Shown piece after piece: positions 1 through 64,000 of a stretch of 64,000 nucleotides of DNA. Below the pieces are notes generated by a model. It had not been told where the DNA came from and did not search any database. It saw only the letters and a program-made list of their open reading frames with translations. Numbering within the stretch: position 1 is the stretch's first letter; each line of letters starts with the position of its first letter. The translations under genes and the position numbers were made by a program. Source of the DNA: Amphiscolops sp. MND2022 (taxonomy: Eukaryota); NCBI GenBank assembly GCA_964187785.1, contig OZ076415.1, positions 60,946,001 through 61,010,000 on the forward strand, given 5' to 3'.

Positions 1-10603: not shown

Positions 10604-13600
10604 CTACTCACTCGTTAGACGACTAGACGATTTCAAAGAATAATGTCCATATGCAAGGGAGGATACCGTGTCATCTAAAATATACCGCCTGTCATCGTAG
10701 CAGCTCAAGCAACCTTGTTGACAGAGTTGACATATATTTGATGACTGGCTGATTTGAGTTGAATCATCTTTCTACGTACTGTTGATTGAGAAAGTAGACA
10801 ATCCTTGAATAAATTCTGATGTAGCGTTTTTTTGACAGATTTCTAAACGCCTTTAGCACTCTGCTTGGTTCCTCGCACGTAATCGATGCTATACAATTTA
10901 GACCTCGAGCAGACAACTTCTTTTAAAACTTTTCCGTTGAGTTCATCTGTCATTGTTAATGGTACCTTTTTGTTGATTTTGTCGTGGAGAAAATGATCAG
11001 CAGGATAATCCGAGAGGTCCAATAGATGTTTGAATGTGGCCATATCTTTATACAAGTCTTCAGTTTTGATTCGATAAAGCAGGGAGTCTGTGTCTTTGTA
11101 CACAACTTTCAACCGGTCTGCTCCATGCCGTGGAAGCATCTCCTCATAGTGAAACTTGTACAAAGAAAGTTTTGACAAATCCAAAAAACTCGCGCCAACG
11201 GGTGTCAGTTTGTTCCATACCACTGAGGAGGGTTTCAAAGAAACAGTAACAAGATTTTTGCTGATGATTTTGAAACTCTTGAAGGTTGCCCGTTGAATGA
11301 ATGCTTCAGCTTGAGTCTCTGTTGAAACGAACTTTAGAGTACTACATCTTCTGAGATTTTCCATTGTTTTGCCAAAACAAGCGTTCGACATTAGCTTGTA
11401 AAAATTTTTCTCGGAGTCATTTGCGGCACTTCTACGCATTACAGTGTTTTTGGCAATGTACGTTCCCAACCATTTTGACTGTTGAAATTTTACCGCCCGA
11501 TGTAGAAACGTGACTTTAAGACCATGTTTGACATAGAACTTTAAGTTTTCATAATGGCAAATGTAGTTTTTTTGTCGAGCAGGGTCTCTACAAACTTTTC
11601 ATTCGCCGAGCTCATATTCAAACCAAACGACTTGGCATAATCCGATTTCCATTCTTTAGGTATTTTCAATTTTTCCGGAGCCAATGGAAGATCATTATGA
11701 GAGTCGTGTATTCCGGGAGGATACACGAGGTCAACCTCGACGAAGTAACCAACGGGAGAGTCATTGGGCGTAGACAGAATTTCATTCAAAGTAATTTCAG
11801 GACACCATTGATACCCTCCGAGCGGCATTTCCATTTGCATTGTTCCTGCGTACAGAGATGTTACATCAAAAAACGCCCCAAAAGTAACGTCTTTTTCAGA
11901 ATTGAAATTATCCAGATACTTGTTGTTAGCTTCAAAATGCCTCAGTGCACCAAGACCATTGATTCCTCCTCGGATTGCCTTCTCAAAAAACAACAGCTGA
12001 TCAATGTCCTGCAATAGTTCCATTTTAACGCCAGTTGTGATTAGCATGGCATCCCAACTCAGGTTCGGAGCCGAATAAAAGTGAGCTGGATCTAGCCTGT
12101 AGACTTGCATGCATACCTACCTGAACTTTTGAAAAATATCGGCCAGGATGAACACATCACTTTTCAGATAGATATCGTGATAGTCGCCTAAATTTTGGCA
12201 ATGAAAAGCATTGTACATCTCCAAAGCACAACCATAATCTTGCTCGGTAATTTCAATACGTTGAGTCAAGGTGTTGAACCAGCCAGGGCCATAAGGTGGA
12301 AGTGGCTTCGCAAATTTTTCGAGGGAGTCAAGAAAATTGTACGGAAAGAATCCTTTTCTTGTTAATTTTTCAAAGATACTTTCGGTGATGTTTCGGAAAA
12401 ATGCTTTCAACAACTTGAAGTCTTGCTTGTCCAAGGTTTTAGCTAAAGAATCCAAGCTCTGAGAAATAAACTGGAAGCTGTCCAGAAACCGTAAAGAATG
12501 ATATTGAATGACATCGTGACCCTTCCTGCTTTTAAATTTTTCCATGGGCATATCCAAAGAGAACGAAATATAAGTTTCATCGTTTTTCGCAATAGCTGAC
12601 AACTTTTCACCAGTCTCGATTACCAAGTATTTAATAATATGATGAGCGTCATAACGCGAAAGGTTGTGAAAAAATACCGGCAGGAAATTTGTTGTTCACG
12701 CACGCAGGTTGCACTTGGAATGAGCTACTCCAAATATTTCACCAGTTAGGTGACAGTGGTGAATTACCCGTTGACTTTCTTCCATCTCCTCACCACATAA
12801 ACAGCATCTCAAGTCATCTTGGTTCAGTAGAGAAGTTCTATCATCTTTGGATTTTCGTAGAATTTTACATTTTTGTTTCTTTTGGAAACACCATGTTGAC
12901 CACGACCGAAGCAACTTCATCATTTGTTGAATGCAGTTTTTTCCTTTGTAGAACTCTTTTTTCACAACACTGTTACCTAAACCAAAAATTTTGGGTCAGA
13001 AAGGTTTTTGTGAAACGAAAATTTTTGATGCCGAAAAACCTAATATTGACAAACTTACTTCTGTCGTCGATGAGAACAGCACCAAAACTACAGGGAAACT
13101 GCTTTTCAATTTCTTTAGTGTTGCTTCCCACAGTGGTAGATAGATTCGAAGGGACATCAATTGCTTCCAAATCGGCGTAAACAATAAAGGGAACTCTCTG
13201 TGTTTTCTGCCAATTGACAAACTCGACAAAAGGAGCACACGTCGGCATACGAATTTCGAGTGGAGAATTCGACTCACAAAATTTGAAATGTTTTCTGAAA
13301 TTTTTCTTGATGATAGGCTGAAAGCAGTTGGAGCAGAATTTTGACTTTGAACCTTTCTTACGTTTGCTCTCCGATCGTTTTAATCGCTGAAGAAGATTGG
13401 GGAAATTGGTGATTAGGCAGTAGTGAGAGTTGGAGCCCTCTACCAAACGCAGAAGGTTAATTCGTCGCTTCGAAGATTTTCGCTTACTATAATACACAGC
13501 AACCAACTTCCTTCCTTCCAGTTGATAGACATTGATTGAAACATCATTTGACCGCTCGAATGTAGGAATACTGGATAAGGGCATTGGCATTCGCGCAGAA

Positions 13601-14539
13601 TTAAATTTCAGTCGCCTCACATTTTCCTTGTGATTACTAGGATGGCTGGGTCGACCAATGAAAGAGAATATTGCAGCTGCCACGCAGTTGTCCTTTTTGT
13701 TCGTGATATTCAGCAAGCTGCGGGAAAGACCTTTAAGAATAGTTGGCGTTGCAATGTATGAAGATCCACAGGCCATTTGGCACGTAGCTGTTTTGACTTC
13801 AACTGAAAGTAAAGAATCTATCACCCAACCAGATCCACAGGATGCGTAAACACTCAAATTGGACATTAATTGGTCTACGTGAACGTGATATTCTTCATCT
13901 GTGATATGATCAGCCAAACGCATGAAATGAGAATTGAAGAAAGCAGTCACGTCATCGTTGGTCAGTGGTTTCACAAGTTTAACAGCAATGCTAACCCCCA
14001 CCTTTAAATTGGACGATTGACTCAGTTTCTCATTCACAAAAAATATTATACTCTTTTGATTCGATATCAAATAATTGAATGGATCGATACATAAGTCTGT
14101 TCGCATAATTTTCAAGCGATGAACTTTGAATCTATCATTAATGGCTGTAGTCGTGAATTCAACAGGGGCTGAGGAAAAGATTCTTTTTTTGATGTTTTGT
14201 TTCATTCAAGCCGTGATCTTTTCTCTCATGAATGTGCAAAGATTTCTCATGCGCAAAATATGTGGAACAAAAGAAACACCTGTGAGCCGATGGAGACTGA
14301 TGTTGATTTCTAAGATGCTTCAATAAATTGTGGCTTCGGTTGAATTGACTGCGACATTCTCCGCATTCGAATGAGGTAGAGTTCTCCACCAAGTTTTGGT
14401 TATGTTTCGTTTTGAGATGGTTATTCAAAAACCGTCGAGAAGTGAAGACTTTTCCGCATGTATCACACCGATGCATGATCTTACATTCGAAAGAATACCT
14501 GAAAGAGAAGGCTTTCTTCATTGGTTTTTGCTTTGACAT
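10604..14539 (-). pseudogene. Protein-primed family B DNA polymerase with N-terminal 3x C2H2 fingers and an EndoVII-like (His-Me finger) insert
   Basis: Exo I YADLEA, Exo II FHNLSRYD, Exo III YLKSDV, motif A DVTSLY, motif B KLMSNACFGK, motif C YKDTDS, C-terminal DDRRY..AYGHY. EndoVII-like CCLC...HHCHLTG..AHSKCNL. Several stops and frameshifts. Confidence 0.95.
12977..13058 (-). other. Candidate 82 nt GT-AG intron in pPolB
   Basis: A|GTAAGT...TTTAG|GT. Removal joins DDRS to NSVVKKEFYKG, fusing ORFs 12973-14205 and 12696-12965 exactly in frame. Confidence 0.7.
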
Positions 14540-14971
14540 TTTTGTGCTTCCATTGATTCAATCTGGTTTACATCAATTTTAGAAAATGTTTCAATCAAAA
14601 GTAATCACTTCAAATTTTGTTGCATTTTTGCAAAACTTTTCAGTCGAAAACGAGTCATTGTAATTCGATTCAGGAAAGCCTCCTCTTTGGAAATTCGATC
14701 CTTTTAAAACCTTATTTTCAGTGAACAGTCAATTTGTTTTTATTTCGAAGAAAAGTTCTGAATTATAAATGGTTCGTTTAAAACTGGTGCTTCAGTTTGA
14801 AGCAATTGCCATTCGAAAGTTTTGATAAAGTTCGGTTCAGAAGATTCAGTTTCAATAAAGCGTGGTTTCATTTGAGTTTCAAATACATCTTATCAATGGA
14901 AATAGACAACCGGTGTCACTTTTGTTAGATTTGGGTTCAATTTCAGAACCATGATAGAATTCAATAATATC

Positions 14972-15151
14972 GATACTTTGTGTGTGCCAAATGTCAACCA
15001 ACTGTCAATGTTAAACTTGTTTAGTCCATTGTGTATTCAGTTGCCATATGACTGTCATTCTCAGCTGATAATTCTAGCTACCAAAGTTTCATGTTAGCAA
15101 AAGTTGCAAAGGATTCAAAATCTACCTAAACCCCCCCCCTTACTCACTACT
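14972..15151 (-). repeat. Polinton right TIR
   Basis: Reverse complement of 1128-1305; ends ...TACTCACTACT. Confidence 0.95.
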
Positions 15152-15590
15152 GACGTCATTGATAGTTTAACTGCGTAATGGACGTAACGTCCACTTAGCT
15201 AGAGCACATGTACGTTTACCGCTCTCTGATTGGCTAATACAAATTTGAACTACGCTTCTACCGGGCCATAGCGCGCTTCACTTCGAACGCGTTTCCTTTT
15301 CAGCCTATTGCAACAAATTCATTCACCTGCTAATCACTGATTGTATATTCAATTTGAACAGTGTTATTCATCATTATCAAAGGACAGCAGAAATAAATAA
15401 AGAAGCAGGTATTGGCTATAAAATAATTATAAACAATGAGGACCAAACCTTTAGTTTAGGTATCTTGCTGTGGCCAAATGGACGTAACACCCGGATTTTT
15501 ATGTTGGTAGTACGCCTGACGGAGGATTTGCATTGTCCCTGTCAACTGGAAATTGGTGAGCAATTCCAACTCACGCGGTAGCCTGCGACA
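15152..15590 (-). repeat. LTR, proximal part (3' LTR of the 15.6-21 kb element)
   Basis: Begins TG (TGTCGCAGG) on the minus strand immediately after a purine tract; aligns with 20572-20979. Confidence 0.8.
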
Positions 15591-15598
15591 CTCCCCTA
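15591..15598 (-). promoter_or_regulatory. Polypurine tract (TAGGGGAG)
   Basis: Purine run directly abutting the TG start of the 3' LTR. Confidence 0.6.
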
Positions 15599-17119
15599 GG
15601 TACAAAGAGAACTGTTCCAGTTTTCATGCCACTGTTCTTTTCTGCCGCTCACTGTGTGTTTTCCCGCGCAAAGCACTGGATTCACGTTCGTCAAAGCTGT
15701 TGTCTCTTCGATTTGTTCATATCTTTTTCCGCATACTATACAGTCTTCGTAACTGGATATAATATATTCAGTTCTGCACACCTGTTGGACAGCCTCACAC
15801 TTATATCATGTATGTGTGAGTTGATGTGGGATAATTGTCAAAAACGTTGGGTCCAGCATTATTGAACCTGCCGTTACTTGGGCTTGTTCATGGATTGTGG
15901 GTGATAGCGGTCAATCTCGTACCGAGGGTAGTCCTGCACACTGACTCATTTGGTAATCACTTGAATAATTTCCATCGCCTGGTGCTGCTCCCATGTTCAA
16001 GAACTCAGAATCAGCTTGCATGAATTGGTTGATAGAATCTTCATCTGGCCACAAAGGCGACATCGCGTCGTTCGTACACTGAGTTGTGTCTGTCATCATG
16101 GAACGACCAGCAACTGTGTACGTTGGAAATATAGGTTGCTCTCTGTAACAAGCTATCACTTGCACGTCACTGTCATCAGAACACTCCTTAGACACTGAAT
16201 CAACATCCGTCGAATCGTCAGACGAAAGGTAACTGGGGTGCGTTTAAGTCATTGAGATCAAAAATCAAACTCATATATGATCTGAACCTTGTTGGGAAGA
16301 GTTTCTTTGCAATTTTGGTTCTATAAATTGACTCGGCTGGATTAATCGTATGATTCTCTCTGGCCATTTGGACCTCCAGTTTTTCCTGATTCTCGAGGGA
16401 GTTCTTAGGAAGGAAACCTTTTATTTTTATCAAAATTCTTCTCGAACTTCCATATTAGTTAGGTTGTTTCTATCATTCTTTTGCTTCGACCTCACCGGTT
16501 TGATGAGCACTTCACAGCCATCCAAGTGTTTGTTCTGCTACCCTTTTAGGTGCTCAACAGTCACTTGAAGTTTGTTAGCTTTCTGTGAAAACGTTCACTA
16601 TCATCCAATTCCCATCAACAATTGTCTTCAAAGGACGTAATGTCCGCTTGGCGACTGCCACAAAAGTTACCAATCATACTGCGATGATGAATGAATAAAG
16701 AATTGAAGCTGAACTTGAGTAAAAATGGCCACTTCAAATGAACAATTATGATGGAGAAAGAAAAAGGTAAATTTTGGAAGGCAAATTGAGAAAACCTGAA
16801 AGTGCGCATTCCGACGGCAGGCTCCGTGGCGTAAGAAAAAACCTTAATTAAGTAAAAACTAGGCAAACTACAAATTAGCGTAATGATGCGTTGATTACTA
16901 TAATAAGTAGGCAGCCACGACTTCCTGTGTCATATATGAGGTATGCGTCCTATAATAATCGGACAGCTTAAGGTCTGGGTAAGTTAGTAGTCTTTCCAGT
17001 CTAGTTGTGTGGTTGGTCGTAACATAATCATTAATTGATAATTTCTGCATTTTATTGCAAGAGACCAACAGTCTCATAAGCCTCAACAGAAACACAACTT
17101 TAATTTTCCTATCTGGCAT
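15596..17119 (-). pseudogene. Accessory ORF of unknown function, fragmented
   Basis: Consecutive minus-strand fragments 16898-17119, 16615-16866, 16218-16433, 15911-16195 and 15596-15781, ending at the PPT. Confidence 0.5.
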
Positions 17120-18009
17120 TACTCACATTTTACGTTTTACGTTACTCACATCCAGTATTTGAGCCGCAATCGTGCAGTACGTTATTCTTCAATTCCTTTT
17201 TCCTGCTTTTGAATCACCCCATCTCTGTCTTCAGAGCAGTGGACCATTCGCGATTCCTGCCAGAGTGCACACTGAGAAGCGAATTTCCAATAGGAAATCA
17301 AAACAAAACCCTTTCTTCTACACAGGCGCAATTGCCATCCACGATGCCTAGTACCAGTGGTACACCTGGCCACAGACCAGACTCTCCCAAGAAAAGCACT
17401 CTTGTTGCATCTAAAGAAAGCTAAAGCGGGGCTTTCGTGTTAGCTCCTCCTCGCAATTGTGAGCCGAATAGTGAGGACGTACAGGACGCTCCACATCCTG
17501 TTACTTTTCTGTAATCTCCAGCCAGTGCAGCTCCTGTTCCCATCTTGGATGTACCTACGGGTCGAACCGCTGCAAAGCCAAAGTCACGATTGATGTTTTT
17601 AATTTGCAATCCGACCATGGAATTACTGTTATCCAAGCTTTGTCAACTGGACTCAGAGACGATCCCAGTGGTTCCAAAGTTTCTTGTCATCCACGGCGTG
17701 CTTCAAATCCATCGTCAAGTGATGCCAAAGATGTTTTTGCCATAGACGTTGAGTCAGTGTTATACCCTCGGTCAACACTCGCGGACGCTCGAACGCCCCA
17801 CTAAGCACAGGACAATGGATATCAGTGACAATTCAAGTGAGATAACAGAGTTCCAACATCTTTCCGAACACCTTGGCCCCAAACCGCTGTCTGGTAAAGG
17901 CCGTGCGATAATAAAAGAGTACTGCCCTAAGGTCCCACTACAATTGCCGTTACCGAGGGTCAGATGTGTCATATCTTAAGGGTGGTAAATAATTAAAGCG
18001 CTCGGGCAC

Positions 18010-18130
18010 CATTCAAAATGCTGAACGCTGTCGTCCATCGAGCTAGTCGTCTGAATGTAGTATTCCCTGAGCCAAATATTAAAACAAAGCGCCGGCCCAG
18101 TACTTCCGTCTTGGGCAGCAACTGGATTCT
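18010..18130 (-). pseudogene. Possible RNase H C-terminal relic
   Basis: GNTTFRRLARW followed after a frameshift by D.VQHFE, resembling the RL.RW..RL..F motif of Gypsy RNase H. Confidence 0.3.
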
Positions 18131-18469
18131 GAAATCGGAGCTACCTCAGTGAAAACTGTTCTCGCAGGTTATAGTGACACCAGCGCAGGAAAAAGAAGCG
18201 ACAGTGACTTTGGCAGCATTGGAAATTCATCAACAGTATGCGAATCGAGCTATATTTTAATATTTTGTTCATCATGCTTGTTGTAAAAGTACAGGTGATG
18301 CTGGTTGTAGAGGTTAATATTCCAATAGGGGTCATAGTCAGGATCGAGGTAGTACGGGTTGTATTTCTCTACGATGGAGAGGAAAGAGGTAGTAAAAGAA
18401 ATTGAGTGCGGTCTGGTGGACTGGTGATCCGAGTGGTTTGTAAAAGTGAGTTGTATTTTTATCTGCTGC

Positions 18470-20159
18470 TACCCGTCAGCAGACGGTGTATCTTCAAGGG
18501 GTAGGTTGTTATTGGGGTGAAATGTATTAGGAGGATCAGCGATGACACTAATGTCTCTTTTCATATGCGAAGTCGTGGCAAAATCAATTTTTTGTGTTTT
18601 TGAGAAAAGAGTTTGTATGTTTATTTTTTGCGTCTGTATCATTCGGGGACCCATCATCAGTAGTCGAGCTGTCCGGGTGAGAATTCTTGGGTTTGAGATG
18701 CGCTCTGGTGCCCTTCCAGCATTGTTCAGCAGGGTGGTTTGTTTTATCGCCAAGTCGGGCAATGCGGGTATTCCCTTTTAGGTTTTGGGCCGTCCTGGTG
18801 TTTAAGTTCTCCTTTCTTTTTGAGTTTTCGGCAATCGTCCTTGACATGGTCTGGTTTCGTCGTATGTGTCGTTTTCTAGTCTCACCAAGTTGACCGATCG
18901 CTTCAGCCTTCGTGGTAAGTTTGCAAAGCAGAGGCTATCAATCATGGTTTGAACATGTTCGCCAAACTCGTTTTCGGCTCCTCGATTGAGTTCTTCTAAA
19001 AATTTCAGGCAGTTTTAACATAATTGGGTCAAAAACCAAGATATGACATTTGCGGTTGGCTGTCGCTCGAGACTCGGGCTTGAACGATGTTTCCGTCTGA
19101 AAACTGCCAAAAAGTCATCTAGGGTTTTTCTATTCGCCGAATTGATGTTTCGAAAAGTTTGTATTGCATTTTTGCGCAACGCTGAATGGAAATGGCATAA
19201 TTTCATTGTTTGTCAGTTCCAGTTGCATATGATCTTTGTGTTAGAGAGATTTTCAAATAGCTCACATTGTTCTAGTTCCACATCAAACGTTAATGTTGTC
19301 GTGCCGGCAGGACGTACCATCAGCGTTTGTGCTGATGATCGGTTGTTCATACCAACCAGCACACCCGCAAGACGGTTGATGGGGTTAGAATGAGTAGTCA
19401 GAGTTGTAGTTTCTGGTACTGGGAGGGTGCTGTCCAGAAGATAATTTGGAGAGGAATCATGGCGTTGCAGGTTTTCTCGCGGTTGCATGACCGTCCTGTG
19501 AGGAACGCAGGAACCGTAAGAGGGTTAGCGATGGCTCTTGTCACCATGTCGTAATCATTTTCACTATTTTGGGAATCCAAAGAATCTTCCCTAAAATGAA
19601 GGATTCGATTACCATTGTTCAAATCCGCTCTGGTGCAATCTCCTCAAGCTCACCAAGAAATTTCTACTTCGGAGCTCTTGTGTAGCCCACTAGATGTTGT
19701 GTCCATTTTGGTCTTAAATCTCGTTCCCTGCTTGCTAAGGCTCTTTTGGAAGGATGGAAGGACTTGTTCTGTAGTTGCTGAGTCTACGGTTGCTCGTATT
19801 TGAGAGTTCAGTCCACCTTAATCTCAATTAGTTTGCAAGTAATTTCAATGACTTTTCACTGACAAATTCACGAGTGATTAATGCTTTCACTATTTATCTT
19901 CCCTGAGGTCTCGACTATAATTTCTTTGTTTTGCCTACTATTAATGTTCAATGAAGATCTGAAATCTTCACTAATCGGATCTCCATTGTCTTGTGGCTCT
20001 CCGGACTCGCAATCCATATTCATTTTGCCTACATATTGTACTTTCTTCTACATTTCTAAAATAACTTCCTAATATTACATCCGTTTTCTCTAGATCTGAC
20101 ATTGTGTCTGATTGTCTAGACTTCTTCTCCCTTGGCTTTTGATTTGTAGTTGAAACCAT
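18470..20159 (-). pseudogene. gag, fragmented
   Basis: ATG at 20159. Degenerate CX2CX4HX4C knuckle (CPT.DKTNHPAEQCW) near 18700-18770. Confidence 0.7.
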
Positions 20160-20361
20160 ATAAAAACGTTGATTCACTGAACAATGAATTGTAAAACTAA
20201 TTTATCCATCAGTACAAATACTAAGAACAAATGTTTTAGAATCAAGAGAACAAGTGGGATCCAGTCGTGTAGTGGATTGAGGGGTTCATGTAATTATCGC
20301 GGCTCAACTAACTACAGTCCCAGTAACATGACTAGTACAACGTTAGTGGTCATGGTACAAT

Positions 20362-20979
20362 AAATAACTACAGCCTAGACTGAGGTAATTATTCTATTTA
20401 TAGCACCGACTATAGTGAGTGGAGTGATGAAATGTCACGTCACGCAGTCAATAGTAAACCTTGCTAATTTACCTTTTACATAAGTTGCATGTTTGTGAAT
20501 GGCGAATGGAGGAGTTCTAGTCCAATCAGTGTTAATAGCATCAAATGTGTAATACACAAGTTCTTATTTGTGACGTCAATGATAGTTTCACAGCGTATTG
20601 GTTGTTACGTCCACTTAGCTAGAGCACTTATATGTTGACCGCTTTCTGATTGGTTACTACAAATTGGGACAACGCGTCTACCGTCTAGCACGGGACCATT
20701 TGATCGCGTTTCCTTTTAGCCTTTTGCTCTAAATTCGTTCAACTGCGAATCATTGAATTTATATCCAATTTGAACAATGTTTTTCATCATTATCAAAGTA
20801 CAGCACAAGTAAATATGCACAGAAAACATATATTTGTTATAAAATATAATTAAGTAAGAAGTACCAATTCTTCAGTTTAGGTATCTTACTGTGGCCAAAT
20901 TGACGTATTTTCCGGATTCTTATATTGGTAGTACGCCTGGCGGAGGAATTGCATTGTCCGCGCCAGCTGAAATTTGGTG
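20362..20979 (-). repeat. 5' LTR with the empty Polinton site
   Basis: Contiguous match to 920-1127 plus 15158-15558. Contains TGACGTCA (20571-20578) and CCAAT/ATTGG boxes. About 30 nt at its start are replaced by another repeat. Confidence 0.8.
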
Positions 20980-21325
20980 GACGAACAACGAAGACAGAGA
21001 AAGAAAGTGTTATCAGCACAAAAAGATGAAATTTATGAAATCTAATTTTGTGCTTGCATTATTCGATATTTTCAAATACTTGGTTTCCATAGTAAAAGGT
21101 TCCAACTTATTTCTTCCCAGTGGATGCCAATTGGCTCACCAAATTTGGTGTGACAAACGGGGTGGACGAACAACGTAGACAGAAAAAGCAAGTGTTATCA
21201 GCACTAACAGATGAAAATTGTGAAAGCTAATATTTTGCTTGCATTATTCGATATTTTCAAATACTTGGTTTCTATAACAAGAGATTGCAACTTATTTCTT
21301 CCCAGTAGATGCCAATTGGCTCACC
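20976..21325. repeat. Tandem duplication, ~185 bp period, 2 copies
   Basis: GGTGGACGAACAACG...GATGCCAATTGGCTCACC at 20976 and again at 21161. Confidence 0.85.
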
Positions 21326-24300
21326 TTGATAATTGAAAGTAGGCAATTAGCCCAAACAGCGTGAACAAAGTCTGTCTAAAACTTCCAGATATTTTCTGAG
21401 CTCTGACGAAGAGCAAACTAGTCACTATAATAGTCGAACACACTCACAAAACACGCCGATTAAAAACAGCTCAGAAAAGGTCACTGATTCTTTTTGCTGG
21501 AACGATTTCTAGTTTTGCCAATACAGTGAGCAGCTTCGGTCAGAAACGTTGTTCTAAACTTTCTTTGCAAATGTTTAGGAAGAGTGAATGATATGAAATC
21601 TTTACGAAGTTTGGAGCAATACTCAAGATTGTTGAAAACATTTGCAGGGGTTAACAGATTTCTTGAAACCACTTGTCAGCTTTAAACACGATTAAATAAG
21701 AGGCCTATCAGAAAGAAAACTGAGTGAAGACTGCGATGCCTCATTAATTTCCGCCCATAGTCCATAATAATTTCCATATTCCATATATTCCAGTAAAATT
21801 TTCCCTAGACTTCGTGGACTAGAAAAATAAAACCCTAAACATCTAGAAATTTTGTTGATTCGGCGAGCTTTTGTCAAGAGATAAGTTCAATTCGCAGAAA
21901 GAAAAGGCCTCATATTGACCCTGAAATTTTCGAAAAATTTCGAGTTTTTGTCATTTTTGATGAAATTTCTGTACAATTTCCGAGAGATTTTGTTATAAGC
22001 TCTAACACAATCAAAAACGGAAGAGCGAGCTATGCATCACATTTTTTCAAGAAAACGTTGCAGCCTTTTGCTTCAAGAAATCTTCAGAATGGCTCAAAAT
22101 GAGTCAAAAACTTCAACATCTTCGTTTTTATGCAACTTATGTGTACTTTTTGAATCGTTTTGAGGTCAAAATTTTGGCAAACGTTCCAGAAAGATTGAAC
22201 TCATAATCCTGTAGACTTTTATTAAACTATTTGCAGACTTTGGTTGGGAAATTTCTGGAAATTGACCGCAAAAAGTCGAAAATGTCGGAGTTATTGACGA
22301 TTTTCGACGGTTTTCAGTGAATTTCTAGTCAAAATTAAAAATTATTTGAAATCAATATGAGATTTGATTTCAATCAGATAAAAGCTTCGAAAAGCTCCAA
22401 GTAATAAAACAAGGCCCACAGCACCAAAGAGAAAGTTCCATATTTTATGTGAGAAAGTATCCTCCTAAAAGAATGACCCAAATAATGCAAAAAGTGAGAA
22501 TTTTCAGGATTTTTCCGTTTTAGGCAGCTTTTGTACATTTTTTGAACTACTTGCTGACAAAAAGGTTCTAAAGATTCAACAATGACTAATCCTGCTATCC
22601 AGTAGGCAATTTGTTTAGACAATTTAACCGCAATTTTTTGTTGAAATTAGACTCAAAACACCCCAAAACCCACGAAACTACAAAGAAGCAAGTTTTTGAC
22701 AAATCAAACCCAACTTTTGTTCAAATAAAGGAAGTTTTTGTGGAATAGAACTTCCATTATCCTGAGCGTTGAAACAATAGGGTATTCGAAACACAGTTTG
22801 GGAAAAAGTGGGATGAAGTTCATCGAGTTTACAACAAAGGTGTCGAAACATCCGAATTTTGACAACCTAGTTTCAATTTCGGACGCTTTTCGAAAATTTA
22901 TTTCAGCCAGAAAACACATAGACTCAAGATTGAAAAGTGTAGCTACAGGTAGTGTTTTGAAAAGATATTAGACAAACTTGTTTGCACAATTTTTACTAAC
23001 TTTACTTGAAAACGTAAATTTCGACCTTATTTATCAAATAATTAATTGTCAAAAAGCTCCAAGCAAAATGACTAGATATGCAGGACACCTTCCAAAAGAC
23101 AATGTTTTGAGTGGCTTCGTGGGCTAAAATGGTGTAAACATTCAACAACAACTAAGCTCGGTGTCCAGTATGTTTATTTCCGAAGAGACATCTGTATATT
23201 TATGTTAGAAAAGTCCCTCAAATTGACCTCAAAAATGTCAAAATTTTTCCAAATTTTGAAAATCGTGGTGAAACTTTGCACAATAATATAACAAACTGCG
23301 AACGCCCAAGTTTCTATAACTTGCCAAGGACCAAGTTTTATGCTTTTACCATTTTCTCTGTTCCAAAAAATACCCCAAGAAAAACGCCAGAGACTCAGAA
23401 ACCTTTTCTTCCCCAACATTGGAATCACAAAAAATCCTATTTCGTGAAATTTTTCCAGGTAAAGTTCTATAATGTCGAAACAAGTTTCAGCTCGCAAATT
23501 TAATTTTTTTCAAGACGAAATTATCTATGAAAGCAGAACCCTTAGACCAATTGAAAGTTTCGGAAAGACGCACAGAGTCGAAAAAAGTGAATTGCGGTGT
23601 TTTCCACATTCAGTAGGAAAACTCGTCAGTTACACATGAACAAAAGTCACAAGGAGGTCACCCACAAAACTCGGGAAACTTATTTCCTTTACAGAAAAAA
23701 ATCAAGAACTAAAAATTGCGAAAAATTTTTTCGAACATTTTTCCGAAAAATTTCTCTTTATTCGGTAAGTCGCTCAGTGCCGAAAAAAAAAAGAAAAGTC
23801 GCCAGCAATCGCAGAAATAACAAAAAATTAGGTGTTTCCTTAAAAAATGGGCTAAGATGAATCAAAGCTCTCTTCTTCGAACTTTTATGTAGTTGTAGAA
23901 AAGTTTGGCGCGGGAAGTATCTCGCTGCTCAGTGGGCGTCTTGTTGAAAACAAAATGAGTGACGCAAAAATGCGATCTTCAAAATTGTCGTTCATATAGT
24001 TTTTTGATACTTTTAGCTATAAAAATGTTTTCGGCCGCTTTGGAATTTTTTGCACTGTGCGACTTTTTCCGATAAATTTTTCATTTCACGAAAGGTTCTT
24101 GCTTTGGTTTTTGATTTTCTGTGATCGGTGATCAAGTCAGTGCAGTAAGCTACAGGTGTTTAGTGTGGGATATTACTTTTCGAAAAAAGCAAGAAAAACA
24201 GCCTGCAAAACTGAGGCAGTAAACGATGTTTTCAAAAGTGTTCATGGACTTCGAAAACACACTCGTATGCAACGGCCGAGGTACCTCAAATTTCCGAGAC

Positions 24301-27300
24301 AGAAAAAAGGAATGACAGAAACTGACATCCAGTAGTTTGGAAAAAATTTAACAAAAAAAATCAGGTGGTTCGCGTACGGGCACAGAGGTGTTCAAAAACT
24401 GATGGTAAAGGAAATCGTCGGTTTCGCAAATCGCATTTCTGTTGAAGTTCAGCTCTTTCTAGATGACAAACATGGCAGTTAATAGAGAAAGATAACTTTC
24501 TTCTGTGTAACCTTCACAATAGCATCGAGTGAACCTTTCTGATGTGTAAAAGGCTGAGGCCTGTCAAAATTTTGTGCGCAAAGCTGAAACACATAGGATT
24601 TTGTTAATTTCTTAAGAAACGTAAAATCTTCGTTTCACTCGCGGATTATTCGTTTCCTCCACAGTTTGTGCTCCATTTACACTCAATTCATATGCTCCCA
24701 CTTGGTATAAGGGTTAACTCGATTTTCCGTACAAGGTGAATGTGTTGCTCTCTGCGTACGTGAGTTCAAAAGCTGCACTAAACCAAAACAATTTTATGCT
24801 TCCAAAAAATACCGAAGGGTTATATCGTTTGTATTTTTTGGCACTCTTCTACTGTTTTTCTGATTCTTGGAATCCGAAGGCGCCTCCTTAATTTTTCAAC
24901 AGAGGCTAAGCGCTTCGCAAGCATAGAGGTCCCTCTTAGGGTTTTCAGCACCGTGCGACTTGAAGAAACTTTTTTTTCGAAAACTTTTGATAATTTCGCA
25001 GAAATTTTTTCCACGTACTCTTTGGTGTTTGGAGGCTTTTTGTTAAGGTAAGCGGTATTCCGAGTTCTAAAGGTGACTTCTTTGGCTAAGGGTGACATCT
25101 GTGGGTCTGATGAGAATATTCTCATTAATTATAGAAGAGACGTTTTTCAGCGCCATGGGGTTTCTTAACGAATTTTTCAATTTTCACTAAAAGTTCGCTT
25201 CTTCGAGTTTTGGATGTTTCCAGTTTAGAAAACTTGTTTTTAATCAGCGTTTTCGAAGAAAAAAGCACGACTCTTACACTGGCTAGTTTTTTTCATCAGT
25301 TCAACGCGATCAGTCCACTTGTGCACTGTGCACTTTATGATAAGTACTTAGTATTTTCTTTTGAACGCATCCAAACCCTTTAATATGAAACAAAATCATT
25401 CCAAAGCAGAAGAGTCCCCCTTTTCCACTTTTTTCGACACTATGTGACATTTTTTGTTTTTGTGAGACTTTTTTTGAAAATATTTCCATGTCTCTAAAGG
25501 GTCCCACTTTCAATTGTTTTAATATTTTGTTGCAGAATCGATGTTGAAAATCCCAAAAGATTCCCCCTTTTACATTTTCTGGCACTATGAGACTGTTCAA
25601 AATTCTCATTTTCCGATTGCTTTATCGGTTTTTGTTTTTGGAGAGGCTTTCGGTTGGTTGTGCAAGATGCATTTTTGCTGTTTCCAGTTGGGGAAAATGT
25701 GATTTTCAAGTCTTATGCGTATCACGTCGGATGGTTTTTGGCCCTGTAAAATTGATCAATTTTAACGATAGTGTCCTTTTGCAAATTTAGTTTTTTGGAC
25801 CTCAGCGGGGCGCAGACTTGAGCTCGGCTTGTTGAGCCTAACGATCCTACCCTTGGGTAATTTTAGCACTATGCAAGTTTTTAAACAAATTTTTTCCGGG
25901 AAAAAGGCAAATTCGTGTTTTTGTGATACTTTCAGATAGGAAACTATTTTTGTAATCCTGAAAAGCTTTTCTTGGGATTTTTTAAATAGCGTACAAAAAT
26001 ATTGCAGTGCCAATCATTCATTATTTCATAATGCCACATTGTTTCATATCGGCCACTCAGACCGATACACGTGGTTTTGCAAGTAAGTGTGAGCTAAGGT
26101 TAGCATTGTAGAACTGTTGGGAGAGATTCCTGATTTGGGACCATGAATTGCCATGTGCTGGCTGTAGGACGTTCTAAAATTCTTGGGTGAAACTGCACAA
26201 AGTTCCAATGCAGTATTTTCTGTCAAAAATGAACATTGCACTGAATTGCAATATTTTCATTCAAAGTTGAACATTGTGCCGAATTGCATAGTTTCAAACA
26301 TGTTGCCAAGCGTGTTGGGGTAATGATTGCCTACGAATGGTCGTGATCGATCAGTGCGTAGTGAAAAGGAAGTCAGACCGTTCTCGATTTCTTTGGAGAT
26401 GTTTTTTGTGGACCATCAAAAAAGAAAACTTTCCGTGCATGTAGTTGATGTGATGCCTTTGCTCTATTTTTCCGAAACGCAGGACGTTTCGCAGAAAGTG
26501 GATCAAAGGAAGCACTACTGATCACTTTAAGCCATCGTTCTGTCTTGAATCAATTCTTTGGCGGATCAATTCAAGGGGGGAGTTCATTGAAATCAAGTTG
26601 GCTTTCCGATATCAACGGGATGACTTGGAGTAATGATTGATACCATGTGCATTCAGAGAAACATCAGCTGATATGCCATCGAAAAGTTTTAGAGCTGATG
26701 ACTTGCAAATAAGCTTCCTAATTGACAATAAATACAAACCATTGGGGGGGGAGGCCAATGATCTGAGAAACCTCAGTCTAGTGAAAAATCTCAGTCCAGA
26801 TTGGTTTCTTTTGTTTCAGTTTGTATATATTTCGGTTTTGATTCCAATCAAATAATCTTTTCTTTTCTAATAGTAGATTGCAGACAATATTCTTAAGGCA
26901 TATTGAGTTAGCTCTTAGGTAGAAGGGCATTAGAAATTTTTGAAGGCCTCGCGGAAAAAACTGCCTTCAGAAGACAGTAATTGGCAACAAATGGGTCTCG
27001 CAGTAAAACAAAATTAAGCACCCGCAAGAAATTGAGGCATCTTACGAACAAATAATTCGTCTAAACATCGAGGGAATTCGATTGGAAACACTTCTTTTTC
27101 AAAGCATACAGCGCCCGGTAAATATACCATCAGACAGGTAATAGATTATTAGTCGAGGAAAAAGTCAATTCAGTTCGAATGGCAAAGTTATCAAGATGAA
27201 AACGTTGAAAACACAGTTAAGTCAGGTTGGAGCGAAAATGAGGGCTGTGGTTATTCTCATTCAGAACGCACAGATACTGTCAAACGTTTCAGCTGAGACC

Positions 27301-27758
27301 AGTATTTTATACGTATAAAAATTATTATTCCAGGTTTCAGCTTAAACACGTACGTTCCTCATTTTTTAGTCGACGGGTAGTCAAAGAGCCGACTATAGGC
27401 ATGGCTTTTCGTCAGTGTTTTTTTAAAGACCACCTGAAGTGACCAAAATAGTTCTACCGAAAGTTCTACAAAATTTCAAATTTCACCTGTTGGCCCAGGG
27501 TACTAAACCAAAAAGGTTTTTCGTTTTTTCCGCGTAACATACATTACCGACCGAGACTAAAGGGTTCCCCCTTTCAATTTTTTTTGGCATCGTGCGACCT
27601 TTTCGAATTTTTTTTCCATCAAACGGTCCCCCTTTCATTTTTTTAGTTTTGCGACAAAATGGATGTTGAAAAATCCCAAAGGGTCCTCCCTTTCAGTTTT
27701 TTTTTCGGCATTGTGAGACTTTTTTCAAAAACAATTTGGGTGCTATAGAAGAATACTC

Positions 27759-27830
27759 TGACACTTTGAAGTCCTTTTGCTATTTTTGAGCCTTAGATAT
27801 GGCGCCGACATGGGCCGTTCCCGGTTTGTT
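27759..27830 (+). repeat. Dispersed repeat terminus (also 31787-31857 plus and 38022-38075 minus)
   Basis: TTTGAAGTCCTTTTGCTATTTTTGAGCCTT(A/G)GATATGGCGCCGAC is near-identical at three loci. Confidence 0.85.
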
Positions 27831-27989
27831 AACAATATTGATTCCGCACCAGCGTAACAGTCCAATGTCCACAATGTCCAAAGCCGCTTTAGAGGAACCT
27901 TGACGTCGGCTTGGACGGCCTGACTTTATTGTCAACAGTTTTTCGACAAAGTTGGCACTTTCGGAACGCTGAATTTCAAAACCACGACG

Positions 27990-28720
27990 GCTTTTCAAAT
28001 GAAAAGTTATCAATTCCAATCATCATACTGATTTGGTTGTTGGAAAAGATGGAAACGAGAAACTGTTCAAATACCTTTATCCTTCTCACACAATGTGTTC
28101 AAAGACGCGGGTGATCAATGTCCAAAGTTTTTCCAGTAAAATGTTTGTCCGTGAAGCGAGACTCCGCGGCGAAGCCTTTGATCAAACACTTCACGGGTAT
28201 CCCTCAAGTTCCACAGATTTTAGGATGTCTTTGACAAAGATATGCTCGGCTGGTTGCGATAGTCGAAAATAATAATTCAGTTTGTTAGCTGACTCTAGAG
28301 AAAAGCTGCATGCGCTGTCCATGTCGAGCAAAGCGTATACGCTGAGATTGGAATAGTTTGAATTCACTGATATGAGCAAGACTTTTCGTAATTTTTGAAG
28401 TTTACAAGATTGAGCGCGTTGTGGGTCGTCGTCAGAAGGTTTTTTATGTACAAATGGGTGATGCCTAGCGTTACAAGATTTAGGTCAAGATGGGCTCTTT
28501 TACGCTCCCTTACGATGTGTCGAAAGCAGTTTAAAAATTCGTTAATTCAAAGCATTTAACTTTCCGGTTTGCATTTTTTGGACTTTTTCGATGAAAGTTT
28601 CACAGTGTCCAAGGTAGTAATTTGAATTCTCGATGGGCCGTTTTGGTTGGTCAGGTCGCATAGATTGAGGACTATGACGAGGACGGTCTTCAAATGTTTT
28701 GCTAGGGTTGATTAATCTAT
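27990..28720 (-). mobile_element. BEL/Pao LTR retrotransposon relic (gag knuckles and protease region)
   Basis: Minus-strand fragments YYLGHCETF, RHHPFVH and YALLDMDSACS (degenerate D-S/T-G protease) in BEL order. Boundaries approximate. Confidence 0.55.
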
Positions 28721-29231
28721 TTTTGGAATCTCATCACAAGCTACTGCAAATTGGGATATCCATGGATCCATGGATTGAACTCGAAAAAGGTAGCACGGGT
28801 TGTTGTTGCACAATTGATGTTGCACAATACAATTGTTCCAACGACGGTGTTATGTCATAAACAACTTATTTGCTGCAATTTCAATGTATAACGTTGAATG
28901 GTGATCATTGTCAAAACCCGAAAAAAAAACGAAAGATATCCACTGAATTGTTGACAAAAGTAGAAACTTCCATGAAAAATGACACAAAGGCAGATAATGT
29001 ACACATTAATGACAAAGGTTTCAGAATGAAACCAAATCTTAAGAAAAAGATCGGTGTCGGGTCACAAGTCCGAAAGAATAAAATTGAATTTTTAACGTCC
29101 AATAAGATTTCAGAAATACAGCATAAGAAATACTTAGCACTGTATAATTCTCTGCAATCTGATTGGCTGACGTGGGCGGACCGGAACGAAGTCCGTTCAA
29201 AGATTTCAAAAATGAATTTTTCAATTTCCCC

Positions 29232-29371
29232 TAGTCAGCTATGTTCACATACTCCTAGTTCCCTAAATGCAGGAGCGAAGCGAAGCGGAGCGACGTGCCA
29301 TATGGCCATGCCTCAATGTTGCTACTTGGCGAAGGGAGCGAAGCGACCGAGCCATACAACAAATATGAAGC
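29232..29371 (+). repeat. Dispersed GCGAAG-rich repeat (copies 54121-54237 and 49300-49343, minus)
   Basis: TAGTCAGCTATGTTCACATAC...CCCTAAATGCAGGAGCG...CATACAACAAATATGAA is shared with the reverse-complement copies. Confidence 0.85.
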
Positions 29372-29375
29372 ATTT

Positions 29376-29470
29376 TTTCGGACTTGTGCAACCCAAATTC
29401 ATTTTCGGACTTGTGCAACCCAATATTATTTTCGGACTTGTGCAACCCAAATTTATTTTCGGACTTGTGA
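29376..29470. repeat. 27 bp minisatellite, ~3.5 units
   Basis: TTTTCGGACTTGTGCAACCCAAATTCA units. Confidence 0.9.
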
Positions 29471-30131
29471 ATAACCGCCAAAAGATCGTTCGAAATCGAA
29501 ATCAATGCAGCTCTAGACACTGCGAGTTATTATATATTTGTTCAGCGAAGTGTCGAATTAGATCAACAAGAATTTCCCACTGCTAATTAAAATAAACCTC
29601 CATACGTTCCAATGCTTCAACGGTGTAAAACAACTTGCTCACTTCAACACGCCAACTGCACATTTCATGCCCTATCTAAACTTGCTAAATACATGTACCT
29701 AGTTAAATTCTACGTGCTTACTGTTAAGATACTGAATAAAATTTTCCCATCCGAGATGTTTGAAATTTTGCATTTCCAGCTAAAACTGTTTTACGATCTT
29801 CCTTCACCTTTTTTGATTTTGCAAAGCAAAATGGGCCCGTTGTCACGAATCCCTCCTTCATCAATTGACTTTTTCAACAACTTCATGATGACTTCAATGT
29901 ATGATTCAGTTTTACATACTTTTTTCGCACTTTCACGACTTAATCAGATTGGTTCTTTTTTTTTACTTTTCGCACTTGAACATTACTTTTAAACTGCAGT
30001 GAAAGTACTGAACTAAAAAAAACACTGAATTATATCTTTGTTATTAAAAACAAAATCTTGGTTTTAAAACAAAGCAGTGTATTACGCTAAAAAAAATTCA
30101 GGTTAATCATAAGTATTGAAATGGCAGGGGT

Positions 30132-30614
30132 TTAATGAAATTTAAAATCTTTCCAACACTTTTTGTTATATTCGGGAAGGTTTAGTTCGTTTCTGAATTT
30201 TTCCAGAAATAACCTTTTCATTTTCGCTTTTATTGTTTGATATGAATGTCGTTCGGTTCTCAAATTTTTCGGTAGGTTGTTCCATATTGGGATCACTTTG
30301 TTGAAAAAGCTATTTTCAATGAAGATACTGTTTCTTTTGATATCGAGGTAGATTTGATCCGTTCTTTTATGTTCTCTGAAAACCGCAGTAGTTGGTCTAT
30401 TATCATTCGTTAAAGAAGGAACCATGTTGTGACAGAATTTCCAAAAAAACAAAGCCGATTTTAATTTCAAGAAATATCGTATAGGTAGTATCTCATGTAA
30501 AAGTTTCAGATCCGCTGAGTGATCACATTTTCTCCTATTAAAACACGCTTTAACCGCCCAGCTCAGTTGTTTTTCCAAAGTTGTCAACAGATTTTCTGAA
30601 ACTCCATTAAGCAA
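30132..30614 (-). mobile_element. 3' fragment of a CR1/L2-type LINE ORF2
   Basis: FFNKVIPIWNNLPKNL C-terminal motif; 5'-truncated. Confidence 0.7.
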
Positions 30615-33428
30615 GATAGCAGAATAATGAACATGACTGATAATGTGATAAAGTGAACATGCTGATATTATAAAAATAACGAAAAGTGACTTTTTACAAA
30701 CGCATTTCTACCTGATAACTGCATTCTTTTTCCCATACCAAAAAAGCGTAACGCAGTCTCAGTTTTTCTTTTGATTGACTAGCTGCTGGTTCAAAAAATT
30801 CAAAAACAAATACGTAGATAGTCTATTTATGGTGCAATGCATTTTTGGGCTTGGGATTAAGCTGAATCTGATTTCCTCAAGCTGAAGCTGCTGCGAAGAT
30901 GTTGAACAGTTTTTTCAAGTTACGTCAGAATGGCAGTGATGCGAAATCTGTCACGAGGCAATTCTTAAATACAATTACGTAAAATAGGAAACCGTATGCG
31001 TAGCTGCTAATTAGAATGTCATCATTTTATTTAGTCTTTCTTCACCTCGGGACTGTATATTATAGTCGCCGCAGAAATCTTTCAAAAATGAATAAGAATC
31101 AGAATCAAGATACAGCCTATGTATATATTCAAGACTATATATAGTTTAGCCAATATATTCAAGATAATGTATTCATGTAATTGATTTAAAACAAAGTGCA
31201 CCGAAAAATGAGTCGTGTTTGCCAGCTGTCCAATTTCTGTAAAAAAAGCGGCTTTGTTTCGTTTTAACGCTGATGAAGTCAAGTAGAATAATCTGCATTG
31301 TTTCTCTTCGATTACCTCATTTTTATTGCTCTCACTGGGGGAACGAATTGGGCCATGGAAATTGTATTTTCTGTAACAATTTCAGTCCTCAAAGCAATTT
31401 AGAAAATATAAAAATAGAATCTATGTAAGAAACTAGACTCGTCGCCTGTTGAGTCATACAATAATAGACTGTGGTACCAAAAAGCTAGACAGTTGATATC
31501 ACAGGGAGTCTCAGATTTTGATCAAAAATACAACGATAGCTGTTTTGAAATAAACAAGACAAGACGGAAATGTCTCAAGTCGGCTCCCCACTTCAGGCTA
31601 AAAAAGCGCAAACTTTCCTAGGTATTCGTTTAGTTGAACGAACCGAACAAAAATTTCGTCGCATTCTAGTCTGTTTTATAGAAAAAAAACAAAAAAAACG
31701 AGTCACTTCAACAGTCGGGCTCTTTTATTACATAAAAGCGCCGATTAAAAGAGAAATTTCAAAAAAAGTTAGTTTTTGAATGTTTTTGACAATTTGAAGT
31801 CCTTTTGCTATTTTTGAGCCTTGGATATGGCGCCGACTTATGCCCTTCCGGTTTGTTCTAGATGACATTGACATTTTGTCGAATCAAAATTTTTCGGATC
31901 AAAGTTGAAGAATTCGCATTTTGAGTTCTTTTAGCGCAGTATTTTCATGAGGAGGACATTTTCAGAAAAAATGTGAATTCAAATGTTAGAAATCTGAATC
32001 AAAGGTAATGTTTGTCCGAGACATTTATTTGTTACGAAGACAGGCTTTACAGATAAAGAATGATAAATTTTGAATGATGCAAACAGTAACAGAAAAGCTT
32101 TGCATTTTTTGTGTTTGAAAAAACAAGACGTGAAAGTTAGATGGTAGTGAGATACCTTATTTTCGTCCATGCGAACCTCTGCCTCCCTTTTTTTCATTTT
32201 TTCATTTTAAACGCGTTTGGAGCGTTTGTTTACATGTATTTGGAAGTCCATGAAACATTATCTAAAAAGAGTTGAATATATAGTTTCTATCCATGTCGCT
32301 TGTACATTGCGTGGGTTCCGCTTCAAATAAATCGGTGTTTGTCAACAAGATTATTGCAGGTAAGACCCCTGAACATTGCAAGACGACTTTCAAAATTCCA
32401 GAACCAATCAGATGAAAGGTTAAATTTTTTGAACAGACCTTCAAAATATACAATTCTTCATTCAAGATTAGTGATTTCTCCGCGTATCACTACTTGAATT
32501 CACCTCAACCTCAATTTTCAATCAAATGTGGCTAAAAACGGCCTATCGTTACTGACAATTTTCATTGCATAATTTTCAATAATTCTAGGTGAACCAAAAA
32601 AAACGGAATGCACAAAAAGTTTTGAGCTCTCAAAGCTTCAAATATTTGTAAACAAACGTTTCACAACTACTTTGAACGCACACAGCTTTCGATCATTCAA
32701 ATTGGCAACTTTTCTTTGAAACAAAAGAATTTTCGAACATCAAAAGTGAGAAAGAAACGACTGGTACGTATGTCTAGACTTTTTCTAAAGGTTTGAACCA
32801 TCCTTAGTTGAAGATCTGATTACGTAACGAGAGTTTCATTTTAATCGATAGACAGAAAATTGATAGAATTTGTGTTTTGTTTGCAAACAATACGATTTTG
32901 GAGACGAAAAATTTTTGTGCGTTCCGTTTTTTGGTTCACCTAGTATTTGTGAACTAGATAAACATTTAGGTAGCTTTCATTTCTAACATTTCTCAGAAAT
33001 CACTGCCGTTTTTTAGGTATTCATTTTGAAAATTGCCTTATGTAACATAAGTTATGTTGGTTCTAGAATCACTACTGTAGTGTCAGCTACCCTACACAAT
33101 AACATAGTCGCTATCTCTTTCTATTGTTAAGATCTTAAAGCTTAGATTTTGTCTGCAGCCGCCTTTCAGAAAAGAAAGTAAAGAAATAAACATTTATAAT
33201 TTAGATATGACACGACTACTGGAACAAAAATATTAAACAATTAATTAGTACTAATTGATCTGAATTTGAATTTGCACTGATTTTCAGATTCCACAAGAAA
33301 TAAAATGAGCCTCAGTCCACCCTTCCAATTTACCATATTCGGAATATTTAGAAAGGATCTTTCTTATGCGTACTTTCAGAAATCAGCAGCAAATTTTCCT
33401 TTTGTTGAGAATGCACATGCATGTAAAT

Positions 33429-33806
33429 CAGGGTTTTGACATGCCAATTTATAAACCTCTAATCGCTTAATCGCTATTTTCGCAATCGCTAAACCGCTTA
33501 TTAGGTGAAGGTCATTTTTTGCTCCTTTCAATTGATTCACAGCCACAGAAGAAAATTGTTTCGGAGTCAGAGCAAAAGACTGACCCCCCAGAAGCTTGCG
33601 GTTGATAATTCATAGAACTGAAACTTTGTATGCAAATTTCTCAGCGGTTTCAGGGAACTCAGACCAAAATCCAATCACTTTTGGGAGAAAACTGTCTTCG
33701 TTCATGCCAGTTATCTCAAAACACCTTGAAGGTGCTGCTCTGTGCACCCTTGAAAAATCGCTAATGAAATTGTTACCGCTTCGCTAATTAGCGGTTCATA
33801 ACCCTG
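33429..33806. mobile_element. hAT-like MITE
   Basis: TIRs CAGGGTTTTGA / TCATAACCCTG; 8 bp flanks ATGTAAAT / ATGTATAT (7 of 8 match). Confidence 0.8.
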
Positions 33807-34607
33807 ATGTATATCCACATCAAAAACATTTGCTACTGAAATTTAAAAGGAAAATTTCCTACACTTGTACATTTATACATTTTTAAACGGGGATGAATTG
33901 ATACAAATCCATGATTGTTCTACAATTTGTAGAAATTTTTTTCGAGAATTAATTGAAAACACTTGATGTACACGAAATTAAAAACGGTATGCTTAATAAT
34001 TTAGTAATGTGGAAATCTGAAAACAAAACGTTGGGAAACTTTTTCAATAAAAATAGGCCGTACTTCACTATTTATGGAATCACTATTTACACAGATAAAC
34101 GAAGTAGAGAAACAGCACTCAGTGCATTGAAATGGACTTTGAAAAATTTGAAAACTAAAAATCCTTGGTTCGTGCAATTAGTTCGACTTCAATTTTCTCA
34201 TTCATCACATCAACTAGCACTCGGGTAGGTAACTATTGTCCATTTAATCATTATTTTCTAAAGCTTTTCAGTGGCTCTGCGCCAAGAACTCCATTTTTTA
34301 AACCTTTAAATGTTCAAAGCCAGGGTTGAAAGTGAGAAGTCAGTTGGAAGCCAGAAACAATTGATTCTTAGATCAAACAACTCATCCACATCAAAAAAGT
34401 GCCTTTTTTGGTTGACTTTGATCTATCATGATTAAAATAGTTTTGATCAAGTTAATTGAAATCTGATTATAATCAGCCGACCCTGTTCAAAGCTGAAAGA
34501 AATGAAGAAAAGTTCAGACAGAAACGAACTTGAGGCTTTTATTACTTCCAATTTGTGGCACATAATCGCTGTACGAAGGGAAGGGTCATTAAATTAAAAG
34601 GTTTATA

Positions 34608-35037
34608 CAGTGTAAGCCGTTTATAACGTCACCGGATATAACGTCAAACGCTTATAGCTTCCCTAATGGAGCCGTCGCGCTGTGATAGAAGTGAATTCCT
34701 TTGAATATAACGTCACTCATTCGGTTATTACGTCACTGAAGTTTTATTAGATGATCAAAATTTGTCGTATTTCGTCACCAGGATTTTATTGCATCCAAGA
34801 AAAATTAAAATTAAAGAGAACCGGTGATTTTGATAAACTTCGGTTTACTCTGCTCAAAAAACAACTGAATTATCGGAAACAAATTAAAATTGGCGATTTT
34901 TCACAACCCAACACAGTTCTGAAACGATTATCGTTTTTCTAATTCTTCGGTTACAAGGTGATTTGGATATAACATCATTTCGACCTGCCCTAGGCCGGCC
35001 GTTGCTATATCCCGGATATAATATCCGGATTACACTG
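34608..35037. mobile_element. pogo/Tigger-like (Tc1/mariner superfamily) MITE
   Basis: TA|CAGTGTAA...TTACACTG|TA with TA duplication; repeated subterminal ATAACGTCA motifs. Confidence 0.8.
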
Positions 35038-37568
35038 TATAGCGATATCAGATTTGGCCATTGAATCAACGAGAAAGAAGTCATTCAAACTAGAGGAAAT
35101 TATCAAAAAGGAATCGAATCAGATTTATCTATATTTACATTCTTCGGCGACATAAATAAAACAAGCGAAGATAAAAGATTCAGATAGAAATGATTTGTAG
35201 TAATTAGCATATTGAAATTTGCACAACGAACGACGATCAGACATTTATCAAGTTAATTCATATTCTAACTAAAAGCGCCCATAAGCTCTCGTGTTTCTTC
35301 GTTGAAATCTGCGCCTAAATTTTTCTAGCGATCTTTTCATTGCCCACTGAAGAAAGAATCAAAGGTTTTATTCAATACAGAACCAATACACTGTACTATG
35401 CAGTCAAAGTATACTCTATGCATTTCAAATACCAGATGTGTTTTGAATTCAGATGATCTTACTGCGTTTTTTCATCTTGTTCGACATATTCGTAAAAATT
35501 TTTTTCTGCAATGAATTGTCTAAAAATAATCGAAAAAGGCTTTGCTGCTACTCATTGCGAATTTTTGCCATATCTATATTTTGCGGATGAAATTACGTTA
35601 AACCCAAAATTACGTCATAATACAGTCGATTAAATTATTATCCTGAGATAATATGGAAATATTCGCATCTTAGGTGTTATGCAAAGTACTTTCTCAGCAT
35701 AACAGACTAGATTTTTCAAAAAATCCGGCCAAAAATTTGCAGACTTTTGCGAGATTACCTGTGCTGCACATATTGAAAGTTCTCTCATTACACCCAACAT
35801 TACAACCCAATCTAATCATATAAACACTGATCACATAAATCCAATTAAAAATTCGTCCCAAAAGTCTAAATTTGGTTGCATGGCTGGGAGCAAACATAAG
35901 CGTACCACTGTATGTTAGGAGCGGATGTTATGGTAAGTAGATTCCTATTATTCAGTTTTCAGCATGTTACTGCTGCACTGGTGGAAAGCAGAGAAGACGA
36001 AGAAAAGCATGCATCAAGAGAAGAGCCTTTGTTGTAAGCGACGACCTTTTCAGACGCAAGACACGATGCGTATTGAACGAGCTGATGTCTGATGCTGCAG
36101 CAGTTGTACGTGGTGGCTTCCTATTACCAACCAAGCTATTACCAACGACGGTCTGTTTCTCTCTCTTTTTTTAAAAAAAAATCGATTAAGCACCTCCGTC
36201 ATCTCTTGCATAAAATAGAACAGAACAACTCTACGTTTCTTCTATTGCTGCTATCATACAATAACACGAGGTCGTTCGCCACAGCAGAAAAGAACCCAAG
36301 TTTTCACCGCGGTTTGTATGTATAGTGCCACCGATCACGAGTAATAATTACGTCACTTAGTAGCCTCTTGATGCAAAAAAAAAGAGGAAACCCAACTTTG
36401 AATACTGCATGAAAAATGTCAAAATTTGTTCTTCGTTGGCATTAAAAGAATACACAAGCGTCGCTCAGTTTCGTTCAATTTGACTTCTATAATTCCTTTC
36501 ATATCAAAATAGTTTTTCAACGCTATGCAGTTAAGACAAAATCTTTATGAAAAAAATGCGATTCTTAATGGCCGAGTGTATATCTTGAAAAACCTCTTTT
36601 CAAACTGCATTTGCATTTTGATTGAAAAAAAAGTCTATGAAAAGGTTGCAACGTCAACGAAATGCTTGTGCTGATAGCTTCATATATGTTGTGCCGCAAT
36701 GTTTTTGGGACAATAGAGAAGCAACGGAGAAAAAACAATCATGCTTTAGCTTTATTTTTTTCCGGTGCCAATTTTACGTAATCTCACAGGCAAAATGCCT
36801 GATGCTTTCATGGCACCGTTTAAAAAGGCTTTCAATTTTTCACGCATGCCATAATGAACATTGTCAACGTCGATCAATTGCTTTCATCGTGAACCTCAGC
36901 TGTATTTTTAACGCAGTTAAGTTCGCTAGAGAAACTGAAAAATTAGATGTTATGGAAGCTAATTTGGCAACCTTTTCTGCAATTCGTGGAACGCTTAAAA
37001 ACCATTGACTTGAAAATTGATTAAGGTGCAAAAATTACAAATTTTTACTCAAAATTGGCACTTGTAACCGACTTCTTACTTATGAAGTATGGAAGTATTT
37101 TGAGAGCAACCCCCACAAAGAGTTAGCGGTCAACTCTCGAACTAAGAAAGAAACACGAGAGCGGAAGCTGCAATAGCTGATTGACATTTATTGCATTGAT
37201 TTTGCACGCGAAGTACTTCAAATCCAATTATTGCACATTCAAATAGACTATCAAAATTCTATTATTTCATTTAATTTCAGTAAATTTCTATCAAGTAAAC
37301 TAACAGCACATATTGCGTAATTCAGCAGCGAAGAACACTGAATAATAAAAAACGGATAGTATATTCAACACAAAGCAAGTGCTGGAAATAGAAAATACAC
37401 TTTTGATCGAATTGGGATGAAGCACCCTCTTCATTTTGCAGTTTGTGGTTTGTTTGTTCAACAAGTAGTCATCGGGTCACAAACCCCCACCCCCGAGACT
37501 CCCAAATGAATCACTGATGAGTTTTTGGTGGTTGTGGCGGTGGTTAGTGGTGGGAGGCCATGTCTATT

Positions 37569-37808
<240 letters not shown>

Positions 37809-38314
37809 TTAGTAACCCGATCTTCGACACCATATTGCCATCATGCAAAACTCCATGCATTTATAAAATTGGATGTCGATGTAACAATTTACAAAGGTCA
37901 TAAAAAGTTCAAAAACGAAGTTTTGCAGTGGAAACTCTTCCTGCATTCACCACGCTCACGCTCACATTGTAACGATACCACCAGCTTTGGCAGATTTTTC
38001 TACACTAACTTTAAACTTTAGTAAGTCGGCGCCATATCTAAGGCTCAAAAATAGCAAAAGGACTTCAAAGTGTCAAGTATTCTCCTCTGCAGTGCCCAAA
38101 TGGGGAAAAATTTTCCGATTTTTTTGAAGTCTCCGGTAAGTCGAAAAGATTTTCAAGTCAAAAATGGTTCGAAAAAGCGTTTAAGCCAAAAAATATATTT
38201 CAAGAACACAGTAACTTAAAAAGTGCGGTAAAAACATTTCCAAAATTTTTCAAGGTCCTTCTCAAAATTGAAGTAGAATGACTACTTGACTTGCATAGTG
38301 TGTATTGTTTGTAC

Positions 38315-38616
38315 CTGGAGGTTGAGGAGACTGTCGGATATGATTTGCAGGCCGGTGTCGCCGAAGTTGGTGGCCCACAGGTTGAGGTACTTGAGGCCCT
38401 TGAGTTTGGCAATGAGCTCGCCACTGTTGCTCGTGATGTTGGTGAAGGCCAGACTCAGCGACTCCAGGTTGCCAAAGTAGCCCCCACTCTGTAGCACCTG
38501 CATGAGATGGTAGTCTGACGACTTCGGCGGCAGAGACAGCATCGTCGGGCCCCCTTTCGACTGCAGCTCCTTCAGCTTACTGATCTCATCGCATGTCCGA
38601 CAGTACCTGTCATGTC
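38315..38616 (-). CDS. CMIP: CMIP exon 5 (LRR)
   Basis: LKELQSKGGPTMLSLPPKS...FGNLESLSLAFTNIT...LNLWATNFGDTGL. TTGCAG acceptor and GTACAA donor, phases consistent. Confidence 0.92.
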
Positions 38617-39204
38617 CTGCAATCAAATCGGCCAACATCAGTTCCATGAAATTAATATCTAATTCACTGTTGATACCCCGTATGGTGTACAAAATTCAAA
38701 CTATCATTTTTACAGCGGACACAGTCGGTGACCAATTTACAATTCGTCACTTTGAAAAGAAAGCGTCACTTTTTAAAAAAGGCGCACAAGGCGCAAAGGA
38801 CGCATCGGAAATTTTTCTTATTTCTTCGAAATGGATAAAAACGTCACGCGATACGATGAAACCACGACACTTTTTGGGGACAGTGGTTTTTGCAAGCACC
38901 AAAGGATCTCCTTTACCCCTACGCTAGCTTGACTTTGATTTCAGAAAATTTTCGAAAAGTCGTACCTGAAAAAATAGGTAACCCGAATAGTACTTCAAGA
39001 AATATTGAAAAGTCACAATCCATAACGCTACGGGGAACGTGGATTCATGAATTCCTTTACCCAATTGCAATAATTGACTGTCAAACAAGGCAATTTAGAG
39101 ACTTACGAACTAACACTTTTTGAAAATGGGATCATTTCCACATTCTCTTCTCACAACGTAGTGCATGTTTCGCTAGATATCTTTGCAAATTGGCACATTT
39201 CAGT

Positions 39205-39484
39205 CAGGGTTATGACTAATTAGCGGTTTAGCGAAGCGGGGAGATTTTATTAGAGATCTGATTTAGCGGTAACCATTTTATTAGAAAGCCGTGTAAAAGC
39301 CATTGGATATTGGCGTATTCTAAAATTTAGTTCTATTCACACGCAATTGCGCGCTTTTGTCGGTCAGTCTTGTTCCTTCACTGCGAAAAGTTTTTCTATT
39401 GTGCAAAAAATGTTCTACCTGATAGCTATTGCAAAATTAGCGGTTTAACGATAAGCAGTTACAGTAAGTGATGTTAGAACCCTG
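39205..39484. mobile_element. hAT-like MITE (same family as 33429-33806, opposite orientation) in CMIP intron 4
   Basis: CAGGGTTATGA...TAGAACCCTG; flanks ATTTCAGT / ATTTCAAT (7 of 8 match). Confidence 0.8.
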
Positions 39485-40833
39485 ATTTCAATTGTTTCGA
39501 AAAACTCCCATAAAGAGAAACGCAAACAAAGAAGCCGCCAAATCGTTGAATAGCTTTCCAACAGCTAAGGGAGAACTCAATCACTTCTGATCACGTATGA
39601 AAAAAAAACATCATACCTGGAAAATATTACGCTTCTCGCATGCTACAACGGAAAAACCCGAAACAAATGTAACGAAACCTAAAAATCTTAAGCTGCTAAC
39701 TCAAAGTAGCAAAAAGTAGACAGATTTTCACAACAAAAGCAATCTGGTAAGCCCTATGTAGAAATGGCTGGTTTGAAGCTTTGAAAGTTGTAGAAACATG
39801 GTCGTTACTAAAAAATTGTTAGAATCACTGCTGTTCAACATTCGCCATCTTCTCACATTTCCTTGGATTCGTACTTCAGAAGAACCGCAATCAGGAAGCA
39901 GCTATTTCTTACCGCGGAAAGTCTGAGGAGGAGGATTTCTAATCAAATAACACCGCCTTTCGAAGGTTCTTATTTCAGCTTTTTTAAACTCAATGCACCC
40001 GTCAAATTTACATAGCACGTTGCATGAGCATGCAAAAGAACGAGCACAAAAGATGCGAAAAATATCGGATGTCTTGAAGACATTTTCTATTTGCGGAAAG
40101 AAGCAACTTCAGACATTGAGTTCTATCTAAAATAAGGTTGGTAAAAACATGGCAGCATAGTTTGCAGCTGAGAGGCAACTTCATAGGAAGAGTCAACGTT
40201 CTTTGAAGCCATGGAGTGGAAACGGAAGAGCTGAAGTGTTTAATAGGCACTTTGCCTCGTGGCATCAGGCAAATGAAGCATAATTTATTTACAAACGAAA
40301 GATAATAGTACAAGCGCTAGCCTCCCATATCACTCCATAGAATACTAAGCAATATTTTCTACAGCGTGATCTCTAAATATAGCCACAGGCAAACAAAATA
40401 GTCGACAAGCACTAACTTGCCAACATACTCGATTCCATCGTTTTATAATGAATTGCAAAAACAGGTTATACAATTGTTGGCAGTAAAATATATTGCCAAT
40501 TTAGCGGCTTCAATATTCAACCCACAATCCACTTCAACTTTTCGAAGTTTATTCAATCTGATTTACATGGAAAAAAAAACATTTTCTAGACAAAAGATTC
40601 ATTACGATACATATGCCGCAAAAGTAGAATTTATCATCAAGTGTAAAGTGTATTTTCCGTAAAACGGGAGCGAACTGTATTCTAGTCGAACAGTGCAATG
40701 TGTTCATCGTGAATTTTGATACACAGTGTAATCAGAAATTGCGGATTGTGGTCATTGAGCGTAATTAGAGAAAAGTGGAAACCAGTCAAGAATTTCAACC
40801 TATAATTGGCTCAATTCCGTAACGTGTATAAAG

Positions 40834-40946
40834 CGTAAATTAGTCAATCTTTGACTAGAATTCACTTTTCGAGTACTCAGAAATATCTACCACGTAAATT
40901 AGTCAATGTTTGACTAGAATTCACTTTTCGAGTACTTAGAAATATC
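40834..40946. repeat. 59 bp tandem duplication with an internal AGTCAA/TTGACT inverted repeat
   Basis: CGTAAATTAGTCAAT(C/G)TTTGACTAGAATTCACTTTTCGAGTACT occurs twice. Confidence 0.85.
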
Positions 40947-41589
40947 ATTCATTGAAAACGGGGAAAGTGATCAAAGTTTGACTACTTTACACCAAACAAA
41001 CGATACATCGTATTGCTTTATTCAACAAAAACGCTTCACATTGCAATTTCAATCGGTAATTAGTTTGACTGTTTTACACTATTCACTTTGGCTGGTTTAG
41101 ACTATTTTGACTATTTTACACTAATTACATGCGTGAATTCACATGGGTAGGAACAGAAAAGAGCCTTAATGTATTGTTTTTTATCACCAAATATTGTGTA
41201 ATGATTGAGATTTTATGATTAGGTGTATGTTGGACAAAATACTAGTAGTCGATCAGACGAGCTATGATTGATTAGCCAAAAATTACTTAGGTTGGAATTG
41301 CAGTTAGATGAAATGTATCAGGTTGAAATTGTGAGCCGTTGAAATGGCAACTGTTGAAATTGCATAGAACGAAGTTTTGACAGGTTGGCATTGCTTGACA
41401 TTATTAGTGCATTAGACTGAACGATTTCATTCATTGAATGTTTGTTTGTTCCTACTGAAACCGTTGAAACAAACAGCCTCTTTTCTGTCTCCGACATTTG
41501 GCACAGAAAAGTATGTATGAATCTATTAGCTACAGAGTCGAAAAATTAGAAAAGGTGATTAGGTTCCGTCTTCTTTTGTCATTATAAAA

Positions 41590-41695
41590 GTTCGGGATTC
41601 GAACCCACATAATCTTGCTTTCAAACCACGCACGCTACCAATTTGGAAAAAAACTCTGACCGCGATTTGAACTCAGGACCTTCTGGATCTAAATA
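41590..41695 (-). repeat. Degenerate tRNA-derived (SINE-head-like) sequence, two B-box-like motifs
   Basis: GGGTTCGAATCCC and GAGTTCAAATC on the minus strand; no complete cloverleaf. Confidence 0.35.
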
Positions 41696-42153
41696 TTGCC
41701 GTCTAAAATCCTTTGACGTTTTCAGTGACTTCGGACATAATAATATTTGATTATGAATCATATTAGTAAACAGTGGATTTTTTAAAATCCATGGTTTTCT
41801 CCATGTGATTTCTAAAATCGCCTAAAATAGATGAATTCTTTTGAAGTTTTGATTCAAAATTATGTTCTTGAGAGTACGACTTGACACTTTGTCAGTAGGT
41901 CACAATCGATTCCTGTCTTACATGTCTTAAACGTCCACAGTAATTTTTACTGAAATTGTGCTGTCTACAATGCCAATAACACATGGACATTGTAAATCAC
42001 ATATTTGAATCAACAAGACCTAGCACAATTACAGCTATCTAGAGAAATGTTTGATCATCCAATTTTCCCGAAACCATAACCGAAAATGCTTTGTAATGGT
42101 CAAACTTAGTTTGAGAAGATTCGTTCCCAGAATCATGCTTCACTTTCTTGTTG

Positions 42154-42240
42154 TAAGAATGTGAACAAAAAAGGTTAATGGAAGAATGTGAACAAAAACG
42201 GTTAATGCAAGAATGTGAACAAAAAAGGTTAATGCAAGAG
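42154..42240. repeat. 27 bp minisatellite just inside CMIP intron 4
   Basis: AAGAATGTGAACAAAAAAGGTTAATG(G/C), about 3 units. Confidence 0.9.
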
Positions 42241-42265
42241 TGTAGGGACAGACAGATAGACATAC

Positions 42266-43566
42266 CTTCTTTACTGCTTTCAAGAGTAGAGATGACCTCG
42301 ACCCTGGTCTCTGCGGTGTCGAGGATCTCCATCTGCAGCATCATACACAGCAGTTCCATCATCTGCACGTTACCCTTGGAAGCGAGGAGCAGAATTGGCG
42401 ATAAGAAGTATGCTGAGAGGTACAGAATGAACTTCTTGCGGCGATAACAACAGTTGATGAGGGCACTTAGCATGTGACAGAATAGCGTGCCATTCTGCGA
42501 CTCAGTGGCAAGAAGACCCCCGGGTGCGAACAAGTGGAACCAGCCTAGCTTACCATCTCGCACTCCCAGAACACACGTGTGCACTTCGCACCTTTCGTCA
42601 CTCGCGAAAGACTGGATGATGGGTTCGATCCCCTCGATGAACGAGTCACATACTAGCACGTTTTTAGCAAAAGGAATTGGCTGCAGCAGAGGGGCCAAGC
42701 TGTACCTCCAGTCCTGGAATCTGCAAATGGATTTGAGTAGGAACAAGAAACATCGTATCGTCCGTTTATCTGACTCCGAAGAAACGTCTCTGCTGTGTGA
42801 AGAGGAATTGGGCAGTCCTGTATCGCTGTTTTCAGTGTAGAGCCCATTGTCAAAATCAACTGCCGACTCGCTGCTGAGACCTTGTTCACTGCCGTGGCGA
42901 CGTAGAGATACGCTCTCCTCTAGTTGGCCGGTGTCACCTTGGTACCTGTCTTCGAAGTAGTTTTTGTCAACAGGTTTGGCTATTTTGATGCCGTTGTAAA
43001 ACAAGTTGTCGTGACTACGGCACAACTGCAACGAAGCCAGACTCACAGCGACCAAGTTGCTGAGAACACGGATGTGGGGGCAGTTCTCATTGGATCCATG
43101 TGCATTGGCAACAAAAGTGTCAACTTGCTCTTCGAAGTCGAAATAGTTCATGAGTGCGAGAAAGAAATCAGCGATAAAATCTCGCACTTGCGGACGTTTT
43201 CCGAAGTCGTTGCTGTGTTTCAACAAGCACTGGACCAAGGGCGCGAACACGTCCAATAAATAGGGGGAGTTTGGGTACTGCACAAAAAAGTTGGACAAAT
43301 GTTGGCACAGGGCGTCTGACAAAACGTAGTTCTGCACGCAGAGTAGCAAAGGTTGCAAAATGTTGACCATTTCTATTATGGGCAACTGCTGCAAGTTTTC
43401 TCGGTTCTCACTGCACAGGGAATCAGAAAGCACGTCTAGTACTGACACTTTGACCTCTTCGTGTGATATTCTGCACAGAATGACGTACTCCACTAGACTC
43501 GTCAGCTCGGCCCGTACTTGTTGAGTTGTCTCTGCTTTCAACAGCAACAACCTCCCGTGGGCCAAC
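42266..43566 (-). CDS. CMIP: CMIP exon 4
   Basis: LLKHSNDFGKRPQVR, CPHIRVLSNLVAV, QPIPF, EVHTCVLGVRDGKLGWFHLFAPGG and VISTLES match CMIP. AACAG acceptor and GTATGT donor. Confidence 0.92.
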
Positions 43567-43951
43567 CTGTTGAACATTCAAACCAATTCAAAATCTAGTA
43601 AAAGCCTAAGTAACAAGAAAAACCTAATTTGAACACAAATTTTTCAAGAATTACTGATAAATTACAAAAAGTTGAACAAAAACATTCGATAAAAGTGCTT
43701 TTCATCCTACAGCTGAACTAACGAAAAACACCGCATATATTCATTGGTTGATAAAGGTCTCCATCAAAAGTTTTCGCAAATGAATTTTCAATCTTTTGAT
43801 TCAACTTTTTTTTCAATCTCAATCAGCGACGGCAGTTAATGGAATCATTTTTATACATTGATCATCTTTTAGCACTTCAAATATTGTAGAAAATTAGTGA
43901 CAATGCACGGTCTCTGGAGAAAGAGGATGTAAATTGTTCAGAAATAGAGAC

Positions 43952-44190
43952 CTGTTTCTCCAATGCAAAGTGTAGAACCACTGGCAACAGATGTGACTGT
44001 TTTTGGCTTGCAGAAGGATCTGGTGGTCTGCCAGCGTCACTCTGATGCACGGTCTGGACACGTGTCCCGGCTCCATGCATTCCTTCGAGTTCTCCTTGCG
44101 AGGCAGTATCTGAATATGTCTGATGTCGCTGTACCGAGTGCTGTGTTCTGTGGGTCGCGCTGTCGCGTTCGACTGACAAGTAAATCGATC
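43952..44190 (-). CDS. CMIP: CMIP exon 3 (PH domain)
   Basis: ILLQAKNSHICCQWFYTLHW matches CMIP [20 protein letters not shown]. ATCAG acceptor and GTCTCT donor. Confidence 0.85.
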
Positions 44191-45168
44191 CTGATGCAGC
44201 ACCAATGTTACGCTTTTTCGTATAACTTCTCATATTTTCCATTGTATTATTTAACAAGATGAGAGTTTTATGGGTAGCAAAAAAGCTCAAGGCTCAAAAG
44301 CGCAAAGTTTTTAAAATATGCACAGGGCGCTCTCAAGTAAAATTTCGAAAAAAGGGCGCCAAAAAATTTCCAAAGGGCACCTTTCGAGCTCGGAAAACGC
44401 TTTTCTGTGACTGAAAACATCAAAGAAACTTCAATTGGTGAGAAAACTTTTTTCTCGAAAAAGTCGCACAGTTCCGAAAACCTGAAGGGGTCCTTTGAGC
44501 TTTTGAAACTTATCGGCCCAGCTAAGAACGTGGGAAAAATTGGGGAAAAAGACTCTTTGGCAAAATATGAAAAATCCCGATAAGTTCAGTGTCGAAAAAC
44601 AGTAGGTAAAACTTTGAAAAACATTTTTGGTTGACTCTTTAGATCTCAGGCGTGAAGTCTATAAGAAATAACCTTTCCAGTGTGAGCTCTGTGGTCTGTA
44701 AAAAACAGTAAGTCGGGCATTTTTTTATAAAATGCGTCGACTATAAAGACTTTCAAAAAAATGTTGCGCTCTTTAACATCACATTCCAAAAACTATATGT
44801 TATTTTTCAGAGAAAATTTCCTGGTGTTCGAATATGTGATGAGCGAACCTCAAAAACATTCAATGCAGTATGCAAAATTCTTCATTGAATTTCAAACAGC
44901 TCAGAAAGTCCACCTCTACCGACCTTCATCAGACTCAAGTGTCTACAGATAGCTTATGCCCGTAACGCATTTTGAAAAAAACATAAGGAAAATTTTCCAA
45001 TCAATTGCAGACTTTCTTTTATTACGTTCTCAGCTATAGTCTTTCCAAAAGCTCAGATTAATTATTCACTGAATCTTAAAGTATTCAAACGAAAAACCGA
45101 GGGGTCGAATAATAGATATTTCACTCTATAGTGTTATCAAAGCCTGGAATGAAGCGTAAAAGGCGTGC

Positions 45169-45448
45169 CTGATAAAATCTTATTCGACAACTCTCCCATC
45201 GTTTGAAAACTCTGATCCAGAACAGTTTGCCCAGTGCACTGGAAAAGGGCGCACTCCGACACACTAGGATGTCCCCTTCATAGATGGGCTTGTAGCGAAC
45301 GATGCAGGCATTCTTGCCGTTTCCGTTCTCACCCCCAGAAGAAGTCTCGTAGATCTCCTCAGAACAATGGGCCACCTCTCCATCGTAGTCCAAAGAGATC
45401 GGTGTTATAGCATCGTCGTCACCATGTGCCTGCGCTTTCCAATGTACG
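45169..45448 (-). CDS. CMIP: CMIP exon 2 (start of PH domain)
   Basis: IYEGDILVC...KRWE matches CMIP IHEGDIQVC...RRWE. CTAAC branch site plus TTTCAG acceptor; the donor appears to be GC. Confidence 0.8.
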
Positions 45449-48400
45449 CTGAAATAACAGTGTTAGGTCAAGTGAACAAGAGGTCAAATGCTTTTGCACA
45501 TAATTGGGGGATCTGTTTTCTCGACGAATGATTGTCAAGGAAATTTGCTGCTAGCCAAAAGGCTGTGACCTGAGAAAGATACACTATGGCACAAAAAGCT
45601 AAAGACAGCTAATATCACAGGCGAAAACAAAAGCGCATTTTTCAAGACACGCGTTCGACAAAAAAAGTGCAAAGAGCAAAAGTTTCTCAGATTTTGTCCA
45701 GAATTGGAACGATTTTCTTTCGGAAATAAAGGAAATATCAAAAAGTTGTCACATGGTGTACTGAGGAATTTTTCGATTGTGGCTTTTTAAAGACGAGCGA
45801 GCAGACAGATTTGTATAAGTTTCTCCAACACGACTTTGGTACAATCATTTGGCATTGTGGATGTAAAGCAAGGGTGCGTGGGCAAGATCCCAAGATGGAC
45901 TTTTTTCTGATTTTCAAACGCAAACAAGTCCAGAGGGTCCCCAACTGGGTTTTGTGGCGCAGCGCGAATTTTTGAAAAATTTCTCAATTTCATTGAATGG
46001 TGCCCCTTTCAGTATTTTGTTTCTTTTTGCGACTTTTTGGAATAAATTTTTGAAAAAGAATCCAAAAAATGTTTTTCTGATGTTTTCCGTTCAGAAAAAT
46101 TTTTAGAGTATCCACGGTACCTCGGTCGGGTAGTTTTCGCCACTGTATGATAGAGAAGTTTCACAATAGTTATCACTTGAACATCTCAAACACTTTGTTG
46201 AAGCCTGAGCGGGCGCCAACATGTTAATAGCCGTTTTCGAGAAATTGCATGAGAAATTTTCGAAAAATGCCAAAAGTCAAAAATAAGCTAAACGTTTAAG
46301 TAGAAATATTCTAAGAAAAACTCTTTGACTCAGTAAATATTTGATATTTCTAGCTACTTTCGATATAGTTTTTTTTTCTGAAATAAAACAAAATCATGAA
46401 ATCTGGCTCAACTTAAATCAATCAAAAGGTGAATATGTTCCGATTGAAACAAATTCAAAGAAATGTTCGGAAAAAAATGCCAAATTTCGATTCTTAGGTA
46501 ATGCTTTCAGGACTATCGTCAGAGCAAAGGCTACCAGACAGATTGTTTCCCACAACAGTTAGATGGATGTTTGGATTTTATTAGGCATAACAAGGATTTA
46601 AAAAATTCAGTTCGGTTCAACACGGTTTCTTGTCACAAATTGCAACTTTATATGCAAAATATTGGTCCCACAAAGGCGAGGAGAATCTCCTCATTTCACG
46701 TAATCAAGAAATGTGTTAAAAAACAGTCCTTTTATGCAAATTGCAATATAAAAATCCGGAGAGTAATTCAGTTCAGCTGGCTGAAATACGTATTCCGTAC
46801 AGCATTCGAATAACACGTGAATGTTGCAACTATGTAAATTCATGCACTGGTACTGGGATGGCATTCCCAATTGTGAGGGGGATCAATCAATTTACTTCAC
46901 AACAACAACACAATTGTGCCGTTCAACATAGTATTAAGCTTGGCTCCAGGGACTACGAAGAGTGAGAAAATCGAACAACGTCACCAACCAATTTCCTGTG
47001 CAGACAAACTGTACACTGATACCGGATCAACACAACACGTAAACTTTCATTTGGACACTTATTGCACGGAATAGCGCAATAGAACACCCGGCGAATGCAG
47101 CAACACAACAACTTACAAAAGCTACATCGCTCTCAGTATCAATTTTAATTGATGCCTCGGGAAAATTGACCGCTACATCGGATTAAACTCAATAAAAACT
47201 GAAGCAACCGACATTTTCTACTTCAAATATTAATTAAGTTGACTATGTTGAAGAACCTAAGCCATCGAGATCTGAGACATTTGCACTGATCACGTTAGAA
47301 CATTTGTTTACAGCACATATTTGTCTCATATTTGTCAGCACATGAAAAATGTGTTTCGGTACGCACGGTCCCTTTAGAAAGAGTTATAAAGTTTACAGTA
47401 CAGGGAAATTTTAGTCTGTGCTTCTTAGTAAAAAGTGAAAGACTTACAATGGCAAGTTTGTTTTGTCAATCACACTGTAACATCCACTTTTATAAATGTC
47501 CATGAATTTAACCTAGCAATGCCGTGGTCCCGCCTTTTGGTTAACGCGGATTTCCAGGCTTGGTGACGGCGCCTGAGTCCCGCAGTCAACCCCTTCAATT
47601 TTAGCAGAAACAAAGCGTTTTACAAGCATAGAAGACTCTTAGAGTTTTCCGGCACTATGCGACTTATCGAATACATTTTTGAAAAATTTGTAAAAAAAAT
47701 CAAAAAAACTCAATTTTTTCGAGTTTTCTGTTACGCAAAAGCGTTTTCTAGTCTCAAGGATTACAATTTCGGTTATTTCTAAGTCCAGTGGGACTGATGA
47801 GTTTTCTCAATAACTGTGGAAAAAGACCTACGGATTTTTCGACACTGTGCGACTTTTTTTCGAAAACTTTCATTTGGTCGAATGTTACCTCTTTCACTTT
47901 AAAAAAATTTTGGCTTGGAAAAAACATTTTTTGAGAACTTAGATGGTCTCCTTCTCGGAAGTTCTTCGGTAAAGATTTTTTTCGGAAAGAAAAATTTTCG
48001 ACACTTTTTCCAAAGATTGAGTAATTTGATGTCTCGAGTTGGGGTAAAAGCGGCTTTCGAGTCTTATGTGTATCCCTTTGGGTATTTTTTGGCACTGTAA
48101 ATTTGATAACAATATTCACAATAAGGTCGCTTCGCATATTCAAAACATTGCTCTTTATCAACCTTCAGCGGGACTCGAAGTTCAAGTTATACAGTGTATC
48201 GGAATTGTATTGCATGTTCTGTCAAACAAACACATTACACCTTCCTGCAGCAGTAAAAAAGCCTTTTTTGAGAGTGAAATTCCCTAAATTCGAGCAAAAA
48301 ATGCCAAGACCACAGAATGCAGAGAGGTTGCAACAAAGACAAGGACGGTTTGGTTGTCAAGAGAACAAAAGTGGACGGTAATTTCAATGTGTATGGGAAA

Positions 48401-50539
48401 ATGGCCTCCAGTCTATTGCACAGACTGACAACGCCAATTGAATCGAGAAAGTGCGAAGAGCACCTCAATTTACCATGCTTTAAAAAGCGAGCATCTTGCA
48501 TACTAGCACCAGCAAGCAAGTTCATGAAAAAGGACTGCAGCTAATGAGAACGGAAACAAAAAATTTTCAGCTTGCAGACAAATCCGAGATAAGACTAAGC
48601 GTCCTGACAATTTCTTCATTGCCATTGACAATCAAATAATTAACTGAGCCATAGCAGTTCAGCACGGAATACGTTTCAGAAAACGCATTGGCAAATTCAA
48701 TGCGTTACTTTTAATTGACCAATTAACAGCTAGAGGATATTGAAATGGCACTTGGATATTGAATTGTAACAATTAAGTTTTCTTGAGACGACACGTTAAA
48801 GGCGTAATTCATTGTATGCGGGAAAATAAAGGTGACAGGGAAAATTCATCAACAACTTCACCAGAACGGAAAACAGTTATCTAAAAATGTGACAAGGAAA
48901 CTTCGAAAGTTCATGAAATCCCATTCAATTAAATTTGTCAAAACACCCAAACAATTAGTATTATCAAAAAGCTAATTGGGTCTCTTTGGGTCCTTTGACA
49001 CGTCAAGCTTTGCAAACAAAGATGCTTAGTTTGCGATACCCCATTCTTACGACCCATACTAACTACTGGTCGCGTGAACAAAGTTGACCACCATTCGCAT
49101 GCATTGTGGTCTCATGAAAAAACTTACTGTAATAGTAGGGTACATTTGTTACAGAATGCACCGATGAAAAAACACCCCAGAGAAAGAAAGAGGCCCATAC
49201 TGGTAGAAGAATTTAGTTCCATATCAGCCATAATCCTTAAATTGGTTGTATGACTCGATCTTCCTTGTTAAAGGGCCGCTGGAATCCTAAGGCACTTCAC
49301 TCCTGCATTTAGGGTACTAGAAATATGTGACTATAGCTGACTACATTCTGGTTATTTCCAATTGGCTTTATTACGTTTTGAGATTTTTTTCGGAAACGCT
49401 TTAGAACTGTTATTGAACCAAAGAGTAAGTCAAAAAACATCGAAAGAACCACTTCAGCGTGTTTCGATGTTCTGGAAGGTAAGCCACTCGCTCAGAAACC
49501 CTAGAGAACACTAAAAACTAACAAAAAAATGGCCACTAGCTACAACTTGAGAACAAAAGTTGGCACTGTAGGATTCGTTTACTTTTAAAATGAGCTGACC
49601 TAAAACATTCGTTGAATGAAGTAATTCAACCAAAATTTTGTGAAATATGTCTCTAAAGTTTTGGGGTGAACTTCTTGGTTCGACTATATTTGAGCAGAGT
49701 AATTTTGATGGAGCCTACGGTATCATCATTTATGTGGTGTCAACCGATACTGCGTAATATAAAAAAATTCTATAAATTGTTCAGAATGGTCTCTCCATTC
49801 GTATTTTCATACTTATTCGGAGTGAAAAGGAACTTGTACATTATTTTCGGAACTATGCAACTTTTTCCGAAATTTCAAATTTCCAAAAAAGGTCCACTTT
49901 GGTTTTTGGATAGGAAAAATCGTTTTTACGTCAAAAGATCCTCTTTGGGTATTTAGGCATTGTAATTTTTGGGTTTTTTATTTCGCGAAAGGGTTCTCGC
50001 TTTGGTTCTTTTATGTTTCGGGTGTTAAAACAGAAACAAGGGTTTGGTTTTTGTATTGCTGGAGAAAACAGCCCTTTTAAGCCCGAAGAGCCACACCGCA
50101 TTGCGTTTTTTTTGGAGATATGAGATTGAGATTTTTTCAAATGAGATTCCCCGACGGTTTGAGCTACTTTTGATCTTTTTGAGCCTTTTCGAAGCTTGAT
50201 GATCAAAGTTGTGAAACCTTTTTTTGCGTTCAAAGGGTCCCTCAACACTTTGTAAGATTTACAGCATTGAGATTTTTTTGATAATGGCATTTTAGCATAT
50301 TTAACCACAATCAACCTAGCGAGGCTTTGAAGCAGCCTACCTTTTTTTACAACTTCTGAACTGTTTAGCTAGTAGTCCATATTCTATAGCATAGTTTTCA
50401 TTTCACATTTTGCTGGTACCGTGTTTGAGTAAACTTTTCTGAGAGAAACTTAGGTTTTTCTGGACAAAAATTATTGAGATGCAACTTTTTTGCTATATCC
50501 GATTTTCTCACAAGTCCTTGGCCCATATAAAACGGCAAC

Positions 50540-53500
50540 CGTATACCCGTAGTGCAAGCCCTAGTGCAACACAACCACGTGATATGCTGTTGTTACTAAA
50601 AGCCCACTTCAAAATTATTAAAACACTAGAAAGATGCAGTGCTTCAGTTACACTGGTACTTCCCTGTATGTATAGACGAAACATCAAATTATCCCAGATT
50701 AACATTTGTGGAATGAGCAACCATAGTCAGATCGCTCTGAATAAATTCATCAACATTACTAATCCGTATGTCTTATGCATCAATGAAACGGAAAAGGACA
50801 TGACTAGCGATAAATTCGATAATTACACGTGGTATCAGCTATCAATGGAAACAACAGCCAAAGTGTTGCCATGCTTATACATTCCAGCCTTCCTTATCTA
50901 CGAATATATGATCTCGAAAATATTCATTTTGACAGCATTTGGATTGTGACTGTTTTAAATGGAAAAAAGTTGTCATCGGCACCGCATATATTCAACCCAA
51001 CTCTCCAGAAAAAATATAACATTTCACAAACTCTCTAGGGATCTTGAAGTCCTATTGTATATCAAAAATGGTTCTATTGTTATTGATCTGATAATTTGTT
51101 GCGGCTCTATATGTGACATTCCTCATAGAAGCTCAGTAGACAAGGATGTTGAGCTTTTTTCGGGTGCTCCAAATAGAGGCCACATACCAGTCACAGTAGA
51201 ATTCGAGTCAGAATCTGAAGCAATAACAACGAAGTCTAAACCATGGGTTGAAAAAGCCGATTGGGACAATTGGTCGTTGTTTCTGGAGCAGAATAGCTAC
51301 ACTGTTCCCAGCAATCAAGCTGATGAACTCTGGATATTCACTAAGTCGCTTATCGCCCACGCCTCACAGTATTTTATTCCCTCAAAAACTGTATCGAAAC
51401 ATAGCAAACCTTTCTGGAATACCAAAATGGAAGAGGCGAGTAAATAATTGCGGGAAGCAAGAAGAAAATTCAAACGCAGTTCCAATTACTCGAATAGCGA
51501 AGATTTGAAAGAAAAGAATGAGCTTTTCAAAGACCTTTTGAGCGAGTCTGCATCAACGTGGACACGTAATCAACTAGAGCAGCTTGGGCACAAAAAAGGT
51601 AGAGAATTCTGGAAATGTCATAAGAGACTATTCAAAGATAAGTTTGAGAATATTGGCATTGTCAGAAACAAAAATGGCGAGCTTTTGTGCGATCCAATGT
51701 CCATTTCACAAGAAATTCGCAAAACTTTTTTCGAAGGCAGGCATCTTGAAGGAAACGATTTCCATGACTGACAACCAACTGTTGATTACACTATACCTGA
51801 GTTATGGCATGAACTTGACCGTGATTTCAGTATGGTCGAACTGAATGATGCCTTGAAAAATTGCAGATCTTCATTTGACAATGACATGATTCATGTTACC
51901 ATGCTGAAAAAACTGGGAGCCAACATGAAAAATTTATTGCTCTTCCTGTTCAACACATGTTGGATCACATCCACATGGCCTTGGAACATATCTAGGATCA
52001 CTCTCATAAAAAAAAGCCGGGAAAGCAATCCTACGAACAATGCTCCAGCTATAGACCATTATCCATTTCTAGCCATGTTGAAAAGTTATTTGAATGATTT
52101 CTTCTAGACTGAATCTTTATTTCGAAACTCACAATATCCTTGATGAAGAACAAGAAAGTTTCAGGACTCATCGGAGCACTACCCGTTCTTTGTATCGTAT
52201 GCATCTCGTATTATAGGAAGCAAAGCGCTCGAAAAAGCCGACTGCACTACTGAAAATTGATCTGGAAAATGCCTTTGATAGCATTTGGGTCCAAGGTCTG
52301 CTTTATAAACTTGAATCGGTGAATTTGCCCCACAGGCTGCTATATATCATATCACCCTTTCTTAGCAATCGGGAGGGATTCATTGATATCAACGCCCATT
52401 ACACTGAACTATTCGATATTAATGTTGGTTCCCCCAAGGCAGTGTGCTTTCCCCTCTTCTTTTTATTTTTTACCTGTGACTTCTTATCCGAAGTCGAGGT
52501 AAAGTTCAAATTTGCAGCTGACTGCTCGGCTATCATCTCTGCTTTTAACACAGATACCTTACATTCAACTCTACAAGCTGTTTGTCATAATATAGAGTTT
52601 TGGTGCAAAAAGTGGAGAATGGTAGTTAATGGGTCTAAAACTGAGCTACTTCTTTTGAATTGCTTGGCTGACAACACTGAGCCAATCCTTCTCTACGGGG
52701 AGCGATGCAAGACGAAGCAAACTACTAAATCACTGGGCTTAACTATAGACACTAACCTCACCTATAGAGAGCATACGTCTATTACCACCTCGAAAGCTTC
52801 AACTAGCTGGAGGCTGCTTAAGAGTAAATGCTCTAACAGGTGGGGCCTCAGTATACCAACGCAAGCCTATCTATATAAAACCATAATCAGACCACAGTTA
52901 TCATATGCGGAGCCGATATGGGCCCAAAGAAACTATGCAAGCCTACTGATTGTACAAAATCGAATCATTCGCTCCATAATGAAACACAGCATGTCTCCAA
53001 AGATAACAGCTATTGAAGTGTTGATGGGGATTCCTCCTATAGATATTTATTGTTCTTCAATTGAAATAAAATTTTTAATCAAAGCAGTGAATAAAGATGA
53101 TTTAGTTACCGCGACGCATGTCAAAACATTGACAAGACCCAGTAGTCTCTCCTCCCTTCTCCTAAGCAAACTGAGATTTGAAAGAACTCATATGTCTCAT
53201 TCTTACACTCGGGACTCCATCAATGCCTTCATCAGGGATAACTGGAACCGCAGATGGAACAGTCCGTATAATGACAATTTCCTCAAGAATTTCATTTCCA
53301 ACTTGCAACAAGAAACGATTCATTCACCTTTACTGGACGGAAACCCTTTGATTGCCAACATGATAAGCGATCTTCTCATCGGAAGCTCACGAAGATTAGC
53401 TGAAAACTTATGGAAACTGAGCCGCACACCATCGCCCATGTGTATTTGTGGAACGTCAGAGCAGAACAGCTACCACTATTTCTTCTATTGTCGAAACTAT

Positions 53501-53735
53501 CGTAATTTGAGATCCTTTCATCTCAATTCTCTTGATCTTTTCATCTCTGATGACTGTGGCATCATTAGAAATTTCATCTCTGGTACAAATATTATTTAAT
53601 GTACTGAAACTGCCGTATGCGATCCTGCCTAATATGTATGTATCCACTATATTGTAACTGTTCTTAAATTGATCTGTTTCATACCTGCCCGCAAAGAGGG
53701 GCTTCATTTTAGAATTTATATATATAATACACTGG
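50540..53735 (+). mobile_element. Decayed APE-RT LINE (I/Jockey group), antisense in CMIP intron 1
   Basis: QINICG..VLCINET endonuclease start, degenerate RT motifs, and C-terminal CICG..SYHYFFYC knuckle. Many stops and frameshifts. Related to the LINE at 61064-63440. Confidence 0.85.
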
Positions 53736-54030
53736 TACAAGGTTCACCAAATGTATGCCTACGTGGATGCTAGAAAATGAGAAACATTCAATGCACGCAT
53801 TTATGCGCGTTCAACCATTGCTAAAAAAGAAAGCATCCGAAAGAAAAACGAAACAACTAGTAGAACCACTACCGTATTGCAAGTGCAATAATACCCAGAG
53901 GGAAAACAGATCGAGCTAAATAACGAACCGAACGTTTTTGTTTAAAAGAACCTGTAACTCAAAAAAGCACCGAGGTATTTAGCACGTGACAAGCGAAGTA
54001 TTCACAAAGCGGTGCTCAAGTTGCAGGAGT

Positions 54031-54372
54031 GGGGCGCGGGACAAAACAGCCGATTTTCAAAACGGAACAAAATGAGTGCTGATACAGCCAATACGCATGG
54101 AACTTGATTTAATTGAAGCGGTTCATATTTGTTGTATGGCTAGGTCGTTTCGCTCCCTTCGCCAAGTAGCAACATTGAGGCATGGCACGTCCGCTCCTGC
54201 ATTTAGGGCACTAAGGGTATGTGAACATAGCTGACTACGTTATAATAATAGTTTTATTGACTGCGCATTGACAAAACCGGCAATTTTTACTTTTACCAAT
54301 CGGCGGTTTTGCACTGTTTTAAAATCGGCTGTTTTGTCCTATTATGAAAATCGGCTGTTTTGTCCCGCTCCC
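54031..54372. mobile_element. MITE with ~28 bp TIRs and a perfect 8 bp TSD
   Basis: GCAGGAGT|GGGGCGCGGGACAAAACAGCCGATTTTCA...TGAAAATCGGCTGTTTTGTCCCGCTCCC|GCAGGAGT. Confidence 0.85.
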
Positions 54373-55269
54373 GCAGGAGTGATACAAAACAAATAGGAAG
54401 AAGTTACAGGGGACAAACTTTTCAAGAAAAGCCTTCTTTGTCAATAAGACGATAGACAGAAAACCGGACATAGTATCTTAATCCAGTTCAAGTGCTTTTG
54501 AACATACGAAAACAGGAAGATTTTTAAAAACATTGCAATGAGATCTAGTTTAGTGAGTTAGAAAAACTGCGGCAAATGTGATTGTGTGAATAGACAGAAA
54601 TGGCTTCAACTACAAACGACGTCGAACTAGCAAAATCTGTGTTATACCTGCACTTTCACAAGTTTACTGCAAAAAGTTTTCACCCAAAAAATACACGAAA
54701 TTCCGCATAAAAATATTCAATTTGTCTGTATTCGAGCTGTTCAATGTCGATTCCTAGCACTCAGACAATAGTTCACCCGGACAGAAAAACGAGCGACTTT
54801 TTGTCTTGGAAGTCATCCGGAGGCTAAACGTCAATTTAGCCTCGCTAATTTAGTTAGTGAAATTAGAGATCTAGAATTTTTCTTTTATTACGTCTCAGGT
54901 GATCCATACGAGCAAGATGGAAGTGACTCCGAGCACTTTCGAACAAAATCTCAAGCGTCAAAGCAGCAATGACGACTTTTCTCGCTTTTGACCGGGAACA
55001 ATTGCCTCAACATCTTTGAAGGCCCTGTAGAAGACTTGTCAACGATCAGTAACAGTATGCGAGTGTCTCAGCAAATAGATTTCTCGACGAATGATCCTCC
55101 TTTTCGACAAAATAGCCATGATATCGACAGCGCAATTGGATTGGAAAGTTCGAGCGGAAGATGACACTCTACTCTATGGAGCAGCCATTCAAAAACTCAT
55201 GGGGCAAATACATCTACGTTTCCCACCCTCTGTATTGATTTGAAGGTGGAAACCCGTATCTACGTATTC

Positions 55270-55410
55270 GAAAAACCGGAGCGCGAATAACGTCTAAATG
55301 CAAAACGGGAATAACGTCTAAAGCCAAGTCATGCTCATTCCCTATGTTAAAACACTGAATTTTAGACGTATTCCCGAAACACTTTTAGACGTTATACGCG
55401 ACACTAGGGC
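55270..55410. repeat. Short palindromic element
   Basis: AATAACGTCTAAA twice, facing TTTTAGACGT twice. Confidence 0.6.
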
Positions 55411-55769
55411 GAAAGTAATCCCACGCAAGGCAGCCAAGTCCTGAAAACTGATTATGAAAATCTCATGAAAAACTGTGAGACGGTATTGGTTTCACAAGAC
55501 CCAGGGATTCGGTCGCCAAAAACGGTCGTTCTCATCATGCTATAAAATGTGGGAGTCATTGATGTTCTCAGTCGTTAGAAATGAATGTCAAAATGGCGCT
55601 ATTAGCTCATTATTTAACGAAGAGGTCAGTCCACGTTGAAAGTTGGTGTTTAAGGTGCAAACTAGATCCTCATTGCAGCGTAAATAAAGGCCACATAAAA
55701 ATAGCTAGGAAAAACTTCAGCAAGTGATAGACTAATCTATTGACGTGTTCAAAGATAACAGATGCATAC

Positions 55770-56242
55770 CTGTTAGTTGATCTGCTCTTCACATGACTGT
55801 CGGCGAGTACAACAGGAGGACAATACAAGCAACACGCGTCTGAGTTCAACTGAAATATCACTCTATCTTCGGCAGGGCTTGGCGATGAGTCGCTGCAGCT
55901 GCTATCTTGAACAACATCTTCGGATGGGAATGGCCAAGAATAAGAGCTGCCTGCACCATTCTCAGATTTAGAAGCAATGTTGGAATGTATTCCGCACTGT
56001 ACTGCTATTTCTGCTCCTCCGTCATCCAGCAAGAAGCCATTCGTTGACTGCAAGCTTCGTCGTTTACGAAACAATTTTTGAGCTCCTCCAGCTTTCCTTT
56101 TAGAACAATTACTGGAGTTCTTCTGACAACTCGTGTACATTTTAGGCGATGACATTTTATGCCTGCCCAGTTCAGCAGACTTGGTTACTTCAAGCTTTTT
56201 CAGTCTGAGATAATATTCGGAAACGACGCCTTGCTCCTCCAT
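55770..56242 (-). CDS. CMIP: Probable CMIP first coding exon (low-complexity N-terminus)
   Basis: ATG-initiated open frame ending AAC AG|GTATGC in phase 2, matching the phase-2 acceptor of exon 2. The link is inferred from phase and position, not homology. Confidence 0.6.
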
Positions 56243-56901
56243 TTACGATGATTATTTTTACTGATTGACTATTTCAAAACGTACATTGTGCATATCTTTC
56301 TAGAAACGACAATAAAGATAAAATTTTTTTTCACTATCAGATATCATGGATCTTCGTTATCAATCAAGTGCCATGTGTGTCATCATGTTGGGAGAGAAGA
56401 CATACACCCGTGGTCTGCAACGAAAGGAGCCAACCCCATACCAGCCACTATCCCAGTAAAAACAAAAAACAACCAACAAACTACTCATACCAGCCACTAT
56501 CTCAGTCGACAGGTAGAAACAAGTTTCAAAAAAGCTGCAATGATATACAGGTTTAAAAAAACTTTATGTAATAAATTTCTACAAACGCATCTCTGTAGCT
56601 TACAGTTCCAAGGAACACAGGCCGTATTGTCGATCTGAAGAGCCATTGAGATCAAAAAACTATCATTTTTACACGTGAAATCAGTGTAAAAGGTCATAAG
56701 GGCCTAATTCGAAAAATACAAAGAATCTCAAAGGAAAAGGTTTCCAGCAATGATAAGATATATTCTAATGATGAACTCGCACGCATTCCGGTACTCCTCA
56801 CGTTGATTGAGCCGGTTTTAATCTTGGGATATAAGCAGCTTGCAATTTCTTTGAAATTTTCGCCTTGGATGCACACCTATCCAAGACCTATTCTGGTCCT
56901 T

Positions 56902-56970
<69 letters not shown>
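56902..56970 (-). repeat. (TAG)n 3' tail of the CR1/L2-type LINE, 23 units
   Basis: Pure (CTA)n on the plus strand, 79 nt past the ORF2 stop. Confidence 0.9.
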
Positions 56971-59900
56971 GAAGACTTAATTCCCTTTTTATATAAAGGA
57001 ACATTCAAGCAGTTGTAATGTAGGCTTTACAAACTGAGTTGATCAAATCTAAGAGCGGCAGATGCTACAGAGACATTTTATAAACCAGGAGCAGCTTCGG
57101 TCTAAATTGAACATTGGGACTTGATTGCGTAGGTATGCCATGAGTTCACGTTTAAATTTTTCAGTTGGGTCAAAAACGTCAATCTCTTTTGTGGCGAGGA
57201 AGTTGGAGTAGTCACAGACTCTTTGGAAGAAGGAGTCTCTCGTGGAGAATTTGCGACATCTTTTGACTGGCAGGAGTTGTTGGTATTTGGAACTTCTGAG
57301 ATCCTTGCAACGTTTGCTGAAACAAATAAAGGTGCTGAGATTTAGGTCATATTTGTTATTTATGGCCTTGTTGAGGAAGACCATGTCATTTAGGACCAAA
57401 TAGAATGATAGAGGTAGGGTATTTGACGCTGCCAGCTGCTGTGAATAATTTTGTAAACCAGTTACCCAAAAAAGACATTCTTTATTGAATAGTTCCAACT
57501 TCCGTCGGTAATTAATGGAGGGGTACCATATTTGGGATCCGTATAGTATAATACCTCAGTCCTTTCGACCAGAAAAATTCGACCTATTTACAGCCACCCA
57601 TACTCTGAACACACAACCTGTAGTACATAAGCTTCGTGGAAGAACTAACACTATGAGGAATTGAGCGCTTCAAGAAATGATAAGCTTTTCTGGCAGCCAC
57701 CAATTTCTTTTGAAAATGGTTGTCCCATGTAATATTGTTTGAAATGGTGATTCCAAGGTCTTTAATTGAGTCAACGGTGGGGACAATATTACCGTTCAGA
57801 AACAGAGGATCCGACGACGCTAATTTTTCCTCGAAAATGATTGACTTGCACTTGTCAATGTTATATTCCATTTTGTTCCTGTAAGCCCATTCAGTAAACT
57901 GATCAATATCCTTTTGTAAATCAGGTTTGGTCAGAAGAGACAGTAATTTACTATCATCTGCAAACAAATAGCATGAGGAATTGACAATTTTGTCAGGAAG
58001 ATCATTCATAAAAATAATGAAGAAAAGAGGTCCGATGACACTGCCTTGAGGTACACCGCTATTAATATCCACCATCTGGGAGAGGGAGCCATTTATTGAT
58101 ACTCGTTGTGACCTTGAGTATAAGTAAGACTTGAATAAGATCAAAAAATCTTCATCGAAGCTAAAATTTGCCAGTTTTTCCAGAAGAATATGATGTGGAA
58201 CTAAATCGAAGGCCTTCCGAAAGTCGAAGTAGATAGCATAACTAGAAGCGTTAATATCTTTTTGGTTGTACAAATCGTCTAGATAGGGTAAGAGCTGGGT
58301 AATAGGAGAACGCTTCTTTGTGAAACCATGTTGTTCATCACAGATTGAGAATCGCACTTGCGGGTATATGTGTCGGAAGAGCAATTTTTCAAGAATAAGT
58401 GAGAGCTGTGGTAAAATGCTGATGGGCCGATAATTTTCCACACTTTCGGGGTTTCCAGACTTATATATCGGCGTTATATATGAGCATTTCCAATCAGTTG
58501 GCCAACTTCTTGCCTTTATTACTACATTAAAAAGTTGAGTGGCCAGCGGAGCCAAAATATCTGGGCATGAGTTCAGCAAAAAAGTAGGAATAGGGTCTGA
58601 GCTCAATGAACAAGTTTTAGTTTTCGAGAGTAAATCTGCGACTTCAGAGGGATTGATGGTAAAATCTTCCAAACGGATTGTAGGTAGTTCAGGTGGTTGC
58701 AAAGGTATATCTAAACTTTTCTGGAAGACAGAGCTGAAATAACTATTGAACAGATTAGAAATTTCGTTACTGGTGTTTGCTTTCAGTGTGTTCCAGTTCA
58801 TTTGATTTGGCAAGCGATTCGAAGAGAAAAGCGTAAAAACTTGAAGCAAGAACGAGTGGAGACAGGAGATAGATTTTCAAGGAGGACTGTTTTGTCTAAT
58901 TCAACTGACAAACTAATCTCTTGTTTTAACCTTTCAGTGGTACCATTTCTGTAGTTACATTTTTTAGCTGTACGAAGTTTGTTGATCAGGTGAATTGAGT
59001 GGGAGGAATAGAAGTACGGATACTGTGATCGGCGAGAAGTTTTGATTTTGCAAGACATATTTAGAGCATACAACACTGTTTGTTGCCACAATGAGAAAGA
59101 TTCTTCCATAGAAACATCACTGAAGCTGCAATTTGGTAGTGCCAGTAATGTGTCGAAACCATTGGATAAATGGGAGTTGAACAGAGTACTAGAAAAAGAT
59201 GACAAAGAGTACATAATTGATGTATTAGTAGCTGCCTCTGAATAGGGGATAGGAAGGTTTAGCAAAGCAAAAACAGGGTAATGATCAGAGTAGAGATGTG
59301 AGTCAACATAAACATTGAATAGCTCGGAATGTGATGTTAGAATTATATCCAGAGTGCTACCAGACTTATGAGTAGGCTCAAAAACTAAAGGATTGAGATT
59401 CATCGCTTGAGATTGAACTATGAAGCTTTTGGAATAGTCGCTCTGGCCAGTTACAGTTGCCCAGCAAACATCATTCAGATTGAGGTCTCCTAAAATGGAG
59501 AAAGAGCTGAGATAATTGATTTCAAATTTAGCATAACACGAGGAGATCCAATCAGCCAAAAGGTTCGCTTCGATTCGATATGGAGATTTCGATGGTGGAT
59601 TGTAAATTAAAAGGAACAAGTGAGAACCCTGGATGGTTGTAATGGAAATAGTGACGGCAAAATCATTGATTTGGCCAATTTTCATATTGCGTCCAATTTT
59701 CTGAGTTAGGTCAGAGTAGTTGAAACAGAAATCATTTTTGGCAGCAACGAGGACACCGCCGTGTTCGCCACCAGAGCGATCTTGTCTGGCAATGATTGAG
59801 TAGTTACATTTCAATGGGCAAACTTCAGAGTCTTCGATTTCTGGGTATAACCAAGTTTCAGTGACAAAAACCAAATCAGGTGAGTGTAAACTTAAGAAGT

Positions 59901-60863
59901 TGAGTAGTTTCAATCGTTGCTGGAGATTGATAACGCTTTGTGCATTCAATAGGCAAATTTTCATCTGCAGTCACTTTTGGAAGGTAACTTCAGTTCCGTT
60001 TCTGAAGAGCTTAAGACCTTTCACTTTGATTTCATCTCGTGGTACCCCGTCACTATTGATCATTTCATACCGTTTCTGCAAAAGCTTCCGTTTGGTTGCC
60101 TGATCTTCTTTATTCAGAGATTGTGATATGAATATTCGTTCATGATAATTTTTCAGCCTGTAGGATTTTGAAAGACATTTCCTGGCATCCCATTCTGAGG
60201 CAAAACGAATGAGGAGCGGCCTTGGTTTTGACATATCAGCTTTGGGTTGACCTAACCTGCGGGTAGATTCTATTTTGAGGTTTTTTCATCCATATGGTTG
60301 AATACTTCCTGTAGTTTGGAGTTGTCAGCTTCGAAAGACGACTTAAAAGTTCCTTTATCCTCAACAAGACCATTTATGATTATCTCACGAGATAGACTCT
60401 CTTCATTTACATGTTTTTTGACAGGTTCAGGGGTTGGTCTGAGGGCAGATTGGATTTCAGTTAAAGAATTTTGAATTGATTTCATACTACTTTTCATATT
60501 TTTGGCATCAATAATATGATTGTACTTAGCTTCAGGGCTGAAGATGTCATCATTGAGGCAGGAATCGCAGAGCCAGAGACATCCTTTGATTCGTCCCATC
60601 AACTTGACATCCTCCTCAGACAGGCTTGCACAAGCTCCATGGTACCAAAGAGAGCAGTTGTCACATGCGATGCCAGATTTGTCCCCATCTTTGACACTCC
60701 TCTTGCAACTGCCACACTTGGATGAACACACGAACTCTTGTCTAGTTGAGCTCAAGTGTGAACTAATTAAAAGAGAAATTTCGAAGTTCTTTCCCAATAA
60801 GCGTCCCGTTTCCGCTTTCAAAAATAAGGACCGTGCGAACTGGAACCATTTTAAAAGGGTCTT
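56902..60863 (-). mobile_element. CR1/L2-type LINE, near full length, with frameshifts
   Basis: ORF1 PHD (CGSC..CDNCSLWYHGAC..CDSC) and RPLLIRF..IFISQSL. ORF2 APE (LLNAQS, VTETWL, SDH) and RT (GVPQGSVIGP, LFADD). The 5' end runs into the gap. Confidence 0.92.
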
Positions 60864-61063
60864 NNNNNNNNNNNNNNNNNNNNNNNNNNNNNNNNNNNNN
60901 NNNNNNNNNNNNNNNNNNNNNNNNNNNNNNNNNNNNNNNNNNNNNNNNNNNNNNNNNNNNNNNNNNNNNNNNNNNNNNNNNNNNNNNNNNNNNNNNNNNN
61001 NNNNNNNNNNNNNNNNNNNNNNNNNNNNNNNNNNNNNNNNNNNNNNNNNNNNNNNNNNNNNNN
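60864..61063. other. Assembly gap (200 N)
   Basis: Run of N. Confidence 1.
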
Positions 61064-63440
61064 ATTAAAATAGCACTGTCGTCAGCGAACTTGTAGTGAC
61101 ACGGTTCCTCACTCAGAAAATCGTTTGAGAAAATTACAAACAAAAGTGGTGACAAGACACTGCCCTGAGGGACACCAATGTCTATTTTGAACATAGATGA
61201 ACGGAAGTCAGATAACTCAATGAATGCTTCTCGGTTTTTCAAAAAGGTTCGTAAAATGCAGAATATTTTACCGTTTATTTTGTAATGTCTGAGTTTGTAA
61301 AGTAGGCCATCTATCCACACGATGTCAAAGGCCTTTTCGAGGTCAATGTTGAGTAGAGCGGTCGGTGTTTTCATTAATTTAGAATTTTCCAGATTAAGAT
61401 GTAGCCTGTACAGAGATCTGACTGTGTTTCTTTTACTTCTGAAACCTTCTTGTTCGTCCGCCAGAATGTTCTCGATTCCCGTGAAATAATTTAATCTATT
61501 GCACGGCATACGCTCAAAGAGCTTTCCAAAATTACTAGAGATTGATAGCGGTCGATAGCTGGAACAGTCGTCATACCTGTCTTTGTTAGGCTTCCTGATA
61601 AACACAATTCGTGATAAAGACCAGGGCCATACAGCATGTTCCCAACATGTATTAACAATCTCCAAGAGAAGAGTTTTCGCATTGACTCGCAAGAGTTTTT
61701 GATCATTTTGACGTGGAACCCGTCAGGGTCGAAGGAGTTTGTATCAGAAGATTGTTTCATTGCTTCGTTTAGTTCTTCCATTGTGAAAGGTTCATGAAAA
61801 ACTTCCGAAACATGCTCGGAAGCATCATCAAACGAGTCCAGATAACCTGAGTCTGTCCTTGACATTGACTCGTCGAAGTTGAGAGTTTCCAGATGTTTTC
61901 CTTCGAAGAAGGTCTCTTGGAATTCTTGAGCAATATCTTTTTTTGAGAGCAGCAGTTTCCCGTGTTTATTCTTGATGAGATCCACTTGGGAACTGCTTCC
62001 AGCGAACAGTTTCTTGTACGATACCCAAAATTCTTTGCCTCGTTTGTGTCCAAGTGTCTTCAAGTAGTCTTTCATCCAGGCAGACGCCTTTTCATTGAGT
62101 AGTCGTTTGAATAATTCTTTCGCTTCTGCTAGTTTTTCTAAATTTGCATAATTGGACTTGTATCGGAAGTTCCGACGCAGCTGCCTGAGCTCTTTACTGG
62201 CTATAGTTAACTCGGTGCACCAAAATGGTTTACTATGTTGCGTAATTGTTTTGAAAGGAATGAAAAGTAGTGTGGCCTCTCTCAAAGAGTTCTTGAAAAA
62301 CTCCCACATTTCCAGAGCATTATCTGAAGTTGTCCAGTCGAGCATTTCAGTTTCTAGATGTGCGCGCCAGTCATCCCACATTGCTTTCTCAATCCACGGC
62401 TTCTCCTTGAAATAACCACTTTTCGACTCGAGAAGAGAAACTAGCACAGGCAAGTGGCCCCTGGAGGGTGCTCCAGTGAATAGTTCCGTATCTTCATCAG
62501 TTGTAAGCGAGCATTTGTATTGGTTAATGAAGTTTCCATAGCAAATGCAAAGATCTATTACACTTTGATCATTGATTGAGAGGAAAGTAGGTTGGCCATC
62601 GTTCAAAATAGTATAAGTTGGTACGAGGCTGATTAACTCATTTCCAAGTGCATTGCACTTCTGATCACTCCAGTATAAGTGTCTGGCGTTGCAGTCGCCA
62701 AAGAAAAGGACACCTTCCATGTGATTTGTATCTGCGTAGACTTTACAGGCTTCAAGTTTTTTTATGAGTTCTAGTTGTTCACCTTTGTCATCAGGTTTTA
62801 CATAAGAAGTCGTAGTTAGTGATTTTAGGCCGCGGACATTAGCTGCAGCAACAATATAGTCATTGTTTTTGGTCTCTAATTCCTCTATTTGAGCATACGC
62901 CACATCGTTACGAAACAACAACGCAACCCCGCCTGTCGATTTCTTTGGAGTACTACTGAGAGTTGTATAATTGGTAAAGGCATTATCAGGAATTTGTTGT
63001 TTGGTTTCATTCAAGAAAACCACATCTGGTTTATGTTTTTCAAGATATGCATCAATTGCAATTTTACTGTGATTACTCAAGCCGCAAATGTTGATCTGTA
63101 AGAATGATATTCTCCTTTCAGGAGCCATCATGCCATCCATCATGATTTTCATCAGTTAGCCCTCGAGCGTCATAAACCACTTGTTTTTGTTTAATGTAAG
63201 TTGGGCACACAAGTGAATCCGCATCGTGAGTCCCTTTGCAATTCATACATTTGCTTTCTAATTCTTTATTCGGACAGTCTTGAATTTTGTGATCTTCACT
63301 GCAGTGTTTACAGGCTGTTTTGGAGTGGCAGTTTCCGCTAAGGTGACCGAATTTTTGGCAGTTGTAACATCGAATGATTCTTATGCCTCTCTGAACAAAT
63401 GCATATGGCTGGTAGTAAATGGAATGGAACTACCCGGCTT
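61064..63440 (-). mobile_element. I/Jockey-group LINE: ORF1 C-terminus and ORF2 (APE-RT), cut by the gap
   Basis: ORF1 triple knuckle CYNCQKFGHLSGNC / CKHCSEDHKIQDC / CMNCKGTHDADSLVC (stop 63118-63120). ORF2 QINICG, FLNETK, GDCNARH, GVPQGSVLSP and FADD. Confidence 0.9.
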
Positions 63441-63681
63441 TATGAAATGGAACTAGCCCGAGTTGAAGCATGGGCAGTCAGAAAAAGATAGGCAAGGTGC
63501 CAGATCGCTGCAAGCTGCAGAGCCCCCATACAGTGTCAAAAACGGTCCCCTGAATGAAACAAGCACCAAGAACATCAAGTGGAGGAAAAATTTATAAATT
63601 AGGGCATCGTATCATATTTTTAAAAAAACATCGGCTGTAAATATATCGCAGGAATCACCAAATTAGGATCGTCGAGGTAAG

Positions 63682-63880
63682 TCACGACAACCTTCCCTCT
63701 TCAAACATTGCAGAGATAGATGATTCCTCAGTTTGACGGCGAGTAGATCGAGATCCTCTGAGGCATAACACGGAACTGCGTAGCAAAGCGAAGCTAATTT
63801 GCGTCCTGATGTATCCTATGGCGTCCGAGTAGCTGTCTTGTCCTTTTTCGCTGATCTTCAGAGCAAGTCGGGACAAAACT
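63682..63880 (-). mobile_element. 3' fragment of a CRE-like RLE non-LTR retrotransposon
   Basis: IRTQISFALLRSSVLCLRGSR C-terminal motif. Confidence 0.6.
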
Positions 63881-64000
63881 TTCGAGGGGTTGCTGTAAAT
63901 AGGTCGAATTTTTTGGTGGGCGGAAATAGGTTGAAGAAACGGGATCGAAAATCAGAGTTAGTCCTCAGGTCGACATACCAACTTTTTGAATGGGATCGAA

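Follow-up and report, generated by a model that had tools for sequence, protein, structure and literature searches.

A probable spliceosomal intron at a shared codon of the DNA polymerase gene in eight Polinton families

Polintons carry their own DNA polymerase gene (pPolB), and in the stretch of DNA analysed here (64,000 nucleotides, referred to as the window) this gene is interrupted by 82 nucleotides. The locus raises the question of whether the insert is a spliceosomal intron and, if so, whether it was gained recently or inherited. An earlier note on this DNA had proposed a spliceosomal intron with the geometry of an introner or of the repeat-flanked intron gains in Daphnia. We conclude that the insert is very likely an old, inherited U2-type spliceosomal intron, a reading strongly supported by comparison of sequences and given a probability of about 0.9. 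That the intron is spliced out, and that host RNA polymerase II transcribes the gene in the nucleus, is what we infer.

The element and the insert in its polymerase gene

Terminal inverted repeats, a 6-bp target duplication, pPolB, an rve integrase, a packaging ATPase and a cysteine protease are all present in the window copy and place it among the Polintons (Table 1). Intron-free core genes, a Polinton trait according to the literature, were not found throughout, as pPolB is split in eight families. The 456-aa open reading frame of the putative capsid protein gave only a weak Capsid_N match (E 0.096) and no sequence match in the PDB. This copy is dead: several private stops and frameshifts interrupt pPolB and other genes, including a frameshift near 14170-14190 in pPolB exon 1 and, in exon 2, two stops (near 12697 and 12118) and two frameshifts (near 11570 and 10720). 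Its own transcript therefore need not be made.

Table 1 Features of the window copy (positions in the window; introns and branch point as predicted).
Feature	Positions	Strand	Remarks
Whole Polinton/Maverick copy	1128..15151		AGTAGT...ACTACT ends; 6-bp target duplication GACGTC
Left terminal inverted repeat	1128..1310	+	91% to right arm
Right terminal inverted repeat	14965..15151	-	91% to left arm
A32-like packaging ATPase, intron-free	3595..4260	+	Pfam PF04665 (Pox_A32)
PHD + rve integrase, intron-free, frameshifted in window copy	5310..6522	+	PF00665 below curated cut-off
Putative major capsid protein, 456 aa, intron-free	8004..9374	+	Assigned by position and size
Ulp1/adenovirus-type cysteine protease, frameshifted in window copy	9371..9977	+	PF02902 (Peptidase_C48)
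pPolB exon 2: exonuclease remainder, EndoVII-like insert, DNA_pol_B_2 polymerase	10607..12976	-	PF03175
Phase-1 GT-AG intron in pPolB, 82 nt	12977..13058	-	Donor GTAAGT 13058-13053; acceptor TTTAG 12981-12977
Branch-point-like CTGAC	12995..12999	-	Its A 20 nt upstream of the insert 3' end
pPolB exon 1: C2H2 zinc fingers, terminal-protein-like, vOTU-like protease domain, exonuclease start	13059..14476	-	

The Polinton sits in an older repeat of about 1.4 kb (window 86-1128, 15151-15558 and 19547-20979), whose second copy lacks the element and has just one GACGTC, near 20570, at the empty site. Elsewhere in the window lie three LINE-type elements (52217-53599 and 57584-63155) with endonuclease and reverse transcriptase frames, one of them with a PHD open reading frame; they could supply the reverse transcriptase needed to lose an intron. 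A 512-aa open frame on the minus strand (42039-43577) contains 27-nt tandem repeats and has no Pfam match.

The AT-rich insert with its two splice-type ends was confirmed where the earlier note had placed it, and its A+T content is 70%. As had been claimed, its removal restores the pPolB frame: when the split codon is read as X, the frames on either side give a gap-free alignment of 201 residues to three uninterrupted homologues (P0001-P0003). The reported GTAA also stands, being the first four nucleotides of both the insert and exon 2 in the 82-nt family, and so does the absence of terminal inverted repeats from the insert, with at most 6 of 15 end positions matching. Members of the 82-nt family have a T-rich 3' end and CTGAC at -20; of the 11 sequences tested, only 5 have a YTRAY branch motif in their final 45 nt. 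Folding of the insert is unremarkable (z -0.59), and an Rfam search of window 1000-15300 returned 0 matches at E 1 or lower. Together with the length of only 82 nt, these two results speak against a self-splicing group I or group II intron.

A nucleotide search of the same genome returned 41 matches, and the insert was present in all 30 loci that were fetched. In three of ten copies examined, the insert is the sole break in pPolB, with one open frame of 508 aa and one of 796-797 aa on its two sides. Seven young copies are 99.0-99.8% identical to one another and each lies in different flanks, so the 82-nt family has spread recently with the insert already in place. To look for an intron-free version of the 82-nt and the 62-nt families, the genome was searched with patterns of the joined flanks in which the split codon was set to N and one mismatch was allowed; each gave 0 matches. 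When the 82-mer alone was used as query, all 31 matches lay within Polinton copies, these counts being lower bounds; dispersed copies of the kind considered by the earlier note did not appear among them. An older copy of the 82-nt family (L031; G000 C6, near 39177400-39177720) has an insertion of about 350 nt within the intron, with the splice ends intact, and at G000 C8:62502880-62509222 (L024, L029, L030) an intron-bearing pPolB fragment with a decayed donor is repeated in tandem at a spacing of about 2 kb.

The same codon in other Polinton families

A protein search of the genome revealed many further pPolB families, and the junction could be measured in 108 of the 109 pPolB loci given. An insert of at least 40 nt is present in 66 of these 108 loci and missing from the other 42. 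Nearly all of the inserts (64 of 66) start with GT at the identical phase-1 base. An AG end falls on the mechanically extrapolated base in 55 of 66 and, by eye and with small exon indels allowed, in about 63 of 66; the mechanical count is lower because exon indels shift the extrapolation. The background in the insert interiors is 0.064 for GT and 0.036 for AG, and the insert ends reflect more than chance.

Eight families, including that of the window, carry the insert, with lengths of 82, 66, 60-62, 68, 66, 64-69, 88 and 86-87 nt. In the seven other families the phase-1 inserts of 60-88 nt have the donors GTAAGT, GTGAGT, GTTAGT or GTTTGT and acceptors that are mostly TTTYAG, and across families most inserts have a length that is not a multiple of 3 or contain a stop. 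Insert interiors align within close family pairs only (z 4.9-13.2, as compared to z of at most 3.4 for distant families). Both exons are under purifying selection, with dN/dS of 0.09-0.31 in close pairs; in distant pairs pS is 0.79-0.91 and pN 0.17-0.30, and synonymous sites are saturated. Four intron-free families are colinear over the site with a 0-nt gap. Among 23 further measurable loci, 3 of which are repeats of places already counted, intron state agreed with the family of both flanks in 22. The shared codon and GT/AG ends in eight families, the diverged interiors, the selected exons and the colinear intron-free relatives together make an old inherited spliceosomal intron very likely, and the spliceosomal part of the original proposal thus gains comparative support.

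One copy of the 62-nt family (L100; G000 C3, near 45720850) has a 63-nt stop-free intron and hence a read-through frame of 1288 aa. No second shared gap was found in the other 11 genes when one element each of 10 other families was compared, a comparison that could overlook an intron that is short and in frame where a gene has diverged. On a metagenome contig, a distant pPolB with 39% identity (L177:1420-1505) is interrupted close to polymerase motif B by another GT...AG insert, about 75-80 nt long, which is a candidate for an independent intron.

For exon 1 we used an alignment-based fold with a pLDDT of 76, as the single-sequence fold reached a pLDDT of 35. It comprises zinc fingers, a terminal-protein (TP)-like domain (113-234, Z 8.1) and a vOTU-like domain (244-363, Z 7.6-7.7). 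At these middling Z scores, the TP-like domain models as an LF/PAD-like fold and the other as OTU-like; Foldseek returned no hit with an E-value of 0.001 or below. The predicted intron follows both domains and lies about 35 residues beyond YADLE, the first exonuclease motif.

These observations bear on three other explanations of the insert. Passive insertion during decay, with chance splice sites, would suit the dead state of the window copy, and it is refuted by the presence of the insert in every family copy fetched, near-identical young ones included, and in seven other families, with no intron-free copy recovered for either of the two families probed; its probability is practically negligible. 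The insert is real and not private to one decayed copy. Alternatively, pPolB might naturally encode two proteins, one with zinc fingers, terminal protein and vOTU and the other the polymerase, separated by an intergenic spacer with incidental GT and AG. The domains modelled for exon 1 would agree with such a division, and splits between TP and polymerase are known from adenoviruses and a coral Polinton (available text of PMC11071308). The break nevertheless falls within the exonuclease domain and not between TP and vOTU like the published splits, GT and AG occupy exact phase-1 bases in eight families, and starting at the first downstream ATG would remove homologous residues. A pair of separate genes is accordingly highly improbable.

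Introners are characterized by near-identical copies scattered over unrelated host sites, and by inverted repeats at their termini or a target duplication that is conserved. The suggestion of an introner, or of a recent gain between repeats, has a mobile sequence that made its own donor by duplicating GTAA as it inserted. It draws on the complete 4-nt repeat in the 82-nt family and on the occurrence of introners in Maverick/Polinton-like elements of dinoflagellates (available text of PMC11957031). Against it stand the missing inverted repeats, the confinement of all 82-mer matches to Polintons, and a site common to families with saturated synonymous sites and non-aligning interiors. The repeat itself is incomplete or absent in seven of the eight sequence types, with 4, 3, 3, 2, 1, 1, 0 and 0 of 4 bases matching, and is complete only in the 82-nt family. 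One intron-free family has GCAA at its empty site, so the repeat can arise from the donor consensus together with conserved coding sequence; because synonymous sites are saturated, it can neither date nor explain the gain. A recent introner event is thus largely refuted and very unlikely, and this part of the earlier note was not borne out. A 4-nt duplication may or may not have accompanied the original intron gain.

Gain, loss and exchange of the intron

Tree rows were a subset of the data, with the 42 of 108 loci free of nearby frameshifts kept and 22 of those entering a mixture-model tree. In LG+G4 trees the DNA-confirmed intron-bearing families form one clade with support of 100/99 for exon 1 and 99/98 for the full exon 2. 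The mixture-model tree, run in quick mode only, supports the intron-bearing clade with an SH-aLRT of 99, and in a short exon-2 tree of 330 columns it is unresolved. A single intron gain in the ancestor of this pPolB clade is probable.

Many database pPolB proteins end or begin at the insert codon, as an intron-blind gene caller would produce. The pair P0246 and P0077 (longest contig 17,042 bases for both) and P0250 are split at this codon, yet they are sister (100/99-100) to an intron-free clade. Holding all split rows as one group, which had been named after an earlier tree, was rejected (AU p = 0.0003), and the larger pPolB tree requires four changes of intron state. Judged from protein ends alone, the split rows outside the main clade suggest precise loss in a sister clade, with parallel gain less likely. 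Precise intron loss would thus probably have occurred in at least one sister clade, on weaker, protein-only evidence than the gain.

Several independent gains of a real intron at one hot spot would also produce four changes on the larger tree and the dispersal of split rows that the AU test detects once P0246, P0077 and P0250 are added. One gain followed by precise losses, however, takes just as many steps, no proto-splice motif is shared by the empty sites (A^GTTC, A^AGAG, A^CAAA, A^GCAA), and the database splits are read from protein ends only. We regard repeated gain as rather unlikely and prefer a single gain with later loss.

No member of the P0077 lineage turned up in this genome, where the best match reached 68%; a scan of viral contigs with P0002 confirmed no relative, and a metagenome scan yielded two distant loci at about 40%. 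Three distant database pPolB proteins with 35-46% identity (P0264, P0265 and P0270) end in or read through intron-like sequence at the site or at most 2 codons from it, a hint, from protein sequences only, that the intron may be far older.

For one element from each of 11 families (L045/L047 and L130-L149), the pPolB tree is at odds with those of the ATPase, integrase, a 300-aa open reading frame and the protease. By its structural genes the intron-free L131 is sister to the families with 62- and 87-nt introns, and the 82-nt family of the window groups with the intron-free L132 and L146. The conflicting trees point to a polymerase module that has been swapped between families, with the intron travelling along with the polymerase gene in each exchange.

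Host splicing and known systems

Host sequences are compatible with excision of such an intron. We found 23 U1 snRNA matches in the host genome, and in the one U1 copy read the 5' end is the standard ATACTTACCTG, which can pair with GTAAGT. Introns of the host chaperonin (CCT) genes are GT/GC-AG with TTTCAG-like acceptors; the Polinton introns (60-88 nt) are shorter than these, which measure at least 220 nt in a small, alignment-placed sample with some uncertain boundaries. The nearest named pPolB, at 55% over the exon-2 region searched, is that of Convolutriloba macropyga, an acoel, and the host would accordingly be an animal. In the proposed mechanism, the host spliceosome would excise the intron from the pre-mRNA to give one full-length polymerase, while at DNA replication the intron would be copied passively with the element. 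Its interior would drift neutrally and its splice ends would be retained, because the unspliced frame stops after 1-28 codons and the polymerase would be lost. For the same reason the element is predicted to need the host spliceosome for its polymerase.

A further-reaching reading is that of an ancient replication switch, in which splicing would yield the full polymerase and retention a zinc finger-TP-vOTU protein of 480-506 aa, the intron having been long kept, exchanged along with the polymerase module and precisely lost at least twice via reverse-transcribed mRNA. We consider this doubtful; an intron that is neutral and merely tolerated would account just as well for the variable tail and for the existence of intron-free families. 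If it were true, the TP/vOTU protein made on retention could be a spare primer or a repressor, and a DNA virus-like element would display the full cycle of intron gain and loss.

What we describe is very likely an intron of the ordinary kind in a gene where none was expected, and one genome offers a clean series of its presence and absence. The earlier note had stated that Polinton genes are generally described as intronless, and for core genes the available text of PMC8097293, bioRxiv 2022.07.12.499685 and PMC10120064 agrees: no introns were observed in intact vertebrate Mavericks (PMC8097293), introns are placed in cargo genes only (bioRxiv 2022.07.12.499685), and core genes of protist elements are likewise intronless (PMC10120064, PMC8547959). 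Introns that are reported from related elements are group I introns in a small PLV gene (PMC12220804) and the mobile introners of dinoflagellate Maverick-Polinton-like elements (PMC11957031), again according to the available text. Nothing closer was found in the text available for a nematode pPolB preprint, PMC8502044, PMC5718144, PMC11296320, PMC6431247 and two 2026 preprints. Overall, none of the literature searched, which did not cover supplements, Repbase, Kapitonov & Jurka 2006, Pritham 2007 or the Daphnia intron-gain work, describes a spliceosomal intron that is inherited in the polymerase gene of a Polinton.

The finding matters for how such elements are annotated. According to the available text, at least one large survey relied on prokaryote-style gene callers because core genes were taken to be intron-free (PMC10120064), and intact elements have been defined by intronless open reading frames (PMC8097293). 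Under this assumption lineages like the present one are scored as broken, and in the protein database their polymerases are stored as two halves that end or start at the insert codon. A conserved intron in a replication gene would mean that the element is transcribed in the nucleus and depends on the host spliceosome, with consequences for where it replicates and into which hosts it can cross. With intron-bearing and intron-free families in one genome, gain, loss and possible splicing control become directly testable in a virus-like element.

The Drosophila P element shows regulated intron retention, and adenovirus early genes are spliced. By analogy only, the Polinton pPolB would likewise be a replication gene of a mobile or viral element that relies on host splicing, with no regulation being claimed here. 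In domain order, exon 1 models as an LF/PAD-fold TP-like domain followed by a vOTU-like domain and in this resembles the TP-vOTU-Exo-Palm architecture of pPolB in the available text of PMC11071308; the splits published there lie between TP and vOTU and create separate genes, whereas the predicted intron lies past vOTU and within the exonuclease domain. As in the dinoflagellate case (available text of PMC11957031), an intron of spliceosomal type resides within a Polinton-like element. Introners move, occur in many copies, are for the most part young and have mostly entered once the element had integrated, in contrast to the present intron, which appears to be single-site, old, inherited by the replicating lineage and without dispersed copies. 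In its length of about 14 kb, terminal inverted repeats, 6-bp duplication, pPolB, rve integrase, A32-like ATPase, Ulp1-like protease and putative capsid gene, the element matches the animal Polintons and Mavericks of PMC8097293, bioRxiv 2022.07.12.499685 and PMC8502044 as far as their available text goes, and it differs from those described in that its pPolB carries a putative intron conserved across eight families.
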